From: a virus
Taxonomy: Duplodnaviria > Heunggongvirae > Uroviricota > Caudoviricetes
DNA length: 44,765 nucleotides
IMG/VR virus record: IMGVR_UViG_3300020152_000001
Coordinates: 1-44,765 of that record
Reading direction: 5' to 3' (one strand)
Shown here: piece after piece, positions 1-44,765 of the stretch
Position numbering within the stretch: the first letter of the stretch is position 1
How the letters are laid out: each line of letters starts with the position of its first letter
Program-made: the position numbers and the translations under genes
The notes under the pieces: model-generated
The model's input: the letters and a program-made list of their open reading frames with translations, nothing else
Database searches by the model: none
Told to the model about the DNA's origin: nothing

Positions 1-35
1 AGTTCAGGGAGCTGGGTGAATTTCTTAGTCGCCAC
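1..35 (-). CDS. 5' end of a virion/tail-fibre-like gene, runs off the window (MATKKFTQLPEL...)
   Basis: GTG at 35 overlapping the stop of the upstream ORF; frame open to the window edge. Confidence 0.5.
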   Translation of the reverse strand, partial: MATKKFTQLPE

Positions 36-222
36 TGTCGACCTGCTCCGCGATTAGTTGATCACCAGACTCCGTGATCAGCGGTTCGTCGGACTCGGTG
101 ACGAGGGCGAGGAGGCCTACGAAAAACTCGCCGAGGCCTCTGAGGGCTTGAGCCCATGCTGAAGTTGCGAGGACACCTAGGCTGCCGGCCCGGTGAAAGA
201 TTTGATGCCGAGGGAGACGCAT
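25..222 (-). CDS. hypothetical protein, structural module
   Basis: ORF track; GGAG-like RBS; tight packing with neighbours. Confidence 0.55.
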   Translation of the reverse strand: MRLPRHQIFHRAGSLGVLATSAWAQALRGLGEFFVGLLALVTESDEPLITESGDQLIAEQVDSGD

Positions 223-231
223 GGCCGGGCC

Positions 232-552
232 TTACGGCGCGGCGACGGCGACCGCTGAGATGTAGACCGTCTGGTCGTTGATCTCGGTGGGGACAGACAC
301 CCACTCGGTTTGATTGGCAGCCAGCGGACGATTCGTCGTCGCGGCTTCGGCGTTCTCGTCAGTGCTGACGATGAAGTGGCAGGCTTCGGCGGCGAACAAG
401 CGAACGAAGCGCGTGCCCGGTGTGATGGCGACGTTTGCGGCGCCGCCGCTGAAGTCGATCACTTGCTCGTTCACCGGCGGTTCCGCCGGAAACGGAACCA
501 CGACCGCGTTGTTGTCTCGGGCCAGCTCCCGGAATTGTGCGACGTACAGCAT
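232..552 (-). CDS. putative virion structural protein
   Basis: 106-aa beta-rich ORF in the late operon. Confidence 0.7.
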   Translation of the reverse strand: MLYVAQFRELARDNNAVVVPFPAEPPVNEQVIDFSGGAANVAITPGTRFVRLFAAEACHFIVSTDENAEAATTNRPLAANQTEWVSVPTEINDQTVYISAVAVAAP

Positions 553-561
553 CGGCGGCCC

Positions 562-942
562 TTAGGTGACGTTGACGGTGAGATCGCCGGTGTTGAACCG
601 AACGGCGTTGCCGGCGACGACGGCCTCGTCACCGCCCGTCAGCGCCGCGTAGGCGATTAGATTGCCGGCGACGGCGGCATCGTAGATAGCGAAGTGAGTG
701 ACATCGGCCGCACCTTCGGCGAGACCAAAGTCGACATCGGCATCATTGGCCATGACCCCGTTCGCCGGGGCGCCGAACGAGATGAGCTTGCGGCCCGAAC
801 TATCGATGTCGTCGGTGACTTCGACGCCGGCGCCACTGGGGTCGCCGTCGAAGAGCGCGCAATATGGATCGATCTGCGGGAGGTCCGCGTTGCTGCGGAT
901 CACGTTGCAGATGCTATTGCGAAAGGCGGCGGTGAACGGCAT
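562..942 (-). CDS. putative virion structural protein
   Basis: THFAIYDAAVAGNLIAY...GNAVRFNTGDLTV pattern typical of small phage virion proteins; GAGG RBS. Confidence 0.75.
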   Translation of the reverse strand: MPFTAAFRNSICNVIRSNADLPQIDPYCALFDGDPSGAGVEVTDDIDSSGRKLISFGAPANGVMANDADVDFGLAEGAADVTHFAIYDAAVAGNLIAYAALTGGDEAVVAGNAVRFNTGDLTVNVT

Positions 943-1005
943 CAGGTCCTCGTTACGTCAGGCTGACTGTCAGCGGTAAACGCGACTGTCGGACGAAGAC
1001 GAGCC

Positions 1006-1278
1006 TTAGGCTTCGTCTTCGTCGTCGTTGGTGTTGGGCAGGCCCGAACCTTCGCCGATGTTGTCGAGCCACGCTTGGCGCTCTTCGTCAGAACCATCGG
1101 GATTGGGGGTCACGGCGGCGGCTGGGGTTTCAGTTTTGGCGGCCGGTTTTGCGGCGGCGCCGGCGACAACCGGCGGCAGGCGTGAGTAGCCGAGATGCAG
1201 CACGAGGTCATTGGCGTTGAGCGGCGCGACCTCTTTCAGTTCGCCAGTCGGCGACCACACTTTTACTTTTTTCGACAC
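1006..1278 (-). CDS. hypothetical protein
   Basis: GTG start with GGAG RBS, Ala/Pro linker, acidic tail. Confidence 0.7.
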   Translation of the reverse strand: MSKKVKVWSPTGELKEVAPLNANDLVLHLGYSRLPPVVAGAAAKPAAKTETPAAAVTPNPDGSDEERQAWLDNIGEGSGLPNTNDDEDEA

Positions 1279-1294
1279 GTCGTTCTCCGGGAGA

Positions 1295-2032
1295 TTACTT
1301 CCCGACGAATGGGGAAGCGTATGCGTTGAAGGCGATGCTGTTGGTGCCTTGCGTGAACGTCGAGACAGTGGCCGTAGCCGGGTCGTCGTCGTTCGCAGAA
1401 GTCACAGCAGCAGAGCCCATGGGATCGCCCGCGTCGAGGAAGTTGGTGGTGATGGTCACCACTGCGCCATCAACCGTAGCCGTGCAGTCGATGGTCGATG
1501 AGTTGTTGATGGCGTCGGCCAGGGCCTGCGCCGAGTCTTCTTCGTCGGCGCCGGGATCGAGTGTCCCGTTCAAGCCGTCTTCGAAGGTGAAGGCTTCGTT
1601 GGCATCGCCATCGTCGACGGTGATTTCCAGGCCGACGAAAGCCGCTGCGTTGAACGTCACCGTGGCCGAAGAAATGGGGCCGAGTGTCGTGGTGAGTGCG
1701 AGGCGGAGAGCGGCGTCGGAATTCTCTTCGACGGTCTCGCGTGCGATGTTGAAGTAGGCTTTGCCTGCTTCGGAAACTGTGAGGGTCGAGACCACGTCGC
1801 CGCCGATCTCGGCCGCGAACTCGTAGGTCTGTCCGTCGTCAGCGGCGATGCTTTCGACATCCAGGACAACGGTGAATTGATGCTGATCGGCGTGATCGCC
1901 GGCCGAAGCCCAGTACGCAGTGAGGCGATCGAGCGGCAGCTCGTCAGTGTTCACGTCGCTGGTGACTGGGGAAAGACCCGCTGCACGGAGAACAAGCTCA
2001 CCGTCGATGAGAAATCGATTTGAGGCTTGCAT
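1295..2032 (-). CDS. capsid decoration protein paralog with inserted domain
   Basis: N-terminal ~125 aa and C-terminal ~16 aa align by eye with 2107..2547. Confidence 0.75.
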   Translation of the reverse strand: MQASNRFLIDGELVLRAAGLSPVTSDVNTDELPLDRLTAYWASAGDHADQHQFTVVLDVESIAADDGQTYEFAAEIGGDVVSTLTVSEAGKAYFNIARETVEENSDAALRLALTTTLGPISSATVTFNAAAFVGLEITVDDGDANEAFTFEDGLNGTLDPGADEEDSAQALADAINNSSTIDCTATVDGAVVTITTNFLDAGDPMGSAAVTSANDDDPATATVSTFTQGTNSIAFNAYASPFVGK

Positions 2033-2063
2033 GTGTAGTCTCGTGCCAGGGGTTCAGAGAGAC

Positions 2064-2087
2064 TGGGGCGGCCGAAGCCGCCCCAGG
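2064..2087 (-). terminator. GC-rich UUCG hairpin after the decoration gene (weak terminator or stabiliser)
   Basis: CTGGGGCGGC-TTCG-GCCGCCCCAG followed by TCTCT. Confidence 0.5.
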
Positions 2088-2106
2088 AGTTTCAGCGCTT
2101 CCGGTC

Positions 2107-2547
2107 TTAGTGGCCGGCGAGCGGCGCCACGTAGGCGTTCCACGCGATCGACGGCGTGGTGCCGCCGACGTTCATGTTCACCGTGAGGTGGGTCGCATCG
2201 GCTTGGGCGGCCTTGAGGGCTTCGCGGGTGACCACGAAGACATGGCGGCCGACGTTGGCGACGCTGCGGCTTTCGAGAACCACGTCCGCGCCGGCTGCGT
2301 CGTTGCCGACAGAGATTTCCGCGACGTAGGTCTCGTTGGTGTCGGCGACATCACGCGACTCGGTTTCGACGATAACCGCGAACTGATGCGGGACCGCACG
2401 TTCGTCGGAGTCGTTCCAATAAGCCGACAGCTTGTCGAGCGCGATGGCGCTGGAGCGGGTGTCAGCGGTGACGGGCGCTTGATCAGCCTCACGCAGCACG
2501 AGGCTGGCGTCAAACTCGAAGCGGTTCAGGGAAGGCTTCACAGTCAT
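2107..2547 (-). CDS. minor capsid/decoration protein
   Basis: Directly downstream of MCP, as in phiCbK-like phages; GAAGG RBS. Confidence 0.75.
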   Translation of the reverse strand: MTVKPSLNRFEFDASLVLREADQAPVTADTRSSAIALDKLSAYWNDSDERAVPHQFAVIVETESRDVADTNETYVAEISVGNDAAGADVVLESRSVANVGRHVFVVTREALKAAQADATHLTVNMNVGGTTPSIAWNAYVAPLAGH

Positions 2548-2619
2548 TTGGGGATTTCCTTCAGAAGAGATGGAGGACGGGCCGTAGGTTGTGGGAGGGG
2601 TTGCCCCCTCCCTCAGCCA

Positions 2620-3549
2620 TTAGGCGGTGACGGCCGCGTTGGTGATGCCCCAGATGCGCGCGGCAGCGCGGCCGTGCATGGCCGCGAGGCCAATCAGCCA
2701 TTCGATACGCGTGCGGAAGACCGGCTTCGCGTCGAGTTCGCCGAGGTCTTCGACCTCCATGACGCCGTTTTGCAGGCCCACGATCTTGCCGTCGCCGATC
2801 GACAGGACGTACAGCGACGTTTCCGTCTGCGAGTCCGCCGAAGGACCGGCTTCGTTGAAGTCGATGATGCGCTGGCCCTGGTCGTCGTAGTCGGCGATCA
2901 GGATCGGCAGGTCGTTGTAGCGGGTCACGCGGAAGCCGAACTCGTCGGTGTCCACGGTGATGTCGCCGCCCACGCCTTGGCGAGCCGCAGTTTGCAGCTT
3001 CCGGCGCATGGCCTTCGACATCAGGAGGTGGGTCGGGTTGTCGACGGCATCGATCGCGGCGTCGAGGACTTCGAGCGACAGCGGGCCGTCGACGTTTTGC
3101 GCGGCGGTCGGGCCAAAGAGCTGGCCACCGACGATGCGCTTACGCAGACCGTCGAATTCGCGCGGGTTGGCTTCGGAGTCGCCATTGACCATCTTCGCGG
3201 CGAGGTGGAGGGACAGAGCCTTCACCTTCATGGCTTCGTGCTGCGAGCGCACGCCTTCGCCGCGCGTCTTGATCAGCGCCTTGTCAACGTCCAAGTCGCC
3301 GCCCGCGATGCGGAGCACTTCGACTTGCGGGTTGATGATGCCCGTCGATTCCGAATAGGCTTCGTTGTAGCCACGGAACGCGACGCCAGGGAGCTTGCCT
3401 TCCTGGTTGTATGCGAGCGAGCCGCCCGGAATGTCTTCGAACGGAAGCGCACGCAGCAGGTCGCTGTTGCGCGCGAACATTTCGATGATAGCCGCCCGCT
3501 TGACGTTGCCGTCGTTGAGCTTGGAGGCTTCCATAAGAGTCAGAGCCAC
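2620..3549 (-). CDS. major capsid protein
   Basis: 309 aa; LPFEDIPGGSLAYNQE..LPGVAFRGYNEAY..STG and GGDLDVD..L motifs of phiCbK-type MCP; GGGAG RBS. Confidence 0.92.
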   Translation of the reverse strand: MALTLMEASKLNDGNVKRAAIIEMFARNSDLLRALPFEDIPGGSLAYNQEGKLPGVAFRGYNEAYSESTGIINPQVEVLRIAGGDLDVDKALIKTRGEGVRSQHEAMKVKALSLHLAAKMVNGDSEANPREFDGLRKRIVGGQLFGPTAAQNVDGPLSLEVLDAAIDAVDNPTHLLMSKAMRRKLQTAARQGVGGDITVDTDEFGFRVTRYNDLPILIADYDDQGQRIIDFNEAGPSADSQTETSLYVLSIGDGKIVGLQNGVMEVEDLGELDAKPVFRTRIEWLIGLAAMHGRAAARIWGITNAAVTA

Positions 3550-3585
3550 GGTGGTCTCCCAGAGGTCAGTTGGACTTACGTTGTC

Positions 3586-3626
3586 GGGCCAGATTTACTG
3601 TCCTCGGCTGGCCCAGCTGACCGAGG
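3586..3626 (-). promoter_or_regulatory. predicted H-type pseudoknot in the MCP leader
   Basis: S1 CCTCGG/CCGAGG (3621-3626, 3602-3607) crossed by S2 GGGCCAG/CTGGCCC (3608-3614, 3586-3592). Confidence 0.55.
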
Positions 3627-3712
3627 TAATTTTGCCTTACGTCGGCAGACGCACTGCGCCCGCCGACAAAAGACGTGATGTCACTGAAACCCGGGAAGCG
3701 CGGCGCCGCCGC

Positions 3713-4513
3713 TTATTGCGCACCGAGTTTGTATTGGTGGGCGAGAGCCAGACGCTTCTCAGGAGCGAGCTTGTTGAACTGCTCCATCGTCATGCCGTTT
3801 GGCAGCGTCTTGCCGTTTCCACCGTTGTTGCCGCCGCCGTTGGCACCGCCACCGTTCGACTGCTTGAAGAAGTACGGAGCTTCTTCCTTGAGCTTGCCGA
3901 GCCATTCGAGCGGAGTCATCGCCGAGACGCCGTCTGCGCCATAGATGATGGCTTCGCCTTGCAAGGGGACGACACTGCCGTCATCCTTGACTTTGAAGAC
4001 CTTCGATGCGCGTTCCACGATGTCCGTGAGCGCACGAGCTTCGGCGCCAGACTTCGGGTCGAGCACAGCGTCGGTGATCACGCGATCAATGACCGAACGC
4101 CGATATTTGTTGTCGAACTCACCGGCGTTCTTTTCCGCCGCGACGCGCGCTTGTTCAGCAGCGAGCAGTCGTTGTTCGTAGCCCTGCTTCATCGACTCGA
4201 CACGCCGGGCGACTTCCGCCTCGATGTTGTCCGAGCCCTTGAGCTTGCCGTCCTTCACCTGCTGATCGACCGTCTTCAGACGTTCGACTTCAGTCTTGAA
4301 GCCATCGAAGTCGTCGCCGATCAGCGGCGCCAGAACATCGATCTTTTGCTTCAGACCATCACGTTCCTGGCTGATCTTCAGGTTGTTGTCGCGGAATTCG
4401 TCGAGCTTGGCCTTCGGGACCACGTTGACGACGAACTTGCCTTCAACTTCCTTCGCAGCTTCCTTGAGACCGTCCGGAATCGCTTCCATCGTGTCGAACG
4501 TAATGTCAGGCAT
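3713..4513 (-). CDS. capsid scaffolding protein
   Basis: Coiled-coil 266 aa upstream of MCP; KLDEFRDNN motif; Gly-rich tail. Confidence 0.8.
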   Translation of the reverse strand: MPDITFDTMEAIPDGLKEAAKEVEGKFVVNVVPKAKLDEFRDNNLKISQERDGLKQKIDVLAPLIGDDFDGFKTEVERLKTVDQQVKDGKLKGSDNIEAEVARRVESMKQGYEQRLLAAEQARVAAEKNAGEFDNKYRRSVIDRVITDAVLDPKSGAEARALTDIVERASKVFKVKDDGSVVPLQGEAIIYGADGVSAMTPLEWLGKLKEEAPYFFKQSNGGGANGGGNNGGNGKTLPNGMTMEQFNKLAPEKRLALAHQYKLGAQ

Positions 4514-4667
4514 TCTTACCTCCCCGAGGTATTGAGTTGGACGAGCAGACCCTGCTTGCCGCCTCCCCGACCCTCGGAGAGGACTTTATGGGTTCCGGGC
4601 CCGAGAGCCCGGAGGTGCCGGCGGATGCACCGCGCGGCGTTGATTCCCGTGTGAGGGATACTGACGA

Positions 4668-4696
4668 GAGTTAACCAAACTGACCACAAAGGTCAA
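4668..4696 (-). promoter_or_regulatory. sigma70-like promoter of the capsid operon
   Basis: TTGACC-N17-TAACTC upstream of a structured scaffold leader. Confidence 0.5.
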
Positions 4697-4717
4697 TATA
4701 GCTAACGGCTCACCGGC

Positions 4718-5035
4718 TCACTTTTTCTGTCCCGGCATCGCTTGTCCGCAGTGCGGGCACGGCGGCGGGGCGTTTTGTGCCGCGAGCTTCGCCTTCCACT
4801 CTGCGATTGCGCTGTTGCCGTGAGCCGTGACGACGTGATCCTCTTCGAAAGTCTCGGAGACGTAGTAGTCGTCACCGAGAAGCGGCTTCACGTGCCGGCG
4901 ACGAGACTTTAGGCGCCGGATCGTGATCTTAGCCGAGGCCATGTAGCCGTACATCCCGGGCTCATGGTCCTCTTCGATCGAGAGGATGGTCTCGCGAATG
5001 ACGCCGCGAGCGCGATCGGCCATGACGGCCTCCAT
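4718..5035 (-). CDS. hypothetical protein with C-terminal CxxC
   Basis: ORF with GGAGG RBS; CPHCGQ motif. Confidence 0.7.
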   Translation of the reverse strand: MEAVMADRARGVIRETILSIEEDHEPGMYGYMASAKITIRRLKSRRRHVKPLLGDDYYVSETFEEDHVVTAHGNSAIAEWKAKLAAQNAPPPCPHCGQAMPGQKK

Positions 5036-5044
5036 GTGCGAAAC

Positions 5045-5120
5045 TGGTCAGGGCGGAGAGATTCGAACTCCCGACCCCCTGTATCCAAAACAGGTGCGCT
5101 ACCAGCTGCGCTACGCCCTG
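5045..5120 (-). tRNA. tRNA-Pro(TGG)
   Basis: Full cloverleaf CAGGGCG...CGCCCTG-A-CCA; anticodon arm CCTGT-TTTGGAT-ACAGG; GTTCGAAT T-loop. Confidence 0.93.
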
Positions 5121-5134
5121 ATCTGACCTCTCGC

Positions 5135-5287
5135 TTAGTGCGAGGGTCGCGGTCGAGCGGACGCGCGAGCGCGTTGGTTTTTGCCGAAGCCCCAGCCGTT
5201 ACGCTGGGCGCGAAGAACCGTGCCCCCGTCGAAGACGACGAGAGCGGTGATAAGCAACAGCACTAGCAGCAGGCTGACGAAGTCCAT
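5135..5287 (-). CDS. small membrane protein
   Basis: ATG at 5287 with AAGGA RBS; N-terminal hydrophobic helix; basic tail. Confidence 0.6.
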   Translation of the reverse strand: MDFVSLLLVLLLITALVVFDGGTVLRAQRNGWGFGKNQRARASARPRPSH

Positions 5288-5300
5288 CGTCGTGATCCTT

Positions 5301-5378
5301 TGGTGCCGCGTGTGAGTGTCGAACTCACCCTGGACGGTTTCTGAGACCGTTGCCTCTACCAACGTGGGCTAACGCGGC
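5301..5378 (-). tRNA. tRNA-Leu(CAG) with short variable loop
   Basis: GCCGCGT...ACGCGGC-A-CCA; ACGGT-CTCAGAA-ACCGT; 5-nt variable region CCAGG. Confidence 0.88.
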
Positions 5379-5391
5379 AGAAGAGGGTCGG

Positions 5392-5469
5392 TGGTCGCGG
5401 GGGTCGGATTTGAACCGACGACCTACTGGTTATGAGCCAGCCGAGCTAACCGGACTGCTCCACCCCGCA
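5392..5469 (-). tRNA. tRNA-Met(CAT), initiator-like body
   Basis: TGCGGGG...CCCCGCG-A-CCA; A11:U24; CTCATAA loop; closely resembles bacterial tRNA-fMet. Confidence 0.9.
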
Positions 5470-5540
5470 GAAATTGGCGCTCCGAATAACGCCTCGGAAC
5501 TACGGCGACGTGGATTTTGGGCGGCACGTTCGCCCCGAAT

Positions 5541-5618
5541 TGGCAAAGGTCTAGGGAATCGAACCCTACTAGAACGGTTTTGGAGACCGACGCCTAACAC
5601 CAGCCGAGCCCGACCAAT
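5541..5618 (-). pseudogene. degenerate tRNA-Trp(CCA)
   Basis: Intact CGGT-CTCCAAA-ACCG arm, T-arm and G-CCA end; two U:U mismatches in the acceptor stem, no U8, poor D-arm. Confidence 0.65.
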
Positions 5619-5725
5619 CTCTGATCGGCATGCCGGCCGATCGAGTTAGCGGTTCACCTGCCATCGATGGGCGGGACGCGTCACTGTCTCAAACTCCAAA
5701 TCCGAAAGCCGACGCGTACTCTCGC

Positions 5726-6012
5726 AGAGGCGTCAGCCGTGTTGTCGAGATCGAGAACTGAAGCCCGTAGGGACTCGGGCTCCCTTTCGCGAGAATTCCT
5801 AATGGGGCGTCGGCCCTTCCCCGACAACGTCGCTCATCAAGGCGACGACCCCTGGTGCTGGGCGCGGGTTCACCGCTTCCCGGAAGCGGCACCTACACGT
5901 GGCAGGGCCGTCAGTATTAGAGGCCGGTACTGACCGCTCATCGCCGCTCTTCTCCGCGAACGGAGCGCATTCAAGCGTGTCGGACTTTCTCGACCTCGCT
6001 TCCCGGGCCTCT
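5726..6012 (-). ncRNA. large structured RNA with RNase-P-RNA-like P1/P2/P4 core
   Basis: Terminal stem AGAGGC/GCCTCT; 12-bp long-range helix CGAGGTCGAGAA/TTCTCGATCTCG; GAGAAAGTCCG and ACAACACGGCTGA resemble CR-I and CR-V and form a bulged P4; several internal hairpins. Confidence 0.55.
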
Positions 6013-6031
6013 CGACCCCAGAAGAAGAATT

Positions 6032-6093
6032 TGGAGCAGGGACGAGGGTTACACTCCCTCGCGAATTTCACCCGACCTCGCGGCCGGCCCCAC
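6032..6093 (-). ncRNA. miniature cloverleaf ending in CCA
   Basis: GTGGGG/CCCTGC stem with 2 GU pairs, GCGA-tetraloop arm, 4-bp stub arm, GAGGG-7nt-CCCTC arm, T-CCA. Confidence 0.45.
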
Positions 6094-6096
6094 GTA

Positions 6097-6378
6097 AATG
6101 CGCCGGGTTCTGTTGCCGGGCCCCGGCGGCCCCGCTCCGCGCCCTTAGGCCGCGCGAGCAAACTCTTGGTTGTCGTTCGCAGTTGAACGCCACCTGCCCC
6201 GCGCCTGTCGATACCTACTTCGCCCCCATCACCTACCCACCGAACACCCTCCACGGGTCCGGGGTCGTGAGGCCCCTGGCGGCCCCGAGTCACGAATGGG
6301 CCGGCCGATGAGTATGTGGTGGAGGCGGCGGGTGCCGCCCCCGCGTCCAGACACAAAGCCCTCGCTTTCGCAAGGAGC
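6097..6378 (-). ncRNA. ssrA: circularly permuted two-piece tmRNA: acceptor piece ~6378-6317, IVS 6316-6228, coding piece 6227-~6097
   Basis: ...GACGCGGGGGCGGCACCCGCCGCCTCCACCA precedes GGGGGCGAAGTAGGTATCGAC; the two form a 7-bp acceptor stem with G3.U70; tag frame 6180-6145 after CAACT reads ANDNQEFARAA-stop. Confidence 0.93.
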
Positions 6379-6381
6379 CGT

Positions 6382-6411
6382 GATGTAAGCATGCCTTACG
6401 CTTGATGTCAA
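6382..6411 (-). promoter_or_regulatory. tmRNA promoter
   Basis: TTGACA-N15-GCTTACATC, close to the Caulobacter housekeeping promoter pattern; CGTAAG in spacer. Confidence 0.75.
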
Positions 6412-6674
6412 GCGTGTTTGCGGCGCGGAATAAAACCGTCGCTGACTTTTATCGCGACGCTGCCTTTCAGCGAGTGGACCTTCGGCGCTTCTGGCGTGCC
6501 GGCCGCGACAGCAACTTCGGCGATGCCAGCGGCGTCGATCGCGCCTTCGGAGATCAGCCTTCGCGCTTCGACGATGTCGACGACGCGAACAGGCGACAGG
6601 CGGCCGTTGTCGAGACGGCGGAGTAGGCGAAAGCGCCCGGCGCGGGCGCGGCTGTGTTTGATCGTCAGACTCAT
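6408..6674 (-). CDS. hypothetical protein (88 aa)
   Basis: ATGA overlap with the thyA stop. Confidence 0.65.
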
Positions 6675-7552
6675 TTGCTCACGGGCGCTTTGATCGTTGG
6701 GTGTGGCTGGTAGCCTACGAGGTTGAAGTCTTCGAAGACGAAGTCGTCGATGTCCTGGCGTGTTGGGTTGATGATCATCTCCGGCGCCTTGCGAGTTTCG
6801 TCCCAGCGGCTGAGTTGAAGTCGCGCCTGATCGAGGTGGTTCTCGTACAGATGGCAATCGCCGATCGTATGGACGAACTCTCCGGGCTCAAGGTGGCAAA
6901 TCTGTGCGATCATCATCGTCAGCAGCGCGTAGCTCGCGATGTTGAACGGAACGCCTAGGAAGAAGTCACCGCTGCGCTGATACAGATGGCAGTTCAGCTT
7001 GCCTTCCTGAACGTAGAATTGGAAGAGCACGTGGCACGGCGGCAGCGCGACATCGGCGAGATCGTCGGGGTTCCAGGCCGTGACTATGTGCCGGCGGCCG
7101 TGTGGGTCCTTCTTGATGCCGTTGATCACGCGCCAGAGCTGGTCGATGCTCTGCTGTCCCCAACAACGCCACTGCTCTCCGTAAACGGGTCCGAGGTCGC
7201 CGTTCTCGTCTGCCCACTCATCCCAGATCGTGACGCCGGCTTCTTGCAGGCTGCGGACATTGGTCTCGCCGCGAATGAACCAGAGGAGTTCGTGGATGAC
7301 GGACTTCAGATGCACACGCTTCGTCGTCAGCAGCGGAAAGCCTTTGTCGAGATCGAAGCGCATCTGCGGCGCGAAGATCGAGATCGTCGGGCCGTTGCGG
7401 GTCTCGGCGCGGACGCCGCGCTCCAAGATCAATTCCAAGACGCGGAGATACTCGTCGTCGAAGACGTTGGTGCAAGGAGATGGGATCGAACCACCGACCA
7501 CAGCATTATCGGTGCTGTGCTCTACCGCTGAGCTATCCTTGCTCGAAATCAT
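6671..7552 (-). CDS. thyA: thymidylate synthase
   Basis: [43 protein letters not shown] motifs; start uncertain because a tRNA overlaps the 5' end. Confidence 0.95.
7468..7542 (-). tRNA. tRNA-Ile(GAT) nested in the thyA frame, with C33
   Basis: GCAAGGA...TCCTTGC-A-CCA; GCTC/GAGC D-stem; CAGCA-CCGATAA-TGCTG; GGTGG-TTCGATC-CCATC. Confidence 0.9.
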
Positions 7553-7582
7553 ATTTGCTCTGTGTCTTTCTACCGGAGAAAT

Positions 7583-7768
7583 TCAAGCCGCTCCGTGGCG
7601 GACGCGAACTCTCAGAGGTCCAAAGCACCAGAAGGATTCCTTGAGGTGCCGGCGTGGGAATTCCCAGGCCCAGTCTTTCCAAGAGGCGAACAGAGCGTGC
7701 TCTTCGCCCTTCCAATTCCAATAGAGCCAGTAGTTGGCTCCTCGTCGCGGGAACGTGAACCGTTTCAT
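7583..7768 (-). CDS. Trp-rich hypothetical protein
   Basis: ATGA overlap with the upstream gene. Confidence 0.65.
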   Translation of the reverse strand: MKRFTFPRRGANYWLYWNWKGEEHALFASWKDWAWEFPRRHLKESFWCFGPLRVRVRHGAA

Positions 7769-7968
7769 TTGTGCTCGACGATGCGAACGCGATGACTGCC
7801 GCCGAAGCGACGATCAGCGAACGCTTCCGCTTCTGCCTTGCTGTTGAATTTCTTCGCTGCGGGTTTGATCGTCGTCCAACCGTAATGCGCGAAGAAGCCG
7901 ATCTTCATCTCGCAGTAGAAGAGAGTGCCGGCCAGACGCACGCGATGTTCGATCAGCCAGCAGGACAT
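7765..7968 (-). CDS. hypothetical protein
   Basis: ATG at 7968 with GAGGAAG RBS. Confidence 0.7.
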   Translation of the reverse strand: MSCWLIEHRVRLAGTLFYCEMKIGFFAHYGWTTIKPAAKKFNSKAEAEAFADRRFGGSHRVRIVEHK

Positions 7969-7969
7969 C

Positions 7970-8497
7970 TCACTTCCTCTTCGAGCGCACCCGCCATTTG
8001 TCGAGTGGGAGTTTGGTGTCGACGTAATTGATGCCATCGCCACATCCGCTGCTGTGCTTGATGGCAGCGCGGACGGCTTTAATGGCTCCGGAGTCCTTGT
8101 GTGCAAACATGCAGCCGAGCGCGACTGAAGCTCCGGCTCCGCGTGCGAAGTATTCGGGAATCTTCGCACCTCGGTACACGAGCAGCGAGCTGTTGTTTTT
8201 CGAGACCGACGTGAAGTCGATCAGCATCCGCTTCTTGCGGCTGTCTTTCGGTACGGCGACGATGAGAAGTGTTAGGTCGCCGGGATAACTTGGCCGAGCG
8301 CCCGTTTCCACGATCTCTTTCGCCATGGCGACACAGTTGTCGTCGCTGTCGGCGTTGCCGGCCATGCCGACTACGCACTTGTAGTCCTTGGTGCTGAAGA
8401 TCGACAGCTTCGACATCGCCCCCATGGGCATGTCTTCGTCGAAATTGACCCGACGATCAGCAGCAATGACGCCGTCGCGATAGACGAGAACAGTCAC
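7970..8497 (-). CDS. HslV/proteasome-beta-like Ntn hydrolase
   Basis: M-T start, YRDGVIAAD, VVGMAGN and ARGAGASVALG motifs. Confidence 0.7.
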   Translation of the reverse strand: MTVLVYRDGVIAADRRVNFDEDMPMGAMSKLSIFSTKDYKCVVGMAGNADSDDNCVAMAKEIVETGARPSYPGDLTLLIVAVPKDSRKKRMLIDFTSVSKNNSSLLVYRGAKIPEYFARGAGASVALGCMFAHKDSGAIKAVRAAIKHSSGCGDGINYVDTKLPLDKWRVRSKRK

Positions 8498-8514
8498 AGA
8501 GGACCCTTCAGCTC

Positions 8515-8547
8515 AAAAGAAACTGTGGGCTTGCCGTAGAGTCCCAC
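8515..8547 (-). terminator. hairpin plus U-rich tract at the 3' end of the large RNA
   Basis: GTGGG-N13-CCCAC then AGTTTCTTTT. Confidence 0.5.
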
Positions 8548-8935
8548 TACTCCCCCGTGCCCGAAGGCGGCTCATCCGCGTGGCCACGCGAACTCACATG
8601 AGGAACGACGCTATCGGAGTCGCGTCGCGGCATGCTGGGTACTTTCGGCCGCCGGGACCGCCCCGACCTCATGCCTGTTTCACCTTCCCCAGCACTTGCA
8701 GAATTTTGCCGATGACGGTGTCCCCGCCTTCCCTGCTGCCCGGCGACAGCTCTCTCCCTCACACGCGCTACCCGTGCGCTTAGCCAGCTCCACACGGGGC
8801 GGGGAGACGCTGAGACCCGGCCCCCGAGCACTGGCCGCCCAGACAGGGAAAACTCGGTTTCCAATCATCGCCGCCGGTGTCCCCGGAGAACGGCACGATC
8901 GGCACAGCGGTACACTTCAGTCTCGCTTCGGCGAT
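8515..8935 (-). ncRNA. ~420-nt multi-pseudoknot RNA (GOLLD-like candidate)
   Basis: No credible ORF; three crossing helix pairs; many hairpins; TTGACT-N16-TACGTC promoter at 8940-8967; 3' hairpin plus U tract. Confidence 0.65.
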
Positions 8936-8974
8936 CGGCGACGTACCGGCCTCATGCGGGGAGTCAAAATCAAA

Positions 8975-9042
8975 CGCAGCAGGCGGGTGCGTCCCGCGTA
9001 TCCCTCAGGCGTTGAGGGCGTCCTAGCCTAGACGACCGCCGC
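8975..9042 (-). ncRNA. tRNA-like cloverleaf with intact stems, non-canonical loops and no CCA
   Basis: GCGGCGG/CTGCTGC, GTC/GAC D-arm, CCCTC-AACGCCT-GAGGG, GCGGG-ACGCA-CCCGC. Confidence 0.55.
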
Positions 9043-9046
9043 GAAA

Positions 9047-9117
9047 TGCTGCCCGGGACGTTCCGCTATGGCGCGGATTTAAGCTCGACGGCCTTGTGTC
9101 GAGCACTCCCGGGACTG
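9047..9117 (-). ncRNA. three-way-junction small RNA element
   Basis: CCCGGGA/TCCCGGG encloses GCTCGAC/GTCGAGC and TCCGC/GCGGA hairpins. Confidence 0.4.
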
Positions 9118-9192
9118 CAAACAATCAAGACTTGCGCTTCTGCTTCATCGACTCGCGCTTTCGCCCACGCTGACCGGGGCCGCCTTGACCTT

Positions 9193-9280
9193 TGGTGCCG
9201 AGAGAAGGAGTCGAGCCTTCGGGGCTCCGAAGAGCAACGCGTTTACAGCGCGCTCCCGCCCCCTACGGGTCTACCTCGGC
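9193..9280 (-). tRNA. tRNA-Tyr(GTA)
   Basis: GCCGAG/CTCGGC stem, A-CCA end; GCGCG-CTGTAAA-CGCGT; long variable arm with UUCG; C54 in T-loop. Confidence 0.87.
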
Positions 9281-9294
9281 AATATCTGGCTCTC

Positions 9295-9438
9295 AGCAGG
9301 TAGGGTATGTCGCCGAGACTTTCGCTCCGACGCCTTCAAACCGCCCCGCCGGAGACCTGACTAAACTCATCCGGACCCGCCCCACGTGCGGCCACTTACG
9401 CCACCGCCGTGATCTCTCCGGTTAAGACCCCCCACCTG
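9295..9438 (-). ncRNA. ~140-nt structured RNA element
   Basis: 10-bp closing helix GCAGGTGGGG/CCCTACCTGC; CCGGAGA/TCTCCGG; GAAA-tetraloop hairpin. Confidence 0.45.
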
Positions 9439-9443
9439 CTTTT

Positions 9444-9499
9444 TGGTGGAGGAAGGCCGCTCTTGGCTCGACAGCGGGTCCGCGCCGTCGACTTCCGCC
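9444..9499 (-). ncRNA. miniature tRNA-like element ending in ACCA
   Basis: GGCGGAAG/CTTCCTCC-A-CCA with one mismatch, enclosing TCGACGGC/GCTGTCGA and GCC/GGC hairpins. Confidence 0.5.
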
Positions 9500-9618
9500 C
9501 TGCCATTGCCGCCCCGGCAGGGACCTGTAACTCATGGTGAGCAGGACCTAGAAGCTCGCCTGGGATTTCGTTCCCCGGGGTTAGAAACGCGGAAAATCTT
9601 CCCCGTTCTCCGTAGTCC

Positions 9619-9661
9619 TGGTGCCGCGTTGACACCCACCTAAAGGCCGGCGTTACCCGGC
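9619..9661 (-). ncRNA. minihelix-like element ending in ACCA
   Basis: GCCGGGT/ACGCGGC-A-CCA with one mismatch, enclosing one hairpin; 3' end identical to that of tRNA-Leu (ACGCGGCACCA). Confidence 0.4.
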
Positions 9662-9756
9662 GAATTCATCGTCGCCTCCCTTGGTCGAGTATCGACAGCG
9701 GGGGTCTTACGCGTTCGTCACGCCGCCCCCGTCTATTCGGTAGCTCAGAGTAAGGG

Positions 9757-9785
9757 AGGATTGCACACGTCAGCGAGACTGTCAA
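9757..9785 (-). promoter_or_regulatory. putative promoter of the ncRNA array
   Basis: GCTTGACA at 9780-9787 upstream of the CCTCCCTT/AAGGGAGG-closed hairpin; -10 weak. Confidence 0.45.
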
Positions 9786-9793
9786 GCAGGATT

Positions 9794-9997
9794 TTAGGCT
9801 TCGAGCTGGCGTTCGCAGAAGGCCGCGTAGACGTTGGGTCGATTGGCCCCGGAGCCTTCATGGTTCTCGGCCGAGGTCGCCGCCGCTCGCATGCACTCAG
9901 TCAGCGTGCGGTATTCGCCAACGGGGACCGTAGTCGTTGTGTCCCAGAGCCCGAAGAGCTTCAAGTGGATGACGACGACCAGGACCCAGACTTCCAT
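9794..9997 (-). CDS. small protein with hydrophobic N-terminus and two Cys
   Basis: TAATG overlap with the portal stop. Confidence 0.65.
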   Translation of the reverse strand: MEVWVLVVVIHLKLFGLWDTTTTVPVGEYRTLTECMRAAATSAENHEGSGANRPNVYAAFCERQLEA

Positions 9998-11727
9998 TAT
10001 CTGCGGCCTCCGCCGCCGCCGGCCGGTCGTTGGCCACCGCCCTGGCGCTGCTGCTGCGCCGCTCGAAGCGCGTTGGCTTGTGGCGGCGGCCGTAGTTTGG
10101 CCTCGCGTTCGCGGGCCTTGCGTTCGGCTTCGGCTTGCTCGCTCTCGTGTTCGCGAGTTGCGGCTCCCTCTTCGCTCTCGTGTTCGCGATCGAGCGCGTT
10201 CTCGCCGCGATCGAGATCGGCGTTCTCGTCGTCGATCTCCGACTGCCGGTTCGGGTAGCCGCGCTGGCGGGCTTCGGCGTCCGGCTGCATCGGGAACGAG
10301 TTCGTGCTCGTGAGCAGCTTCTTGAGTTCTTCGATCGACAGCCAGTCGGGGATGACTTCGGCGCGACGCAGGTAGTCGTGAACGACTTCGATCGGCAGGA
10401 TGCCATCGGTATACATCGCGTGGATGGCGCGGAACTCGCGAGCGCTGATGTTGTCGAACAGGAAGTCTTTGTTGCTTTCGACCAGAGCCTTCTCGGCTTC
10501 GGCCGCCGGCACGTCTTGCCAGACCAGCCACCACTGCAGCAGCTGCGTGAAGCCGGTGTCCAGCGTGCTCGACACATTCAACAGCGTCGACTGTTCGTTG
10601 CGCTCTTTGGTCTTGGCGACGTTGTCGCTCTCGGCCGTCGAGCCGCTGCGAAAACCCAGAAGCCGACCGCCGAGGCTCGACACCTGTTGTTCTTTTTGAT
10701 CGAGAGCGGACTCAAGAAACTTGAGACCATGGCCGTTGAATTCAATGACGCCGGGCTTTTCGTTTGGCCCGACTTCCCAGACCGTCGACGGGCCCAGGTG
10801 GTATTCGCTCTTGTCGCTGGCTCCGTTCACCTGCACGTAGTAGATCGGGAGCCCGGTGAAGAAGCGCCCGTGCTCCAGGTGAGCGTAGCTGCGATAGTGG
10901 CTGAGGTTCAGCGTCGCGATGTCATACACCGGCGACTTCTCGACATCGGGGCCGTTGGTGTACGGGCCGAAGAAGACGAAGGGGATGTAGGAGAATGGGA
11001 CGCCGCGATTTTTCGGCGTGAAGACGTTGGACGGGGCGGCGTCGATCGACGCATCCGCGCCTTCGTTCTCGTAGACCTCTTGCACGTAGGCCCAACCGTT
11101 CGAGGTCTCGGACGACTCCACGAGCTTGCAGATGCGATACGTGGTGAAATACTGGCGGCTCTGTCCTTGAGACGCGCGGCTGATCTTGATCTCGCGGAGA
11201 ACGATTTTCGAGAGCACGCAGCGGCCGTCGATGTCCATCGTCTCCCAGTCGACGATGTTCTCGGAGATGTAGGAGCAGAGATACGGCGGCGCGCTGCCGT
11301 TCGCATCCATGTCGAGGAGAACGCCGACACGGCCCATGTGGATGATTTCTTGGGCCACGAGCTTGACGACGAGTTCAAGGCTCTCGTTGCTCTTGCCGAT
11401 CTTCTTCAGTCCCTTCTCCAGGCGCTGAGGAACGCCGGTGAACTTCGCCGGCCGGCGGAAGAGCGTGCCAATCATTCCCGACACAGTGCGACCGACCATG
11501 TTGTAGAACACGGCGCGATCGAGATAGGCCTGATACTCGTCGGTGTCCTGGGTCTCCAGGCGCGGGAGGTAGATGACGCCCTTCCGCTTGACCTCGACTT
11601 CGCCGAGGAAGGTGTCGCGCAACAACGACCACTCCGGCGCCCAATAGGCGTAGTCCGGGTGGGCGAACTCCGGGCCCATGGTCAGAGCCGCGAGAGCGCG
11701 ATTATTTTGCGGGTTCTTTTTGGCCAC
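9997..11727 (-). CDS. portal protein (DUF4055-type)
   Basis: 576 aa; YLPRL..Y..Y..RA.FYN..RT..G, GRVGVLLD, N..HY...A motifs. Confidence 0.9.
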   Translation of the reverse strand: MAKKNPQNNRALAALTMGPEFAHPDYAYWAPEWSLLRDTFLGEVEVKRKGVIYLPRLETQDTDEYQAYLDRAVFYNMVGRTVSGMIGTLFRRPAKFTGVPQRLEKGLKKIGKSNESLELVVKLVAQEIIHMGRVGVLLDMDANGSAPPYLCSYISENIVDWETMDIDGRCVLSKIVLREIKISRASQGQSRQYFTTYRICKLVESSETSNGWAYVQEVYENEGADASIDAAPSNVFTPKNRGVPFSYIPFVFFGPYTNGPDVEKSPVYDIATLNLSHYRSYAHLEHGRFFTGLPIYYVQVNGASDKSEYHLGPSTVWEVGPNEKPGVIEFNGHGLKFLESALDQKEQQVSSLGGRLLGFRSGSTAESDNVAKTKERNEQSTLLNVSSTLDTGFTQLLQWWLVWQDVPAAEAEKALVESNKDFLFDNISAREFRAIHAMYTDGILPIEVVHDYLRRAEVIPDWLSIEELKKLLTSTNSFPMQPDAEARQRGYPNRQSEIDDENADLDRGENALDREHESEEGAATREHESEQAEAERKAREREAKLRPPPQANALRAAQQQRQGGGQRPAGGGGGRR

Positions 11728-11773
11728 GGGGGTTCCTCAGTGGCGGCGGCGTCGGCTGGTAAGCGAAGCTGCC

Positions 11774-11802
11774 ACGTTGTCATTTTCGCTTACGTTTGTC
11801 AA
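11774..11802 (-). promoter_or_regulatory. putative portal promoter
   Basis: TTGACA-AACGTAAGCGAAAATGA-CAACGT; CGTAAG in spacer. Confidence 0.5.
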
Positions 11803-12475
11803 GACTACGGACGGCCTTGGACGGGCGAACCTCGTAGCCGTGATTCCGTAGGACTTTCTCGCAGAGGTGGAGGAATTCGCCCAAAGTCATGTCGCCTTTG
11901 GCGGAATTCGCGGTGGCCGTGGTCAGTCCCACGTTCACAAGGGTGTTGGGTCCGCCGCGACTGCGGGGGTGAATGTGATCTAAGGCCCAGCTGTCGGTCA
12001 GGAGGTTGATGGCGTCGCCAGTGAGATAACACCGGGGGTCGGCGTTGATCTTCTCCATGACGGCGTCGAGATCGGCGTCGATGGGCGTGTGGCCGCGCTT
12101 CTTCGCCTTCGACCCCGGGGTAATCCGCATCTGCACGGAGCGGCGGACGGGGTCGCGGCGCTCGACGGCGGTGGTCGCGGCGATCGGCGGCCGGCCCGGG
12201 CGGTTCTTGTGCTTGGTCTCTGCGGCCCGGAATGTCTGGAGCTTCTTCCCGACCTTACCCCTGACCGTGCCTTTGGCCTTGCGGACGCGGGCCCGGGTTT
12301 TGTCCCGGGTGCTGGGATTGAGGTGGTAGGAGACCGTCGAGAGGCTGCAACCCAACGCCGGGGCGATGGCTTTGTGGCTGAGACCCAGAGCCTTCAAGGC
12401 AGCGATCTTCGAGCCCAGGTCCCCGGGGCCATCTACAATCGCGACTACTTCAGCTGTGGCGGCGTTCGCGGACAA
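11780..12475 (-). CDS. HTH plus HNH endonuclease
   Basis: SHKAIAPALGCSLSTVSYHL helix-turn-helix; CYLTG..LDHIHPRSRGG..N..N..KG. Confidence 0.85.
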   Translation of the reverse strand: MSANAATAEVVAIVDGPGDLGSKIAALKALGLSHKAIAPALGCSLSTVSYHLNPSTRDKTRARVRKAKGTVRGKVGKKLQTFRAAETKHKNRPGRPPIAATTAVERRDPVRRSVQMRITPGSKAKKRGHTPIDADLDAVMEKINADPRCYLTGDAINLLTDSWALDHIHPRSRGGPNTLVNVGLTTATANSAKGDMTLGEFLHLCEKVLRNHGYEVRPSKAVRSLDKRKRK

Positions 12476-12553
12476 GCGCGGGTCCCAGGTTCAGAGGGGA
12501 TGGGGCCTTGGTCGTTGCGCTTATCGGAATGTCAGTTTGGCTTACCCGAAACC

Positions 12554-12674
12554 GGGTTCGAAGTCAAGTGGGGGTTTCGAACCGTCTCAACTGCGTTGGG
12601 TTCGAAACCTCGGCCCGGGGTTCGAACTGACCCGATTTCGGCTCAATTTCCAGGACTGACCCAATTTCGGTTCA
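12554..12674. repeat. four GG(G/T)TTCGAA copies plus a 20-bp direct repeat
   Basis: TTCGAA at 12557, 12576, 12601, 12621; ACTGACCC(G/A)ATTTCGG(C/T)TCA at 12626 and 12655. Confidence 0.65.
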
Positions 12675-12847
12675 CTGAAGCTAACAGGGGAAGCTCAGGA
12701 CGGTTCCGATTTCGTGTGCAGAAGGTAACGGAAAATGACACTTTACGCAAGTGAGGTCGGTGGCTCAACGGCGGCGCATCTGCGAGGTGCGCCGTATTTC
12801 CCCTCGGCGGCGCATCTGCATTCTCTCTGCAACCTGCGGAGATCGAC

Positions 12848-13330
12848 ATGGGTATTTCACGGCGGGGGCTCATCACGGCCCTAGGTGTTTCAACTGCGTT
12901 GGGTGCGTTGGGTGAGACGCCTGCTGGGGTGCAGACCGTCGACGAAGTTTTTCGACTTGCCGAGCGTTGGGTTGCCGCGAAGGCGGAGCAGACCGCGCTC
13001 GTTCGCAAGTGGCAGCGAGCGGAGACGAAGTTCTTCGCGGCGTTTAAGGCGGCCGAACTGACGTATGAAGACGCCTACCGACGCCGCTGGCCCGAAGTGC
13101 GTCAGATGAAAGCGCTAGATCGCGAGATCAAGCAGCTCGATCGCGTTCTCGACGGGCTTGCACGTGAGATCAGACGCACGCCGGCAACGACTCCGGCCGG
13201 TGCGCTCGCGAAGATCGAGATCGCGCTTCGCATTCAAGATCGCATCGACTTCTACACGCACGCGTGGGAATTGATGTCCTCCGGCCGCGACGAACTAAAG
13301 CTGATGATACCGAATTTGGTATCAAACTGA
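12848..13330 (+). CDS. alphaproteobacterial-type hypothetical protein with twin-arginine-like N-terminus
   Basis: MGISRRGLITAL; C-terminal TPATTPAGALAKIEIAL pattern; GGAG RBS. Confidence 0.75.
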   Translation: MGISRRGLITALGVSTALGALGETPAGVQTVDEVFRLAERWVAAKAEQTALVRKWQRAETKFFAAFKAAELTYEDAYRRRWPEVRQMKALDREIKQLDRVLDGLAREIRRTPATTPAGALAKIEIALRIQDRIDFYTHAWELMSSGRDELKLMIPNLVSN

Positions 13331-13354
13331 GCGCCTGATATTGTTCTCGATGTC

Positions 13355-13609
13355 GGGGGCATACTCCCCCTGGGTCCCTCCTGGTCGACAATCAAAAATA
13401 TTTGTCTGCCGGCGGACAGTCGAAATCGGTTGTCGCTCCGGTGCGTACTCCCCCGTGGGTCCCCTCCTCCGGCTTTCACTAGAATCCGCGTTTTCAGCAT
13501 CCGTTGAAAACCGCCGATCGAATGAAAGCGGATGTCGAGTTTTGGTATTACTCCGAGCTGGTAACAGGGGCGCCGAGGCGCCCCATAGGGGTACACCCCC
13601 TAGGGTCCC
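13355..13609. repeat. three TAC(T/A)CCCCC-N1-2-GGGTCCC motifs
   Basis: Copies near 13362, 13446 and 13592. Confidence 0.65.
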
Positions 13610-13659
13610 TAGAGCCGAAAAGGATCGTTAAGTGAATCGAGTCGATTGCTCGAAGCTGA

Positions 13660-13687
13660 GGGGATAGGGGACGCGTCCCCTATCCCC
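13660..13687. repeat. perfect 28-bp palindrome
   Basis: GGGGATAGGGGACGCGTCCCCTATCCCC equals its reverse complement. Confidence 0.9.
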
Positions 13688-13747
13688 ATTGTTCACACAC
13701 TCCAAAGCAACAGCAATAGGAATGCGGCAATCGCTAGGTTTAAGAGC

Positions 13748-14383
13748 TTATCCGTTGGCGGTCTCCCTTGCTTCCTGAGTGAAACTGAGGGCGATTAGGT
13801 GCAGTGCTGACACTGCCCGGCCGTCAGCGAATTTCTGAGGGTACTTCGCAGCGACATAGTCACACCACGAATCCCACCAATAAGCAGAGTCACCATGCGC
13901 GCGCCACGTTGCGTTATAGGTGCGGATTCGCTCTTGAACCGTTGCAACAGTCAGCGTCTTAGGCGTGCGGAAGTGTGTGGCGCTGAGGCCTAGGCGCTGG
14001 AGGTTGTTTCCGTCCAAGCAGGCGCCGCGCCCTATCAGCATTTGCGCAAAAAACGAGGCCTTCACAATCTGAAAGCCCGGAACGCGCATAAGGTCCAATA
14101 CCAGCGAGTCGAGCGCGTCGGGCGCCTTGCTGCGGCGGGCCTTGTTAGCGCGCTTGCGAATCTCTTCAGCGTTCGCAGCAAGGTAGGCGAACCCCTCGCG
14201 CTTCCATCCGAAGAGGTATTGCGAGCGTTCGCCCATAAGCGCGATAGAGCGCATTTGGGACGGCATCAGATAGAACGGCTGACGGATAGACAACAGCGTC
14301 AGCAAGCCGGCGCCGAATACAGCGCGCGAGTCGTGCTCGCATGCGGCGTTAATCGCGGCGCAATGTTCGCGGAAATAGCTCAT
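13748..14383 (-). CDS. early phage protein, HhH-glycosylase-like
   Basis: LMRVPGFQIVKASF followed by CLDGNNL resembles the HhH-GPD motif and its Asp. Confidence 0.6.
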   Translation of the reverse strand: MSYFREHCAAINAACEHDSRAVFGAGLLTLLSIRQPFYLMPSQMRSIALMGERSQYLFGWKREGFAYLAANAEEIRKRANKARRSKAPDALDSLVLDLMRVPGFQIVKASFFAQMLIGRGACLDGNNLQRLGLSATHFRTPKTLTVATVQERIRTYNATWRAHGDSAYWWDSWCDYVAAKYPQKFADGRAVSALHLIALSFTQEARETANG

Positions 14384-14523
14384 TGCCGGCGCTCCGATTC
14401 CTTGGCATCGCGTGCGGCCTTGCGCGCTTCGAAGCGTTCGCGCTTGTCTTGCGCGTCATAGTCGCGAGCGGCGGCCGAACGGCGCCCCTCGAATTCATCG
14501 CCGCGCCTGTAGGTCTTGCCCAT
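14380..14523 (-). CDS. small charged protein (47 aa)
   Basis: Own translation MGKTYRRGDEF...; GGGAG RBS; ATGA overlap; promoter at 14549-14577. Confidence 0.65.
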   Translation of the reverse strand: MGKTYRRGDEFEGRRSAAARDYDAQDKRERFEARKAARDAKESERRQ

Positions 14524-14548
14524 TGCCTAGCTCCCTAGCGGTCTCTTA

Positions 14549-14577
14549 CGCGTAGCAAGTCCTGCTTACGGTGGCAA
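14549..14577 (-). promoter_or_regulatory. early promoter
   Basis: TTGCCA-N17-TACGCG with CGTAAG in spacer. Confidence 0.6.
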
Positions 14578-14609
14578 GCGGAAATTGCGCACGCGTCAGC
14601 GAAAAGAGC

Positions 14610-14775
14610 GTTAACGGCGGCGGGTGTCTAGGTAGGGTTAACTGCGGCGGGTGCGTTGGGTAAGGTTAACTGGCCGCGTGTCTGAGTTAAGGTTAACGCG
14701 GATCGGGCTAGGGGCTAACGTTAACGGCGGCGGCTGCGGCGTTAACCATGCCTCTTAACTGCGTTGGGTGTTAAC
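14610..14775. repeat. degenerate 27-28-bp tandem array of GTTAAC palindromes
   Basis: GTTAAC at 14610, 14637, 14665, 14692, 14720, 14741, 14770. Confidence 0.8.
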
Positions 14776-14875
14776 GGCGTTGGGTTGCGGCGAACGCCGC
14801 GAACCATGCAAGCGCCACAAGCGCGACGCCAGCAAGCGCGAGCGCCGCGCCTGCGCGGTCTAAGGCGCGGCGCAT
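14771..14875 (-). CDS. possible small membrane peptide
   Basis: ATG overlapping the upstream stop region; hydrophobic stretch. Confidence 0.4.
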   Translation of the reverse strand: MRRALDRAGAALALAGVALVALAWFAAFAATQRR

Positions 14876-15057
14876 TGCACGGCGCCCGCGACGCCAAACG
14901 CCGCCGCAGCAAGCCCTAGGGCGATAAACAGAATGGCGGCCAGCATGAAGACTCGGCATGCGTTATCAACAAACACGCTGAGGGCGCCGTAAGGCTCCCA
15001 TGCAAGCTCCCATGCGTCGGCGATGCGCTCTAGGCGCGTGAGTTTGCGTTTAGGCAT
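14860..15057 (-). CDS. small membrane protein
   Basis: AAGGGAG RBS; C-terminal hydrophobic helix. Confidence 0.65.
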   Translation of the reverse strand: MPKRKLTRLERIADAWELAWEPYGALSVFVDNACRVFMLAAILFIALGLAAAAFGVAGAVQCAAP

Positions 15058-15253
15058 GATAGACTCCCTTAGGGCCTGAGTATTCGCGGAGAGCGCGCTC
15101 CAGGTCCGCCATGTTGCGAACGGGGCGCCCGCGCATTTGAGCGGCGCGGATAGCGGCCTTAACGAGGTAGTGACCTTTCGCACCGAGGGCGCCGCGCATA
15201 TGTGCCGAGTCCAGCGCTTTGACGATCGCGTAACCGTTGACTTGCTTGGCCAT
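15050..15253 (-). CDS. hypothetical protein
   Basis: ACAACGGGAG leader; promoter at 15279-15307. Confidence 0.7.
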   Translation of the reverse strand: MAKQVNGYAIVKALDSAHMRGALGAKGHYLVKAAIRAAQMRGRPVRNMADLERALREYSGPKGVYHA

Positions 15254-15278
15254 TGCCTTAGCTCCCGTTGTGTGTATA

Positions 15279-15307
15279 GGCGTAACACACACTTACGCGA
15301 GGCGCAA
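15279..15307 (-). promoter_or_regulatory. early promoter
   Basis: TTGCGC-N17-TACGCC; CGTAAG both upstream and in spacer. Confidence 0.6.
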
Positions 15308-15417
15308 GCGAAACTTACGCCCGCAAGGCAAGAAAGAGGGTCAACGCGAGTTAACGCGTCGACCCTCTCAAGTGAAGGCGCCTAAAACAACGGGAAAGCG
15401 GGCGCCGGCGCTTGTCT

Positions 15418-15648
15418 CTAGCGTTCGCGTTCGCAGGTCAACAGCACCTCGACTCCGCCGCGCTCCGCGACTTCGAGCGCATAAGCGCAATCTTGCGCGC
15501 TTAAACCGGAGTCGAGCGTTTCAGCTTCGAGCGTCGCGCCTTGCGCGTAGTAGCTCACTAGCTCGAAGCGCGGGACGTTGACGCGGTCAACAATCCAAAG
15601 GCAAAGCCAAAGCGCGGCAACGCCGCAGGCGAAACTAAGCCAGCGCAT
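15418..15648 (-). CDS. small membrane-anchored protein
   Basis: TAATG overlap; N-terminal hydrophobic helix. Confidence 0.65.
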   Translation of the reverse strand: MRWLSFACGVAALWLCLWIVDRVNVPRFELVSYYAQGATLEAETLDSGLSAQDCAYALEVAERGGVEVLLTCERER

Positions 15649-15998
15649 TATTTCACGCTGACGATTTGGAGGCGTTCGCCGAATTGCGCCTGAGCTTGCT
15701 CTAGGCGCGTCGACTCCTCTGCGGCGTCGAATTCGCGCTTCCAACGCCGCTTAGCGTAGCCGGCGAATGCGCGATCCTTTGCGCCACGCGGCCGGAATTC
15801 AGCCACGAAAAAAGAGCGGCCGGGGTGAGCGCTGCGAACGTACTTGAACGCGGTATCAAGCGCGGCGTTCAATTCGTCAGCGTTGCGCGCTTCGACTTCC
15901 TGCCGATAGGGCATAGGATCGAGCGGGCGATGGGTGCAGGAAGTGTAACCGTCCCGCTTCTCGAATTCGCAGAAGTGAGCGTAAATCAGCACGCGCAT
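15648..15998 (-). CDS. hypothetical protein
   Basis: GGGAG RBS; coupled to neighbours. Confidence 0.7.
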   Translation of the reverse strand: MRVLIYAHFCEFEKRDGYTSCTHRPLDPMPYRQEVEARNADELNAALDTAFKYVRSAHPGRSFFVAEFRPRGAKDRAFAGYAKRRWKREFDAAEESTRLEQAQAQFGERLQIVSVK

Positions 15999-16156
15999 TG
16001 CAGAGTCTCCCGTTCCATCTCACGCGCGATAAATCCGCGCTCCAATTCGCTCGAAGCTTGTTCAAGCCACATGCGTTTGAGCTTGCGAGTCGGCGAGGTC
16101 GCAGCAAGGCGGAGAGATTGCTCCGCTTGCTCGAAGTAAAAACGAGAGGCGCGCAT
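15995..16156 (-). CDS. hypothetical protein (53 aa)
   Basis: Own translation MRASRFYFEQAEQ...; overlaps at both ends. Confidence 0.55.
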
Positions 16157-16320
16157 TAGCGGGCGCCTTTCGTCAGCTTGGCGCGCATATCAGCCGCCAC
16201 ATGCTTGCCTTGGCGATAATCCGCCACCGGCGGAACCTGAGGGCGAATGTTGCGGCCTTCCCAGTCTTCGCGCGTTTCTTGCGGGGCGCGGATCAGGTCG
16301 GAAACTTTGCCTTTGAACAT
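16156..16320 (-). CDS. hypothetical protein
   Basis: ACAACGGGAG leader; promoter at 16344-16372. Confidence 0.65.
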   Translation of the reverse strand: MFKGKVSDLIRAPQETREDWEGRNIRPQVPPVADYRQGKHVAADMRAKLTKGAR

Positions 16321-16343
16321 TTTCGTTCTCCCGTTGTGTGTCT

Positions 16344-16372
16344 GTTGTAATTCAGACTTACGCACTAGGCAA
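16344..16372 (-). promoter_or_regulatory. early promoter
   Basis: TTGCCT-N17-TACAAC with CGTAAG in spacer. Confidence 0.6.
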
Positions 16373-16433
16373 GCGAAAATTGCACGCCAAAGCAGGAAAA
16401 GAGAGTCAACGAAAGTTTAACTAACGCTCCCGC

Positions 16434-16883
16434 TTAGTGGCGCGGATCGACTCCGCGTTGCTGACACGCGGCGCGATAGTCCGCTAAGGCCTTGCGCTTC
16501 ATTGCCACGCGCTCGCGGCGCCGTGTGTGATAGTCGCGGCATTGCTGGCGCCATTTGTTCGCCCAGTCCGACTCCGTTGGCGTCAGTAGCTCCAGGATCG
16601 ACTCCGGACAGCGCGCGATATAGGGCCCCATATCCTCGCTTTGCTCTTTGACTCCGAACGTGTAACCGTCCGCCGCGCTTGGCGCGAATTTCAGAATATG
16701 GGCAGCCGCCCAGACTTTGCGCGTTCCATCCGGCGCCACGTGCTCGACTGCGGCGTAAAATTCGTTCCGCGCCACGATTCCGCTTTTCAGCACGCGGCGA
16801 CTCCCGTTGGAGTCCGTCCAAGTCAAATTGCGCTCTAGGTCCGCTTTGACGTTGGCGGGCTTGGGGTAAAACGTCCAACCCAT
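16434..16883 (-). CDS. DUF6927-like protein
   Basis: MGW start; FGVKEQSEDMGP..CPESILELLTPT..W..KWR motif. Confidence 0.7.
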   Translation of the reverse strand: MGWTFYPKPANVKADLERNLTWTDSNGSRRVLKSGIVARNEFYAAVEHVAPDGTRKVWAAAHILKFAPSAADGYTFGVKEQSEDMGPYIARCPESILELLTPTESDWANKWRQQCRDYHTRRRERVAMKRKALADYRAACQQRGVDPRH

Positions 16884-17245
16884 TAGGCCGCTCCCGCGCC
16901 AACGGCGCCGGCGGCGCCCAGATAATGCGAGATGTCCAAAATATCCGCGCTCCCGTCCGGATAGCTCACGAAAACCGCTAGCTGCGCTGCGGCGCGGCCG
17001 TGAACGGTAGCAATCTCGCGAAGAGCGGCGCGCGTCTCTTCGGAGTCTTCGCAGGCAATTTGATAGGTGACTCCAGGCTCTTCGAAGAGCTTACCGGAGT
17101 CGTCAATCCATCCGCCGAACGAGTCCAGCGCCGTAAAGCCGCCAAAGCGCTTGGCAATGGCGCGACGCAGTGAGTAGTGGACGGCTTTCAGGTCGGCGCC
17201 GTCGTTATCCGCCTTAGGCAGGATGATTTGAGCGAGTCGCAACAT
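16883..17245 (-). CDS. ferredoxin-like small protein, SAM-lyase-like motif pattern
   Basis: GGFTA..GGW..G.L.EEP..QLAVFV; ACAACGGGAG leader. Confidence 0.6.
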   Translation of the reverse strand: MLRLAQIILPKADNDGADLKAVHYSLRRAIAKRFGGFTALDSFGGWIDDSGKLFEEPGVTYQIACEDSEETRAALREIATVHGRAAAQLAVFVSYPDGSADILDISHYLGAAGAVGAGAA

Positions 17246-17269
17246 GTGTTAGCTCCCGTTGTGTCAGCA

Positions 17270-17366
17270 TGCGTAACACGTGCAATTCTGACTGACAAGC
17301 GGGAAACGTGACTAACTCGCCTTAACGTCGTTTTCGCTTGCTTTTGGCGTAAGTGTGCGTTACGCG
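17270..17366. promoter_or_regulatory. divergent promoter pair
   Basis: Minus strand TTGTCA-N17-TACGCA (17270-17298); plus strand TTGCTT-N17-TACGCG (17338-17366). Confidence 0.6.
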
Positions 17367-17389
17367 TAAGACCTCAACGGGAGTCTGCT

Positions 17390-17527
17390 ATGAACGCACA
17401 AGCTAGAGAAGGCATCGCCGCAGGCCTCGCGCTTGCCGCAATCGCGCTGAAGCGCGAAAAGGAAGCCAAGGCCGCCGCGTTGCTGGCGTTCGCTCGGAAC
17501 CCTCGCAACGCTAAGGAAGTCCGCTAA
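17390..17527 (+). CDS. hypothetical protein (45 aa)
   Basis: CAACGGGAG leader; own translation MNAQAREGIAAG... Confidence 0.6.
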   Translation: MNAQAREGIAAGLALAAIALKREKEAKAAALLAFARNPRNAKEVR

Positions 17528-17528
17528 C

Positions 17529-17843
17529 ATGCAACAGCACGAACGCGCCGTAATTTCCAAGATGATCAGCGACGCGCTGGCGCTTGGCTACGTTGTCAGC
17601 ATTTGGGAGGGTGAAGGCTGGGCGATCAAACGCAGCGCCGACAAAGCCGCGATTCTCGCCGCGTGCGCCTCAACCGATTCTGACAATTTCATTTTTCGCG
17701 ACGCCAGCGGCGAACGCGTCGGCGCCGTCCTAGTCGTCTACGGGAACGATGCCGGGGAGACGATCGCCGACAATACCGACAATGAAGCCATAAACGCGCT
17801 CTTGAAGGGCGCGGAAGAGCTGCAGGAAAGGCAAGCCGCGTAG
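17529..17843 (+). CDS. hypothetical protein
   Basis: 104-aa ORF coupled to the upstream gene. Confidence 0.75.
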   Translation: MQQHERAVISKMISDALALGYVVSIWEGEGWAIKRSADKAAILAACASTDSDNFIFRDASGERVGAVLVVYGNDAGETIADNTDNEAINALLKGAEELQERQAA

Positions 17844-17878
17844 TTAGCGGCCGGTGACCATGCCGTCGATCGAGGCAC

Positions 17879-18160
17879 ATGGTTAACCGCCTGGGCGTTG
17901 GGTAGGGTTAACGCCGGCCGCCGCCTGCGTTAACGTTAACGGGCCAGCTCCGGCCCCTTAACCCTACTTTTCAAGCTTAACAGGCCACCGCTGGCCGGTT
18001 AACCTTAACGCCGCAAGTGATCGCGTTAACCTTAACTTTCAACCTTAAGCCATTAACCTTACTTTTTAAGATGAACCGCCCGAGATCGCCGCGTTAACCT
18101 TACCGCTGCCGCCGATCGTCGGATTTTAACCTTAATGCGACCTCCCAAATTAACCCTACC
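17879..18160. repeat. dense TTAA / GTTAACCTTA array with inverted halves
   Basis: About 16 TTAA in ~270 bp of a high-GC genome; TAGGGTTAA on the left, TTAACC(C/T)TA on the right. Confidence 0.8.
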
Positions 18161-18168
18161 TAGTTCGC

Positions 18169-18323
18169 GCCAAAACTCGACCGTGTCATGACTCGCCAAA
18201 ACGCTCCCGTGTCATGATTGGCCAAAATGCTCCCGCGTCATGACGCCCCAAAACGCGCTCGTGTCATGAACTGCCAAAACGCTCCCGTGTCATGATTGCC
18301 AAAACGCTCCGGTGTCATGATTG
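18169..18323. repeat. six 25-26-bp tandem direct repeats (iteron-like)
   Basis: Consensus GCCAAAACGCTCCCGTGTCATGA-NNN at 18169, 18195, 18221, 18247, 18273, 18298. Confidence 0.9.
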
Positions 18324-18604
18324 TGCTCGGCCGCTGGGACATCGCACCCGCTGCGGGGATCAGCTGGCGCATCTGGACGTTGGGATGGGGCATGACGACG
18401 AACGGCGGGGACGACACGACGCAGCGCAGTCTCCGCTGCAGCACCGGGGTTGAATACGGCGATACCGTGCTCGATCTTAACCAATTCAGGGTGGGCCAAA
18501 GGCGCAACTACACTGGTGCGTTGGGTGTTGGCCTTGGAAGCCCGGCGACTACCGGCGCCGGCTCGACTGGAGTCGTCCTGCCGATGCCGATGCGCTCGGA
18601 CACA

Positions 18605-18853
18605 ATGTCGCCCGAGAAGTTCCGCGAGTGCCTTGCCGTGATCTTCGGCGGCCACGGCGCCCAGACGATTTTCGCCCGAGGCGTCGGGCTCAACTTCTCC
18701 ACGGTGCAACGCTACCTCAGCGGCAGCCTGCCTATCCCCCAGCACATTGTCGTGCTCGTGCAGGCTCTCTACCAGCTGCGAATGGCTGGCCAGGAGCTGC
18801 CGCCGGCCTTCCGGCAACGGCGGGACGATCGCCGTCGAGCTGACGGCGGCTAA
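18605..18853 (+). CDS. XRE/Cro-like HTH protein
   Basis: MSPEKFRECL..QTIFARGVGLNFSTVQRYLSGSLPIP; the longer 18296 start runs through repeats. Confidence 0.7.
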   Translation: MSPEKFRECLAVIFGGHGAQTIFARGVGLNFSTVQRYLSGSLPIPQHIVVLVQALYQLRMAGQELPPAFRQRRDDRRRADGG

Positions 18854-18880
18854 ATCGCACGTTTTGACCCCGGCCCATGT

Positions 18881-19012
18881 TAAAATGGCCAGGGTCCCTG
18901 CCCCATCTCAAAATCTAAAGGGTCCCCGTTCCAAAATCGCGAGGGTCCCCGGTTGAAAATGCCCAAGGTCCCCGGCGACATCTAGGGCCCCCTTCGAGAT
19001 CGCAAGGGTCCC
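18881..19012. repeat. phased AAAAT-N4-5-AGGGTCCC repeats
   Basis: AGG(G)TCCC-like motifs at about 18891, 18919, 18942, 18965, 18984, 19005. Confidence 0.75.
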
Positions 19013-19131
19013 CAGGGGGACAGAAAATCCTTGTTTTAGGACCGGCACAAAAATCCAATGATTTCACGCGTTTAGGCCCCCGGTCAGAAAAACCGAGGGC
19101 CCTAAGTGTCAGAAAATGTGCAGGTTTTTGG

Positions 19132-20904
19132 TTAATTGACCACTTTTGCCGCCTCGGCGGCGGCGGCCCGGGCGGCGGCGACGAGTTCATTGACCTCGCC
19201 GGGCGTGCCCATCTGGGCGGCCTTGGGGGCGTCTTCGGATTCGACGCGGGTCCCCTGCTGGGCGCCGGCGTGCGCCGCCCCCTTCAGCTTCTTGGTCCCG
19301 CCGCTGCGCTTGTTCCGGGCCCACGCGAGGTACTGCGATGTCGAGTCGACTTGGTCGTCATAGGCCGTCGAGCCCTCGCCCGCATACTCGAAAACCTCCT
19401 TCTCGTACTCGGCCAGCCACAAGGCGCGATTGGGGAGGACGACTTCGCCGAGGCCGAACATCGGAGACACGCCATCGAAGCGAAATTCCTTCGACAGGTT
19501 CGTGATCTCGATCGGGATGATGATCGCCGGCGCCAAGCCGCGCCGTTGTTGGATGTATTGGGTCCCTGAGCCTCGGTCTTCGACCAGGATAGCCGTGCTC
19601 ACGCCTGGGAATTCGTTCTGCCACGCCCGTGTCGTGTTCTCGATCAGGGAGATCAGGTCATCGAACTCGACCTTGGTCCGCTTCACGTCGACGAGGTAGT
19701 GCCGGCGGTCAGTGGTCTCGATCCAGACGGTTACGACCGTGTAATCGTGCCGCTCCTGGGCCTTGTTGGCGGAGTCGACAGAAATCGTCAGCCGGCGGAC
19801 GATCGGCAGCTCGCCTGGGAGGTTTCTCGGCAGCTCGTCGTACCGGGCGATCTCGCCCTTAACCATACCCCCGCCTTCATTCGTCGGGGACCCCTGATAG
19901 AGCGAATTCCAGTCGCGTGCGGGGATACTCGCCTTCAAAGCGAGCAGGTATTCCAAATCGAAAAGCTCTGGCCAAAGTGCTTCGCCTTCGGCTCGGCCAA
20001 GCGGGTCGTTAGGCCCGGCGACGGCCGGCAGGTTGATGATCGTCCAGGGGTAGCCCTTGCGCTGCTTGTGCAGCTCTTCGACACGGCCGCAGAGATCGTC
20101 CTCATGCCACCGTGTTGCCACGATATACATCGGGCTCCGGGGCAGCAAACGCGTTGTGAAGTCAGCGGAAAACCAGTCCCAGACCTTCTTGCGAACGATC
20201 TCGGATTCGGCGTCCTCACGGCTGGCGAACGGGTCATCGACGCCGGCGCAATGGGCGCGATAGCCGGCGATGCCTTGGCCGACGCCTTTAGTCGCGTAAC
20301 TGCCACCAGTGGTGAGCGCCCAAAACCCGGCAGCGTTGCTGTCACGGGTAATCCCCACATCAGGGAAAACCAGTTTGAACTTCTCTGACCGCACGATTTC
20401 TCGCACGGGTTTTGAGAGTTGGTCCTCGCAGAACTTCTGAGTGTGGCCCGCCTGGATGAATCGCCGACGAGGATTCCGGCCAAGCCACCATGCAGGAAAG
20501 CGGTGACTCGAATACGTCGACTTCGCATGCCCTGGTGGCATGCTAATCATCAGTCGGATGATCTCGCCTCGCGACATCGCCATGAGGTTGTCGCAGAGGA
20601 AAAGATGGTGACGTGCCGGCGGCTCTTCCGGGTTCATGAACTCCGAAAAGGCGCTGAAGTCGTCGTAGCTGGCCTCGCAGAGCTTCGTCAGATACTCAGC
20701 TTCGAAGCGCTGATGCATCTCTTCGAGCGCCATGAAAGCGCTCTCGGGATCATCGGTGCCGGTGAGTTTTTCGACGTGCGGAAGTATCGCGGCGTCGATC
20801 GGCTTCCCCTGCTGAAGAGAAGCTTCGACGCTGCGTTGCCACGTCACCATCCGGGCGAGTGCCGAACGATAACGGATGCGCTCTTTTATCGGGAGGTGAG
20901 CCAT
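19132..20904 (-). CDS. terL: terminase large subunit
   Basis: ISMPPGHAKS (Walker A), GVDDP (Walker B), TRWHEDDL, SVDSA nuclease motif, DDQVDS. Confidence 0.95.
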   Translation of the reverse strand: MAHLPIKERIRYRSALARMVTWQRSVEASLQQGKPIDAAILPHVEKLTGTDDPESAFMALEEMHQRFEAEYLTKLCEASYDDFSAFSEFMNPEEPPARHHLFLCDNLMAMSRGEIIRLMISMPPGHAKSTYSSHRFPAWWLGRNPRRRFIQAGHTQKFCEDQLSKPVREIVRSEKFKLVFPDVGITRDSNAAGFWALTTGGSYATKGVGQGIAGYRAHCAGVDDPFASREDAESEIVRKKVWDWFSADFTTRLLPRSPMYIVATRWHEDDLCGRVEELHKQRKGYPWTIINLPAVAGPNDPLGRAEGEALWPELFDLEYLLALKASIPARDWNSLYQGSPTNEGGGMVKGEIARYDELPRNLPGELPIVRRLTISVDSANKAQERHDYTVVTVWIETTDRRHYLVDVKRTKVEFDDLISLIENTTRAWQNEFPGVSTAILVEDRGSGTQYIQQRRGLAPAIIIPIEITNLSKEFRFDGVSPMFGLGEVVLPNRALWLAEYEKEVFEYAGEGSTAYDDQVDSTSQYLAWARNKRSGGTKKLKGAAHAGAQQGTRVESEDAPKAAQMGTPGEVNELVAAARAAAAEAAKVVN

Positions 20905-21452
20905 TAGCTGGCTCCGTCAGCGGCCTCGGCGTCGCGCTGAAGTTCGTCGTTGAGTTGTGCGTTCTCAGTGAGGTTGTCGAACTCATCGAGAAGCGAACGA
21001 GGCGGTGGTTTAGCGCCTGCTGGTTGTTGCCGCTGTTGCGTCGTGCGAGCACCCGGCGGCGGATTTTTTGGGTCTTGCGGCGGGTCGTCGTAGCCTTTGA
21101 GCTTCGCCAATTCCTTCAGCGCGGAGACGGCGGCGGCCGGTGATTTTTTGTTCAGCTGGAAGTCTTCGACGATCTCTTTGTAGCGGTTGATGATCCACTC
21201 TTTGTTGATGCCGTCTTCGGTCTCGGTTTCGGCATTTAGATCGGCGGCGGCGGCGCGGCGGCGCTCTTCGAGATCATGGAGTTCGTTCTTGATCTCTTCG
21301 ACGCGTTCAAGGATTTCCGGCCGGCGAAACAGCTCGGATGCGTTGCCGTTGTTGCGGGCATAGCCCGCCTTCTCATAGGCATCGGCCTGCGTCATACCGC
21401 GAGCGCGATATTGGCACGCACGCTCTTGGCGATCGTTGGCGAGTTTAGGCAT
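20904..21452 (-). CDS. terS: terminase small subunit
   Basis: QERACQYRARGMTQADAYEKAGY..ASELFRRPEI HTH; TAATG-coupled to terL. Confidence 0.8.
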   Translation of the reverse strand: MPKLANDRQERACQYRARGMTQADAYEKAGYARNNGNASELFRRPEILERVEEIKNELHDLEERRRAAAADLNAETETEDGINKEWIINRYKEIVEDFQLNKKSPAAAVSALKELAKLKGYDDPPQDPKNPPPGARTTQQRQQPAGAKPPPRSLLDEFDNLTENAQLNDELQRDAEAADGAS

Positions 21453-21491
21453 GGAGGATCACAAGTATTAGGCGCCGTGCGGCTGCGAGTT

Positions 21492-22052
21492 TCAGCTGCC
21501 GACGAGGAGGACTGGAGAGGCATCGCGGAGCGCTCCGCGAGGCATGAGCCCGAGATCAAGGCAGCCGTAGAATGCGATCATCGCGGCCTCGGCCTTGTCA
21601 GGCGTGGTGATGGAATTGGCGCAGAGCGGAAACAACTCTTTCGCCCGGGCCTTGCTCTCTTGCTTGTCGCGCGGTGCCCGGAGTTTCGCCTTCCAGGTTT
21701 GCGGTCGCACGTAGCTGATGGGGATGTCTCGACCGACGAGTACGCCCTTCACGCCGAAGGCGTTGGCTCCGAAGTTGAACGCCGAAGTCACGCCCATCTG
21801 CGGCGATGCGCTGACCTCTTCGATGTACGCGTGCGTTGGGTTCTTCAGGCCGATGAGCCGGCGGATTTCGTGGAGGTCGACGTAGTCCTTCGTCTTCGTT
21901 CGCGTGATCGAAAACTTCGGCATCGCGTAGATGCAAAGCGTCGACCGCTCCGGGTCGATAAAGGCCAGGGCCCCGTTCTTGCCGGGGTCAATGCCCAGGA
22001 CGCAGGGCGAGGACGTTTGGTCCGAAGAGTGAGACAACATTCGAGGAGGCAC
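21492..22052 (-). CDS. RuvC-like Holliday junction resolvase
   Basis: VLGIDPGKNGALA, YIEE, PQTWK, KAEAAMIA motifs. Confidence 0.88.
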   Translation of the reverse strand: MPPRMLSHSSDQTSSPCVLGIDPGKNGALAFIDPERSTLCIYAMPKFSITRTKTKDYVDLHEIRRLIGLKNPTHAYIEEVSASPQMGVTSAFNFGANAFGVKGVLVGRDIPISYVRPQTWKAKLRAPRDKQESKARAKELFPLCANSITTPDKAEAAMIAFYGCLDLGLMPRGALRDASPVLLVGS

Positions 22053-22338
22053 CGCTTTCGAGTTCCTTGGCGCCTTGTCGAAGTTTCGCTTCCACGGCCT
22101 CGGCCTTGATGAGGATCAGGACCAGGGCCTTATCGACCGGCCACCCGTGATGGAGGTCGAGATGCCGGGCTCGCTCGTAAGCGTCCGCGCTTTCACGCAG
22201 CGCCGACCGCAGGCAGCCGCGTATCCACACAGGACAGGCGACGTTCTCAGCGGCGAACCATAGGGTGACTTCCGGCAGCAGCTCACCGGCGATGAGGTCA
22301 TCGAGCACGGGCTGCGGCGGAATTGCGTGTTCCGGCAT
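21988..22338 (-). CDS. hypothetical protein
   Basis: First ORF after the promoter at 22347-22375. Confidence 0.6.
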   Translation of the reverse strand: MPEHAIPPQPVLDDLIAGELLPEVTLWFAAENVACPVWIRGCLRSALRESADAYERARHLDLHHGWPVDKALVLILIKAEAVEAKLRQGAKELESGASSNVVSLFGPNVLALRPGH

Positions 22339-22346
22339 GCCTGACG

Positions 22347-22386
22347 ACCATGTCAGCCAGACTAACGCTTGTCAATATCGCTTACG
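22347..22386 (-). promoter_or_regulatory. promoter of the resolvase/terminase operon
   Basis: CGTAAGCGATA-TTGACA-N17-CATGGT. Confidence 0.55.
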
Positions 22387-22459
22387 GCTCAAAGAGCGTT
22401 AAAAGCGTTCAGAGGTCGCGAATTGTCCTCAGGCTGGAGTGAGGGACGGCTGCGTATCA

Positions 22460-22925
22460 GCCAACCCAACGCCCCAGTACCCTTTGACCCAACGCCCCGA
22501 TACCCTTCCACGCTCTGTTTCGCCATAATTCTCTTCCCAGTAGAACTGCTACAGTAATCTCCATTACAGTAACATTTCTGTAGCACTTCTGTATCCAACA
22601 TCTAGTACCCAACGACCCAACACACCCACTATATCTATTACTTCTTCTCCAATTAAGATATGTTGTTACAGTGCTACAGGAAAATCACCTCTGACCTCCT
22701 CGGCCGCCTCTTCCCACCTAAAAGCGAATTTCATTTGGGGAATTCCCCCGTCTCTCCACCCCAAATGCCCTGGAAAATCCCAGCGACTGGAGGCGGCATT
22801 TTTTCTGTAACACTGTAGCAGCTCTACATATAGTAGACCCAACGCCCCAATACGCATCAAAACCACTATATCGTGGATACAGAAGTGCTACAGAAGCGAC
22901 TTCGCATCTGTAACACCTGTAGCAG
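22460..22925. repeat. AT-richer repeat region at the strand switch (candidate origin)
   Basis: Nine TG(C/T)TACAG octamers in both orientations; 22-bp inverted repeat 22576-22597 / 22874-22895; four CCCAACG(C/A)CCC. Confidence 0.75.
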
Positions 22926-23061
22926 CGTCCCCCGCTCCGACTTCGAGGTCATCGGAAAAAATCTGGTCTCACCCGCGTTGACCGTCCGCGCTCTCGGAGG
23001 CCTTGACGGCGTTGGGTCGATGTTAACGCCCTTCAGGCAGTTTTACCGCCGGAGGGACCAA

Positions 23062-24063
23062 ATGCGTTTATTCGCCGCCGCCGTGGTTTTGGCTCTAGGG
23101 GCTTGCGCCAGCAGCGAGACCATGCGCGGTCTCCAGGCGCCAGAGCCCGCGCCCCGTGGCCTCATCATCTTCCCCGAGAGCCATCGCTTCCGCGACAGCG
23201 TCTACATCGAATACATCTCCGGCGTCAGCGAACACTCCTATGTCTTCGCCGAACCCAACGCCAATATCATGAGGCAGCTTCTGTATCGCGCCCTGGAGAA
23301 CTCCGGGGCCCGAGCGGCGACGATGACCAGGGCCCGCTATGGCCTCCGCGTCGAAGTCTCCGAAGCCCAGGGGCCGGGCCCCGGGACCGATTTCACCTCC
23401 CGCCTCCGGACCACCTACATCCTCGTCGAGCGCAACAGCGGTCGCGAAGTCTGGCGCCATGAAGCCACCTCGGAGGGTTTCGCCAACTACGTCTCCTGGA
23501 ACGAGAACGACCTCCGAACGGCGACACAGCGGAGCTGGCGGGCGACGCGGGCCGCCGCTGTCGCCGGCCTCCTGCCGGCGGGACTAGACCTCGCCTTCGA
23601 TGTTGAAGGCAGCATCAACGACTTCGAAGATCGCAGCAACGATGAGACGGGACCCTGGCGGGGCTACGACGAGTGGACAGAGGCCGATTGGGATGCGTTC
23701 TGGCAAATCTACAGCCAGACGCTTTTGGCCTCCGCCCTCTACGGCCCCGTGACCGTCGTCGGCGAGAACGTCAACCCCTGGAACTTCCTCCCCTGGGCCG
23801 ATGACGAAGCCGCCGCGATCGCCGCCTCTTCGAGTGGGACCTGGAGAAACGAGCGCGTCGGCAGCGTGCGTGCGGCCCGCGCCAATTATCGAGCCGCCAG
23901 CCACAACGTCACCTCTTTCCTCATGGCCTTCACCGAGTTTTCGGATGTCGAACTCACGCCGGTGTTGCCTTGCTACGGCGACGCCGAAGTCGAGGCCCTT
24001 AAGCTCGCGCTGATGGCGAGAGGCCATGGCTTCAGGACGGACTCTTGCCGCCTCCGGCGCTAG
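23062..24063 (+). CDS. predicted lipoprotein
   Basis: MRLFAAAVVLALGAC lipobox; GGAGGG RBS. Confidence 0.8.
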   Translation: MRLFAAAVVLALGACASSETMRGLQAPEPAPRGLIIFPESHRFRDSVYIEYISGVSEHSYVFAEPNANIMRQLLYRALENSGARAATMTRARYGLRVEVSEAQGPGPGTDFTSRLRTTYILVERNSGREVWRHEATSEGFANYVSWNENDLRTATQRSWRATRAAAVAGLLPAGLDLAFDVEGSINDFEDRSNDETGPWRGYDEWTEADWDAFWQIYSQTLLASALYGPVTVVGENVNPWNFLPWADDEAAAIAASSSGTWRNERVGSVRAARANYRAASHNVTSFLMAFTEFSDVELTPVLPCYGDAEVEALKLALMARGHGFRTDSCRLRR

Positions 24064-24096
24064 GCAGGCTCCACGCCTTCTAGTACCATCGTCGGA

Positions 24097-24432
24097 ATGA
24101 ACCCGCCTAAGATCATGGCCGCTCTTGCTCGCGATCTCGTCGCCGCGCAGGCCGAAGTCAAAAACTTCATCGCCAGCGTCAGGCCCGGCGACAAATACTC
24201 GCCGGCTAAGCTCTTCCCCGAACCCCGCCGCCGGGCCTTGTTCAAGCAGCTCCTGCGCGTCTACGCCCCGGGGTTCAAAGCCAGAGCCGGCGTCATCGTC
24301 GAAGTCGGCGTCATCGACATCAAGGCCGGCGACGATCTCGTCGTCGAGGCCTCTGGACTCTACCGGCGCATCGCCCGCATGGACTCCAGAAGCTTCGAGC
24401 TGCTGTCTTCGATGATCAACATCCCCACGTGA
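24097..24432 (+). CDS. hypothetical protein
   Basis: 111-aa ORF with phage-like codon use. Confidence 0.65.
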   Translation: MNPPKIMAALARDLVAAQAEVKNFIASVRPGDKYSPAKLFPEPRRRALFKQLLRVYAPGFKARAGVIVEVGVIDIKAGDDLVVEASGLYRRIARMDSRSFELLSSMINIPT

Positions 24433-24446
24433 TTAACTCCCTTCGG

Positions 24447-24487
24447 CGTAAGTTTGACTTGACGGCCGCTAGTCTCCGTGACATAAC
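24447..24487 (+). promoter_or_regulatory. promoter
   Basis: CGTAAG..TTGACG-N17-CATAAC. Confidence 0.6.
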
Positions 24488-24525
24488 CTTCGCAACTACG
24501 AAGCGAAACGGAGAGACACGACGGC

Positions 24526-25212
24526 ATGACGAAGCGCTACCCCGACCCCTCTGAGCCCGTTGCCGATTGGATGCTGTCGGGGTTCACGTTCGGCGAGCGC
24601 GCTGAAATCCGCCGGCGCCGGAAGGCGTGGCTGGCGCAGAACCGCGAGAAGCTCGAAGCCGAGAAGAAGCGCACGGCCCGCACCTGTCAGATTTGCGGCC
24701 GGCCTATTCACGCCGAGACCGGCGTCATCGCCCATCATGGATACACCCGCCCTTATCCCGGCGTCCAAACGAATTCCTGCTTCGGCGCCCGGCATCCCAG
24801 CTGGGAGCGCAGCCGTGATTGCCTCGGCGAGTGGATTGCCATGGTCACGCGCTGGCGCGATCTCGCCTTCGCCGCCGCCAAGGCCACCCGCGAAGAGACA
24901 CAGCCGGCCTATTACGGCGTCCGGTATTACAGTCGCGGCCACGTCCTCGCCGACAAGAGCGGGTACGTGACGCAGTCGTTCCCAGTCACCCGCGAGACCT
25001 TCGCCTGGGTGCAGGGCATCGCTCTGGCCCGCATTCACGCCATCCTCCCCTATCGTCCGGAAGAGTACCTGAAGACCTTCGAGACCGTCCGCGATGAGAC
25101 CGCCGCCGGCTATGATCGCGATGGCGAACGCTGGGAGATCGAGCGCAAACACTGCCAGGAACGCTACGACTCCTGGGTCCAGCTCGAAGGCGACGACGGG
25201 CAGCCTCTATAA
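24526..25212 (+). CDS. hypothetical protein with putative Zn-binding motif
   Basis: CQICGR..HHGY..SCFG; GGAG RBS. Confidence 0.8.
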   Translation: MTKRYPDPSEPVADWMLSGFTFGERAEIRRRRKAWLAQNREKLEAEKKRTARTCQICGRPIHAETGVIAHHGYTRPYPGVQTNSCFGARHPSWERSRDCLGEWIAMVTRWRDLAFAAAKATREETQPAYYGVRYYSRGHVLADKSGYVTQSFPVTRETFAWVQGIALARIHAILPYRPEEYLKTFETVRDETAAGYDRDGERWEIERKHCQERYDSWVQLEGDDGQPL

Positions 25213-25225
25213 AGAGAGTTAATCG

Positions 25226-25266
25226 CGTAAGTTTCGCTTGCATGATGTCAGCTTGTATGACACCAT
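25226..25266 (+). promoter_or_regulatory. promoter
   Basis: CGTAAGTTTCGC-TTGCAT-N17-CACCAT. Confidence 0.55.
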
Positions 25267-25296
25267 GCAATCACTGAAAGCAAAGGGGAGCCACGA

Positions 25297-25416
25297 GTGA
25301 AGTTCAAAGTCTGGACGCCGCGTCCCCGGAAGTTCTCGACCATGGTCGAAGCCAGCGCCCATGCGCAGGCCTACTTCCAACGCACAGGCATCGTCGTGGC
25401 TATCACCGATGCCTAA
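25297..25416 (+). CDS. small hypothetical protein (39 aa)
   Basis: GTG with GGGGAG RBS; own translation. Confidence 0.55.
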   Translation: MKFKVWTPRPRKFSTMVEASAHAQAYFQRTGIVVAITDA

Positions 25417-25861
25417 GGCCAGCGCCGAAATCCACGCGAAGGTCGCGGCCATGGATGCCGGCGATCTCGCGCGTCTGGTTTTCGCCAAGGCCGGCGCCGC
25501 CGCCTGGGAGCCGCCGGAGCCCAATCACCCGACTATCATCAAGCTCATCGATGCCGGCTACCTGCGACGCTGCGACATGCGCTGCGGCTTCGAGCGGTTT
25601 CGAGACACCGGCGTCAAGTGGACTGAAGCCGGCCTCGCCGTCGTCCGCCCGCAGATCGACTGGAAGCAGCGAGCCGAAGCCGCCATCGATGCCGCTGAGA
25701 AGCATCTGAGCAAGGCGAGTATGCGCTCGTCGGCGGAACTAGCCCTCGACGACGCAAAGCTCTGGCACGCGCGGGAGTGTTTCGACACCGCTGTGGCCCG
25801 AGCCCGCGATAGCCTCGCCTACAGCGTCGGCGTCTTCCATGAGGACTATCGCAACGCATGA
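25409..25861 (+). CDS. hypothetical protein
   Basis: Coupled ORF. Confidence 0.7.
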   Translation: MPKASAEIHAKVAAMDAGDLARLVFAKAGAAAWEPPEPNHPTIIKLIDAGYLRRCDMRCGFERFRDTGVKWTEAGLAVVRPQIDWKQRAEAAIDAAEKHLSKASMRSSAELALDDAKLWHARECFDTAVARARDSLAYSVGVFHEDYRNA

Positions 25862-26097
25862 ACCGCTTCATCGTCTCTCGCACCTATTTCGATCGCCGGC
25901 ACGAGCAGGATGTCACCGAGTATCTTCGGATCGACATCAACTTCGGCACCTTTCTTTGGGGCCACCGCAGCAGCGCCGCCGATATGACGCTGGTGGAGGC
26001 CGCGACGCTCGTCCGCATGTTCGAATCCGTCCCCAACAGTGACGGCGACAGCTGGGGCGACTTCGACAAACCCAGCTATGGAGTGTCGCGCCTGTGA
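25858..26097 (+). CDS. hypothetical protein
   Basis: ATGA overlap. Confidence 0.7.
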   Translation: MNRFIVSRTYFDRRHEQDVTEYLRIDINFGTFLWGHRSSAADMTLVEAATLVRMFESVPNSDGDSWGDFDKPSYGVSRL

Positions 26098-26489
26098 TGA
26101 ACGCCGCCGACCTCTATCTCGCGCTCTCGGCGCAGCCTTCAGACCAGCCCGTGTACGTCGAAGTCTCGGGAAAGTGGCTGAAGCTCGTCCACGCTGATGA
26201 GTCGCTGTCGCATCGGATTCTCGGAGTCCAGGGGCCGGTCTTCGTCCTGCACGCGCTACCGGAGACCGCCGACTTCGATCTCTGCGTCTACAAACACTCG
26301 CGTGGTTGGGCCATTGCCAGACGCGGCACCCAACGCGCCCGAGCCGTCTTCACAGGCGCATCGGCGAAGCAGAAGGCGCTCACCCGCGCCCGCCGCATCG
26401 CCACGCTTCACTATCGCCAGAACGGCGTCCATCCCCGCATCTTCGTCCATCGCAGCGACGGCCTAGTCGAAGCGGTGATCGCGCAATGA
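26094..26489 (+). CDS. protein with C-terminal DUF2188-like domain
   Basis: W..RG..RA..F..A..RAR..A..I.VH..DG pattern. Confidence 0.65.
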   Translation: MMNAADLYLALSAQPSDQPVYVEVSGKWLKLVHADESLSHRILGVQGPVFVLHALPETADFDLCVYKHSRGWAIARRGTQRARAVFTGASAKQKALTRARRIATLHYRQNGVHPRIFVHRSDGLVEAVIAQ

Positions 26490-26668
26490 AGAAGCTCACC
26501 CGCAAACAGCTGCTGAACGTCGTCGTTCAGTGCCAAGTTCTCTTCGGAGAAATCCGAGGTGCCTATGACAACGATCGAGGCATCGATCGCGCGTCCCTCA
26601 TCCACGCAAAGACGCAAGTCGGAGAGCAACTCTGCATCGACGCCCTGACGGCGGAGGACCCGCAATGA
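26486..26668 (+). CDS. hypothetical protein
   Basis: ATGA overlaps at both ends. Confidence 0.65.
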   Translation: MKKLTRKQLLNVVVQCQVLFGEIRGAYDNDRGIDRASLIHAKTQVGEQLCIDALTAEDPQ

Positions 26669-26982
26669 CGTTCTCTCGCCTTGCGCCGACGCCCTACGAC
26701 CAGCTGCCGGAGCAGCGTGTCGTCAGCTATCGCACTCGTGGCGGCGACGCCGGCATCGTCCTCATCGGCATCGAGCCCGGCGACGGCGGCGACAGACTTA
26801 TCTACGAACGCGCCACGCGATCCGCCGGTGCGTGGCAACGCGCCGTCAGAGCTTGGTTGCCCGAGCACGCAGAACAACAGCCGGCCTTCTATCTCGACAG
26901 CGACGGCGACCATCACTTCATCGGCAGCGCGATTGAAATCATGCCGCCTTGGTTTCGAGACAAAGAGGTACTGACGGCATGA
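26665..26982 (+). CDS. hypothetical protein
   Basis: ATGA overlaps. Confidence 0.7.
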   Translation: MTFSRLAPTPYDQLPEQRVVSYRTRGGDAGIVLIGIEPGDGGDRLIYERATRSAGAWQRAVRAWLPEHAEQQPAFYLDSDGDHHFIGSAIEIMPPWFRDKEVLTA

Positions 26983-27353
26983 AAAACAACTTCGTCAAAG
27001 CGCCATCTCGCCAGAGACTCGTTGAACTCCACGCATGGTGGGAGCGTAATTGCTTCAGCACCGATCAAAGCCATGAGTTTTCGTCTTTGGCGGGCAAGCT
27101 CTTCGCCTACATCGCAGAGGTCGACCCCGACCTCGCGCGTGAATTCGAAGCCAACAACCCGCCACCACCGCCGCCGGCGCCGAAGAAGGCCGGCGACCTT
27201 CTCAGCGACGAAGAGGCCAAAGCCATCGTCCTCCTCGGCGGCGTCGTCGAACCCTACGACCCAACGCTCCACTGCGATAACAAATGTCTCAGACGCGGCG
27301 CCTGCGACAGCTGCCCGCACCATCGCCTCGTCACTCCGCCGGTGTTCGCCTGA
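26979..27353 (+). CDS. hypothetical protein with C-terminal Cys/His cluster
   Basis: HCDNKC..CDSCPHH. Confidence 0.7.
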   Translation: MKNNFVKAPSRQRLVELHAWWERNCFSTDQSHEFSSLAGKLFAYIAEVDPDLAREFEANNPPPPPPAPKKAGDLLSDEEAKAIVLLGGVVEPYDPTLHCDNKCLRRGACDSCPHHRLVTPPVFA

Positions 27354-27835
27354 TGTCGAGACCCGGAAAGGCAAAGCGCGAGGCCCGCCGCCAAAAGCGG
27401 ATTGCCGAAGGCCGCACCGAGGACAAGCTCGTGCCCCTCGGCGTCGTCACCGGACCCGCGTCTGAGCAACCTCGACGCATGCGCGAACTCGCGGCCAACC
27501 TCTGCGCCCGGGCCCGTGCCTTCGATCGCGGCGACGTGTCCAACACCAGCACCGGGCTTCTCTACAACGCCGGCTCCGCACTCGCGTATGCCGCCGATCG
27601 TCTTGACGCCGTCGACCTGAAGTACGGCACCCGCGTTCGCCTTCGCGTCGCCAAGTGGGGACGGGAAGAGCGCCTGAACAACGACGTGCAACTCAAAGCC
27701 GGAGAAGAAGGACGCATCACCGAAGTTCGACGCTGGGGTCCGAAGCCCGACAACGTCGAATACGAGGTCAGCATCGACGCGCGGCCGGGTGTGGTGACGA
27801 AGTTCGACGGCGTCATTGGTTTCGAGGTCATCTGA
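27353..27835 (+). CDS. paralog 1 with shared C-terminal SH3-like domain
   Basis: GTRVR..AGEEGRI..FEVI. Confidence 0.75.
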   Translation: MSRPGKAKREARRQKRIAEGRTEDKLVPLGVVTGPASEQPRRMRELAANLCARARAFDRGDVSNTSTGLLYNAGSALAYAADRLDAVDLKYGTRVRLRVAKWGREERLNNDVQLKAGEEGRITEVRRWGPKPDNVEYEVSIDARPGVVTKFDGVIGFEVI

Positions 27836-28227
27836 TGTCTGAGACACTGCCCCTCTTCTCGTCACCGCTGCCAAAATTCCTGGAGCAAGTGGAACGCCGC
27901 GTCGACGAACGCACGACATTGGCCGGCCTCAGCGTCGAAGACTATCGCAGCCGCATCCCCATGGAGCCCGCGATTGTAACTCACATGTGCCGAGAACTCC
28001 GCAAGCGCGCGGTGACGATCGGCAGCCGGCTTCGCACGCTGAAGACCACATACGGCAGCGTCTATCGCGGTGGCGTCGCTCATCGTCTCGAAGCCGGCGT
28101 CGAAGGCGTGGTCGTGCAGATGAACCGCGTCGACTATGACGACGGGATCGAGATCACGATGGCCTGCGACGACACCTATAGGATGATCTCGCTGACGAAG
28201 GCCGAGGAATACGAGGTCATCGGATGA
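27835..28227 (+). CDS. paralog 2 with shared C-terminal SH3-like domain
   Basis: GSRLR..TYG..AGVEGVV..YEVIG. Confidence 0.75.
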   Translation: MSETLPLFSSPLPKFLEQVERRVDERTTLAGLSVEDYRSRIPMEPAIVTHMCRELRKRAVTIGSRLRTLKTTYGSVYRGGVAHRLEAGVEGVVVQMNRVDYDDGIEITMACDDTYRMISLTKAEEYEVIG

Positions 28228-28667
28228 GCGAACGCTGGCAATGGCACGGTGACTACCTGAAGATCGGAGACCCGGACTGGGTCGCCGAAGCCACAGAGCC
28301 GACTGCTAGCGCGCTGTCGTTCGGCGTCTTCGACGGCGGCATGGCCGTGAACACACCACGAGGCCGGCAGCGCGCGCGTTCCGGAGATTGGCTGTATCTC
28401 GCCGACAACGGCGACGTTTGGCTGGTGCCGCAGGCATTGTCTGATGTCCTAGGCGCAAGCAGACTTTCGATCGGCAGCCGCGTCCGCACCAAGATCGAGA
28501 CCTACGGCGGCAGCTACGTGGGTTCGACGACGTTTCACTTCAACGCCGGCATCGAGGGCGAAGTCGTCCGCCTGACGAAGAACTCCACCGGCGTCACCGT
28601 CGACATCCTAAGCGACGGAGCCGTTTACATCAGCGCCGACGCCGAAGCCTTCGAGGTCATCGGATGA
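28224..28667 (+). CDS. paralog 3 with shared C-terminal SH3-like domain
   Basis: GSRVR..TYG..AGIEGEV..FEVIG. Confidence 0.75.
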   Translation: MSERWQWHGDYLKIGDPDWVAEATEPTASALSFGVFDGGMAVNTPRGRQRARSGDWLYLADNGDVWLVPQALSDVLGASRLSIGSRVRTKIETYGGSYVGSTTFHFNAGIEGEVVRLTKNSTGVTVDILSDGAVYISADAEAFEVIG

Positions 28668-28900
28668 GCGGCTTCAGCGTCAGCGAAAAGTGGCTCTGGT
28701 ATACTCTCGGCTGTCAAGTCCGCTGGAGTTATCGAGAGGTCCTACGCTGCGTCTACAGAAACATTCCCGATCGCTATCGGACGCGGGAGCATCGAATAGA
28801 ACGTCATCGCATGCTCCGGCGGGTCTTAGATTATCACCAGCGCCGCCGAGATCACTTCGTCAAGATTTTCGGCCGCAACGCCAGGAGCTATCTGCGATAA
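28664..28900 (+). CDS. basic hypothetical protein
   Basis: Coupled ORF. Confidence 0.65.
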   Translation: MSGFSVSEKWLWYTLGCQVRWSYREVLRCVYRNIPDRYRTREHRIERHRMLRRVLDYHQRRRDHFVKIFGRNARSYLR

Positions 28901-29118
28901 TGCCGCTGAACCACGGAAGCCGTCAACAGAGATACAGCTACGTTCGCCCCGATGGCATCGGCGGCGTCGCCAGGACCTACGGTGTCGACTCCGCCGCCGC
29001 GTATGTCATGTGCATTCGCGGTGACGACGGCCGCTGGCGATCGAACGGCGTCTGGTCGGAGCCCACCGGCATCGCCAACGACAACATCGTCTTCGTCGAA
29101 GCCAAGAAGGTCTCATGA
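28900..29118 (+). CDS. hypothetical protein containing ANDN
   Basis: TAATG overlap; AGGAG RBS. Confidence 0.7.
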   Translation: MPLNHGSRQQRYSYVRPDGIGGVARTYGVDSAAAYVMCIRGDDGRWRSNGVWSEPTGIANDNIVFVEAKKVS

Positions 29119-29315
29119 ACAAAATCGATCACGCCATCTACACTCGCGTCGGCAGCAGCTGGGTCTACAGCGCCCAGCGCCTGCTTGAGGGGACGCCGAG
29201 TCGCGGCGACAGGATTACGATCGACAATAAATCCTACGTCGTTCATCAGGTCGCGTGGCCTTACGGAGCGCCGACCCTGTTTCTGCGCCGTCCTCTCATC
29301 AAAAGGATTATCTAA
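29115..29315 (+). CDS. hypothetical protein
   Basis: ATGA overlap. Confidence 0.65.
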   Translation: MNKIDHAIYTRVGSSWVYSAQRLLEGTPSRGDRITIDNKSYVVHQVAWPYGAPTLFLRRPLIKRII

Positions 29316-29419
29316 TGAAGAACTACAACATCGGTGACGTTCTGTTCGGCGTCGGCATTTTCATAGCCATGATCATGCCGGCGATCTACGCACTCGTCTT
29401 CCATGTCACAGGTCGCTGA
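29315..29419 (+). CDS. small membrane peptide (34 aa)
   Basis: TAATG and TGATG coupling; AAGGA RBS. Confidence 0.6.
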   Translation: MKNYNIGDVLFGVGIFIAMIMPAIYALVFHVTGR

Positions 29420-30012
29420 TGCATCTGATTGAGCACGCATACGGCTTTCGCCAGGGCACACGCGTGCTCTTCTTGAAGGCGCGATGGAAAGACGGCGTCG
29501 AAGAGCAGCGCTCGATCGCGCGCATCACCCATGACGAAGATCAGCATCGCGCCGCCGTCATCGAACTAGCGGCGATGGCCCGCCCCGGCGAGCGCATCTA
29601 CGGCAGCGTCAACGCTCGCGATGTCGGCAAAGCCGCGAAGTACCTGAAGCTCGCCATGATCGAAAACGACTACGCTGGCGGCGACCAGCTCGAATTCTAC
29701 CGCCGGCTTTCGGCACGATGGGAATCGGCGCTGATGCAACCCAGCAGCCGCGCCGACAAAGCATGGTTGTGGGATTGCGACGAGCCCGGCCAATATGAAG
29801 CCATCTCTGCGGCCTTCTTCGAAGCCATGCCGCAGTATTCCCCCTATCGCTATGAGACCGTGAACGGTCTCCACCTGATTACCCAGCCCTTCGACATGCG
29901 GAAGGTGCCGCCCGAGCTTCACAAACTCCGCGACGACAACGCGATGATGCTCTGGGGCTTTTGGAGGAAAGAGGCCAATGACCACCACGGAGAAACAGCG
30001 TTAACGGCGTAA
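29419..30012 (+). CDS. hypothetical protein with AEP-like DxD and NGxH motifs
   Basis: RIYGSVNAR, WLWDCD, ETVNGLHLIT. Confidence 0.75.
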   Translation: MHLIEHAYGFRQGTRVLFLKARWKDGVEEQRSIARITHDEDQHRAAVIELAAMARPGERIYGSVNARDVGKAAKYLKLAMIENDYAGGDQLEFYRRLSARWESALMQPSSRADKAWLWDCDEPGQYEAISAAFFEAMPQYSPYRYETVNGLHLITQPFDMRKVPPELHKLRDDNAMMLWGFWRKEANDHHGETALTA

Positions 30013-30047
30013 GTTTCTCTTGCTTTTCGTCGGAAACGTGATACCTA
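30008..30047 (+). promoter_or_regulatory. promoter
   Basis: CGTAAGTTTCTC-TTGCTT-N16-TACCTA. Confidence 0.5.
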
Positions 30048-30084
30048 CTTACACAACGACGAATTGCAAGGAGAAACGGGTGAA

Positions 30085-30297
30085 ATGAGCGAAGCGACCG
30101 CCAGCTACGAATTTGACGAGGACGCACTTGGCCTCGGTCAGTTTATCCAAGATCAGTTCGAAGCCATGGGCGACGACGTGTCTCCTGTCGTCTACGTAGA
30201 GGACGGCGAAGGCCGCGCCGCGACAAAAGCGGAGTGGATCGTTCGCACGTTGACGGACGGCACCAAGGTTGCCGAATTGCGAATCACCTTCGACTGA
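30085..30297 (+). CDS. acidic hypothetical protein
   Basis: AGGAG RBS region. Confidence 0.7.
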   Translation: MSEATASYEFDEDALGLGQFIQDQFEAMGDDVSPVVYVEDGEGRAATKAEWIVRTLTDGTKVAELRITFD

Positions 30298-30301
30298 AGC
30301 C

Positions 30302-30700
30302 ATGATTTACGACGACGCAAAAGTCCACGCCGCGAAGATTGCTATGGCAATGAACGCCGACGCGCGTCGCGCCGCCGCGCAAAGCGTCAGCGCTTCTCTC
30401 GAAGCCGTCCGCAAGCACGCTCCCGAACTCAACGACACTACGGCCGAGCACGTCGCCGCCGCTCTCTATCGCCTGACGTTGTCGGCCCCCTCCGAAGGCT
30501 TGGACTTCGCCAAGGCCGAACTCGCGTTCATCGCTCGCATGGTCCCGCACATCGAAGCCGGCAAGTCGTTTGACGAAGCCGCCCAAGCCGTGCTCGACGA
30601 CGACCAGCGTCTCTACGAAAAGCTTCACGGCCCCGAGCGCACGTACATCGTCGACGCTCTGTGCCAGCACGTATATCACGCAGCGCGGGGTGCCCGCTGA
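30302..30700 (+). CDS. hypothetical protein
   Basis: ORF in operon. Confidence 0.7.
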   Translation: MIYDDAKVHAAKIAMAMNADARRAAAQSVSASLEAVRKHAPELNDTTAEHVAAALYRLTLSAPSEGLDFAKAELAFIARMVPHIEAGKSFDEAAQAVLDDDQRLYEKLHGPERTYIVDALCQHVYHAARGAR

Positions 30701-31113
30701 TGTTCGCGATAGTCGCCTTCAACCCAACGCGCCCAAGAGGCCAACGTGTCCTCATCCACCGTGGCCTAGCCTCGGCTGAAGCCGCATTCCTAGAATGCTG
30801 GCACGGCGCCAGAGTTCCGGCGTCGTCTTGGCAGCAAATCGGTGACAGCTTCATCGCCGGCCACGAAGGCCGCAGCTACTACGTCATCAACGATGAAGAC
30901 GAACTCGTGAAAGAAGTCGCTGATGCCGCCGACGACGACCGCATCAGCATGGAATTCAAAGACATCAACGACGGTCGGGCATTCCTCCGAGCCAACGGTC
31001 TGGAGATCGTCGGCAGCAAAGGTTGGATTGGCGGCGGGCGTCTTGGTAGTTTGACCTTCAATTCCGAGAGCCGCAAATGGGCGGCGACCTGCTGGAAATC
31101 GGAGGCAGCTTGA
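30700..31113 (+). CDS. hypothetical protein
   Basis: TGATG overlap. Confidence 0.7.
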   Translation: MFAIVAFNPTRPRGQRVLIHRGLASAEAAFLECWHGARVPASSWQQIGDSFIAGHEGRSYYVINDEDELVKEVADAADDDRISMEFKDINDGRAFLRANGLEIVGSKGWIGGGRLGSLTFNSESRKWAATCWKSEAA

Positions 31114-31298
31114 ACCTTCGCGACCTCTCCACCGACGACCGCAGCGCCGTGGTTCTCTCCGAACTCGCGATGCAGCTCGTCGTCGTCGCTGAACTCCGCT
31201 GCGACGCTGCGAAACGCGCCGAAGTCGTTGCATATCTCCGTTCGCAGAACGAGAAGAACTTGACCCTCGTCGCCGACGCCATCGAGCGGATGGAGTAA
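31110..31298 (+). CDS. hypothetical protein
   Basis: TTG start with GGAGG RBS. Confidence 0.65.
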   Translation: MNLRDLSTDDRSAVVLSELAMQLVVVAELRCDAAKRAEVVAYLRSQNEKNLTLVADAIERME

Positions 31299-31301
31299 CT
31301 T

Positions 31302-31484
31302 ATGGCCGTCTACAAAGTCGTCCTCAAGCGCGTGATCGAAGTCCACTTCGAGATCGATGACGAAGGCCAGGGACCTAAGGCCTTGCGCCAGCGCATCAAC
31401 GACAACATCGACGACATGCTCCACGAGGGCAACGTCATGGTCGACGACCCAAAAATCCAATCGATGAAACGAAAGGAAGCCTGA
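31302..31484 (+). CDS. hypothetical protein
   Basis: GGAG RBS. Confidence 0.7.
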   Translation: MAVYKVVLKRVIEVHFEIDDEGQGPKALRQRINDNIDDMLHEGNVMVDDPKIQSMKRKEA

Positions 31485-32161
31485 TGCCGATCGTCGCCCA
31501 TCCGAATTTCAGTGCGTCTCCGTGGCCGCGACCAAGCGATCATCTGGCCATGTACGAAGCCGAGCAGTGCAAGCGTCAAGCTGTGACCGTCGATTGGCTG
31601 TTCCAATTCATGGCCGAGCACGACCTCGTCGCTTGGCACTTCGTCGAAGAATGCATCGACACCGACCCGTGGCGAGAGATCACTGGTATCGACGCTCAGA
31701 CTGACTTCGCTGAATTCTACCTCGACATCGCCGGAACCACACGCACGCTTGATGTCGAACCCAAAGACATCGTCTTCGTGCAGGTTCGCGACCTCGATCG
31801 CATCCAACCGGGCTGGCGGCAACATGTAGCCCACGCCGCCGGTCTCGAAGTCAAAGGTTTTTACGACTTCATGGCCGCGCTTCGCGACGGCCGCAGCGGT
31901 CACGCCAGCGAGTGGCTTGAGTACGAGCCCAATCGCAAGTTTCTGCTTTCGCTGTTGAAGACGGAGTTCGTGGCCTCGAAGTCGGGCTTTCATCCGATGC
32001 AAACGGCGCCGCTGAAGACCTGGGTCGAGCTGCTGTTTGAAGACCGCGTCACCGTGGTCGAGGCCACGCTCGACAGCCGTTACAGCGATGTCGACTGGGT
32101 GGGGCGAGATCATAGGCCCCTTGGAAAAGTCTATGCCGGTTGGAGGTTCATCTCGAAATGA
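31484..32161 (+). CDS. hypothetical protein
   Basis: 225-aa coupled ORF. Confidence 0.75.
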   Translation: MPIVAHPNFSASPWPRPSDHLAMYEAEQCKRQAVTVDWLFQFMAEHDLVAWHFVEECIDTDPWREITGIDAQTDFAEFYLDIAGTTRTLDVEPKDIVFVQVRDLDRIQPGWRQHVAHAAGLEVKGFYDFMAALRDGRSGHASEWLEYEPNRKFLLSLLKTEFVASKSGFHPMQTAPLKTWVELLFEDRVTVVEATLDSRYSDVDWVGRDHRPLGKVYAGWRFISK

Positions 32162-32355
32162 ACGACATCCTCAAAGCCATGCTCGTGAAAAACGTCGAGC
32201 AATCGCTGTCGACGCTGGAGGCTCAGGCCACGGCGCTGAAGTCGATGTTCGACATGGGCCAACACACCGACGCCACCGAGGCCTTCCGCGCGGACATCGA
32301 GAACCGCGCCGCCGAACTCCGGGCCGCTCTCGATCGCTTCAAGGCCGAGGCCTGA
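32158..32355 (+). CDS. hypothetical protein
   Basis: ATGA overlap; GGAGG RBS. Confidence 0.7.
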   Translation: MNDILKAMLVKNVEQSLSTLEAQATALKSMFDMGQHTDATEAFRADIENRAAELRAALDRFKAEA

Positions 32356-32681
32356 TGGACATCAACAATCCCCCCCACATGCTGGCCTTTTGCTTCGCGG
32401 CGTCAGTGGCTATCCTCGCCGTCATCTACGGCGTCGCCTACGCCATCCGCCTCGGCCACCGCATCGCCAACAAGATTCGCTTGGGTCCGGCTCCGCACAC
32501 CTACCTCATCGCCATCCGAGATGATGGCAGCAAAGAAACGGCGACGTTGCGTGGCGACGCGGTGACGCTCCGCGAGATCAAACGCGAAGCCGCCCGTAAT
32601 TTCCGCATGTGGAAGGAAATCGTCGCCATTGAAGCCGTCGACGGACGCCACCACGGACTTCGCATCGAGCGTCCGGCATGA
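32355..32681 (+). CDS. membrane-anchored hypothetical protein
   Basis: N-terminal TM helix; TGATG overlap. Confidence 0.7.
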   Translation: MDINNPPHMLAFCFAASVAILAVIYGVAYAIRLGHRIANKIRLGPAPHTYLIAIRDDGSKETATLRGDAVTLREIKREAARNFRMWKEIVAIEAVDGRHHGLRIERPA

Positions 32682-32911
32682 TCAAGGAACGCTTCATCGA
32701 AGGCGTGGGAACGATCGCCGGAGCCTTCGCACTTGTTGCCACCATCGTCTGGGCTGCGTTTGATCGCGTCTGGAGGAAGGTCAGCTATCGTCCTCGCACC
32801 AGCATCGACATCGAGTGCGTCGACCCGGATCACCCGTGGGTCTCGCTCATTGGCGTGAACGATGGCGTCAGCCCTACTTACTTCGTCGAGGTGCCACGTG
32901 AGGAACGCTGA
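32678..32911 (+). CDS. membrane-anchored hypothetical protein
   Basis: ATGA overlap. Confidence 0.65.
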   Translation: MIKERFIEGVGTIAGAFALVATIVWAAFDRVWRKVSYRPRTSIDIECVDPDHPWVSLIGVNDGVSPTYFVEVPREER

Positions 32912-33098
32912 CACTTACAAGCTAACGTCGAAGAGCGACAGCCGTCGCGACTTCAGCACGCATTGCTTCCGCAGCTTCGGCAAGGTCGCACGCGAGGCCA
33001 TACGCCGATACGGAGTCTCTGATTTCTACTTCGAAGGCGACGGCGTCGAACTCGATCCCGTTGAAGACCTCGGCATCGAGGCGGAGCTGCTGACATGA
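32898..33098 (+). CDS. hypothetical protein
   Basis: GTG with GAGG RBS. Confidence 0.55.
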   Translation: MRNADTYKLTSKSDSRRDFSTHCFRSFGKVAREAIRRYGVSDFYFEGDGVELDPVEDLGIEAELLT

Positions 33099-33289
33099 TC
33101 GCCGCTGTCACCGGAGTCGTCTGGGCACTGTTCAGTGCCGTTATTGTCGGAGCGGGCTTGATCATCGGAGCTGCCGCCGCTGTCTGGATCATGTACGGCG
33201 CCGTCCAGCTTACGTTGAAGATCAAACGCAGCGTCCGCAGTTTCATGTGGATGCGCCGGCAACGTCGATTGAACCGGAGGAAAGCGTGA
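33095..33289 (+). CDS. small membrane protein
   Basis: Long hydrophobic stretch, basic tail. Confidence 0.65.
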   Translation: MIAAVTGVVWALFSAVIVGAGLIIGAAAAVWIMYGAVQLTLKIKRSVRSFMWMRRQRRLNRRKA

Positions 33290-33696
33290 GCGCAGTAGAA
33301 TTCACGGCGACGTTTGGGATCACTCCCGGTTACAGCTTCGCCGACTTCAGCGAGATCACCCGTGACGACGGGCCGGCTCTTGACGCTTGGACGATCGCCA
33401 TGGAAGCCGAGTACGAGCGCTCCGGCATCGTCGTCGGCGCTATGGCCTCCGCTCAGCGCGTACTCTACCCGAAGAAGTTCGGCTGCCCGCCTCGTGGCGA
33501 ACTCGTTGTCGTCTTCACCGGCGTCAGCAACCCCAACTTCGTCGACCGCATCGCCTTCAAAGAAGCGGTGCAGAGAGTCGTCGCCGCCGTGAAGGCCAAG
33601 CTGAAGCAAGAACGCGTGACCTTGACCTTCGTCGACGTGCGTCGGCATGTCTACTTCGACGGCGACAAAGTCAGCGCATTCGAAGGCCGGAGCTGA
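33286..33696 (+). CDS. hypothetical protein
   Basis: GTG with GGAGG RBS. Confidence 0.75.
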   Translation: MSAVEFTATFGITPGYSFADFSEITRDDGPALDAWTIAMEAEYERSGIVVGAMASAQRVLYPKKFGCPPRGELVVVFTGVSNPNFVDRIAFKEAVQRVVAAVKAKLKQERVTLTFVDVRRHVYFDGDKVSAFEGRS

Positions 33697-33698
33697 CC

Positions 33699-34013
33699 AT
33701 GCACGTCATCACCTTCTGCAACGTCGAGCGCGAACCCCAACACGCGTTCAAGGGCTCTGAAGCGCAGCCGTTCGATGTCGCGCCCGAGAACCAATTCTTC
33801 TGGATCAGCGCCAGTCGCGGACCCAGGATCAACAACACGTGGCGCGGCAACGTGAAGTCGGACCCGACGTGCGTCATCGTCGTCGACAAAGGCTTGCGTG
33901 TTCACGTGTGGCCGCAGACCCCGCCCCTTCTCGAATTCGAAACCGCGACTCACGAACTCCAACGTCGCATGAGCACGATCCCGGCGATGCTAGAATACAG
34001 GAGCAAATACTGA
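33699..34013 (+). CDS. hypothetical protein
   Basis: GGAG RBS. Confidence 0.7.
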   Translation: MHVITFCNVEREPQHAFKGSEAQPFDVAPENQFFWISASRGPRINNTWRGNVKSDPTCVIVVDKGLRVHVWPQTPPLLEFETATHELQRRMSTIPAMLEYRSKY

Positions 34014-34062
34014 TGCAAGCGAAATGGGAAGAGGTCGACAGGACCACGATCGAACGCCTGAG

Positions 34063-34102
34063 GTAATTATCGCTTGACTTCTGGCGTCAGTTTTGCTTAC
34101 GC
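34063..34102 (+). promoter_or_regulatory. promoter
   Basis: CGC-TTGACT-N17-TTACGC. Confidence 0.55.
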
Positions 34103-34131
34103 TATGCAACTGAAACGGAGGAACGGTTAAC

Positions 34132-34833
34132 TTGGACAGGAAGATGGACAGGCCTTGGTTCACGGCGTCGCCGTGCAACTTCGCTATCGGCATGCTGCTG
34201 ATGGACCCGGTGACCTCGTCCATGGGCCGTGTGATGCCGCTCCAGGAAGGCGAGCGTCGCCTCGGCTGGTTCATCCTCCCTGCATTCCAACGCCCGGCAG
34301 TCTGGACGCGGCAGCAGCAGGTGCTCTTCATCGAAAGCATCTGGGCCGGACTGCCGATCGGAGTCTGGATTTACAACCGTCTCGAAAATCAAAACTCACA
34401 GTGGGACGGGGTTCTGCTCGACGGCCAACAGCGCATCGGCGCCATCCTGGCCTACGTCAACAACGAGTTTCGGGTTCACGGGTATCTCTGGTCCGAACTC
34501 ACGGACATCGATCGCCGCTGCTTCGCGATGTTCCACTTCGCCAGTCTCGAAACCCATATCGACGACGAAGCGCGGCTGCGGGACATCTACAATCGGCTCG
34601 CTTACGGCGGGACCCCACACGCTGCCGCTGATCGAGATACGGGACGCCGCACGTCCTACATCACCTACGAAAGCGTCCAGTACGCCGTCGACCTGGAGGA
34701 TGGCGTCGCCGTCAAGGTGACGCGCCTGGGCCAGAAGGCACGCGGCGAGATGGGCGAAATTCAGTGGCAGTTCGGCGGCGAAAAGAACGCCCGCATCCTC
34801 CACATCATCTTCGCGGCCGAGAACGATGTCTAA
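34132..34833 (+). CDS. DUF262 (ParB-like) domain protein
   Basis: PAFQRPAVW, FIESI..GLPIG, LLDGQQR, YNRL..GG motifs. Confidence 0.85.
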   Translation: MDRKMDRPWFTASPCNFAIGMLLMDPVTSSMGRVMPLQEGERRLGWFILPAFQRPAVWTRQQQVLFIESIWAGLPIGVWIYNRLENQNSQWDGVLLDGQQRIGAILAYVNNEFRVHGYLWSELTDIDRRCFAMFHFASLETHIDDEARLRDIYNRLAYGGTPHAAADRDTGRRTSYITYESVQYAVDLEDGVAVKVTRLGQKARGEMGEIQWQFGGEKNARILHIIFAAENDV

Positions 34834-35176
34834 GCGCATCGTCCGCCGCCACAAGAGGCGCCCGCCGAAGGCGCAGTGCCAACGCCTGCACGCGATCAAG
34901 CGCGGCATCCAGCGCCACGGTATCCAATACACCTCGGATGATCTCAGCGCCTTCGCTACGCAGATCACGCGGGGTGCCGGCGTCCACGTGAGGAAAGAGA
35001 CCAATCGCATCAGCATCTGGGATGTCTGGTGCGACAAGAAAAACGGCTGGCTCCGCGTCGCCTACGATCGCACGCGTCACAGCATCGCCAGCATCTATCC
35101 CGAAATCGAGAGCACCCAACGCGCCAACGACAACGAAGCGTCTTACATCGAATGCCATCTCGCGAGGCCGACATGA
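34826..35176 (+). CDS. basic hypothetical protein containing ANDN
   Basis: Coupled ORF. Confidence 0.7.
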   Translation: MSKRIVRRHKRRPPKAQCQRLHAIKRGIQRHGIQYTSDDLSAFATQITRGAGVHVRKETNRISIWDVWCDKKNGWLRVAYDRTRHSIASIYPEIESTQRANDNEASYIECHLARPT

Positions 35177-35379
35177 GCGCGGCCCGCAACTGGCGTCACC
35201 AACCCTTCGACAACGGGTCCGAGCCCCGTGCGGAGGTCCAAGCAAATCGTCGCCGTCGTCGGCGCCGGCGCAGCGACAGTCCGGCGGCTTCGTTCGGCAT
35301 GTGGCTCTGCGTCCTCAGCGCCTGGGGTCTGGGTGGGGCCACTGTTCTCAGCTTCATTTTCTTCGGGGTGCTGCAGTGA
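35173..35379 (+). CDS. small membrane protein
   Basis: ATGA overlap; C-terminal TM helix. Confidence 0.6.
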   Translation: MSAARNWRHQPFDNGSEPRAEVQANRRRRRRRRSDSPAASFGMWLCVLSAWGLGGATVLSFIFFGVLQ

Positions 35380-35621
35380 TTGTGCGGCTGATCCCCATGC
35401 CTTTCCGCATCGGCGAGAACCCCGATGTCGAGATGCCGGCGCTGCCGCGTCGTGGCGACTTCCTGGAACTCTGGGAGCCCGGCCTTCGTGGGCGCTTCTT
35501 CCGCGTGGCCAAAGTCGTGCATCGCGTCGACCTCGTCGAAGGCCAAACCAAAGTCGAAGTCTATCTTCGGTCTCGTGGGCCGATCATGTGGCTGCTTGAA
35601 AAGCTGGCGGCGTTCTCATGA
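35376..35621 (+). CDS. hypothetical protein
   Basis: GTGA overlap. Confidence 0.6.
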   Translation: MIVRLIPMPFRIGENPDVEMPALPRRGDFLELWEPGLRGRFFRVAKVVHRVDLVEGQTKVEVYLRSRGPIMWLLEKLAAFS

Positions 35622-35749
35622 TCGCGGGCATTGGTCTCTTCATCTTTACGGCGGTGATGCTCCGCGTCATCGGCGACAGCTACACGCAGTCGGCCGACGC
35701 CTGCATCGAGCACGTGCAGCGTATCTGCGCAGAGGTCACCGATGCCTAG
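35618..35749 (+). CDS. small membrane peptide (43 aa)
   Basis: ATGA overlap; own translation. Confidence 0.55.
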   Translation: MIAGIGLFIFTAVMLRVIGDSYTQSADACIEHVQRICAEVTDA

Positions 35750-36068
35750 ACCCAACGCACCCAAAAAGCCGAAACTGACCCCGTGGGAGTTGCATGTTCT
35801 CGGCACCGCGTATGAGTCCTTCCGCCGGCAGCCTTTCGGCTACAGGCACGGCGTCATGGCGGCGCAGATCGTCAGCGATGTCTGGGACGGCCTCTTCACT
35901 CGCGACGAAGTCCGCTCTCTGGTGAAGAAGAAGAAGATCGTCTTCGAAATTCCCGTTGGCCGAGGCCACAACGGCGTCAGCACCGTGACCTGGGAGCTGA
36001 CGGCCTACGGACTGGAACTCTTCCGCTGGTGGTTTGAAATGGAGGCTACCCGTGCCCGAGCAGCCTGA
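35742..36068 (+). CDS. hypothetical protein, possibly winged-helix
   Basis: Ends LVKKK..WELTAYG..; GAGG RBS. Confidence 0.7.
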   Translation: MPRPNAPKKPKLTPWELHVLGTAYESFRRQPFGYRHGVMAAQIVSDVWDGLFTRDEVRSLVKKKKIVFEIPVGRGHNGVSTVTWELTAYGLELFRWWFEMEATRARAA

Positions 36069-36609
36069 AGTCTACAATCCCCGCGAAGCCGCCTTCAAGC
36101 TCATCGAAGAGCTGATCGAGAAGATGGACTACGTCGGCACCGGCAACAGCAGCCGAGCGGCAGCGCAAGAGCAGCGCGAGGACGAATCCCGCCTCGCCGC
36201 CATCAAGGCCGCCTTCGCTGCGGAGGCGCCGGCGGACGCCACGAAGTTATTCTTTCTGAGCGCGTCCGCTGGCGAATACGACGACTTTAGAGAGTGGCCG
36301 GTCGCGAACTACCGCGACTACGACACGGCGCAGCGTGACGCCGAACTCGCGGTGCAACAGCAGAAGGCTTACGCGAAGGCGCGGCGAAAAGAGGACAAGC
36401 GACACGACGACGCCGTGACGAAGCTCCAGCGCGAGTACGGCCGCAACTCCGACCGCGACGCCTACAATGAAGCCTTCGGGACTCTCTGGGAGCAACACCA
36501 AGCGCGCCTGAAAGAACTCGTCGCGGCGCACCTCATCATCGATCCCGATGCCGAGTCATACGTCTTTCACGAAATCAATTACGCAGTATCGGAACTACCC
36601 CTGAGATGA
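36052..36609 (+). CDS. hypothetical protein
   Basis: GTG with GGAGG RBS. Confidence 0.75.
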   Translation: MPEQPEVYNPREAAFKLIEELIEKMDYVGTGNSSRAAAQEQREDESRLAAIKAAFAAEAPADATKLFFLSASAGEYDDFREWPVANYRDYDTAQRDAELAVQQQKAYAKARRKEDKRHDDAVTKLQREYGRNSDRDAYNEAFGTLWEQHQARLKELVAAHLIIDPDAESYVFHEINYAVSELPLR

Positions 36610-37148
36610 GCGAAGAAAAGAAAGAAATCATCGACGTTCTCCAAGGCTGCATCGACAGCCTGAAGTACGTCAACGACGAGTTCGAAGGCCTCAGCGGCTG
36701 GGGCGTTCGCGCCGAGCGCATGGGCAAGGCCGCTCAGCTCATCGAGAAGCTGAAAGTCGAACCCCAAGGCATGCGTCTGGCCGAATACATGATGCTCAAA
36801 GAATACGAGCGCGACCTCTTCGGCTACACGCTGACGAAGCTCCTGACGCCGGAGGCCGCAGATGCCCGGGTCACCGCCTACGGCAACGTCTACATCGTAC
36901 CCATGGCCTACAGCTACGCACATGGCCTCGGCATCGACATCCACATTCACGACCATCCCGGCAGCGTTCCGCCCTACGCGTCGGTGCCGTGCCATAACAC
37001 CCGCGTCTGGCGCGTGAACGTGCCCCGTTATCAAATTACGGACTCGATGCTGGCGTGGGCTCTGCGCCGCCGTTTCGAGATCGACCACTACGACAGCAAG
37101 TGGCGCATGGAATTGGCGCAAGCGGCTTCGGGGAAAGTCGTTGTCTGA
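36606..37148 (+). CDS. hypothetical protein
   Basis: ATGA overlap. Confidence 0.75.
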   Translation: MSEEKKEIIDVLQGCIDSLKYVNDEFEGLSGWGVRAERMGKAAQLIEKLKVEPQGMRLAEYMMLKEYERDLFGYTLTKLLTPEAADARVTAYGNVYIVPMAYSYAHGLGIDIHIHDHPGSVPPYASVPCHNTRVWRVNVPRYQITDSMLAWALRRRFEIDHYDSKWRMELAQAASGKVVV

Positions 37149-37716
37149 GTCCCAACCCATTTCCGGCGAACGCATCGAGCGCGTTCTCGGCATGCTGACG
37201 ATGTCGAGCGTGGCCTCGTGCTCATGCGATACCAAGTCACCTGACCCCAACTTCCACGCGGTCACGTGCTTGTATCGCACGCTCCAAGAAGCCTACACTC
37301 TCATCTCCGAACTCGTCGGCCGCAATCCCGGCTGGCAGATGCCCAACCTCTTCGATCCGCCGGACACGTTGCCGAAGCCACTGGGGCCGCCGTTTGCCCC
37401 GGTGTCGCCGATCGAGATGCCGCCTTACGAATTCCAGCAAGGCGAAGGGCCATCGCAAGTGTCGTCGACGCCGGACACTCACTCGTTGCCACCGGGAATC
37501 ACGGTGACCGTGGTGCCGCCGCCGCAGAGCTACTATGTCGACCCCACGGCCGCAGAAATTCAGTATCGCCGGCTGACGACAGGGCAAGGCCTGAAAGCCT
37601 GCGAACGCGAACTCGTGCGAGATCGAGCCATCGTCGCCATCAAGAGCCTCGACGGCGGACCTCGTGACCTCCCCACCATCAAAGACATTCTCACGGTTTT
37701 GATCAGAGCCCAATGA
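37141..37716 (+). CDS. Pro-rich hypothetical protein
   Basis: TTG start; operon position. Confidence 0.65.
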   Translation: MSESQPISGERIERVLGMLTMSSVASCSCDTKSPDPNFHAVTCLYRTLQEAYTLISELVGRNPGWQMPNLFDPPDTLPKPLGPPFAPVSPIEMPPYEFQQGEGPSQVSSTPDTHSLPPGITVTVVPPPQSYYVDPTAAEIQYRRLTTGQGLKACERELVRDRAIVAIKSLDGGPRDLPTIKDILTVLIRAQ

Positions 37717-38615
37717 CGACGATTCCCACCTACTGCTCCGTTGAAGACAACATCCCCGAGGACTGGCGGGACTATGAAGTCTACGACCGAAAAGCCGGCC
37801 TTGTGTTGAAGGACGTTGTCGAGGTCGACACCAACTGTTCGAAGCCGTGGGCGCGCGTCTACATTCTCGACTCCAAGGGCAATTTGCAGTTCGACAAGTG
37901 GGGCGCAGCTCTCACCGAGATCAAGCACGGCGACTTCGAGATACGTCTGAGCGATTGGGCCAAGGAACGCCGCGACGCCGAGAAGAAGGCCGGTGAAGTC
38001 AGGCTGAGCTACGTCAGCGAATCCGACTTCGGGCGCTTCCTGAAGACTCCGCTGCCTCCTGGGAAGTTCGTGCCGTTGTCTCGGAGTCTCGCACAGGGCG
38101 GCAGCGTCACCGGCCGCTCGTCGGCGAAAGACGCCAACGGCAACGCTCCTGGCGCCGCAGCACCTGCGCCTGTAGTCAACGGCGGCGTCACGATCACTAT
38201 CAACTCGAAGGACCTCGCTGACGATTACAAGAAGGGCGCCTTCGATCTCGATGCCAAGATCAAAGAAATGGTCGCTCGCAAGGCCAAGCAACTGGACCGT
38301 GATCTCGCACGCTTCGAAGACGACGGCGGACCCTCAGGCGACCGCATTGTCACCGTACATCCTCGCGCTCTGGAGCTGCTCAACGATGACGAGCGTAGCC
38401 ACCACGACGCTTTGATGAACCACGTTGCCGGCGAAGTTGTCGAGCAAACGGCGGAGACGATTCTCAAAGCCATCTTCGCTCAGTTTCCCGAATACGAATT
38501 CGTGCGCGTCGATCGTCGCTCCAGCGAGCCCGTAGCCGTGCTCCGCCGCCGCGATCCCCAGTCGCTGATCGGCGACAGCGGGGCCGAATTCACGTGGCCG
38601 GGTTGGATTCGATGA
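37713..38615 (+). CDS. hypothetical protein
   Basis: 300-aa coupled ORF. Confidence 0.8.
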   Translation: MTTIPTYCSVEDNIPEDWRDYEVYDRKAGLVLKDVVEVDTNCSKPWARVYILDSKGNLQFDKWGAALTEIKHGDFEIRLSDWAKERRDAEKKAGEVRLSYVSESDFGRFLKTPLPPGKFVPLSRSLAQGGSVTGRSSAKDANGNAPGAAAPAPVVNGGVTITINSKDLADDYKKGAFDLDAKIKEMVARKAKQLDRDLARFEDDGGPSGDRIVTVHPRALELLNDDERSHHDALMNHVAGEVVEQTAETILKAIFAQFPEYEFVRVDRRSSEPVAVLRRRDPQSLIGDSGAEFTWPGWIR

Positions 38616-39061
38616 AGCGGATTGTCTTCCTCGAAGTCACGAGCTGGCGCGGAATCAGCATCGGAGCCGAGCACTATTACGGCCACCTCATCTCCTACAA
38701 CGGAGAGGGGCTGGACAAGGTTGAACTGAAGAGGAAGCTCACGGCGAAGGATGCCGTTGCTCTGAATAAAAAAGACAGCAGCATCACGTCTCATTCTCGG
38801 TGGAAGGCCGGCGAAGAGGTCGGTCGCTTCGACACACGCGAGCAAGTAAAAGTCGCAGCCTTAAAAGCCTTCGCCGAGCGCTTCAACAGCGACGACATCC
38901 TTCTCATGGGCCGCTATGTCGGCGGTGTCCCCGGAGAGCAGCCGTTGTCCGTGCCCGAGGAATGGGAGCGTAAGTTCGCGGCGCTGCGAGGGCCCAACCC
39001 CGACTACAAAGCCATCTCTGCTCTTGAGAAAGAGCTTTTTGAAGCCGGGTATCGCACATGA
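38612..39061 (+). CDS. hypothetical protein
   Basis: ATGA overlap. Confidence 0.75.
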   Translation: MKRIVFLEVTSWRGISIGAEHYYGHLISYNGEGLDKVELKRKLTAKDAVALNKKDSSITSHSRWKAGEEVGRFDTREQVKVAALKAFAERFNSDDILLMGRYVGGVPGEQPLSVPEEWERKFAALRGPNPDYKAISALEKELFEAGYRT

Positions 39062-39627
39062 GTGACGACTTCTCCGGCGACAACGTCGAATTCCATCGCG
39101 GCGAAGCTGCTGAAATCAAGAACTCGCTGACGGCGAAGCAGCGAACTCTCACGCCTAAGGCCTGGGCCGCTATCGTTCGCGCCAATCCCGGTATCCCCTT
39201 CGACGAACCCTATGTCGACACTCCGTCTCGTCGCTGGCGCGTCGTCAACTCCGAAGAGTTTCAGCACGAGCTCTACGCGCATCTCAAGCGCATCGGCGCC
39301 GGCCGTTTCAAATCCGTTACGGGTCCCGGCCGCAGCGGCGCCGTGGCCGCAGTCTTCGCCAGCCACTGGCTGGGGATTCCCTACGTACCGCCGCAGGGGC
39401 AATTCCCTCCGGCATTGCGTCCGGTTCTCATCATCGACACCGCCGAGTGGACTGGCGCCACTCTTCGCAAGGCTCAACGCAAACTCACCGAGCGCGGCAT
39501 CGAGAGCGAACGTCACGCCGTCTTCAACGAGAAGGCCAACGGCCTCGTGAAGTTCTGGTACGAGGACGCCGTTGTCCGGCGTCGTAATTTAGACCTACAA
39601 CCGTCAGGAGGAATTGACATTGTCTGA
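39058..39627 (+). CDS. type I phosphoribosyltransferase-like protein
   Basis: GPGRSG..ASHWLGIP and VLIIDTAEWTGATL (variant PRPP-binding loop). Confidence 0.7.
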   Translation: MSDDFSGDNVEFHRGEAAEIKNSLTAKQRTLTPKAWAAIVRANPGIPFDEPYVDTPSRRWRVVNSEEFQHELYAHLKRIGAGRFKSVTGPGRSGAVAAVFASHWLGIPYVPPQGQFPPALRPVLIIDTAEWTGATLRKAQRKLTERGIESERHAVFNEKANGLVKFWYEDAVVRRRNLDLQPSGGIDIV

Positions 39628-40093
39628 TAGCGCAGCACCCAACACAGATGAAGAGCTGGCGCAGGAGCGCGCCGAACACGCCGAGGAAATGCGGAAGCTC
39701 CGCGAAGCCCAAGAACGCGACACCGCAATGTGCTTGGGCTTCGGTCGGGCCGTGTCCAAAGTCGCGATGCAGCTTCGCGAGATGATCGATGCCGGCTATT
39801 TCAAAGCCTATCTCAGCGAGGAAGGCAGCAACGGCTTCGCCGTGCTCTCGCACCTCTGCAACGACTTCGATCGCGTGGCCTTCTGTGGTTTCTTCCCCAG
39901 CCGCAACCAAGCCATCAATCACGCAGTCGGCATGTCCAATGGTCCTGGCATGGGGCCCTACACGATCGTCGGCGTCACCGCTGACGGCGTCTGGATCGAA
40001 AGCGTCGGTCGCGATTACTGGGAAAAGGAATCACGACGCCGCGCCGAAGAGCAGAACCGCCAGCGACGCATTCGCTTGGCCGAGATCGGCTGA
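39620..40093 (+). CDS. hypothetical protein
   Basis: TTG with GGAGG RBS. Confidence 0.7.
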   Translation: MSDSAAPNTDEELAQERAEHAEEMRKLREAQERDTAMCLGFGRAVSKVAMQLREMIDAGYFKAYLSEEGSNGFAVLSHLCNDFDRVAFCGFFPSRNQAINHAVGMSNGPGMGPYTIVGVTADGVWIESVGRDYWEKESRRRAEEQNRQRRIRLAEIG

Positions 40094-40314
40094 TGAAGCG
40101 CAGCGAAGCCCGGCGGCGCGGACTCAAGAAGTACGCCCCCGATCAGCCGTGCGTTCACGGTCACCGCCTGCGCTACACTAGCACCGGCGGCTGCGTCGCC
40201 TGTCAGCAAGCAGCGAACGAGAAAACGCAGGCACAAACTCCCTACCACGAACGCGTCACCGGCGGCGGCGTTTGGGGCACCGAAATCGATGAGTTCTTGA
40301 ACGCCTATGAGTAG
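40093..40314 (+). CDS. small Cys/His protein
   Basis: PCVHGH..GCVAC, resembling the N-terminal module of phage HNH proteins. Confidence 0.65.
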   Translation: MKRSEARRRGLKKYAPDQPCVHGHRLRYTSTGGCVACQQAANEKTQAQTPYHERVTGGGVWGTEIDEFLNAYE

Positions 40315-40681
40315 CGTCCGCGAAGCTCCGAAATACAAGCGCCCGCCGATGGTGGTGGTGGAGCGAAGCCGAGAAGAGCGAATTCTCGGCCGCTTCGATG
40401 CCGACGATCGCGATCTCTTTCGCTTTAGCGAACCCGTGAAGCTCCGCGCTCCATCAAAAGGCCGGCGTCTTCGCGTCGTCGCGATTGAGCCCATGGGCGG
40501 CTACTGGCGCGTCACCGAGGCCTTCAGCGTCCGCACCAGCGAAGAGGTTCGGCTTCTCGACGGTCGGTCTCTCGATGTCCGCAATAGCGAAATCGAAGAG
40601 CGGACCCGGGATGTCTTCGACGCTGACGAGATCGACTACCTCCAGCGATGCATGGAGACCGGCCGCCGCCCAGACATTTGA
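40307..40681 (+). CDS. hypothetical protein
   Basis: Coupled ORF. Confidence 0.7.
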   Translation: MSSVREAPKYKRPPMVVVERSREERILGRFDADDRDLFRFSEPVKLRAPSKGRRLRVVAIEPMGGYWRVTEAFSVRTSEEVRLLDGRSLDVRNSEIEERTRDVFDADEIDYLQRCMETGRRPDI

Positions 40682-40706
40682 ACCCGTTGTTAACTCTCTT
40701 TTACGC

Positions 40707-40735
40707 TTGCAATTTTCCCTGACCTCTTGTAGGTT
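40707..40735 (+). promoter_or_regulatory. promoter
   Basis: CTTACGC overlapping TTGCAA-N17-TAGGTT. Confidence 0.5.
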
Positions 40736-40768
40736 CAGCTTACATTCGAGAGAGACGGAGAAACGGGA

Positions 40769-41404
40769 TTGGCTTACGCGGTTCAAAATGAAAAACGCCA
40801 GGATGGCCGCTACGCGGCCGTAATCGCGAACGACAACGGCAGGCTCTACGCCGTGGGCTTCGATGATCAAGGCGTCCTCCGCGAAAGCCATCGCCTGATC
40901 ATGCGCCGAGCCCGCAACTGGCGCCGTAGCAGCATGACCGACTACGCCCAGAAGTGCCCGATGAAGGCCGACAACCCCGAGATCATCGCCGTGGCGAAGT
41001 TCATTCGCGACGACCTCGGCGTCCCTGTGATCGTGCCGGCGACCCAGCCGAAGGCCAAGCGCCGCCCGCCGATGAAGGGCATCGCCGCTGAAGCCGTGAT
41101 CGAGGAAGCGTTCGCCGCCGCACGCGAAGCCAGCTTCCGCCAGTGGCTCCGCGACGGCCAGCAGGACATCGGCGCCTGCGGTGGCTACATGCTCAACATC
41201 GACGCCCGCAGCCCCGTGGCCAAACTCCTGCTTGAGCAGAAGCGGGGCTACCGCGCTCACAAGGGCGTCGGCGTCATGTATCCGCGCCACGACGACATCC
41301 GCAGCCAGCACATGGAAATCTGCGTCCAAGCCGGCCGCGCCGCCAAGGCCGTCTTCGAGAAGTACGGCGTCCGCATTCTCGAAGCCCGGAGCTATATCGA
41401 CTGA
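40769..41404 (+). CDS. hypothetical protein containing ANDN
   Basis: TTG start; GACGG motif. Confidence 0.75.
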   Translation: MAYAVQNEKRQDGRYAAVIANDNGRLYAVGFDDQGVLRESHRLIMRRARNWRRSSMTDYAQKCPMKADNPEIIAVAKFIRDDLGVPVIVPATQPKAKRRPPMKGIAAEAVIEEAFAAAREASFRQWLRDGQQDIGACGGYMLNIDARSPVAKLLLEQKRGYRAHKGVGVMYPRHDDIRSQHMEICVQAGRAAKAVFEKYGVRILEARSYID

Positions 41405-41601
41405 TGTACGGCTCCGTCTTCGATACACCCCGCGCTGTCTCGGGCCCGGCATCCGGGCCCTATTACGCCAACGTTCGCACGGTCACCGGCTGGACGAAGA
41501 TGACGCCGTATGAGGTCCGCCGCTATCACGGCCTCTACTCGATCGCCGCACATAATGAGTTCATGAACGAGCACTATCCGACGACGGAACTGCCGCAATG
41601 A
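41404..41601 (+). CDS. hypothetical protein
   Basis: TGATG overlap. Confidence 0.65.
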   Translation: MYGSVFDTPRAVSGPASGPYYANVRTVTGWTKMTPYEVRRYHGLYSIAAHNEFMNEHYPTTELPQ

Positions 41602-41792
41602 ATGCCCTACCTGTAGAACGCGAGATCGACCTCGTTATCACCTCTCGCGACCACACCCACCTCGCCGGCGCCTTCGTTTGGGATAGAACGATTGAGGGCC
41701 GCGAATACTGGAACGCACGCTTCGAAGGACGAGAACCCATCGACGATGAAGTCGTGGCCAAGCTCCAACGCATCAAGCAGGACGGCCGCTAA
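41598..41792 (+). CDS. hypothetical protein
   Basis: ATGA overlap. Confidence 0.65.
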   Translation: MNALPVEREIDLVITSRDHTHLAGAFVWDRTIEGREYWNARFEGREPIDDEVVAKLQRIKQDGR

Positions 41793-42061
41793 TGTCGATG
41801 TCTCCCAAGGATGCGTGGCTCTACGCCGCGAGCTGGGGCAGCTACATACGTGCTGGTGACCCTGGCGCCTGCATGTACGGCTTCAACGAGAACTTCCACG
41901 TGCAGTCGGAAGATCACCGCGCCGCCTGTCTGAAATACATTTCTGACTGCCGGCTCCAAGTCGAAGCCAACCCCGACCACTACGAGCCCGACGAGCTTGA
42001 GCAAATGGATGCCTTCGTGGCCGCGCTGAAGGCGGCTCCGGCGGCGCAGCGTGCGGCATGA
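41792..42061 (+). CDS. hypothetical protein
   Basis: TAATG overlap. Confidence 0.7.
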   Translation: MSMSPKDAWLYAASWGSYIRAGDPGACMYGFNENFHVQSEDHRAACLKYISDCRLQVEANPDHYEPDELEQMDAFVAALKAAPAAQRAA

Positions 42062-42240
42062 AGATGCGCATGACGCTTATCGTCGAGTATGACGCCGATC
42101 CTACTTGGTACGGCAAGGCCGCAGGCAATCCTGAAGCCATGGCCGCCGTCGACAAAAACAACTTCAGCGACCCATTTGAGATCGCTGGATTTCTGGAAAG
42201 CAAAGACTTCGAGGTCAAAGTAGAGGTTCTGCCTGAATGA
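42058..42240 (+). CDS. hypothetical protein
   Basis: ATGA overlap. Confidence 0.65.
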   Translation: MKMRMTLIVEYDADPTWYGKAAGNPEAMAAVDKNNFSDPFEIAGFLESKDFEVKVEVLPE

Positions 42241-42470
42241 CCGACGAGATCGCGATCATCGCCATGAACCTCACAGGCCCGGCCAAGCGCTTCATGCTCT
42301 GGGTCACCGGCAGCAAGCGCGTTGACGGCAAGGCCGTCGCCTGGATCGACCATGGCGAGAGCGAAGAGTGCCTGAACTACGGCCTCGTCACTCGCACAGC
42401 AACTGACGCCTACGCGACCGAACGCGGCGACGAAGTCGGCCGCTATCTCCGCCAGATTGGTTTCAAATAG
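42237..42470 (+). CDS. hypothetical protein
   Basis: ATGA overlap. Confidence 0.65.
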   Translation: MTDEIAIIAMNLTGPAKRFMLWVTGSKRVDGKAVAWIDHGESEECLNYGLVTRTATDAYATERGDEVGRYLRQIGFK

Positions 42471-42478
42471 AGGACTTC

Positions 42479-42676
42479 ATGACTCACGCTCAAGACACCG
42501 CGCCCACTGAAAAAGACCTCGCCGACGCCGTCCGGGAAGCCGCCAAGACCCTGAACCGCGCCGCCGCCAACGCCGCTGCTGCCGACATCGCCGTCGAGTA
42601 CGAGATCGACGACATCCACGTCCACGGTACGCTGACGCATCCGGAAATCCGAGCCAGCGTCTTCAAGCAGCTCTAA
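42479..42676 (+). CDS. hypothetical protein
   Basis: GAGG RBS. Confidence 0.7.
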   Translation: MTHAQDTAPTEKDLADAVREAAKTLNRAAANAAAADIAVEYEIDDIHVHGTLTHPEIRASVFKQL

Positions 42677-42679
42677 TCT

Positions 42680-42728
42680 CGTAAGTCTCGCTTGACAGCG
42701 CTTGCGACCTGAGGTAAGTCTCGCTTAC
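42680..42728 (+). promoter_or_regulatory. promoter with duplicated GTAAGTCTCGCTT, probably leaderless transcript
   Basis: TTGACA-N17-TAAGTC ends 8 nt before ATG; 13-bp repeat at 42681 and 42714. Confidence 0.6.
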
Positions 42729-43481
42729 ATGTCCCGATTTGATTTCATCCCCGAGAACGAGGTCTGGATCGTCGTCGACGTAGAGTCTGACGGCCCAGCC
42801 CCCGGCATCTACTCGATGGTGAGCTTCGGGGCGGTGGTCGTGGCTCCGGGCTTTCAGCAGACCTTCTACGGGAAGACTCGACCGCTCCCCGACGCCAAGT
42901 GGCAGATGGCCGCTCTCGCCGTCAGCGGCTTCACTCGTGGCGAGCACGAAGGCTTCGACGACCCGAAGCACGTGATGATGCAGTTCGATCGGTGGCTGAC
43001 CGAAATTCACGATCGCATCCCCGCGTTCGCCGGTGGCCGGCGTCTCGTTTTCTGGTCGGACAATAATGGCTTCGACTGGCAGTTCATCAATTATTACCTC
43101 CACCGCTTCGTCGACAACAACCCCTTTGGCTACAGCAGCCGGCGCATCGCCGACTACGCTGCTGGTATCGGACTTCGCGGGTGGAAGCATCTCCGCGTCA
43201 CCGATCACACGCACAACCCCGTCGACGACGCCACGGGCAACGCTGAAGCGCTGGCGAAGATCATGGAAATGGGTTTGCCGCAGACGCCACGGAAACCCAC
43301 CGCCGCGATCACCGAAATCACCCCCAGCCACAAGAGCGTTGCCGGGCAAGCCAGCGATCTCGAAGTCGCGGCGCAGCTCCTCGATAGCGGCAGCCTCTAT
43401 CCCCTAGAGCTTCGCGCCTTTCGCGTTCGGCAAGCGGCGCGGACCCTCATCGAACTCGCAAAACAAGCAGGTATGAAATGA
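42729..43481 (+). CDS. DEDDh 3'-5' exonuclease
   Basis: VVDVESDG, N.GFDWQFINYY, NPFG, HTHNPVDDA. Confidence 0.88.
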   Translation: MSRFDFIPENEVWIVVDVESDGPAPGIYSMVSFGAVVVAPGFQQTFYGKTRPLPDAKWQMAALAVSGFTRGEHEGFDDPKHVMMQFDRWLTEIHDRIPAFAGGRRLVFWSDNNGFDWQFINYYLHRFVDNNPFGYSSRRIADYAAGIGLRGWKHLRVTDHTHNPVDDATGNAEALAKIMEMGLPQTPRKPTAAITEITPSHKSVAGQASDLEVAAQLLDSGSLYPLELRAFRVRQAARTLIELAKQAGMK

Positions 43482-43789
43482 GATCGACCATGGTCCTGGC
43501 CGCAGCTGCGGCGTTGGCAATGTCCGGCAGGATGATGTGCGAGCCCGGCCTCGGCAAGACCCTCGAACCGCCGGAGCCCGTCGACCCTGAACCCCAACGC
43601 CCACCGAAACGCACGACGCGCGTCGAATACACGGTCGACGCCAACACCGGCACCCAACGCACCCACGCGAGAACGCGGGAGATGCAACGCTACGCGCGTC
43701 AGCAAGCCCGCATCGCCGAAAAACGCGCAGCGCGCGCCGCCAAAGAAGCGGCGGAGAAGGAAAACGATAATGGCGGAAGCGAAGGCTAA
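43478..43789 (+). CDS. hypothetical protein
   Basis: ATGA overlap. Confidence 0.65.
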   Translation: MRSTMVLAAAAALAMSGRMMCEPGLGKTLEPPEPVDPEPQRPPKRTTRVEYTVDANTGTQRTHARTREMQRYARQQARIAEKRAARAAKEAAEKENDNGGSEG

Positions 43790-44027
43790 GCCCAAGAAGC
43801 AGCTCGCCTACGAGCAAGTGCTAACCCTTGTCGAAGTCTCAGTGATCATGCTGACTTCGAAGCCCGGCGACGACATCGCGCGATCGAAACTCGTCGGCGA
43901 GTTTCGCGAGATGCTGCCGCCGAACACCAGCTACCGCGACGAAGACTTTGACCGCGCCGTCAATGAAACCTGTGTCTGCGTCGACAAGGGTCCGAGCGGC
44001 GGCGCCACGTATCGGATGCGTCGATGA
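43770..44027 (+). CDS. hypothetical protein
   Basis: GAAGG RBS; operon position. Confidence 0.7.
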   Translation: MAEAKAKPKKQLAYEQVLTLVEVSVIMLTSKPGDDIARSKLVGEFREMLPPNTSYRDEDFDRAVNETCVCVDKGPSGGATYRMRR

Positions 44028-44200
44028 TCACTTACGAAAGCGCGAAAGAACGCGCCGAAGACATCCACACTCGCGTGCGTGAACTCAACGCCGCGATCGA
44101 CCGCGCGCGGAAGCTTGGCCTGGATGTCAGTCCCAGTGTCAACGAAGAGCACAAGGACGGCCCCATCAACGTCTTCATTCGGTTCATCACCAGCCTCTAA
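44024..44200 (+). CDS. hypothetical protein (58 aa)
   Basis: ATGA and TAATG overlaps; own translation. Confidence 0.6.
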   Translation: MITYESAKERAEDIHTRVRELNAAIDRARKLGLDVSPSVNEEHKDGPINVFIRFITSL

Positions 44201-44765
44201 TGTTCGACATCATCGCCTTCATCACGCAGCTGATCCCGCAGCTTATCGAGAACGTCACCTCCTCCGACGTTGCTCTCGGCATGGCGTCGGCAGCAGTCAT
44301 CGGCTCTCTCGTCTTCCTGCTGCGAGAAATCCCGAACAAGATTTGGCAGTCGGTCAAGTATCACTTCGTCTTGACGATGACGATCTACCACGACGATGCC
44401 TTCTATCGGTACGCGTCTATGTGGTTGTCGCAGCACATGGACCCGCGCCGCAGCCGCAACGTCTCCGTGGGTTCGACTTGGGACGAAGATTCCGAGCGCG
44501 AAGTCCATGCGCTTATACCCGGCCCCGGCCTTCACCTCATCCGCTACAACAAGCGCTTCTGGCTGGTGAACCGAGAAGTCGAGAAGCCCGGCGACAAAGA
44601 CAACTCGTGGCTGATGAAGCGCAACGAGACCCTGACTATCCAGACTTTCGGCCGAGACCAAGCCATCCTCAAAGAGCTGATGGACAAGGCCCTGTCGTCG
44701 TTCGAAGACCGCTCGACGATTCCCGTCTTCTTCTGGAACTCCGGCCGTTTCGAAATGGCCGGCCG
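44200..44765 (+). CDS. BCS1-like membrane AAA+ protein, N-terminal part (truncated by window)
   Basis: Own translation: TM helix, then PGPGLHLIRYNKRFWLVNRE..ETLTIQTFGRDQAILKELMDKA, matching the BCS1_N pattern; ATPase domain not in window. Confidence 0.75.
   Translation, partial: MFDIIAFITQLIPQLIENVTSSDVALGMASAAVIGSLVFLLREIPNKIWQSVKYHFVLTMTIYHDDAFYRYASMWLSQHMDPRRSRNVSVGSTWDEDSEREVHALIPGPGLHLIRYNKRFWLVNREVEKPGDKDNSWLMKRNETLTIQTFGRDQAILKELMDKALSSFEDRSTIPVFFWNSGRFEMAG

Follow-up and report, generated by a model that had tools for sequence, protein, structure and literature searches.

What kind of locus lies between the portal and scaffold genes of this phage, and do its parts form one functional unit? 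The window, the 44,765-nt stretch of DNA analyzed here, opens a 132,731-bp genome that is complete and carries direct terminal repeats; it belongs to a phage of alphaproteobacteria, most likely a Lacusarx/phiCbK-supergroup siphophage. Between the portal (11727-9997, DUF4055) and scaffold (4513-3713, phrog_206) genes, every feature of a 4.75-kb island (9785-5045) is on the minus strand. About 55% of the island has no credible ORF, and for nine candidate ORFs in its gaps neither Pfam nor PHROG gave a match, in agreement with a sequence-only reading that had described a co-oriented and mostly ORF-less series of RNAs. That reading also proposed an RNA-level module for tRNA supply, tRNA processing, ribosome rescue, and tagged-protein turnover. 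The gene identities, synteny, indel pattern, compensatory changes, and distribution among relatives observed here point instead to what is probably a hypervariable accessory locus, in which a tRNA cluster and an alpha-type two-piece tmRNA are combined with swappable cargo.

Four island-bearing lineages were compared (the window, L006, L003, and L004), which makes any covariation anecdotal. The order portal, then Tyr ... Ile, tmRNA, Trp, Met, Leu, Pro is common to the window, L006, L003, and L004/L005, and the cargo between the RNA genes differs among them. The portal proteins of these relatives are only 62-63% identical to that of the window, and the spacers differ by many indels.

The tRNA supply expected from the sequence follows from real genes. 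Five tRNAs were called, starting with a class II tRNA-Tyr (GTA) (9280-9193; ARAGORN), which is 93% identical to its L006 counterpart and syntenic in all four lineages. ARAGORN and Rfam both detected tRNA-Ile (GAT) (7542-7468, 66.7 bits), tRNA-Met (5469-5392), a tRNA-Leu(CAG) without the long variable arm (5378-5301), and tRNA-Pro (5120-5045). The order of the last three is kept in all four lineages, as is that of a 50-aa membrane-type ORF (5287-5135) between tRNA-Leu and tRNA-Pro. In addition, a degenerate tRNA-Trp-like gene with a CCA anticodon (5618-5541) was detected by ARAGORN at a relaxed threshold only. Its acceptor stem contains two U.U mismatches, its D loop is enlarged, its Rfam tRNA-Sec score (28.3 bits) is below the cut-off, and a canonical tRNA-Trp is found at its place in L003/L004.

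The predicted tmRNA is also present. A permuted alpha-type two-piece tmRNA (6369-6097) matches RF04321 with 50.7 bits and RF01849 with 52.4 bits, above the respective Rfam gathering scores (GA, the cut-off for covariance-model matches) of 47 and 50, and ARAGORN finds it too, at a relaxed threshold. The tRNA and tmRNA gene identities stand because two independent programs detect them. The acceptor piece (6369-6317, CCA at 6319-6317) is separated by an intervening segment (6316-6228) from the coding piece, which extends from G 6227 to about 6097, the model 3′ end mapping to 6150-6097. The tag ORF (6180-6145) encodes ANDNQEFARAA and a stop codon, with RAA at the end rather than the usual L/V/I-AA. 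Of 17 related phage records, 13 have an alpha-type tmRNA; all seven that are at least 90% complete do, among them the one taken as Lacusarx. Ribosome rescue, another proposed function, follows from a real tmRNA gene. It is possible that the phage tmRNA is impaired, because its scores barely exceed both cut-offs and the ~34-nt pk1 segment of the L003/L004 tmRNA is missing in the window and L006.

The proposed interleaving of protein-coding genes was likewise found. Thymidylate synthase is encoded by thyA (7467-6671, Pfam PF00303, 1e-113), whose sole upstream in-frame ATG (7552) precedes the tRNA-Ile gene; in L006 a deletion scar is left, with just ~8 codons from the beginning of thyA and ~3 from its end. 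A 175-aa HslV-family (Ntn) peptidase (8497-7970, phrog_1040, 1.7e-15) has a Thr immediately after the start codon and weak similarity to proteasome beta subunits, and unrelated ORFs stand at its place in L006 and L004. Two small ORFs of 67 aa (7968-7765) and 61 aa (7768-7583) share 64% nucleotide identity with L006 over 7968-7583, the shorter one having a counterpart in L003/L004. An 88-aa ORF (6674-6408), 71% identical to that of L006, has a stop codon that overlaps the tmRNA promoter and a counterpart upstream of the tmRNA in L004.

Together with an Atu_At1-family RNA, thyA and the HslV-like gene are lineage-specific cargo. The Atu_At1 match (9644-9536, RF02496), which the sequence-only reading did not mention, scores 69.1 bits against a GA of 60 and covers the full model of this Rhizobiales sRNA, with helices kept by compensatory changes and ~75% identity to the Ensifer and Shinella copies. 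Its core is absent from L006 and from the 17 related phage records. Bacterial copies are preceded at a fixed distance by GGAAC-N15-18-CGTT at 64 of 77 loci, and ~29% are followed by a T-run within 120 nt. In contrast to these copies with a sigma-EcfG-type box, the phage copy has neither such a box nor a downstream T-run and is embedded in a putative phage transcript, ~135 nt behind a TTGACA box. It is the captured core of a host-type stress sRNA and lacks a sigma-EcfG promoter of its own.

The RNA first described as ornate and GOLLD-like is real in part. Structured RNA was found within 9115-8747, but the pseudoknots drawn for it showed no conservation and its extent differs. RNAalifold analysis of the window/L006 alignment gave a three-way junction (domain A, 9115-9051) with a CCCGGG closing helix, two hairpins, and compensatory pairs at columns 16:65 and 48:59. 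Domain B (9043-8975) is a tRNA-shaped cloverleaf whose acceptor helix has 8 bp, whose D arm is tRNA-Glu-like, and whose 'anticodon' and 'T' loops have 5 nt each. It lacks a CCA and shows a compensatory A-U/U-A pair between the window and L006. ARAGORN matched it only at a relaxed threshold, as tRNA-Ala(cgc), and Rfam gave no tRNA match. Compensatory changes, which had been suggested as a check, affect 3 of the 40 pairs of domains A and B in this window/L006 alignment, and no pair is broken. Domain C (8919-8747) is a ~175-nt RNA with three hairpin modules and no Rfam match. Its single-stranded motifs UGAAGUG.AC, GAAACCGAG, and GGCCGGGUC are invariant in the window, L006, L003, and L004, and the segments between them fold into the same hairpin types with differing helix sequences in all four. 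We regard both conserved structured RNAs (the 9115-8975 unit and 8919-8747) as real. The remaining, window-specific non-coding stretch (8746-8498), which had been drawn as the 3′ part of the ornate RNA, has no counterpart in L006 and may serve as a 5′ leader for the HslV-like gene. Stable species 1 and 2 RNAs are encoded in the T4 tRNA operon, and GOLLD RNAs adjoin phage tRNAs. The RNAs described here may resemble these as structured RNAs within a phage tRNA cluster, presumably freed by tRNA-processing enzymes. However, they are much smaller than GOLLD, and neither their sequences nor covariance models show similarity to GOLLD, ROOL, or other Rfam families.

Two further non-coding blocks are conserved. 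The first (9459-9365, 85% identical to L006) contains the hairpin CCUCCACC / GGUGGGGG, where L006 has G-C instead of a G.U pair through a T-to-C change, and corresponds to a supposed 'CCA-ended' element at 9455. The second (5744-5619, 92% identical to L006) adjoins a variable spacer (6096-5745) with no match among 50,697 phage records, which holds most of an RNase-P-like RNA claimed at 6012-5726. At this position, the L006 sequence is 111 nt long and mostly unlike that of the window, and tRNA-Trp abuts the tmRNA in L003/L004. The RNase-P-like candidate, for which Rfam has no match at E<=10, was rejected. The likeness to bacterial RNase P RNA (RF00010/RF00011) is limited to short motifs, GAAAGUCC-like and ACA.CA.GGCU-like strings, with no P3 and a P4 pseudoknot that is not conserved in relatives, as the region itself is not. 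The candidate's core is missing from the closest relative, and the proposed P1/P2/P4 5′ strands belong to a segment that L006, L003, and L004 lack. The P4b/P1b strands lie in a local conserved hairpin, GCUGACGC...GCGUCGGC (5741-5702), where T-to-C and A-to-G changes relative to L006 preserve pairing.

Promoter-like sites were retained in part as well. P1, read from sequence, comprises TTGACA (9785-9780), a 17-nt spacer with TGc, and AATCCT (9762-9757); L006 and L004 share its TTGAC box, the 17-nt spacing, and the TGTGn motif. P2, lying before the tmRNA, comprises TTGACA (6411-6406), 17 nt, and TTACAT (6388-6383), with an invariant TTGAC box and kept spacing in all four lineages. A TGn extended -10 accompanies the TTGACA sites (9785 and 6411) in three of four lineages. 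A strict E. coli-type sigma-70 scan calls no promoter, including at 9785 and 6411. The third proposed site, at 8967, was discarded: L006 does not retain its -35 box, and L003/L004 lack the entire segment.

From these features, we infer transcription units, processing, charging, and SmpB dependence, as well as any role of the conserved RNAs. The sites at 9785 and 6411 would give rise to polycistronic precursors, from which host RNase P, RNase Z/E, and CCA-maintenance enzymes would cut the tRNAs and the two tmRNA pieces. The phage tRNAs could extend decoding capacity or stand in for host tRNAs lost in infection. Host AlaRS would charge the tmRNA because it carries G3.U70, as read from the sequence, and with host SmpB the tmRNA may release ribosomes that have stalled and append the tag ANDNQEFARAA. 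The cargo varies by lineage: thyA is present in the window and deleted in L006, the peptidase is present only in the window among island-bearing lineages, and the captured stress sRNA sits behind the putative phage promoter.

Could these parts nevertheless form an integrated RNA machine, with tRNAs, an RNase-P-like ribozyme, a tmRNA, an HslV-like protease, a GOLLD-like RNA, and CCA-ended punctuation? All of them are adjacent and co-oriented, the HslV-family gene is real, and GAGAAAGUCCGAC (~5990) and ACAACACGGCU (~5745) are loosely reminiscent of RNase P CR-I and CR-V. However, Rfam gave no RNase P match at E<=10 in 551 nt of the region, nor was there a covariance-model match to RNase P RNA anywhere in the phage genome. 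Together with the missing 5′ strands and locally paired 3′ strands, this leaves the proposed tRNA processing by the phage unsupported. Tagged-protein turnover fares no better, as only one of 17 related phages has HslV whereas 13 of 17 have the tmRNA, and the phage encodes neither an HslU/ClpX-type ATPase nor smpB. The CCA-ended elements (six non-tRNA matches in ~4 kb) are at the genome background of 1.66/kb, and there is no GOLLD, ROOL, or HEARO match in Rfam. The integrated machine is largely refuted, and we consider it highly improbable.

A less ambitious explanation, unlikely but the strongest of the alternatives, is that cloverleaf B, domain C, the Trp-like tRNA, and the spacers are decaying tRNA genes or processing spacers that aid only precursor folding and cleavage. 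Relatives hold real tRNAs (an odd tRNA, Asn, Phe, Trp) at the tRNA-like or unassigned positions of the window, the D arm of cloverleaf B is of tRNA-Glu type, its model R1 weakly matches a tRNA-like gene in L063, and the spacer indels and the folding z-score of domain C (0.12, no thermodynamic signal) agree. Yet between the window and L006, cloverleaf B (94-96% identical) and the Trp-like gene (100%) exceed the Ile, Met, Leu, and Pro tRNAs (67-82%), helix substitutions are compensatory, and the domain C motifs are invariant despite the divergence of the portals. That tRNA-like genes with abnormal loops are well conserved, and that odd anticodon loops recur in cloverleaf B (window and L006), a 6-nt-loop tRNA (L003/L004), and the L063 gene, could also suit counter-defence. 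In T5-like phages, tRNAs are established to counter tRNA-cleaving defences. Here, the phage would supply substitutes for host tRNAs that anticodon nucleases have cut, and the crippled-loop tRNA-shaped RNAs would be decoys for such nucleases or other tRNA-binding defence proteins. The phage genome encodes no RNA repair genes (RtcB), which argues against this rather improbable scenario.

An accessory locus with swappable cargo also has close precedents. The sequence-only reading knew of no account of the combination for alphaproteobacterial phages, but 24 tRNAs and one tmRNA were reported in a 'translation takeover' module of Lacusarx (PMC5648845), a member of the same supergroup (the portal of the window is 44% identical to that of the 130,138-bp record taken as Lacusarx). 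As here, Lacusarx/phiCbK-like phages carry an alpha-type two-piece tmRNA and tRNA genes in one accessory region (PMC5648845). Lacusarx differs in having 24 tRNAs versus only 5-6, a cluster located after replication genes rather than between portal and scaffold, and, in place of thyA, HslV-like, and Atu_At1, thyX elsewhere and tadA, rtcB, and sigA in the tRNA region. The tmRNA of our phage also differs in lacking the pk1 segment. In a survey, 402 of 18,146 phage genomes had tmRNA genes, and two-piece forms made up 53 of 133 unique structures (PMC9004378). Methylophage Melnitz has a permuted ssrA behind an early-type promoter, as predicted here, although its 3′ domain contains a glutamine riboswitch, not detected in our phage, and its host range and tag sequence differ (PMC9004378). 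In kind, this is an ordinary accessory cluster of phage tRNA and tmRNA genes, and some of its RNA cargo is novel.

The island on the minus strand at 9785-5045 is of an already known kind, a phage tRNA/tmRNA accessory cluster. Two-piece tmRNAs have been documented in phages (PMC9004378), as has the tRNA-plus-tmRNA region of the Sphingobium phage Lacusarx, which, like our phage, carries both (PMC5648845). Only two small conserved RNAs, a tmRNA without the pseudoknot pk1, and what looks like a captured host sRNA are genuinely new. The virus record is complete (132,731 bp, direct terminal repeats), the window being its initial 44.8 kb. A 67-aa membrane-type ORF (9997-9794, minus strand) separates the island from the portal gene (DUF4055; 11727-9997, minus strand); on the 3' side follow a 105-aa ORF, the scaffold gene (phrog_206), and the GP7-type major capsid gene. 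Its portal shares 42-52% identity with the portals of about 60 uncultivated phages, and this kinship places the phage in the Lacusarx/DSS3phi8/phiCbK-like assemblage.

The island lies directly 3' of the portal gene in four lineages only: the window, its closest relative L006 (79% portal identity), and the related phages L003 (62%) and L004 (63%). L003 was also fetched as L007, L070, and L073, L004 also as L008 and L071, and L005/L072 is a fragment nearly identical to L004. Beyond the known lineages, tmRNA-pattern scans of viral and metagenome contigs returned only copies of L003 and L004/L005, and the variable spacer had no blastn match in 50,697 phage records. The four lineages keep the order promoter, (odd tRNA), Tyr, (Asn, Phe), small ORFs, Ile, ORF, promoter, tmRNA, Trp, Met, Leu, Pro, and the sequence separating these RNA genes differs among them. 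That most of the island lacks credible ORFs, as the sequence-only reading had it, is roughly right: about 55% of the interval is non-coding, and neither Pfam nor PHROG matched any of the nine ORFs found in its gaps on the two strands.

Base-by-base comparison with the window shows that L006 is without both the Atu_At1 core and segment 9364-9281; segment 6096-5745 is replaced there by 111 nt that are mostly dissimilar. Such differences mark the island as a mosaic whose cargo comes and goes at tRNA boundaries, a clearly bounded case of phage tRNA/tmRNA cluster evolution through such swaps. Identity to L006 is 92-100% in block 5744-5470 (a conserved spacer, the Trp-like tRNA, and the next spacer) and 64-82% in the tRNAs and ORFs on its flanks; either the two phages exchanged the block recently or it is under unusually strong constraint.

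The tRNAs proposed for the island were recovered. Five have the canonical cloverleaf, 7-nt anticodon loop, and T-loop: tRNA-Ile, -Met, -Leu(CAG), and -Pro were called by both ARAGORN and Rfam, and tRNA-Tyr is supported by ARAGORN and synteny, its sole Rfam match being a sub-threshold tRNA-Sec (28.2 bits). The tRNA with the CAG (Leu) anticodon and discriminator A73 has a 5-nt variable region, not the long arm of bacterial tRNA-Leu, and this gene is kept in all four lineages (window 5378-5301; L003:14949-15026; L004:15190-15267; L006:12868-12945). A sixth canonical tRNA, Arg(CCG), lies outside the window at genome positions 98974-99050. Elsewhere in the genome (92246-92311), a 215-aa open frame gave a weak match, below cut-off at 19.2 bits, to the PolyA_pol/CCA-adding nucleotidyltransferase head domain. 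The Trp-like gene (5618-5541, minus strand) was called by ARAGORN at a relaxed threshold only; it departs from the canonical form and has two U.U mismatches in its acceptor stem. Abnormal anticodon loops are found in tRNA genes of relatives (L003:12063-12132, L004:12079-12149, and, on the minus strand, L063:2004-2077 in a distant relative); ARAGORN assigns such odd genes 2-nt "anticodons", and the loop of the L004 gene is 6 nt.

The tmRNA gene is also genuine. It exceeds the Rfam gathering score (GA) of two alpha-type permuted models, RF04321 (50.7 bits, GA 47) and RF01849 (52.4 bits, GA 50), and shows the permuted order: an acceptor piece with an encoded CCA (6319-6317), an 89-nt intervening segment, and a coding piece starting with GGGGGCG at 6227 and reaching a 3' limit, set by the Rfam model end, at about 6097. 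Read from the sequence, GGGGGCG pairs with CGCCUCC in the acceptor helix, which provides the alanine identity pair G3.U70. The tag frame (6180-6145) encodes ANDNQEFARAA followed by a stop, and the tag is identical in L006. What the window tmRNA does not have is pk1, the pseudoknot between helix 2 and the resume codon; in the alignment, about 34 nt at the pk1 region of L003/L004 are deleted in both the window and L006. This deletion explains the low model scores (those of relatives are 79-117 bits) and the failure of ARAGORN to call the gene at default settings. The loss of pk1 is a variant feature and no ground to exclude the gene from the tmRNA family. The identical tag frame, together with a coding piece that is 90% identical between the window and L006, argues for continued selection. 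A natural variant that lacks pk1 and keeps a tag frame is a lead worth following. The last four tag residues are ARAA in the window and L006, and AIAA and ALAA in relatives; for an ssrA tag recognised by ClpX, Arg at this position, three residues from the C terminus, is unusual. The L006 gene also has an insertion of about 85 nt in its intervening segment (L006:12180-12257), a partial duplicate of the coding-piece start (GGTGGGTAGGTGATGGAGGCG...). Alpha-type tmRNAs occur in 13 of 17 related phage records, including all seven of those at least 90% complete, and are a trait both old and common in this phage group.

Three sigma70-like promoters had been proposed for the island, two of which are conserved. 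At 9785 and 6411, all four lineages retain the TTGAC box and a 17-nt spacer. A TGn extended -10 is present at both sites in the window and L006, and in a third lineage at each (L004 at 9785, L003 at 6411). The box at 8967 reads ACGACT in L006, and its segment is non-existent in L003/L004. An E. coli-type promoter scan called none of them.

A phage-encoded RNase P and an integrated RNA machine would have been remarkable, but this part of the sequence-only reading fails testing. RNase P models (RF00010, RF00011, and others) gave no match at E<=1 in 4500-10300 or at E<=10 in the 551 nt of 5600-6150, and RF00010 had none genome-wide. The 5' strands proposed for helices P1, P2, and P4 (6012-5981) fall in a window-specific segment absent from L006, L003, and L004. 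The proposed 3' strands fall in a conserved block (5744-5619), where they form a local 8-bp hairpin (5741-5702) whose pairing is preserved despite two substitutions in L006. Neither the P4 pseudoknot nor the CR-I/CR-V strands are conserved in relatives. The motif recalling CR-V, GGCAACAGAA, belongs to the tmRNA: it is the 3' part of the coding piece and does not vary among the four lineages. Since tRNA-Trp adjoins the tmRNA in L003/L004, these have no room for an RNase-P-like RNA. The CCA-ended mini-elements dissolve as well. A scan for a hairpin followed by 5-8 nt and NCCA found 16 sites on the island strand, of which 10 fall within genuine tRNAs or the tmRNA. Six sites remain over about 4 kb and equal the genome-wide density of 1.66 per kb, the level expected by chance. 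In the supposed element at 9455, CCUCCACCA pairs as a 5' arm with GGUGGGGG to form a hairpin, and a T->C change in L006 makes this pairing stronger.

The ornate RNA that had been drawn survives as two smaller conserved units (9115-8975 and 8919-8747), not as a whole. Its proposed pseudoknot partners, CAGGGAA (8735-8729) and GCGGGGA (8727-8721), are changed in L006 without compensation, and 8746-8498 has no counterpart there. Covariance models of GOLLD, ROOL, and other large ornate RNAs gave no match at E<=10 in 8480-9200 or E<=1 in 4500-10300, and Rfam searches of both intervals found no HEARO, group I/II introns, or riboswitches; the ornate RNA resembles no Rfam family. The first unit (9115-8975, minus strand) is a three-way junction followed by a four-way cloverleaf (9043-8975) with an 8-bp acceptor helix, a tRNA-Glu-like D arm, 5-nt "anticodon" and "T" loops, and no CCA. 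The cloverleaf is no canonical tRNA, and ARAGORN called it only at a relaxed threshold. It is 94-96% identical to that of L006 (tRNA-Ile, -Met, -Leu, and -Pro, 67-82%), and across the unit both partners have changed in 3 of 40 predicted pairs, with no pair lost. Among viral contigs, an exact-pattern scan found a block of this unit in L006 only, and blastn of the RNA region (8500-9190) had no match in 50,697 phage records. A covariance model built from the unit, run over 41 loci and 17 related genomes, returned nothing beyond one weak match in L063, to a tRNA-like gene whose anticodon loop is abnormal. Non-decoding tRNA-like RNAs seem to recur across this phage group, and the junction-fused cloverleaf may act on a host factor that binds tRNAs, as a mimic or a decoy.

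The second unit, an RNA of about 175 nt with three hairpins (8919-8747, minus strand), adjoins the tRNA-Asn 3' end in L003/L004 and follows the cloverleaf in the window and L006. Its single-stranded motifs UGAAGUG.AC, GAAACCGAG, and GGCCGGGUC show no variation across the four lineages, and the three intervening and following segments form the same hairpin types from quite different helix sequences. With four sequences, the case for a conserved structured RNA is suggestive, not statistical; the folding z-score is 0.12, such thermodynamic scores being uninformative in DNA this GC-rich. A weak YrlA match in L004 prompted a Y-RNA reading, which we rejected as the genome encodes no TROVE/Ro protein. 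A conserved tRNA-shaped RNA unable to decode and a small new structured RNA family are both leads worth following.

Two protein genes assigned to the island were confirmed. The thyA gene is unambiguous (PF00303, 1.1e-113, profile positions 2-265 of 266). In L006 it is deleted, leaving a scar of the first ~8 and last ~3 codons at the same tRNA-Ile/thyA junction (window 7552-7440). The start of thyA is unusual: no ATG, GTG, or TTG lies between the tRNA-Ile CCA (7468) and the conserved N-terminal helix, the sole upstream in-frame ATG (7552) would translate the whole tRNA-Ile gene, and the next in-frame TTG (7440) would cost about seven residues of helix 1. The 175-aa ORF is an HslV-family peptidase (phrog_1040, 1.7e-15, residues 1-162) beginning M-T-V-L-V, with a putative N-terminal Thr nucleophile directly after the start codon; it had no Pfam match, and PDB sequence matches were weak (E 0.045). 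We considered that this protein might be a prohead protease or degrade tmRNA-tagged proteins, and rejected both roles on its distribution. Its position is taken by a 128-aa ORF in L006 and an unrelated 188-aa ORF in L004, and only 1 of 17 related phages has such a gene, about 87 kb from its tmRNA. The phage genome contains no AAA_2 domain of an HslU-type partner and encodes no SmpB, HslU/ClpX-type ATPase, Ro protein, or RtcB.

The earlier observation is thus partly confirmed and its interpretation, an integrated RNA-level module, partly supported: the tRNA/tmRNA cluster is real, and the RNase P RNA and a linked protease drop out. The sensible reading is that the island would act as a translation-support RNA cluster dependent on host enzymes, mixed with unrelated accessory cargo. 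That the junction-cloverleaf, the three-hairpin RNA, and the Atu_At1 sRNA could each be independent functional molecules is a tentative idea, to which we give rather low odds.

Finally, the island contains an element that went unrecognised at first: 9644-9536 is a full-length member of the Rfam family Atu_At1 (RF02496; 69.1 bits, GA 60, model positions 1-108). At least 120 copies turned up when reference genomes were scanned with a pattern, and a single genome often has several. Rhizobiaceae (Rhizobium, Shinella, Ensifer, and others) account for most of them, Brucella and sphingomonads for some, and the gene neighbourhoods vary. The element is absent from L006 and the 17 related phages, and blastn found no match in 50,697 phage records or 72,556 plasmids, making it the only phage copy among the 18 related phage genomes and the phage records searched, and a further lead worth following. 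It looks like a recently captured host sRNA; the copies closest in sequence, from Ensifer and Shinella (~75% identity), hint at a host akin to Rhizobiaceae.

In the bacterial loci (L074-L153), our analysis revealed a GGAAC-N15-18-CGTT box at a fixed upstream distance in 64 of 77 cases (1.7% of random windows), resembling the sigma-EcfG general-stress promoter consensus. No such box was found upstream of the phage copy, which instead lies about 135 nt behind the phage TTGACA box. These upstream boxes suggest that this orphan family is part of the general stress response. Sigma-EcfG-regulated sRNAs have been described in Alphaproteobacteria (PMC5869019); our literature search found no paper linking Atu_At1 to a sigma-EcfG promoter and gave no support for equating it with GsrN or SuhB. 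Sigma-EcfG-type promoters at the bacterial genes give Atu_At1 a testable regulatory context. Under the tentative reading given above, capture of the sRNA behind a phage promoter would enable the phage to impose part of the host's sigma-EcfG post-transcriptional programme, or to sponge its targets, during infection.

Follow-up and report, generated by a model that had tools for sequence, protein, structure and literature searches.

The locus described here lies in the first 44.8 kb (44,765 nt in all, hereafter the window) of the 132,731-bp IMG/VR record IMGVR_UViG_3300020152_000001, a complete phage genome with 61% G+C, a CheckV completeness of 100% and direct terminal repeats of 127 bp at its ends. 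The genes for the major head protein (2620–3549), the scaffold (3713–4513) and the portal (9997–11727) are all encoded on the minus strand, and an island consisting largely of RNA genes separates scaffold from portal. This island holds tRNA-Pro, tRNA-Leu and tRNA-Met (5045–5469), a tmRNA gene that with its promoter-like site occupies 6097–6411 on the minus strand, thyA (6671 to about 7450), tRNA-Ile, an HslV-family peptidase gene (7970–8497), tRNA-Tyr and a match of 69 bits to the Rhizobiales sRNA family Atu_At1 (9536–9644). An smpB gene was searched for in the entire 132.7-kb genome and none was found, while control genomes gave positives in the same search; the original prediction, made from sequence alone, had noted this absence for the window, and it extends to the whole phage.

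The tmRNA gene is permuted and encodes two pieces, which were delimited on the minus strand using Rfam alignments, coordinates and an unconstrained cofold. The acceptor piece (6317–6376, ~60 nt) comes first, with a probable 5' end placed from the promoter-like site. It contains a 5' GNRA hairpin, CCUUGC-GAAA-GCGAGG (6375–6360), one strand of P2, GCUUUGUGUCUG (6359–6348), and a T-arm (6344–6328) which in both the sequence and the cofold has a 5-bp stem and a 7-nt loop (stem GCGGG 6344–6340, loop GGCGGCA 6339–6333, stem CCCGC 6332–6328). These are followed by the acceptor 3' strand CGCCUCC (6327–6321), A73 (6320) and an encoded CCA (6319–6317). An intervening segment of exactly 89 nt (6228–6316) is presumed to be removed on maturation. 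It lengthens the acceptor stem into a long stem in the precursor fold, and it closes with a UGAU leader that is kept in aligned relatives, to which a GUGGAG motif is also common.

The coding piece (6097–6227, ~131 nt) begins with the acceptor 5' strand GGGGGCG (6227–6221), giving the permuted order of CCA ending at 6317, 89-nt spacer and GGGGGCG from 6227; its probable 3' end was placed using the point where the RF01849 consensus stops and that where a downstream tRNA-like element starts. GGGGGCG and CGCCUCC form a 7-bp acceptor stem with G3.U70 and an unpaired ACCA end. A D-loop analog (6220–6208) is followed by the second P2 strand, CAGGCGCGGGGC (6207–6196), which pairs with GCUUUGUGUCUG over 12 bp to join both pieces in the cofold, the core of this helix also being paired in the RF04321 alignment. 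Then come a linker of 15 nt (6195–6181), in which there is no pseudoknot 1, and the sequence CAACU immediately 5' of the resume codon GCG at 6180. The tag reading frame (6145–6180) is GCG AAC GAC AAC CAA GAG UUU GCU CGC GCG GCC UAA, whose stop codon UAA (6147–6145) is held in the loop of the helix 5 hairpin (6134–6159) in the cofold. All of the sequence features listed in the original prediction were thus located at minus-strand coordinates within 6097–6411.

Covariance models identified the gene by narrow margins above their curated cut-offs. The alpha_tmRNA model (RF01849), which had been named as a check on the original prediction, scored 52.4 bits against a gathering cut-off of 50 (E 7e-12 over the whole window), with an alignment covering only model positions 85–169 of 355, and the tmRNA_permuted model (RF04321) scored 50.7 bits against a cut-off of 47 (E 3.7e-7) over its full length (positions 1–213). 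A two-strand ViennaRNA cofold without constraints recovered the 5' hairpin, the 12-bp P2, the T-arm, the acceptor stem and the hairpin with the UAA loop. ARAGORN, the other program that had been suggested, gave a divided answer, as no tmRNA was called at the locus with default settings, whereas the setting -ps80 recovered the gene with the tag ANDNQEFARAA, alongside false positives. A blastn search of the gene against isolated phages returned a single match of 41 nt, in the T-arm/acceptor region, to phage vB_EliS-L02. The claim that a complete permuted alpha-type tmRNA is present in a phage is borne out by the Rfam models, the complete-genome record and the cofold.

Using the portal as query, three uncultured relatives (62–69% identity) were found, and in all three a permuted tmRNA occurs 2.6–2.9 kb downstream of the portal (RF04321, 116–117 bits). 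Two of them, L135 (IMGVR_UViG_3300009982_000025) and L136 (IMGVR_UViG_3300009982_000023), serve for close comparison below. A search with the scaffold protein for closer relatives found a contig that stops short of the locus. The island of the relatives reads tRNA-Tyr, Asn, (Phe), Ile, tmRNA, Trp, Met, Leu, Pro and that of the window tRNA-Tyr, Ile, tmRNA, a CCA-ended remnant of 62 nt, Met, Leu, Pro. This remnant (6032–6093, minus strand) lies directly 3' of the tmRNA at the position of the tRNA-Trp of the relatives, which in L135 and L136 begins a few nt past the tmRNA; its first ~15 nt resemble that tRNA-Trp and it folds as an acceptor-like stem and a T-like hairpin. The common order of the island at a common site indicates that the tmRNA was inherited within the phage clade, with no recent capture. 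We also asked whether the HslV-like peptidase is connected with the tmRNA and rejected this, as the peptidase gene is missing from L135 and L136 and the neighbor in vB_EliS-L02 had no match by tblastn (E ≤ 1e-5).

The 3' end of the coding piece can form an H-type pseudoknot with an R-C/A-AACAGAA loop, as expected of the alpha type. This terminal pseudoknot (6101–6132, minus strand) is composed of S1 (GGGC 6132–6129 with GCCC 6121–6118), S2 (CGCCGGG 6128–6122 with CCCGGCG 6107–6101) and the loop GGCAACAGAA (6117–6108). Covariation was assessed in 34 alpha-type permuted tmRNA genes of phages and viral contigs, aligned by anchoring on the GGCAACAGAA loop. In this alignment 85% of cells are paired as against 55% in shuffles, all 11 pairs of the pseudoknot vary on both sides, and the covariation score is 0.734 compared to 0.19 when shuffled and 0.14–0.25 with the partners slid. 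The window sequence itself pairs in seven of the seven positions of S2, with a sequence (CGCCGGG/CCCGGCG) differing from that of its nearest relative L135 (GGCUCCA/UGGAGCC). S1 of the window fits only in a register 1–2 nt off the majority, which is possible because of its GGGG run.

The original prediction also gave the gene its own promoter, and this part stands in part. A consensus-like match (6383–6411, minus strand) is found, having a perfect -35 (TTGACA, 6411–6406), a 17-nt spacer and a -10 with three matches out of six (TTACAT, 6388–6383), and ending ~6 nt before the 5' hairpin. Its position is common to the two closest relatives, where TTGACT, 17 nt and CATAGG or CATACC occur at an equal distance from the hairpin. 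However, a sigma-70 scan called no promoter here at its thresholds, and a tmRNA promoter at this site is only plausible. The sole "terminator" reported on the tmRNA strand by the scan is the 5' hairpin of the acceptor piece itself. The RF01849 consensus starts ~40 nt upstream of this hairpin, a stretch that includes a UAUAUU motif, and a GC-rich palindrome is located beyond the thyA stop at 6671.

From what is known of two-piece tmRNAs (Keiler et al. 2000, as summarized in PMC3968760 and PMC1168896), we infer the following pathway. Transcription would probably start at the weak sigma-70-like promoter or arrive as read-through from thyA, and folding of the precursor would bring the halves of the tRNA-like domain together. 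Host RNase P would then cleave before G6227, at the 5' end of GGGGGCG, and tRNA-type 3' trimming would expose the encoded CCA at 6317, while a cut at the 5' border of the tRNA-like remnant (6093–6032) would probably create the 3' end of the coding piece. The mature acceptor piece of ~60 nt and coding piece of ~131 nt would be bound to each other by the 7-bp acceptor stem and the 12-bp P2, charged by host AlaRS via G3.U70 and brought to stalled ribosomes by host SmpB. Translation would resume at GCG, adding (A)ANDNQEFARAA; the complete addition, counting the alanine charged on the tmRNA, would read AANDNQEFARAA. The likeliest benefit to the phage is that ribosome rescue would be sustained during infection.

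One feature that sets this gene apart is its reduced size. Alone among the pseudoknots, pseudoknot 1 is regarded as important for tagging, and it is near-universal. In the window it is absent, with only 15 nt separating P2 from the resume codon, and alignment with L135 and L136 indicates that ~42 nt are missing between these two points, the stretch that forms their pseudoknot 1. Pseudoknot 2 has gone as well, leaving the terminal pseudoknot as the sole one in a molecule of ~60 + 131 nt. No conserved hairpin replacing pseudoknot 1 was identified in the 15-nt linker by folding and alignment to relatives; the fold offers a weak stem of 5–6 bp around the resume codon, which was not found in the relatives. 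In a survey of 274 sequences, pseudoknot 1 had good support; the only exceptions, lacking it wholly or in part, were mitochondria, Oenococcus oeni and a Pavlova plastid sequence that was itself partial (PMC1168896).

To place the window among other permuted genes, the offset between the acceptor 5' end and the resume codon, which is 47 nt here, was measured in 108 other loci having a locatable ANDN-type tag start; it was 60–69 nt in 32, 80–89 nt in 59 and 47–48 nt in five. Seven low-GC contigs (37–39% G+C, Rfam 72–93 bits) share with the window the 47–48-nt offset, the lack of pseudoknot 1 and the single terminal pseudoknot. Five, those just counted at 47–48 nt, are viral (L024, L030, L056, L096, L098), and two are MAG contigs (L144, L149) binned as Verrucomicrobiales and Opitutia. 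They differ from the window in having unrelated sequence, tags of 12–14 residues ending in ...ALAA, ...RLAA or ...AAAA, and higher Rfam scores. That the same form is carried independently by these contigs argues that a layout lacking pseudoknot 1 can work. The exact form of the window is known from one genome only. A short-offset pattern run over one genome per species of 185,579 prokaryote species gave 11 matches, nine of them by chance and two true, namely the two MAG contigs, and none in a named alphaproteobacterial genome, a result that is suggestive only given the narrowness of the pattern. With default settings ARAGORN misses L024, L096 and L098 as it does the window, while it calls eight of the eight tested genes that bear pseudoknot 1. 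Phage surveys based on this program, such as that giving the count in PMC9004378, therefore probably underestimate the number of such genes.

The tag itself is also unusual. Its 11 codons translate to ANDNQEFARAA, ending in Ala-Ala as do all of 80 distinct tags from other alpha-type permuted genes with which it was compared. The residue before Ala-Ala in these is Leu in 71, Ile in six and Val, Phe and Ala in one each, and none of the 80 has the Arg that is found at position -3 in the window. Where the window reads ...FARAA with the codon CGC, its relatives read ...FAIAA or ...IALAA with AUC or CUC. The CGC codon lies in helix 5, with its first and third bases paired and the middle G bulged in the fold, and the 3' strand of this helix differs from that of L135 in step with it. 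This pairing and the matching change on the 3' strand count against a simple sequencing error, without proving the point. ClpX recognizes the C-terminal LAA of the tag (PMC3968760), and with Arg in place of Leu in this end a weaker ClpX signal may reasonably be expected. The motif ANDN occurs twice within the phage's own proteins where 0.26 occurrences are expected, numbers too small to build on.

A further component of the pathway was identified elsewhere in the genome. An ORF of 145 aa (genome positions 60653–61090) matches the Pfam family SspB (PF04386) across 60752–61039, scoring 58.3 bits where the cut-off is 27. Among solved structures its best relatives are of the alpha type, namely Agrobacterium 2NYS (E 2e-10) and Caulobacter 2QAS and 2QAZ, and its C-terminal GTVIRLDTFRKR aligns with the GSVVSLDAFRKK tail of the Agrobacterium protein. 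The product is predicted to be an alpha-type SspB with a ClpX-docking tail. A tblastn search gave no match in 50,697 phage records and IMG/VR yielded no close relative. A search of five related isolates, three with a tmRNA (Lacusarx, DSS3P8, Cp1R7A-A1) and two without one (RXM, Mwe-JY26), also found no SspB. The sole phage SspB that we found discussed in the literature is that of Pseudomonas phage pf16, which is without any ssrA (PMC5587285). As predicted from its genes, the phage would carry both the RNA that writes the tag and the adaptor that reads it.

The permuted form had originally been taken to point to the host class as well. The form alone is insufficient for this, since permuted tmRNAs also occur in beta-proteobacteria and cyanobacteria and phage Melnitz combines an alpha-type tmRNA gene with a host of the gamma class (PMC9004378). 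Alphaproteobacteria are nevertheless backed by other evidence, as the alpha-specific Rfam model, the hosts of the relatives (Erythrobacter, Ruegeria, Sphingobium, Mesorhizobium, Caulobacter), the alpha-type SspB and the Rhizobiales sRNA match agree on a probable host of this class.

Taken together, the locus is probably a genuine phage-borne permuted ssrA of the alpha type, of reduced form, vertically inherited in the RNA island of a clade of large siphophages. This reading is carried by the anatomy of the sequence, its family membership, its synteny and the family-wide covariation of the terminal pseudoknot. Since integration at ssrA is common and prophages contain fragments of this gene (PMC9004378; PMC4131195), it might be asked whether the locus is instead host ssrA DNA that the phage captured, or one half of an attachment site derived from ssrA. 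Such an origin is effectively excluded. The gene sits at a head-module locus that is syntenic in related phages, the short-offset form was found in no named alphaproteobacterial genome with the pattern used, and both pieces are present along with the promoter-like site. The genome encodes two tyrosine recombinases (integrases), at 68.8 kb and 99.7 kb, the latter adjoining a tRNA-Arg(ccg) (98974–99050). As both pieces are there and each integrase is over 60 kb from the tmRNA, the locus is a whole gene and not an attP-type 3' fragment, in line with the original prediction. Decay of the gene is improbable for other reasons. According to this explanation the loss of pseudoknot 1, the change to Arg and the tRNA-Trp remnant would be signs of erosion of the RNA island in one phage, and the locus does have the lowest Rfam score among the relatives examined (~50 bits as against 72–122), with the adjacent tRNA-Trp reduced to 62 nt and thyA and a peptidase gene inserted in the island. 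Yet the helices of the tRNA-like domain, P2, helix 5 and the pseudoknot are all paired, S2 being fully so though its sequence differs from that of L135; the loss of ~42 nt takes out pseudoknot 1 cleanly and spares the CAACU resume context; and the tag frame is open and ends in Ala-Ala.

Another explanation, which we consider rather unlikely, is that the phage expresses the RNA, which would bind SmpB and possibly ribosomes, yet that little or no tagging results. Its main role would then be to compete with host tmRNA or to serve for rescue only. In the rescue-only variant the products would not be efficiently destroyed. Tagging in E. coli requires pseudoknot 1 unless a stable hairpin stands in for it, and Arg at -3 replaces the Leu of the end read by ClpX (PMC3968760); moreover, a tRNA-like domain of the mycobacteriophage DS6A type strongly inhibits tmRNA on its own, perhaps by titrating SmpB (PMC4131195). 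Against this, the resume context, the 11-codon frame, the stop codon in the helix 5 loop and the terminal pseudoknot are intact, all of which a pure decoy would not need, and the other forms without pseudoknot 1 retain normal ...ALAA tags.

Two further proposals can be made, each of them doubtful. One is that the mini-tmRNA and the phage SspB form a matched pair, in which the tag may retain the SspB-binding head AANDN while its ClpX end is weakened, with ARAA for ALAA. If true, the phage adaptor would govern and time the destruction of tmRNA-tagged proteins during infection, an arrangement comparable to that of ssrA variants engineered to depend on an adaptor for controlled proteolysis (e.g. 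PMC3064785). The other, separate proposal is that the one-pseudoknot, two-piece tmRNA of ~190 nt may represent a minimal class restricted to phages. That one phage has the tmRNA, the odd tag end and SspB suggests that certain phages control the entire pathway from tagging through to degradation, beyond the rescue of ribosomes. A natural two-piece tmRNA of this size, lacking pseudoknot 1 and any evident hairpin in its stead, would also offer a compact test of what trans-translation truly needs.

A phage-borne permuted tmRNA is in itself an already known kind, given the isolates that carry one, the 53 two-piece tmRNAs counted among 18,146 phage genomes in a 2022 survey (PMC9004378) and the at least 120 contigs returned by our alpha-type pattern scan of IMG/VR. 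What makes the present gene an unusual variant is the reduced one-pseudoknot architecture, the Arg-bearing tag end and the co-resident SspB. Even the closest relatives do not have the first two of these. L135 and L136 resemble the window in the portal-scaffold site, the order of flanking tRNAs, the permuted layout, the 5' hairpin, a short ANDN/VNDN tag of 11–12 residues, the lack of pseudoknot 2 and the terminal GGCAACAGAA pseudoknot. Unlike the window, they keep pseudoknot 1, with an offset of 81 nt as opposed to 47 nt, have tags ending in AIAA or ALAA, score 116–117 bits and are called by default ARAGORN.

Among isolated phages, five were compared: Sphingobium phage Lacusarx, Roseobacter phage DSS3P8, Mesorhizobium phage Cp1R7A-A1, Erythrobacter phage vB_EliS-L02 and Methylophilales phage Melnitz. 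The isolated relatives (portals 43–46% identical, Melnitz excepted) have permuted tmRNAs scoring 107 bits in DSS3P8, 99 in Cp1R7A-A1, 92 in vB_EliS-L02 and 91 in Lacusarx, the last of which was reported with the phage (PMC5648845). The match in vB_EliS-L02 has no feature under it in the gene table. All five isolates are like the window in bearing an alpha-type two-piece tmRNA and in having no smpB reported from the phage (PMC5648845; PMC9004378), but differ in offsets of 82–89 nt, consistent with pseudoknot 1, and in longer tags ending in LAA or IAA; in DSS3P8 no ANDN-type tag start was located. Melnitz, with an offset of 82 nt, was ruled out as an isolate with the minimal form.

Beyond phages, the window can be set beside the host-encoded form. 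On the basis of the anatomy described above, its gene stands close to that of Caulobacter crescentus, whose two-piece tmRNA was reportedly described by Keiler, Shapiro and Williams in 2000. Both have the acceptor piece first, G3.U70, a P2 joint, a tag beginning AANDN and the terminal pseudoknot. The Caulobacter pieces, however, are 213 and 83 nt in length and contain pk1, pk2 and pk3 (PMC1168896), whereas those of the phage are ~131 and ~60 nt and keep the terminal pseudoknot only.

The genome of this phage also encodes, outside the window, an alpha-type SspB adaptor of 145 aa (genome 60653-61090, minus strand; positions 1402-1839 of locus L138). This protein matched Pfam PF04386 with 58.3 bits and PDB entry 2NYS with an E value of 2e-10, and its VIRLDTFRKRK sequence is the ClpX-docking tail. 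SspB was not found in five related isolates, and a tblastn search using the phage protein over 50,697 phage records returned no match. Analysis of protein ends across the whole genome, using a set of 134 likely phage proteins from crude gene calls (GC3 filter), identified 10 with an Ala-Ala C-terminus, where dipeptide frequency would predict about 1.4-1.8% (binomial p about 2e-5). RAA is the C-terminus of three of these 10, and in one of the three the ending is ARAA, as in the tmRNA tag.

Immediately 3' of the tmRNA, a CCA-ended tRNA-like remnant of 62 nt (window 6032-6093, minus strand) occupies the slot taken by tRNA-Trp at the tmRNA loci of two uncultured relatives (L135 and L136). It retains an acceptor-like stem, in which GUGGGG pairs with CCCUGC and position 3 is a G.U, as well as a T-like hairpin, while the anticodon arm is absent. 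The remnant is separated from tRNA-Met by a gap of ~560 nt (window 5470-6031) with no convincing ORF and no Rfam match; the corresponding gap in L135 is ~170 nt. The sole long ORF around this gap (frame 5799-6392) overlaps the tmRNA and was judged spurious.

The portal-scaffold interval of the closest relatives contains RNA genes only. When compared to L135 and L136, this phage alone has thyA and an HslV-family peptidase gene (phrog_1040) inserted in the RNA island at window 6671-8497. Taken at its longest, the thyA frame would begin at 7552 and run through tRNA-Ile (7468-7542; window region 7453-7552), with the Pfam thymidylate synthase match starting only from residue 34, directly past this tRNA. 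Also within the island, window 9536-9644 (minus strand) matches the Rhizobiales sRNA family Atu_At1 (RF02496) over its full length, scoring 69.1 bits where the cut-off is 60, which hints at a Rhizobiales-type host. Elsewhere, tRNA-Arg(ccg) and a tyrosine integrase (PF00589, 70 bits) lie ~700 nt apart at genome 98974-100227. Such a layout is typical of an attP region and suggests a temperate phage that would integrate at a host tRNA-Arg gene.

The isolated Erythrobacter phage vB_EliS-L02 (OL955261.1) has a clear-cut permuted tmRNA, with a match of 91.9 bits to the Rfam model RF04321 (L002:2929-3337, about 75.7-76.1 kb) and the tag VNDNDVVVARDEVRLAA, located after a group of some 17 tRNA matches. 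The gene table of the collection holds no feature at this position and the tmRNA goes unmentioned in the paper describing the phage (PMC9127768).

Follow-up and report, generated by a model that had tools for sequence, protein, structure and literature searches.

A conserved minimal two-piece tmRNA that lacks pseudoknot 1, apparently restricted to viruses

A tailed-phage genome, available as a complete IMG/VR virus record of 132,731 bp that has direct terminal repeats, encodes a real, conserved minimal tmRNA in which pseudoknot 1 (PK1) is absent; this form of tmRNA is apparently restricted to viruses. The window that we analysed, of 44,765 nucleotides, is the first 44.8 kb of that record. In our reading, to which we assign a probability of roughly 0.7, the gene specifies a functional tmRNA of the phage's own, which is circularly permuted, belongs to the alphaproteobacterial type and represents a naturally minimized form.

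The gene lies on the minus strand and has the circularly permuted, two-piece organization of alpha-type tmRNAs. Two Rfam families match it, each by a narrow margin, namely RF01849 (alpha_tmRNA), at 52.4 bits (threshold 50; E 7e-12) with an alignment that covers the tRNA-like part alone, and RF04321 (tmRNA_permuted), at 50.7 bits (threshold 47) over the span 6369 to 6145. ARAGORN called no tmRNA at the locus. Besides scores above the Rfam thresholds, the gene shows the permuted order, the tRNA-like domain, the tag reading frame and the 3' pseudoknot expected of an alpha-type two-piece tmRNA; PK1 is missing. An earlier note on this DNA had placed the tmRNA at 6145-6227. These positions do delimit the stretch from G1 to the stop codon, but the whole gene extends from about 6411, at the promoter, to about 6100. 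The same note was silent on the permuted, two-piece gene order, which is apparent both from Rfam and from the sequence itself. The features of the gene, from its 5' end, are:

6383..6411, minus strand: candidate promoter, TTGACA (6411-6406), a 17-nt spacer and TTACAT (6388-6383), of presumed function
6360..6375, minus strand: 5' hairpin of the acceptor piece, CCUUGC-GAAA-GCGAGG (helix 11, the pk4 remnant), which folds at -9.7 kcal/mol
6317..6359, minus strand: rest of the acceptor piece (helix 2 3' strand, GAC, T arm, acceptor 3' strand, ACCA), from Rfam alignments and cofolding
6359-6348, minus strand: helix 2 3' strand, GCUUUGUGUCUG, in the acceptor piece
6344-6328, minus strand: T arm, from Rfam alignments and cofolding
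6327-6321, minus strand: acceptor 3' strand, CGCCUCC
6320-6317, minus strand: encoded ACCA
6228..6316, minus strand: intervening segment of 89 nt, whose ends pair and extend the acceptor stem; presumably removed, as in known two-piece tmRNAs
6208..6227, minus strand: start of the coding piece, with the acceptor 5' strand GGGGGCG (G1 = 6227) and the D-loop analogue AAGUAGGUAUCGA
6196..6207, minus strand: helix 2 strand of the coding piece, CAGGCGCGGGGC, recovered by cofolding and in the precursor fold
6181..6195, minus strand: linker of 15 nt, AGGUGGCGUUCAACU, at the usual place of PK1, with 3' end AACU and an A at -4
6145..6180, minus strand: tag reading frame of 11 codons plus TAA, encoding ANDNQEFARAA (resume codon GCG, 6180-6178; stop, 6147-6145)
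6134..6159, minus strand: helix 5, GCUCGCGC / GCGCGGAGC, whose loop holds the stop codon; it folds, and L129 is alike
6102..6132, minus strand: single 3' H-type pseudoknot, with S1 GGGC/GCCC, S2 GCCGGG/CCCGGC and loop 3 GGCAACAGAA

Cofolding of the two pieces and folding of the precursor each recover the 5' hairpin, the 12-bp helix 2, the T arm, the 7-bp acceptor stem with its G3.U pair (the alanine determinant), a stem in which the two ends of the intervening segment pair, helix 5, whose loop carries the stop codon, and the 3' hairpin. The Rfam alpha consensus includes the loop motif GCAACAGAA of the 3' pseudoknot. In energy the fold does not surpass shuffled sequences (z = -0.63), and thus the structural support comes from homology and covariation, not from energy. 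In a related viral contig, referred to here as L129, the acceptor piece is identical at 43 of 43 nt and TTGACA-N17-TTACAC stands in the position equivalent to the candidate promoter; a strict sigma-70 scan did not call the candidate promoter at 6383..6411. In alpha-type tmRNAs, pk4 is reduced to helix 11 (PMC1168896). The RF04321 alignment would instead pair GAAAG (6369-6365) with CGUUC (6189-6185); we rejected this pairing in favor of the GNRA-capped hairpin, because L129 and another viral contig, L141, carry different hairpins at that place (GCGAC-GUU-GUCGC and CCGGUGC-UUCG-GUGCCGG, respectively). The intervening segment is conserved in L129 except for insertions of 10 and 98 nt. The longer insertion (L129:8874-8971) repeats the last 15 nt of the segment (CGGUGGGUAGGUGAU), after which comes a degenerate copy of the opening of the coding piece (GGAGGCGUAAUUCGAUCC); the G1 junction has thus been partly duplicated in tandem.

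The absence of PK1 follows from the dimensions of the coding piece. From G1 (6227) to the resume codon (GCG at 6180) there are 47 nt, as had been counted before, compared with 84 nt in the Rfam alpha consensus. In Caulobacter crescentus the resume codon is at nt 82, an 81-nt spacing, with pk1 at A47-70 (PMC1168896), and according to a review the coding piece of a two-piece tmRNA typically holds PK1 and PK2 (PMC3985003). About 43 nt are missing relative to the tmRNAs of Sphingobium phage Lacusarx and a Mesorhizobium phage, and in the Rfam alignment the model positions from helix 2 to the resume codon are deleted. Helix 2, with the pairing proposed in the earlier note, comprises 12 bp, including five G.U pairs, and has a duplex energy of -15.9 kcal/mol. 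It leaves a linker of 15 nt (6195-6181), in which PK1 cannot form. A search for H-type knots upstream of the resume codon at normal stringency found none; the finder has low sensitivity (it recovers a knot in only 22 of 57 canonical genes), and our argument against PK1 is therefore the lack of room, not the result of the finder. The earlier proposal of a streamlined tmRNA with no space for PK1 thus holds, given the short linker and the failed search for a credible knot.

This tmRNA is not a one-off. The alpha-type 5'-end pattern occurs in at least 120 IMG/VR contigs. Among the matches listed, the distance from G1 to the resume codon is 80-88 nt in most (66 contigs), 57-66 nt in 19, 47-48 nt in 12 and 94-114 nt in four, and in 19 the resume codon was not found. 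A pattern specific for the short spacing matched 53 other IMG/VR viral contigs with 45-48 nt, some of them inside records of 81-147 kb. The same pattern, applied to one genome each of 185,579 prokaryote species, matched two contigs, of which one is 100% identical to an IMG/VR contig and the other is 78-86% identical to IMG/VR contigs over 4.5-6 kb. Both sit in metagenome-assembled genomes of Verrucomicrobiota, in which, to our knowledge, an alpha-type two-piece tmRNA is not expected. Because of this, and of their identity to IMG/VR contigs, we read both as probably mis-binned viral contigs. The pattern fixes the 5' motif and an ANDN or ANDD tag start, and a bacterial clade with a divergent start would escape it; within that scope, the short form appears to be confined to viruses. 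A metagenome scan with the GC-rich start motif gave one match, which lies inside a coding region and was judged to be due to chance.

The contigs with 57-66 nt form a second reduced class (L044, L039, L060, L107 and 15 other loci, among the matches listed), several members of which lie inside phage records of 150-183 kb. These genes keep a long helix 2 and apparently have only about 17 nt before the resume codon; a knot was found in 0 of 17, with a finder that recovers 22 of 57 canonical genes.

The short-spacing sequences fall into an AT-rich marine group and a GC-rich group. In the 39 unique marine sequences, all acceptor-stem and T-arm pairs are kept, and G3.U is invariant (39/39). Helix 2 shows compensatory exchanges between A-U and U-A at two positions (22:17 and 33:6), and S1 of the pseudoknot switches between A-U and G-C (19:19). 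The marine linkers are 11-12 nt long, A-rich and unstructured, and end in UAAAU or UAACU. The GC-rich group has three members, namely the window, L129 and L141, two of which are close, so that covariation within it is thin. L129 is collinear with the window, at ~70-81% nucleotide identity over ~10 kb; its tag reading frame differs by one synonymous change and encodes the identical tag, and between the two the tmRNA gene is better conserved than the flanking protein genes. L141 has no nucleotide-level relationship to the window and realizes the same plan with other sequences, namely a hairpin capped by UUCG, a helix 2 of 11 bp formed by a different complementary pair at the equivalent place, a 14-nt linker with an AACU end, and GGCCAGC/GCUGGCC as S2. 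That is, S2 differs in sequence and yet is complementary in each of the three. Judged from these alignments, the short class is under selection for structure.

The portal protein groups the phage with the large Lacusarx-like siphophages of Alphaproteobacteria, at 38-46% amino-acid identity. These relatives comprise Lacusarx and phages of Erythrobacter, Ruegeria, Rhodobacter and Mesorhizobium, with the phiCbK-like phages more distant, and their hosts belong to the Sphingomonadales, Rhodobacterales, Hyphomicrobiales and Caulobacterales. Because the portal relatives span these four orders, there is no foundation for treating the C. crescentus tag as the host tag, as had been done in the earlier note, and Caulobacter as the host is unsupported. 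When the tmRNA gene and its surroundings were compared with cultured phages by BLAST, only a 41-nt match in the T arm and a match to thyA were returned; a marine representative (L054) returned none. Neither SmpB nor ClpP was found in the phage genome. Pfam showed no HslV-like protease in the RNA island; the sole PF00227 match, of 9.6 bits, lies at 65.7 kb.

In the phage tRNA/RNA island, positions 9536-9644 (minus strand) give a full-length Rfam match to the Rhizobiales sRNA Atu_At1 (69.1 bits; threshold 60), i.e., to a bacterial sRNA family in a phage, which is a possible hint of the host. Directly upstream of the tmRNA gene and on the same strand, positions 6671-7552 encode the thymidylate synthase ThyA (PF00303, E 1e-113). 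The tmRNA of Pelagibacter ubique likewise adjoins a thymidylate synthase gene, thyX (PMC2704228); the shared neighborhood is probably a coincidence.

The gene resembles C. crescentus ssrA (RF01849/RF04321; PMC1168896) in its permuted order, acceptor stem with G3.U, T arm, inter-piece helix 2 and helix 11 hairpin, and also in a tag that begins ANDN and ends AA, in the placement of the stop codon within helix 5, and in the GCAACAGAA loop of its 3' pseudoknot. It differs in being phage-encoded and in lacking PK1, with a G1-to-resume spacing of 47 nt instead of 81-84, a coding piece of ~130 nt instead of 213, a reading frame of 11 codons instead of 13, and Arg instead of Val at position -3 of the tag. 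The 11 cultured phages of the same portal group (among them Lacusarx, PMC5648845, Mesorhizobium phage Cp1R7A-A1, the Erythrobacter, Ruegeria and Rhodobacter phages and the phiCbK-like phages) carry a permuted tmRNA in nine cases. Unlike the gene in the window, all nine have 83-106 nt before the resume codon, and the cultured relatives have an extra hairpin after the stop and no SspB. The marine myophage Melnitz and the pelagimyophages (PMC9004378) likewise bear a permuted alpha-type ssrA behind an early promoter; the Melnitz tmRNA, which among those of phages is the two-piece tmRNA described best, has, in contrast to ours, 82 nt before the resume codon and a recognizable PK1 region, and PK1-less forms are not described in PMC9004378. 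In Melnitz (L190), an element at 800-850 that is annotated within the 'SsrA' feature and has been described as a glutamine riboswitch lies downstream of the 3' pseudoknot, outside the functional tmRNA.

Five of the cultured relatives, namely Lacusarx, two Erythrobacter phages and the Caulobacter phages Ccr34 and C2 (L180, L182-L185), share a tag start, NDNDVV, that is unlike the tag of the window. The two Erythrobacter phage tmRNAs have an apparent GUC (Val) resume codon after the conserved UAACU. The occurrence of NDNDVV across hosts of different orders suggests a phage-specific tag lineage.

Because the cultured relatives keep 82-106 nt, the loss of PK1 is, on this comparison, derived, and it probably occurred at least twice. 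An unusual start signature, GAAGUAGG, is common to the tmRNAs of the window and of Lacusarx. Among the marine sequences, L042 (430-830; 81 nt, with a PK1 region) and L099 (7300-7660; 47 nt) are near-identical genes set apart by two matched deletions, one of 34 nt in the coding piece, which removes the outer part of helix 2 and PK1, and one of 9 nt in the acceptor piece. The GC-rich and marine groups construct helix 2 in different ways, as a continuous 12 bp accompanied by the 5' hairpin in the GC-rich group and as 6+6 bp without the hairpin in the marine group, and the simplest reading is therefore one of two independent losses that would have converged on 45-48 nt. The short form in the window would accordingly have arisen by deletion from the PK1-bearing tmRNA of a Lacusarx-like phage, in parallel with an independent loss in marine phages.

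The tag encoded by the gene, ANDNQEFARAA, is atypical in carrying Arg three residues from its end, and here the earlier note was right. Among 77 unique alpha-type tags, the residue at -3 is Leu in 64, Ile in five, Ala in three, Val in two, Gln in two and Arg in one; this single tag is the one common to the window and L129. With 11 codons, compared with the usual 13-14, the reading frame is also among the shortest. The (A)ANDN start, which has the sequence of an SspB-type adaptor site, is kept, as is the terminal AA; the hydrophobic-Ala-Ala end for ClpX (LAA, VAA or IAA) is lacking, the tag ending in RAA. ClpX reads the last three residues of the tag, and the DAS+4 change of these residues abolishes unassisted degradation and makes it dependent on SspB (PMC3064785). 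The RKH loops of ClpX are positively charged (PMC9963277).

Outside the window, the same genome encodes an SspB homologue of 145 aa (G000:60752-61039, minus strand; L165:1402-1839). The protein matches PF04386 at 58-59 bits and the SspB structures of Agrobacterium tumefaciens and C. crescentus with E ~1e-10. After a proline-rich linker it has a ClpX-docking tail, VIRLDTFRKRK, which aligns with VVSLDAFRKK of A. tumefaciens. A word-based search for homologues returned only the protein itself, with no close relative in IMG/VR or in an index of 5.8 billion proteins. SspB is also absent from 40 other tmRNA-bearing IMG/VR records, most of which are fragments (L129 is 13% complete), and from the 11 cultured relatives. 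The co-occurrence of tag and adaptor in a single genome suggests adaptor-assisted degradation of a weakened tag.

Several other readings of the short gene have to be weighed. In E. coli, PK1 is the one tmRNA pseudoknot required, and it is required for tagging; a hairpin can nevertheless replace it there without loss of tagging (PMC3968760), which implies a role in folding or spacing rather than a direct one. The phage RNA might likewise have replaced PK1 functionally, either by a hairpin predicted over the resume codon, CGUUC-AACUGC-GAACG (-9.4 kcal/mol), which is kept in L129, or by a 3+4-bp mini-pseudoknot, which a relaxed search gives in the window and L129. The hairpin, however, buries the resume codon rather than preceding it and lacks covariation, and neither L141 nor the marine class, with its A-rich unstructured linkers, has it. 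Since it is kept in L129 but absent elsewhere, we assign it no role. The mini-pseudoknot we rejected on energy, as its stems are close to zero (+0.2 and -0.4 kcal/mol) and its formation would require the opening of 7 bp of helix 2. A functional replacement of PK1 is thus rather improbable. The E. coli requirement for PK1 also lends some weight to the idea that the RNA is a decoy or inhibitor, which would bind host SmpB, AlaRS and EF-Tu, be unable to tag without PK1 and thereby damp host trans-translation. There are precedents: the tmRNA of mycobacteriophage DS6A, which consists of the tRNA domain only, inhibits endogenous tmRNA in E. coli (PMC11915505), and the authors of the Lacusarx study proposed that the phage tmRNA counteracts host tagging (PMC5648845). 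A decoy, however, needs no reading frame, and yet the tag frame, the A at -4, the stop codon in the loop of helix 5 and the AA end are all kept. Moreover, the sole change in the frame relative to L129 is synonymous, and all 56 short-class loci in which a stop was found keep a frame of the form ANDN/ANDD...AA/VA. We regard a decoy as improbable, and a little more so than a replaced PK1.

Genes for tmRNA are common integration sites of prophages, and fragments of them occur in phages, so that one might also take the locus for a relic of a host tmRNA gene in decay, or for a fragment of one from an integration site. The gene described here is, however, complete, has its own conserved promoter, lies within a 132.7-kb genome with direct terminal repeats, and is better conserved than its protein-coding neighbors; a relic is very improbable indeed. 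A different kind of objection concerns the tag alone. With a residue at -3 that is unique among the 77 tags, where Leu, Ile, Val, Ala or Gln is the rule, and given the effect of the DAS+4 change and the positive charge of the ClpX loops noted above, Arg could block both ClpX and ClpA, in which case the tag would be no degron and rescued proteins would be released but spared. It counts against this that the tag retains its terminal AA as well as its AANDN start, that a polar residue, Gln, occurs naturally at -3, and that a phage SspB-like adaptor with a ClpX-docking tail would be pointless for a tag that is no degron, if the tag is its substrate. We therefore think it unlikely that the tag is no degron.

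The reading that we prefer, i.e., that of a working minimal tmRNA, would proceed as follows. A precursor RNA would be transcribed from the single promoter, and the tRNA-processing enzymes of the host would excise the 89-nt intervening segment. The products would be an acceptor piece of ~60 nt and a coding piece of ~130 nt, joined by the acceptor stem and the 12-bp helix 2. Host AlaRS would charge the tmRNA via the G3.U pair, and host SmpB and EF-Tu would deliver it to stalled ribosomes; as the phage lacks SmpB and ClpP, the SmpB, AlaRS, EF-Tu, processing enzymes and proteases would have to be those of the host. Translation would resume at GCG (6180) and append AANDNQEFARAA. The 15 single-stranded nucleotides, about as long as the strand that normally follows PK1, would tie the resume codon to helix 2 and keep the A at -4. 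With PK1 deleted and the resume codon tethered by this single strand, setting of the frame presumably depends on SmpB and the upstream stretch alone. Tagged proteins would most likely still be routed to host ClpXP, because the AANDN start (the SspB site) and the AA-COOH end (the ClpX site) are both kept. Arg at -3 probably weakens direct binding to ClpX, and the phage SspB-like adaptor may compensate for this.

The two halves of this scheme have experimental counterparts. Mutants of E. coli tmRNA in which PK1 is exchanged for a hairpin (Tanner 2006, reviewed in PMC3968760) are alike in showing that tagging can do without a pseudoknot as such; they differ in being laboratory constructs with a stable structure at the site, whereas most of the short class has no replacement. 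The engineered DAS+4 and SspB system (PMC3064785) resembles the phage pairing in its intact SspB site, weakened ClpX end and co-supplied SspB. The phage pairing, by contrast, is natural; it is deduced from co-occurrence in a single genome, and the weakening of the ClpX end by RAA is supposed. A stronger version, in which the two form a matched pair, the PK1-less tmRNA writing a deliberately weakened RAA tag and the phage SspB deciding whether and when tagged proteins reach host ClpXP, is a speculative proposal that we consider unlikely. If true, it would be the natural counterpart of the engineered DAS+4/SspB switch.

Two-piece tmRNAs of phages have already been published for Melnitz, Lacusarx and the phiCbK-like phages, and the tmRNA database holds 79 phage entries. 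Loss of PK1 has been reported previously for Oenococcus oeni, for the chloroplast of Pavlova lutheri (from a partial sequence) and for a mitochondrial tmRNA. An exact-phrase search of open-access text found no description of a PK1-less two-piece class. The role of PK1 is still debated, between direct contact with the ribosome and an aid to folding. A natural PK1-less form in 54 viral records, probably of more than one origin, argues that PK1 is dispensable. The RNA totals ~190 nt in its two pieces and sets the minimum for the spacing from G1 to the resume codon at 45-48 nt, and so offers structural and mechanistic studies a minimal scaffold that is ready for use. As the odd tag and an SspB are encoded by one phage genome, it can be tested directly whether phages redirect the fate of rescued proteins. 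Finally, the apparent confinement of the short form to viruses suggests that phages have selected for small, fast-made rescue RNAs.

Follow-up and report, generated by a model that had tools for sequence, protein, structure and literature searches.

An isoleucine tRNA gene nested in frame at the 5' end of a phage thymidylate synthase open reading frame

Introduction

The closest described system is selC, the gene of tRNA-Sec, which is nested in the 3' end of the selB open reading frame (ORF) in Alphaproteobacteria according to a bioinformatic report (Mukai 2021, PMC8124441). The author states that no nested tRNA had been described in a bacterial ORF before, proposes an either/or model for its expression, and cites animal mitochondria, in which tRNA genes overlap protein genes or are integrated in them (PMC8124441). 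When we searched the full-text literature for tRNA genes that are nested or embedded, the only bacterial or phage case to emerge was that of this report, which a review also cites. In the tRNA-punctuation model of mitochondria, excision of the tRNAs sets the ends of the mRNAs. The thrU-tyrU-glyT-thrT-tufB operon of E. coli is a bacterial example of a tRNA–mRNA co-transcript. Human and other eukaryotic thymidylate synthases carry a disordered N-terminal extension of about 25–30 residues, and the PDB chains of the human enzyme align from residue 26–32.

Here we describe a complete tRNA-Ile gene that lies in frame in the 5' end of a thymidylate synthase (thyA) ORF. The DNA analyzed, referred to below as the window, is a stretch of 44,765 nt with a G+C content of about 61%. 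It forms the start of a complete virus record of 132,731 bp with direct terminal repeats, which is a single metagenome assembly of an uncultured phage.

The locus resembles selB/tRNA-Sec in several respects. In both, against an alphaproteobacterial background, an uninterrupted ORF takes in a whole sense-strand tRNA, whose codons specify an extension that is not part of the conserved fold; in both, tRNA processing and synthesis of the full-length protein are proposed as alternatives. The two cases differ in the position of the tRNA, since processing at the 3' end of selB leaves a non-stop message, whereas processing at the 5' end of thyA removes the start codon. The selB arrangement also spans many taxa and joins a tRNA and a protein of one pathway, whereas the thyA case comes from one phage genome and the two functions have no known link. 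As in mitochondria, nucleotides are shared by a protein and a tRNA, and excision sets mRNA ends. Mitochondrial starts, however, normally coincide with the tRNA 3' end or follow it directly, whereas in thyA a GTC codon comes first and no start follows for 10 codons; moreover, with 133 kb and long non-coding stretches, this phage genome is not driven by compaction. The tufB operon and a viral contig described below (L002) likewise place tRNAs and a protein gene on one precursor, but there the protein gene has its own start 3' of the tRNA, which the window thyA lacks. The human enzyme shows that a disordered tail of about 30 residues before the ThyA fold is compatible with activity, although its tail is encoded in the usual way and acts in protein turnover, whereas here the tRNA would dictate the tail.

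The RNA island and its relatives

The tRNA-Ile gene belongs to an RNA island on the minus strand, which is flanked by the portal gene and by the scaffold and major head genes. The landmarks are as follows.

11727-9997, minus strand: portal gene
8497-7970, minus strand: gene of an HslV-like peptidase
6369-6145, minus strand: permuted alpha-type two-piece tmRNA (Rfam)
4513-2620, minus strand: scaffold and major head genes

ARAGORN placed tRNA-Tyr, -Ile, -Met, -Leu and -Pro in the island, which also holds small ORFs and thyA. The alpha-type tmRNA and a match to a Rhizobiales sRNA family in the Rfam scan of the window point to an alphaproteobacterial host. The promoter scan of positions 6300-9900 gave no sigma-70-like site.

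A portal-based search returned three viral and two ENA contigs, which represent only two lineages (L082/L088 and L083/L084/L087) with portal identities of 62–69%. An alignment search with the small upstream ORF retrieved the same contigs again, and a search with the HslV-like protein yielded no closer phage relatives. Both lineages share the island order Tyr, Asn, (Phe), Ile, ORF2, tmRNA, Trp, Met, Leu, Pro. In these relatives, the CCA of tRNA-Ile is followed by 15–18 nt containing a good Shine–Dalgarno (SD) sequence (−6.2 and −5.8 kcal/mol), and then by the ATG of ORF2. No thyA is present at the site, and there is no ThyA match elsewhere on the contigs, which are fragments (3–19% complete). 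In the window, the corresponding junction is composed of the following features.

7583-7768, minus strand: conserved small ORF, 61 aa, 65% identical to its L082 counterpart (E = 3e-24; alignment A3)
7553-7560, minus strand: GAGCAAAT, copy 1 of an 8-nt direct repeat, directly 5' of the ATG at 7552
7468-7542, minus strand: tRNA-Ile(GAU), 75 nt or 25 codons, CCA encoded, C33, all stems intact (ARAGORN, Rfam)
6671-7467, minus strand: thyA body, 797 nt, intact ThyA domain with all catalytic residues (Pfam, alignments)
6673-6680, minus strand: GAGCAAAT, copy 2 of the direct repeat, across the thyA end and the ORF2 start
6408-6674, minus strand: ORF2, 88 aa, positional counterpart of the gene directly 3' of the relatives' tRNA-Ile

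The thyA body exactly fills the gap between the CCA and the ATG of ORF2. By this comparison, thyA is cargo wedged between tRNA-Ile and ORF2 and remodeled at both ends, with neither a start codon nor an SD of its own. The differing neighbors in the window and in the relatives identify the flanks of tRNA-Ile as a hot spot for gene gain and loss.

The tRNA-Ile gene

The tRNA-Ile gene scores 66.7 bits against a gathering score of 29 (Rfam RF00005), which makes it the best-scoring tRNA of the island. The minimum-free-energy fold of its 75 nt in isolation is the cloverleaf (z = −3.0), and its CCA is encoded at 7470-7468. An earlier annotation made from the letters of the DNA only, the sequence-only reading, had described a whole tRNA-Ile in frame in the 5' end of the thyA ORF (7552-6671), and ARAGORN, the Rfam score and the ORF coordinates bear this out. 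The gene is orthologous to the tRNA-Ile of the two related lineages. Compensatory changes, compared across these three lineages, were found in the anticodon stem (CAGCA/TGCTG in the window, CCAAA/TTTGG in L082, CCGAA/TTCGG in L083) around an invariant loop. The T and acceptor stems also vary in sequence across the three lineages with their pairing kept.

The anticodon loop, CCGATAA, has C at position 33, as the sequence-only reading had remarked, in place of the U that is nearly universal among elongator tRNAs. C33 is common to the tRNA-Ile of all three lineages of the phage group, and the 23 other distinct tRNAs sampled have T. Because C33 recurs in every lineage, the stems covary and the other tRNAs keep the usual base, C33 is a selected trait of this tRNA-Ile and not decay caused by the overlap. 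Phage tRNAs have been proposed to bear anticodon-loop changes in order to evade host anticodon nucleases (PMC10264068, eLife). The phage encodes a PNKP-type phosphatase, an Rnl1-type RNA ligase and a kinase, which are parts of a tRNA repair system, and C33 together with these genes fits the escape idea; position 33 is not mentioned in PMC10264068.

The ThyA protein

The Pfam PF00303 match (E = 1e-113, 379 bits) covers profile positions 2–265 of 266. It starts at residue 34 of the 293-aa ORF, the position opposite residue 3 of E. coli ThyA in the alignment. The protein agrees with every invariant column of a 30-sequence alignment (A1), including C173, R52, R153, R154, R193, D196 and N204, and the alignment to E. 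coli ThyA shows all active-site residues, among them the catalytic Cys (PCH) and the dUMP-binding Arg. The thyA gene has a GC3 of 0.80 and a CAI of 0.708, the 75th percentile among 92 phage genes. A second thyA or a thyX was not found in the phage, which leaves the window thyA as its only thymidylate synthase gene.

The next-best ThyA sequences are at most 68% identical, and the 119 nearest homologues span 63–68% identity. All 119 start before the invariant Tyr35: 111 begin three residues before it, and 8 are extended by up to 19 residues. At the other end, the window ThyA terminates in Lys, where the homologues have V (115), I (3) or K (1); its length to the C-terminus is preserved despite Lys for the usual Val. 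In the AlphaFold2 model, helix A comprises residues 30–45, and residues 1–29 have a pLDDT below 50 and are predicted to be disordered. The modeled ThyA fold begins at the first full codon past the CCA (GTC, Val30).

Candidate start codons

The ORF runs from the ATG at 7552 to the TGA at 6671 (293 aa). It is stop-free and in frame across all 75 nt of tRNA-Ile, which lies wholly on its sense strand, with the ThyA domain directly after it. The ORF scan and the Pfam match thus agree with the sequence-only reading, in which the frame continues from this ATG through the tRNA into the N-terminal helix of ThyA. Four codons are relevant to the start.

7550-7552, minus strand: ATG, first in-frame start of the 293-aa ORF, 7 nt 5' of the tRNA; weak SD (GAG, −2.1 kcal/mol)
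7499-7501, minus strand: in-frame GTG at the 3' end of the anticodon stem/start of the variable region, within the tRNA; no SD (+0.3 kcal/mol)
7463-7465, minus strand: GTC (Val30), first full codon 3' of the CCA and first residue of predicted helix A
7436-7438, minus strand: in-frame TTG (Leu39), start in the public gene call (255 aa); SD energy −2.5 kcal/mol

The ATG, the GTG and the TTG are the in-frame starts of the long ORF. The codons after the CCA read AAC GTC TTC GAC GAC GAG, none of which is a start or near-cognate start codon, and a script found no ATG, GTG or TTG in any of the three frames from the CCA to the TTG at 7438. This upholds the earlier statement that no start lies between the CCA and helix A and that the other option is the GTG inside the tRNA. 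A tRNA-punctuated or leaderless message would have a start codon within a few nt 3' of tRNA-Ile, and none is found there. The SD energies do not discriminate among the three candidates, all of which are at background (−2.1, +0.3 and −2.5 kcal/mol versus an internal-codon median of −2.5 kcal/mol). SD sequences are often weak phage-wide: even when the best early start is taken, −6 kcal/mol is reached by 45% of the genes. A start context of GAGCA, 1–5 nt and ATG is shared by three consecutive starts, and was set aside as it is not a phage-wide motif.

The TTG at 7438 was chosen by the public gene call and is the first canonical start 3' of the tRNA. If ThyA began there, on RNA freed by tRNA 3' processing, the protein would have 255 aa, helix A would lack its first half and the overlap with the tRNA would be a longest-ORF artifact. 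The TTG would be usable on the processed RNA, and its SD energy is not worse than that of the ATG at 7552 in a phage in which weak SDs are common. However, its GAG lies 12 nt away, a long spacing for an SD, and bacteria start with TTG less often than with ATG or GTG. Of the 16 residues in helix A, a protein begun here would also lack 9, with the invariant Tyr35 among them. As an N-terminus this short occurs in 0 of the 119 homologues, the public call looks atypical, and we consider the TTG start unlikely.

Open frame and uniqueness of the junction

One of the three sense frames of the tRNA-Ile gene is open, and it is the thyA frame. Among 28 distinct phage tRNAs in the collected loci, a given sense frame is open in about 40% of cases. 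The sequence-only reading had suggested a look at whether related phages keep the frame open: both lineages do have it open in their tRNA-Ile, and neighboring ORFs enter or cross the gene there. Since a frame of this kind is open in about 40% of cases by chance, and in the relatives too, it needs no special explanation. The real anomaly is an otherwise normal thyA without a start codon of its own. The tRNA-coded stretch itself has poor codon adaptation (CAI 0.48).

No protein matching residues 1–50 of the long ORF was found in a collection of 5.8 billion proteins. A tblastn search of GenBank phages with the first 60 residues gave tRNA genes or ThyA N-termini, never both together, and an exact 28-nt pattern from the tRNA-Ile 3' end had no match in viral contigs. 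In these searches the junction occurs in this genome alone, and no second example speaks for selection on the open frame. A 135-kb contig with a similarly placed thyA (L006) was dropped as a relative, as it is not syntenic and its thyA has an ordinary SD and ATG. The best viral ThyA relative, L002, has its thyA ATG 16 nt 3' of a tRNA-Pro and without an SD (+1.9 kcal/mol). A tmRNA beside the tRNA-Pro and thyA of L002 was considered as well, and Rfam found none.

The sequence-only reading had gone further and proposed a switch that couples tRNA processing to dTMP supply. In this adaptive form, a special case of translation through the tRNA, selection would have favored the nesting for the contest it sets up between maturation of the tRNA and synthesis of ThyA. 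The geometry does make RNase P cleavage compete with initiation at the ATG at 7552. For tRNA-Sec in selB, the same model has been proposed (PMC8124441). The junction is unique, however, the relatives have no thyA at the site, and an open frame needs no adaptation. To our knowledge, isoleucine decoding or tRNA-Ile has no biological link to dTMP supply, which also counts against a switch. A riboswitch-like alternative leader fold was sought and rejected, as the 171-nt region folds no better than its shuffles (z = 0.58) and the cloverleaf is kept. Without such a competing fold, with SD energies at background, without conservation and without a known isoleucine–dTMP link, the proposed coupling is unsupported, and we give a dedicated switch a slim chance.

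Flanking genes and probable expression of thyA

The thyA ORF is closely packed between its neighbors. On its 5' side it is bounded, in frame, by the TGA of the conserved small ORF (7585-7583), 30 nt 5' of the ATG at 7552, and the ATG of the small ORF overlaps the stop of the preceding ORF (ATGA). The small ORF lies 40 nt 5' of tRNA-Ile in the window, and other genes intervene in the relatives. The 8-mer GAGCAAAT occurs 7 times in the 133-kb genome when both strands are counted, and its presence at both ends of the thyA ORF is unlikely to be due to chance (about 0.003–0.01 by rough estimate). Had an integrase-type event inserted thyA, part of the tRNA should recur at the far end of the gene; the sole match there, 22 nt at 73%, we took as chance.

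At the 3' junction, ORF2 resembles its counterparts weakly but in a matching position, with an MSL start, GIAE and PKVH-LK motifs and a location directly before the tmRNA. It lacks the SD of its orthologues, and the thyA stop TGA overlaps its ATG (AAATGA). Since the SD was lost and the two genes overlap, ORF2 translation probably relies on ribosomes translating thyA. By giving up its SD for this overlap, ORF2 argues that thyA is translated.

This bears on the possibility that thyA has no working start at all. The gene could be a young pseudogene of an accessory function that the host can supply, or the reading could reflect a one-base consensus error or polymorphism. For example, the GTC at 7465-7463 may originally have been GTG, which would place a start 2 nt after the CCA on a near-leaderless message after processing. 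Val30 aligns with the annotated Met1 of ThyA from Rhizobium phage RHph_N1_10, whose N-terminus (MADHQYLRVL) is similar to that of the window ThyA; it is the first residue in helix A, and its codon is one substitution from GTG. The L002 thyA shows that tRNA-adjacent starts without an SD exist for this gene, and the window genome rests on a single metagenome assembly. Yet the GTC coincidence is weak, because 3 of the 6 codons from the CCA to the Tyr are one substitution from a start. The 265 codons carry no other lesion and their codon adaptation is high, ORF2 has traded its own SD for the thyA overlap, and an upstream in-frame ATG with an open path exists, for which we roughly estimate a chance of about 0.06–0.3. 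The intact residues, the codon adaptation, the status of sole thymidylate synthase gene and the ORF2 overlap favor an expressed over a dead thyA. A very recent loss of the start may nevertheless have occurred, and we regard a thyA without a working start as rather unlikely.

Proposed translation through the tRNA

Tentatively, at a rough probability of 45%, we explain the locus by translation of full-length ThyA from the unprocessed precursor, through tRNA-Ile. The anatomy of the locus, its synteny, the intact, codon-adapted enzyme and the N-termini of the homologues are observed; the start used and the order of translation and processing are what we infer. Full-length ThyA would be made on the polycistronic precursor before tRNA-Ile is excised. 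Helix A stays whole, with its invariant Tyr, only if translation starts at the ATG at 7552 or the GTG at 7501, and initiation at either would have to precede the RNase P cut at 7543/7542. Ribosomes from the tightly packed upstream ORFs may help initiation at the ATG. As the stop of the small ORF lies 30 nt upstream of it, re-initiation by terminating ribosomes is possible. With the 5' acceptor strand under an initiating ribosome, folding of the tRNA would be delayed. The 25 tRNA codons would then provide most of the disordered 29-residue N-terminal tail of ThyA. After the last ribosome, RNase P and 3' processing would convert the same RNA to tRNA-Ile, and ThyA initiation would end.

The sequence-only reading had argued that excision of the tRNA removes the thyA start, and this holds, as the RNase P cut parts the ATG at 7552 from the thyA body. 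Its description of the two products as mutually exclusive per transcript is too strong, because processing of a precursor can follow its translation. Translation leaves the tRNA sequence intact, so the two fates would compete without being strictly exclusive. Against translation through the tRNA stands the normally fast 5' processing of tRNAs, which would remove the ATG at 7552. The weak SD of this ATG, the absent SD of the GTG at 7501, the poor codon adaptation of the tRNA-coded stretch, the chance level of the open frame, the lack of a second genome with the junction and the choice of the TTG in the public call count against it as well.

The tRNA could also act as an intron. Its 75 nt would be excised, and a 10-nt leader and the thyA body would be rejoined by the phage RNA ligase into a message for a product starting MISNVFDDEY. 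The length of the tRNA is a multiple of three, which keeps the joined message in frame, and the phage does have the Rnl1-type ligase, the PNKP phosphatase and the kinase. However, Rnl1 acts on broken anticodon loops of tRNAs, and RtcB and Rnl2-type ligases were not found in the phage. The ends to be joined would be held only by the acceptor stem, which departs with the tRNA. We know of no case of such mRNA splicing in bacteria or phages, and the full-text literature search likewise found none. This route to ThyA is very improbable.

Of the forms that translation through the tRNA could take, it is more likely that the overlap is a tolerated by-product of cassette insertion at a tRNA-adjacent recombination hot spot than that it is a purpose-built regulator. 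In a bolder form, tRNA-Ile would be an exploited dual-use sequence. On a precursor tracked closely by ribosomes of the coupled upstream ORFs it would supply the ThyA tail and drive ORF2; otherwise the tRNA would be excised, ThyA and ORF2 would be turned off, and the phage tmRNA, 300 nt downstream, would free the stranded ribosomes. L082 may offer a mirror case, an ORF ending inside the same tRNA-Ile, which would make the arrangement a recurring device of the phage group. We place this form at the speculative end and hold it to be improbable.

Conclusions

If thyA is dead or starts at the TTG, the junction would be a mere curiosity of one metagenomic genome. If ThyA is translated through the tRNA, the locus would bring the nesting of a tRNA in a bacterial-type ORF to phages, and to the 5' end of an ORF, for the first time. 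It would then also offer a clonable system of about 1.2 kb, with thyA complementation as the readout, in which ribosome loading is set against tRNA folding and RNase P. For annotation, the locus is a warning that masking of tRNAs before gene calling may silently shorten a real protein, as the 255-aa call may illustrate. For phage biology, the locus shows that cargo genes can be grafted flush to tRNAs in phage RNA islands, where they borrow the starts and stops of their neighbors.

tRNA genes and ORFs at the thyA junction

The overlap of tRNA-Ile with the 5' end of thyA has a possible counterpart in a related phage lineage (L082 and L088), which carries the same tRNA island, and a partial parallel in L002, the contig holding the best viral relative of the window ThyA (63% identity).

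L082:12676-12933: small candidate ORF running through tRNA-Ile; identical copy in L088
L002:2605-2720: tRNA-Pro and thyA start

The candidate ORF has no stop ahead of tRNA-Ile, reads through the entire tRNA and terminates 3 nt past the CCA, at a TAA; it may be a mirror image of the window's thyA/tRNA-Ile overlap. Its GC pattern is coding-like (0.63/0.37/0.69), and a PHROG search gave no match. In L002, the thyA ATG lies 16 nt past the tRNA-Pro end and has no SD (+1.9 kcal/mol); this is a normal start, as against that of the window thyA. The position of tRNA-Pro directly before L002 thyA indicates that the arrangement of thyA directly behind a tRNA arose at least twice.

Both ends of the window gene showed unusual features.

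Window 7553-7560 and 6673-6680: GAGCAAAT, 8-nt direct repeat

The two copies bracket a segment consisting of the leader, tRNA-Ile and thyA. Recombination that gave rise to the junction may have left this repeat behind; alternatively, the repeat may reflect a start context common to both sites. The final codon and stop of thyA (AAATGA) overlap the next gene, and the C-terminal residue is Lys (window 6671-6676). Val or Ile is near-universal at this position, with V in 115, I in 3 and K in 1 of 119 ThyA homologues.

The phosphate-binding loop, TRNGPT (residues 51-56; window 7390-7410), is shorter by one residue than DRTGTGT, the usual form. ThyAs of Rhizobium phages (GRNGGT) also have RNG in this loop; despite this, the window protein as a whole is nearer to cellular ThyAs (66-68%).

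Island cargo

Both thyA (6671-7467) and an HslV-like peptidase gene (window 7970-8497) are missing from the islands of L082 and of L083, a second related lineage. In their place, these two islands hold additional tRNAs (Asn, Phe, Trp) along with other small genes. This differing cargo identifies the island as a hot spot of gain and loss. The island also contains a match to Atu_At1, a Rhizobiales sRNA family (window 9536-9644, minus strand; 69.1 bits, gathering score 60).

tRNA-repair-like genes and position 33 of tRNA-Ile

Outside the window, the phage genome (G000) encodes three mutually adjacent tRNA-repair-like genes.

G000:C1 about 66097-68771 (= L094:512-3186), minus strand: tRNA-repair-like gene set

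The products are a PNKP phosphatase domain protein (PF25109, 1.5e-34), an Rnl1-type RNA ligase of 492 aa (PF09511, 1.7e-21) and an AAA_33 kinase (4.8e-20).

tRNA-Ile(GAU) was compared across all three lineages of the phage group.

Window 7468-7542: tRNA-Ile(GAU)
L082:12854-12928: tRNA-Ile(GAU)
L083:13131-13206: tRNA-Ile(GAU)

All three share the CCGATAA loop with C33, which stays constant while the anticodon stem covaries; the 23 other distinct tRNAs from the sampled loci have U33. C33 may represent an escape of tRNA-Ile(GAU) from a host anticodon nuclease.

Follow-up and report, generated by a model that had tools for sequence, protein, structure and literature searches.

The stretch of DNA analysed here (the window, 44,765 nucleotides) corresponds to bases 1-44765 of a 132,731-bp IMG/VR virus record, the ends of which are direct terminal repeats. 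Its portal region is like that of large siphoviruses of Alphaproteobacteria, namely the Erythrobacter, Ruegeria, Sphingobium and Caulobacter phiCbK-like phages. Next to the portal gene lies an island of co-oriented RNA genes (Table 1), within which a sequence-only reading had proposed one ornate RNA of ~420 nt at 8515-8967, equipped with three pseudoknots, its own promoter and a terminator, and likened to the GOLLD RNAs. This flagged interval is held in the 695-nt gap between ORF175 and tRNA-Tyr, its upstream neighbour in the shared direction of transcription. Beyond ORF175, the minus-strand order is tRNA-Ile, thyA and tmRNA, then tRNA-Met, tRNA-Leu and tRNA-Pro, so that tRNAs and tmRNA surround the interval on both sides and on the same strand; its placement in a phage RNA island, the setting also described for GOLLD, is thereby borne out.

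Relatives of this phage are few. A blastn search with 8450-9200 found no match among 50,697 GenBank phages, while a portal search of viral and metagenome contigs retrieved two relatives, L002 (=L007) and L003 (=L006), with portal proteins 62-64% identical to that of the window, plus the fragment L004 (=L008). The alignment of L002 and L003 with the window at first looked empty beyond tRNA-Tyr; two 9-mers, GAAACCGAG and GGCCGGGTC, occur, however, at matching spacing in all three. Scanning for this pattern gave 49 viral matches, about the estimated chance number, from which an HMM filter left only L026 as new and real. L026 is the closest relative, its portal being 79% identical in protein and its tmRNA tag and tRNA order being shared with the window.

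Table 1. Features of the RNA island and its surroundings, in window coordinates
Feature	Position	Strand	Basis or remark
Portal gene (DUF4055)	11727-9997	-	Pfam
Atu_At1 match (Rhizobiales sRNA family)	9644-9536	-	Rfam, 69.1 bits, full-length; gathering score 60
tRNA-Tyr(GTA)	9193..9280	-	ARAGORN; aligned with tRNA-Tyr of L002, L003 and L026
Unconstrained spacer after tRNA-Tyr	9117..9192	-	36% identical to L026 (over 9192-9103); alifold z = +0.34
Three-way-junction domain	9050..9116	-	GUCCCGGG/CCCGGGC stem closing two hairpins
Degenerate tRNA-like cloverleaf	8975..9043	-	MFE and alifold; ~97% identical to L026 7132-7200
Linker, cloverleaf to core	8926..8974	-	80% identical to L026; contains TTGACT at 8967
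Structured core RNA module	8696..8932	-	Four distinct copies (window, L026, L002, L003); alifold
H1	8909-8905/8812-8808	-	Paired in 4/4, three different sequences
Invariant 9-mers	GAAACCGAG from 8861; GGCCGGGTC 8822-8814	-	On either side of a variable hairpin
H4	8807-8802/8758-8753	-	U-A to C-G in L003
H7 hairpin	8750-8735	-	Compensatory changes
H8 hairpin	8728-8714	-	Followed by U-rich tail
Non-conserved ORF175 leader	8498..8699	-	Site of pseudoknots 2 and 3 and of the 'terminator-like' hairpin
ORF175	7970..8497	-	Orphan 175-aa gene; codon-position GC 0.56/0.44/0.73; cassette with leader
Permuted tmRNA	6369-6145	-	

Further searches for the two conserved elements of the gap, a core module and a tRNA-like cloverleaf, added no copies. 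A tighter 9-mer pattern turned up no new copy among viral contigs, and its 120 matches in prokaryote genome contigs were due to chance; a pattern for the cloverleaf D-arm had L026 as its sole match. These scans of viral and genome contigs relied on exact patterns. Among 60 more distant loci from the portal alignment, none carries the core, and the cloverleaf domain is matched there only at the level of tRNA likeness. Ten whole related virus records searched with model R1 contain no further copy, and the phage's own genome has a single copy of the core and no second. Our comparison of the core consequently covers four distinct sequences (window, L026, L002 and L003) from about three lineages.

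Several other features of the island are worth recording. TTGACA boxes at 9785 and 6411 (minus strand) are kept in L026 (8679 and 6589); the former precedes the sRNA-like element and tRNA-Tyr, the latter precedes the tmRNA and has a conserved CTTACA ~16 nt downstream, and on these sequence features both boxes are likely real promoters of the island. The Atu_At1 match lies within the island, downstream of the conserved box at 9785. At 5548-5615 (minus strand), where relatives have tRNA-Trp directly after the tmRNA, the tRNA-Sec model gives a score of 28 bits in the window while ARAGORN makes no call, and this segment may be a missed or decayed tRNA. Lastly, the longest thyA frame (6671-7552, minus strand) passes through tRNA-Ile (7542-7468), but its Pfam match begins at residue 34, so the true start is probably downstream of the tRNA.

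Composition of the flagged interval

The flagged interval is non-coding, as had been proposed. GC content by codon position is flat over 8500-9700, in contrast to the strong periodicity (0.4/0.8) in portal, thyA and ORF175, and 1-nt and 5-nt indels relative to L026 break the frame within the core. Two internal ORFs, an Arg-rich minus frame of 105 aa and a plus frame of 111 aa, were rejected as genes, having neither a Pfam match nor codon periodicity and resembling noise in GC-rich sequence.

All ten helix strings on which the sequence-only reading was built are present on the minus strand where it placed them, and its four 7-bp helices do cross. As evidence for pseudoknots, however, they are weak and not clearly above chance. 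The 453 nt contain 13 perfect helices of at least 7 bp, a number attained by 17 of 500 dinucleotide shuffles, which average 7.4 +/- 2.6. Crossing helix pairs number 24, compared with 8.1 +/- 6.6 (17 of 500 shuffles reach that count); a typical shuffle thus already shows ~8 'pseudoknots', and crossing 7-mers are what one expects of sequence this rich in GC. Several helix arms also have competing partners: GCGGGGA pairs with TCCCCGC at either 8962 or 8805, and CCTCATG with CATGAGG at either 8956 or 8673. The loop contact of pseudoknot 3 is 5 bp long, and that single 5-mer alone has a 17% chance of occurring. As a whole, 8515-8967 folds no better than its shuffles, the MFE z-scores of the minus and plus strands being -0.34 and -0.12, respectively.

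Comparison with the relatives also bears on the pseudoknots. In pseudoknot 1, the helix TTCCCTG/CAGGGAA carries a mismatch in L026 that no second change compensates, and neither L002 nor L003 has it paired; the other helix, TCCCCGC/GCGGGGA, is broken in all three. Pseudoknots 2 and 3 sit in sequence unique to this phage, in a region that folds worse than shuffles.

The alignment with L026 also redraws the boundaries. It spans the gap from tRNA-Tyr to 8700 and then stops, with identities of 36% over 9192-9103, 88% over 9102-8975 and 80% over 8974-8926, followed by a patchy core (8925-8700) in which blocks of 37-90% identity alternate. Past this point, window positions 8700-7981, that is, leader and ORF175, are replaced in L026 by 400 nt carrying an unrelated 128-aa gene, after which homology resumes. 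Since homology ends at 8700, the segment 8700-8515 is part of a cassette found in this phage alone, and, judged by the alignment, the flagged interval joins two unrelated pieces. The proposed limits of 8515 and 8967 are therefore unsupported at both ends, the best-conserved part of the gap lying upstream of 8967, and the notion of a single ~420-nt molecule is unsupported as well.

Nor do the proposed transcription signals find support. A consensus scan of 7400-10000 found no sigma-70-type promoter, for which -35 and -10 hexamers at 16-18 nt spacing are expected; the would-be -35 box TTGACT at 8967 reads ACGACT in L026, and its -10 element would be TACGTC. The terminator-like end (~8515-8545) went uncalled in a minus-strand terminator scan of the same region, and consists of a 5-bp hairpin with a 13-nt loop just before the ORF175 start, in place of the GC-rich stem, 3-8 nt loop and direct U-run of an intrinsic terminator.

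The cassette itself is an orphan. Its leader has no homolog in L026 or in the other fetched loci (~240), and 8498-8700 folds worse than shuffles (MFE z = +0.82). ORF175 has no Pfam match, finds only itself among 5.8 billion proteins and has no loci in viral contigs; one other contig carries it, with identical DNA. A weak tblastn match of ORF175 lies in contig L060 (22% identity, E = 0.001), and its N-terminus (VTVLVYRDGVIAAD) is reminiscent of Ntn-hydrolase or HslV-type proteases.

A cloverleaf and a conserved core upstream of position 8700

The best-conserved part of the whole 695-nt gap is the block formed by the three-way domain and the cloverleaf (9116-8975), just outside the flagged interval. 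It is 88-97% identical to L026 7060-7207 (88% for the two domains together), which exceeds the conservation of the portal gene at the DNA level, and alifold gives z = -4.2 for 9117-8965. In the three-way domain, compensatory changes relative to L026 occur in the closing stem and in one hairpin. The cloverleaf has four arms, MFE and alifold agreeing on an 8-bp acceptor-like stem with three hairpins, of which the D-arm is of the tRNA-Glu type. The remaining arms depart from those of a decoding tRNA: the anticodon-arm position has a 6-bp stem with a 5-nt loop, ACGCC, instead of a 7-nt loop with U33, and the T-like arm a 5-nt loop, ACGCA, instead of a 7-nt T-loop. The pair flanking the ACGCC loop covaries from A-U to U-A in L026 (one compensatory change), and the stem is followed by UUUGAUU, with no CCA. 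Neither ARAGORN nor the Rfam tRNA model at E <= 10 recognizes this element. Its D-arm and T-stem nevertheless align with genuine atypical tRNAs of the distant relative L114, which a model of the cloverleaf picks up, and this shows the element to be of tRNA ancestry. These are two tandem tRNAs at L114 932-1076 (minus strand), scoring 37 and 34 bits with Rfam and receiving no ARAGORN call; their D-arms are like that of the window cloverleaf, and one has a shortened anticodon arm.

What lies next to the core differs among the four contigs, while its place in the array does not: a tRNA or tRNA-like element always precedes it, and a U-run always follows. In L002 and L003, the CCA of tRNA-Asn leads straight into the core, which ends in a U-run with a TTGACA box immediately behind it; a 3′ external transcribed spacer is laid out in this way. 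The window and L026 have no tRNA-Asn there and carry the cloverleaf instead, 50 nt upstream of the core; the intervening linker, which has no equivalent in L002 and L003, makes the 5′ end of the core uncertain. The U-run of the window is a degenerate one (AAAAUUCU), and the scan calls no terminator there. Downstream of the core lies ORF175 in the window, the unrelated 128-aa ORF in L026, or a promoter and then tRNA-Phe. Such differing genes on its 3′ side argue against a gene-specific leader, and for the same reason a riboswitch or leader reading of the core was rejected.

The core, ~230 nt long and common to the four phage contigs only, folds with RNAalifold into a fully nested structure. H1 keeps its 5 bp as CGCTG/CAGCG, TCCCA/TGGGG or CCTGA/TCAGG, and the hairpin between the two 9-mers varies in sequence while its pairing is kept. 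In the consensus, 88% of cells are paired, compared with 41-50% when partners are slid, and 20 pairs have changed on both sides, although these slid-partner controls are biased, as the consensus structure came from the same alignment as the pair counts. The alifold z-score is -3.09 on the minus strand (none of 100 column shuffles is as good) and -2.26 on the plus strand; this poorer plus-strand score, together with 22 G-U cells against no A-C cells among the pairs, points to a minus-sense RNA. The single-sequence MFE of the core reaches only z = -1.82, and in the window/L026 pair an alternative long-range helix (8964-8953 with ~8765-8752) competes with H4. The idea of an unclassed structured RNA is thus supported for about half of the flagged interval, which has a conserved fold and belongs to no described family; the conserved module has about half the size that had been proposed and is displaced upstream. 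On the strength of the alignment, the core is a candidate new small RNA family.

The core is not the only structured spacer in this clade. The spacer of ~350 nt that separates tRNA-Tyr from tRNA-Asn in the two relatives L002 (8436-8784) and L003 (8376-8749), which cannot be aligned to the window, has an alifold z of -6.0. Of its 94 pairs, 23 have changed on both sides, and it may be a better candidate for an 'ornate RNA' than the flagged interval. Because other island spacers in the relatives are so strongly structured, the core may be one of several structured precursor spacers and not a discrete functional RNA.

Kinship and origin of the core

At gathering scores, Rfam 15 gives no family match in 8498-9192 when the whole window is searched, and at E <= 10 with lax filters, applied to 4500-10500 and to 8650-9200 (551 nt), nothing is found in the gap. 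The GOLLD model, which represents the conserved 3′ domain of that RNA, and the ROOL model are likewise unmatched at E <= 10. ROOL RNAs are roughly 580 nt in size; they resemble the core in occurring in phages (and prophages), frequently close to tRNA islands, but the core is much smaller, matches no model and offers no evidence for multiple conserved pseudoknots, as pseudoknot 1 is not kept, the core consensus is fully nested and pseudoknots 2 and 3 fall where sequence is not conserved. With GOLLD, the flagged RNA has in common that it is phage-encoded, non-coding and situated beside tRNA genes, and some GOLLD members even carry a tRNA in a linker region (doi 10.1101/2024.12.08.627333). Many GOLLD members, however, exceed 800 nt, whereas the conserved unit here spans at most 9116-8696 (~420 nt with the cloverleaf domain; core ~230 nt), has no supported pseudoknots and occurs in four contigs only. 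Models of both families are present in Rfam, given that it was the source of the GOLLD and ROOL profiles used in a cryo-EM study (doi 10.1101/2024.12.08.627333). The flagged RNA is therefore not GOLLD or ROOL: the context alone fits, and the model match and the size do not.

Our preferred reading, to which we give slightly better than an even chance, is that the core is a spacer RNA of the tRNA operon, released by tRNA processing, and that the 3′ part is the separate leader of an orphan gene. The 5′ part of the flagged interval (~8974 to 8700), a conserved, folded, non-coding module of the phage tRNA operon, would be transcribed most likely from the conserved promoter-like box at 9785, within one precursor made up of the sRNA-like element, tRNA-Tyr, the three-way domain, the tRNA-like cloverleaf, the linker and the core. 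Processing of the tRNA kind, by RNase P, RNase Z or RNase E, would most likely fix the 5′ end of the core at the preceding element, a true tRNA-Asn in L002 and L003 and the degenerate, strongly conserved cloverleaf in the window and L026, and its 3′ end would be formed by a small hairpin and then the U-rich tract near 8700. The predicted product is a stable, spacer-derived RNA of ~210-270 nt, with the two invariant 9-mers as its likely recognition surface, while 8699-8515 would be the leader of an orphan cassette inserted behind the RNA and no part of it. A more far-reaching version, possible though on balance unlikely, holds that cloverleaf, linker and core (~9116 to 8700) together make up a new tRNA-linked RNA family, in which the former tRNA would serve only as a processing handle releasing a multi-helix RNA of ~230-270 nt. 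Through its 9-mers, this RNA would bind a factor of host or phage origin, such as one taking part in tRNA metabolism or translation, while an alphaproteobacterial host is being infected.

Whether the core has a product of its own is where the chief rival departs. In that account, the core is a purely cis-acting precursor spacer, the folds of which only organize and protect the long tRNA/tmRNA precursor: they would direct the cuts of RNase P, E or Z, keep exonucleases out and assist termination. The spacer would be degraded after processing, leaving no separate RNA and no function in trans. All the inter-tRNA spacers examined in the clade are structured, the Tyr-Asn spacer of L002 and L003 even more so than the core, which favours a precursor spacer; the core also stands at the 3′ end of the transcription unit in those two contigs, with its U-run and the TTGACA box that follows, and no Rfam family matches it. 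The 9-mers, however, are invariant across phages with portals only 64% identical, which exceeds what helix maintenance needs, and the core was kept even though its upstream neighbour switched from tRNA-Asn to the cloverleaf and its downstream neighbour changed three times. The invariance and this persistence favour a job of its own for the core, and we regard the purely cis-acting account as rather unlikely. The same invariance can be turned to a different use, because invariant 9-mers carry no covariation information: they could be protein-binding sites in DNA, for instance for a regulator, replication or packaging, with helices that arose incidentally in GC-rich sequence, or have been conserved by chance. 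The reverse strand is compatible with this, as its z of -2.26 is also low, and RNAalifold can over-fit with four sequences, but compensatory changes in H1, H4 and H7, the G-U cells with no A-C counterparts, which point to a single-stranded minus-sense molecule, and the location of the core, immediately behind a tRNA 3′ end among RNA genes of one orientation, all fit an RNA, making a DNA-level explanation improbable.

The original picture of one ~420-nt ornate RNA (8967-8515) akin to GOLLD or ROOL, with its own promoter, terminator and three pseudoknots, is largely refuted and, in our estimate, highly improbable. The helix strings exist, perfect helices are mildly enriched, and the context fits in that GOLLD and ROOL, RNAs of phages and prophages, often lie near tRNA islands (doi 10.1101/2024.12.08.627333). 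Against this stand the missing Rfam matches and the unremarkable folding energy, the breakage of the pseudoknot 1 helices in three relatives without compensation, a 3′ segment (8700-8515) absent from every relative and folding worse than shuffles, a promoter neither conserved nor called, a terminator not called, and a size far below that of GOLLD.

If the core is indeed released as a spacer RNA, its nearest known kinds would appear, by analogy, to be the T4 RNAs RNAC and RNAD and bacterial sRNAs of the 3′ETS type. Among the latter, 3′ETS-leuZ was reportedly described by Lalaouna and colleagues in 2015 as an sRNA from the 3′ external transcribed spacer of a bacterial tRNA operon. It extends from the end of the last tRNA to the terminator of the operon, measures ~50 nt and acts with Hfq as an sRNA sponge; this layout is exactly that of the core in L002 and L003, although the core is ~4 times longer and multi-helical. 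RNAC and RNAD (species 1 and 2 RNAs) have their genes within the tRNA cluster of T4 and arise, by maturation, from precursors that also give rise to the tRNAs, which makes them the closest analogue of the core by genomic setting and proposed biogenesis, with the differences that the T4 RNAs are ~120-140 nt long and that the hosts are unrelated. As for the cloverleaf, tRNA-like processing signals of the MALAT1/mascRNA type and mitochondrial tRNA punctuation are known from eukaryotic or organellar systems. A non-decoding cloverleaf that remained a substrate for RNase P or RNase Z, and in this way set the ends of a neighbouring RNA, would be their counterpart in a phage, where the cleavage is putative.

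The practical value of the core family is limited for now, as its members come from four uncultured contigs. Its biological interest lies in the company it keeps: phage tRNA islands hide non-tRNA RNAs with unsolved roles, GOLLD and ROOL as well as RNAC and RNAD, the latter two being small stable phage RNAs that are detectable by northern blotting and the function of which is still unknown (PMC9697503). To these, the core would contribute a compact RNA of small size, carried by large siphoviruses of Alphaproteobacteria, with a simple and testable layout of a tRNA or tRNA-like handle, a structured RNA and a U-run. Should the cloverleaf be kept only as a processing signal, it would represent a case of tRNA punctuation in a bacterial virus.
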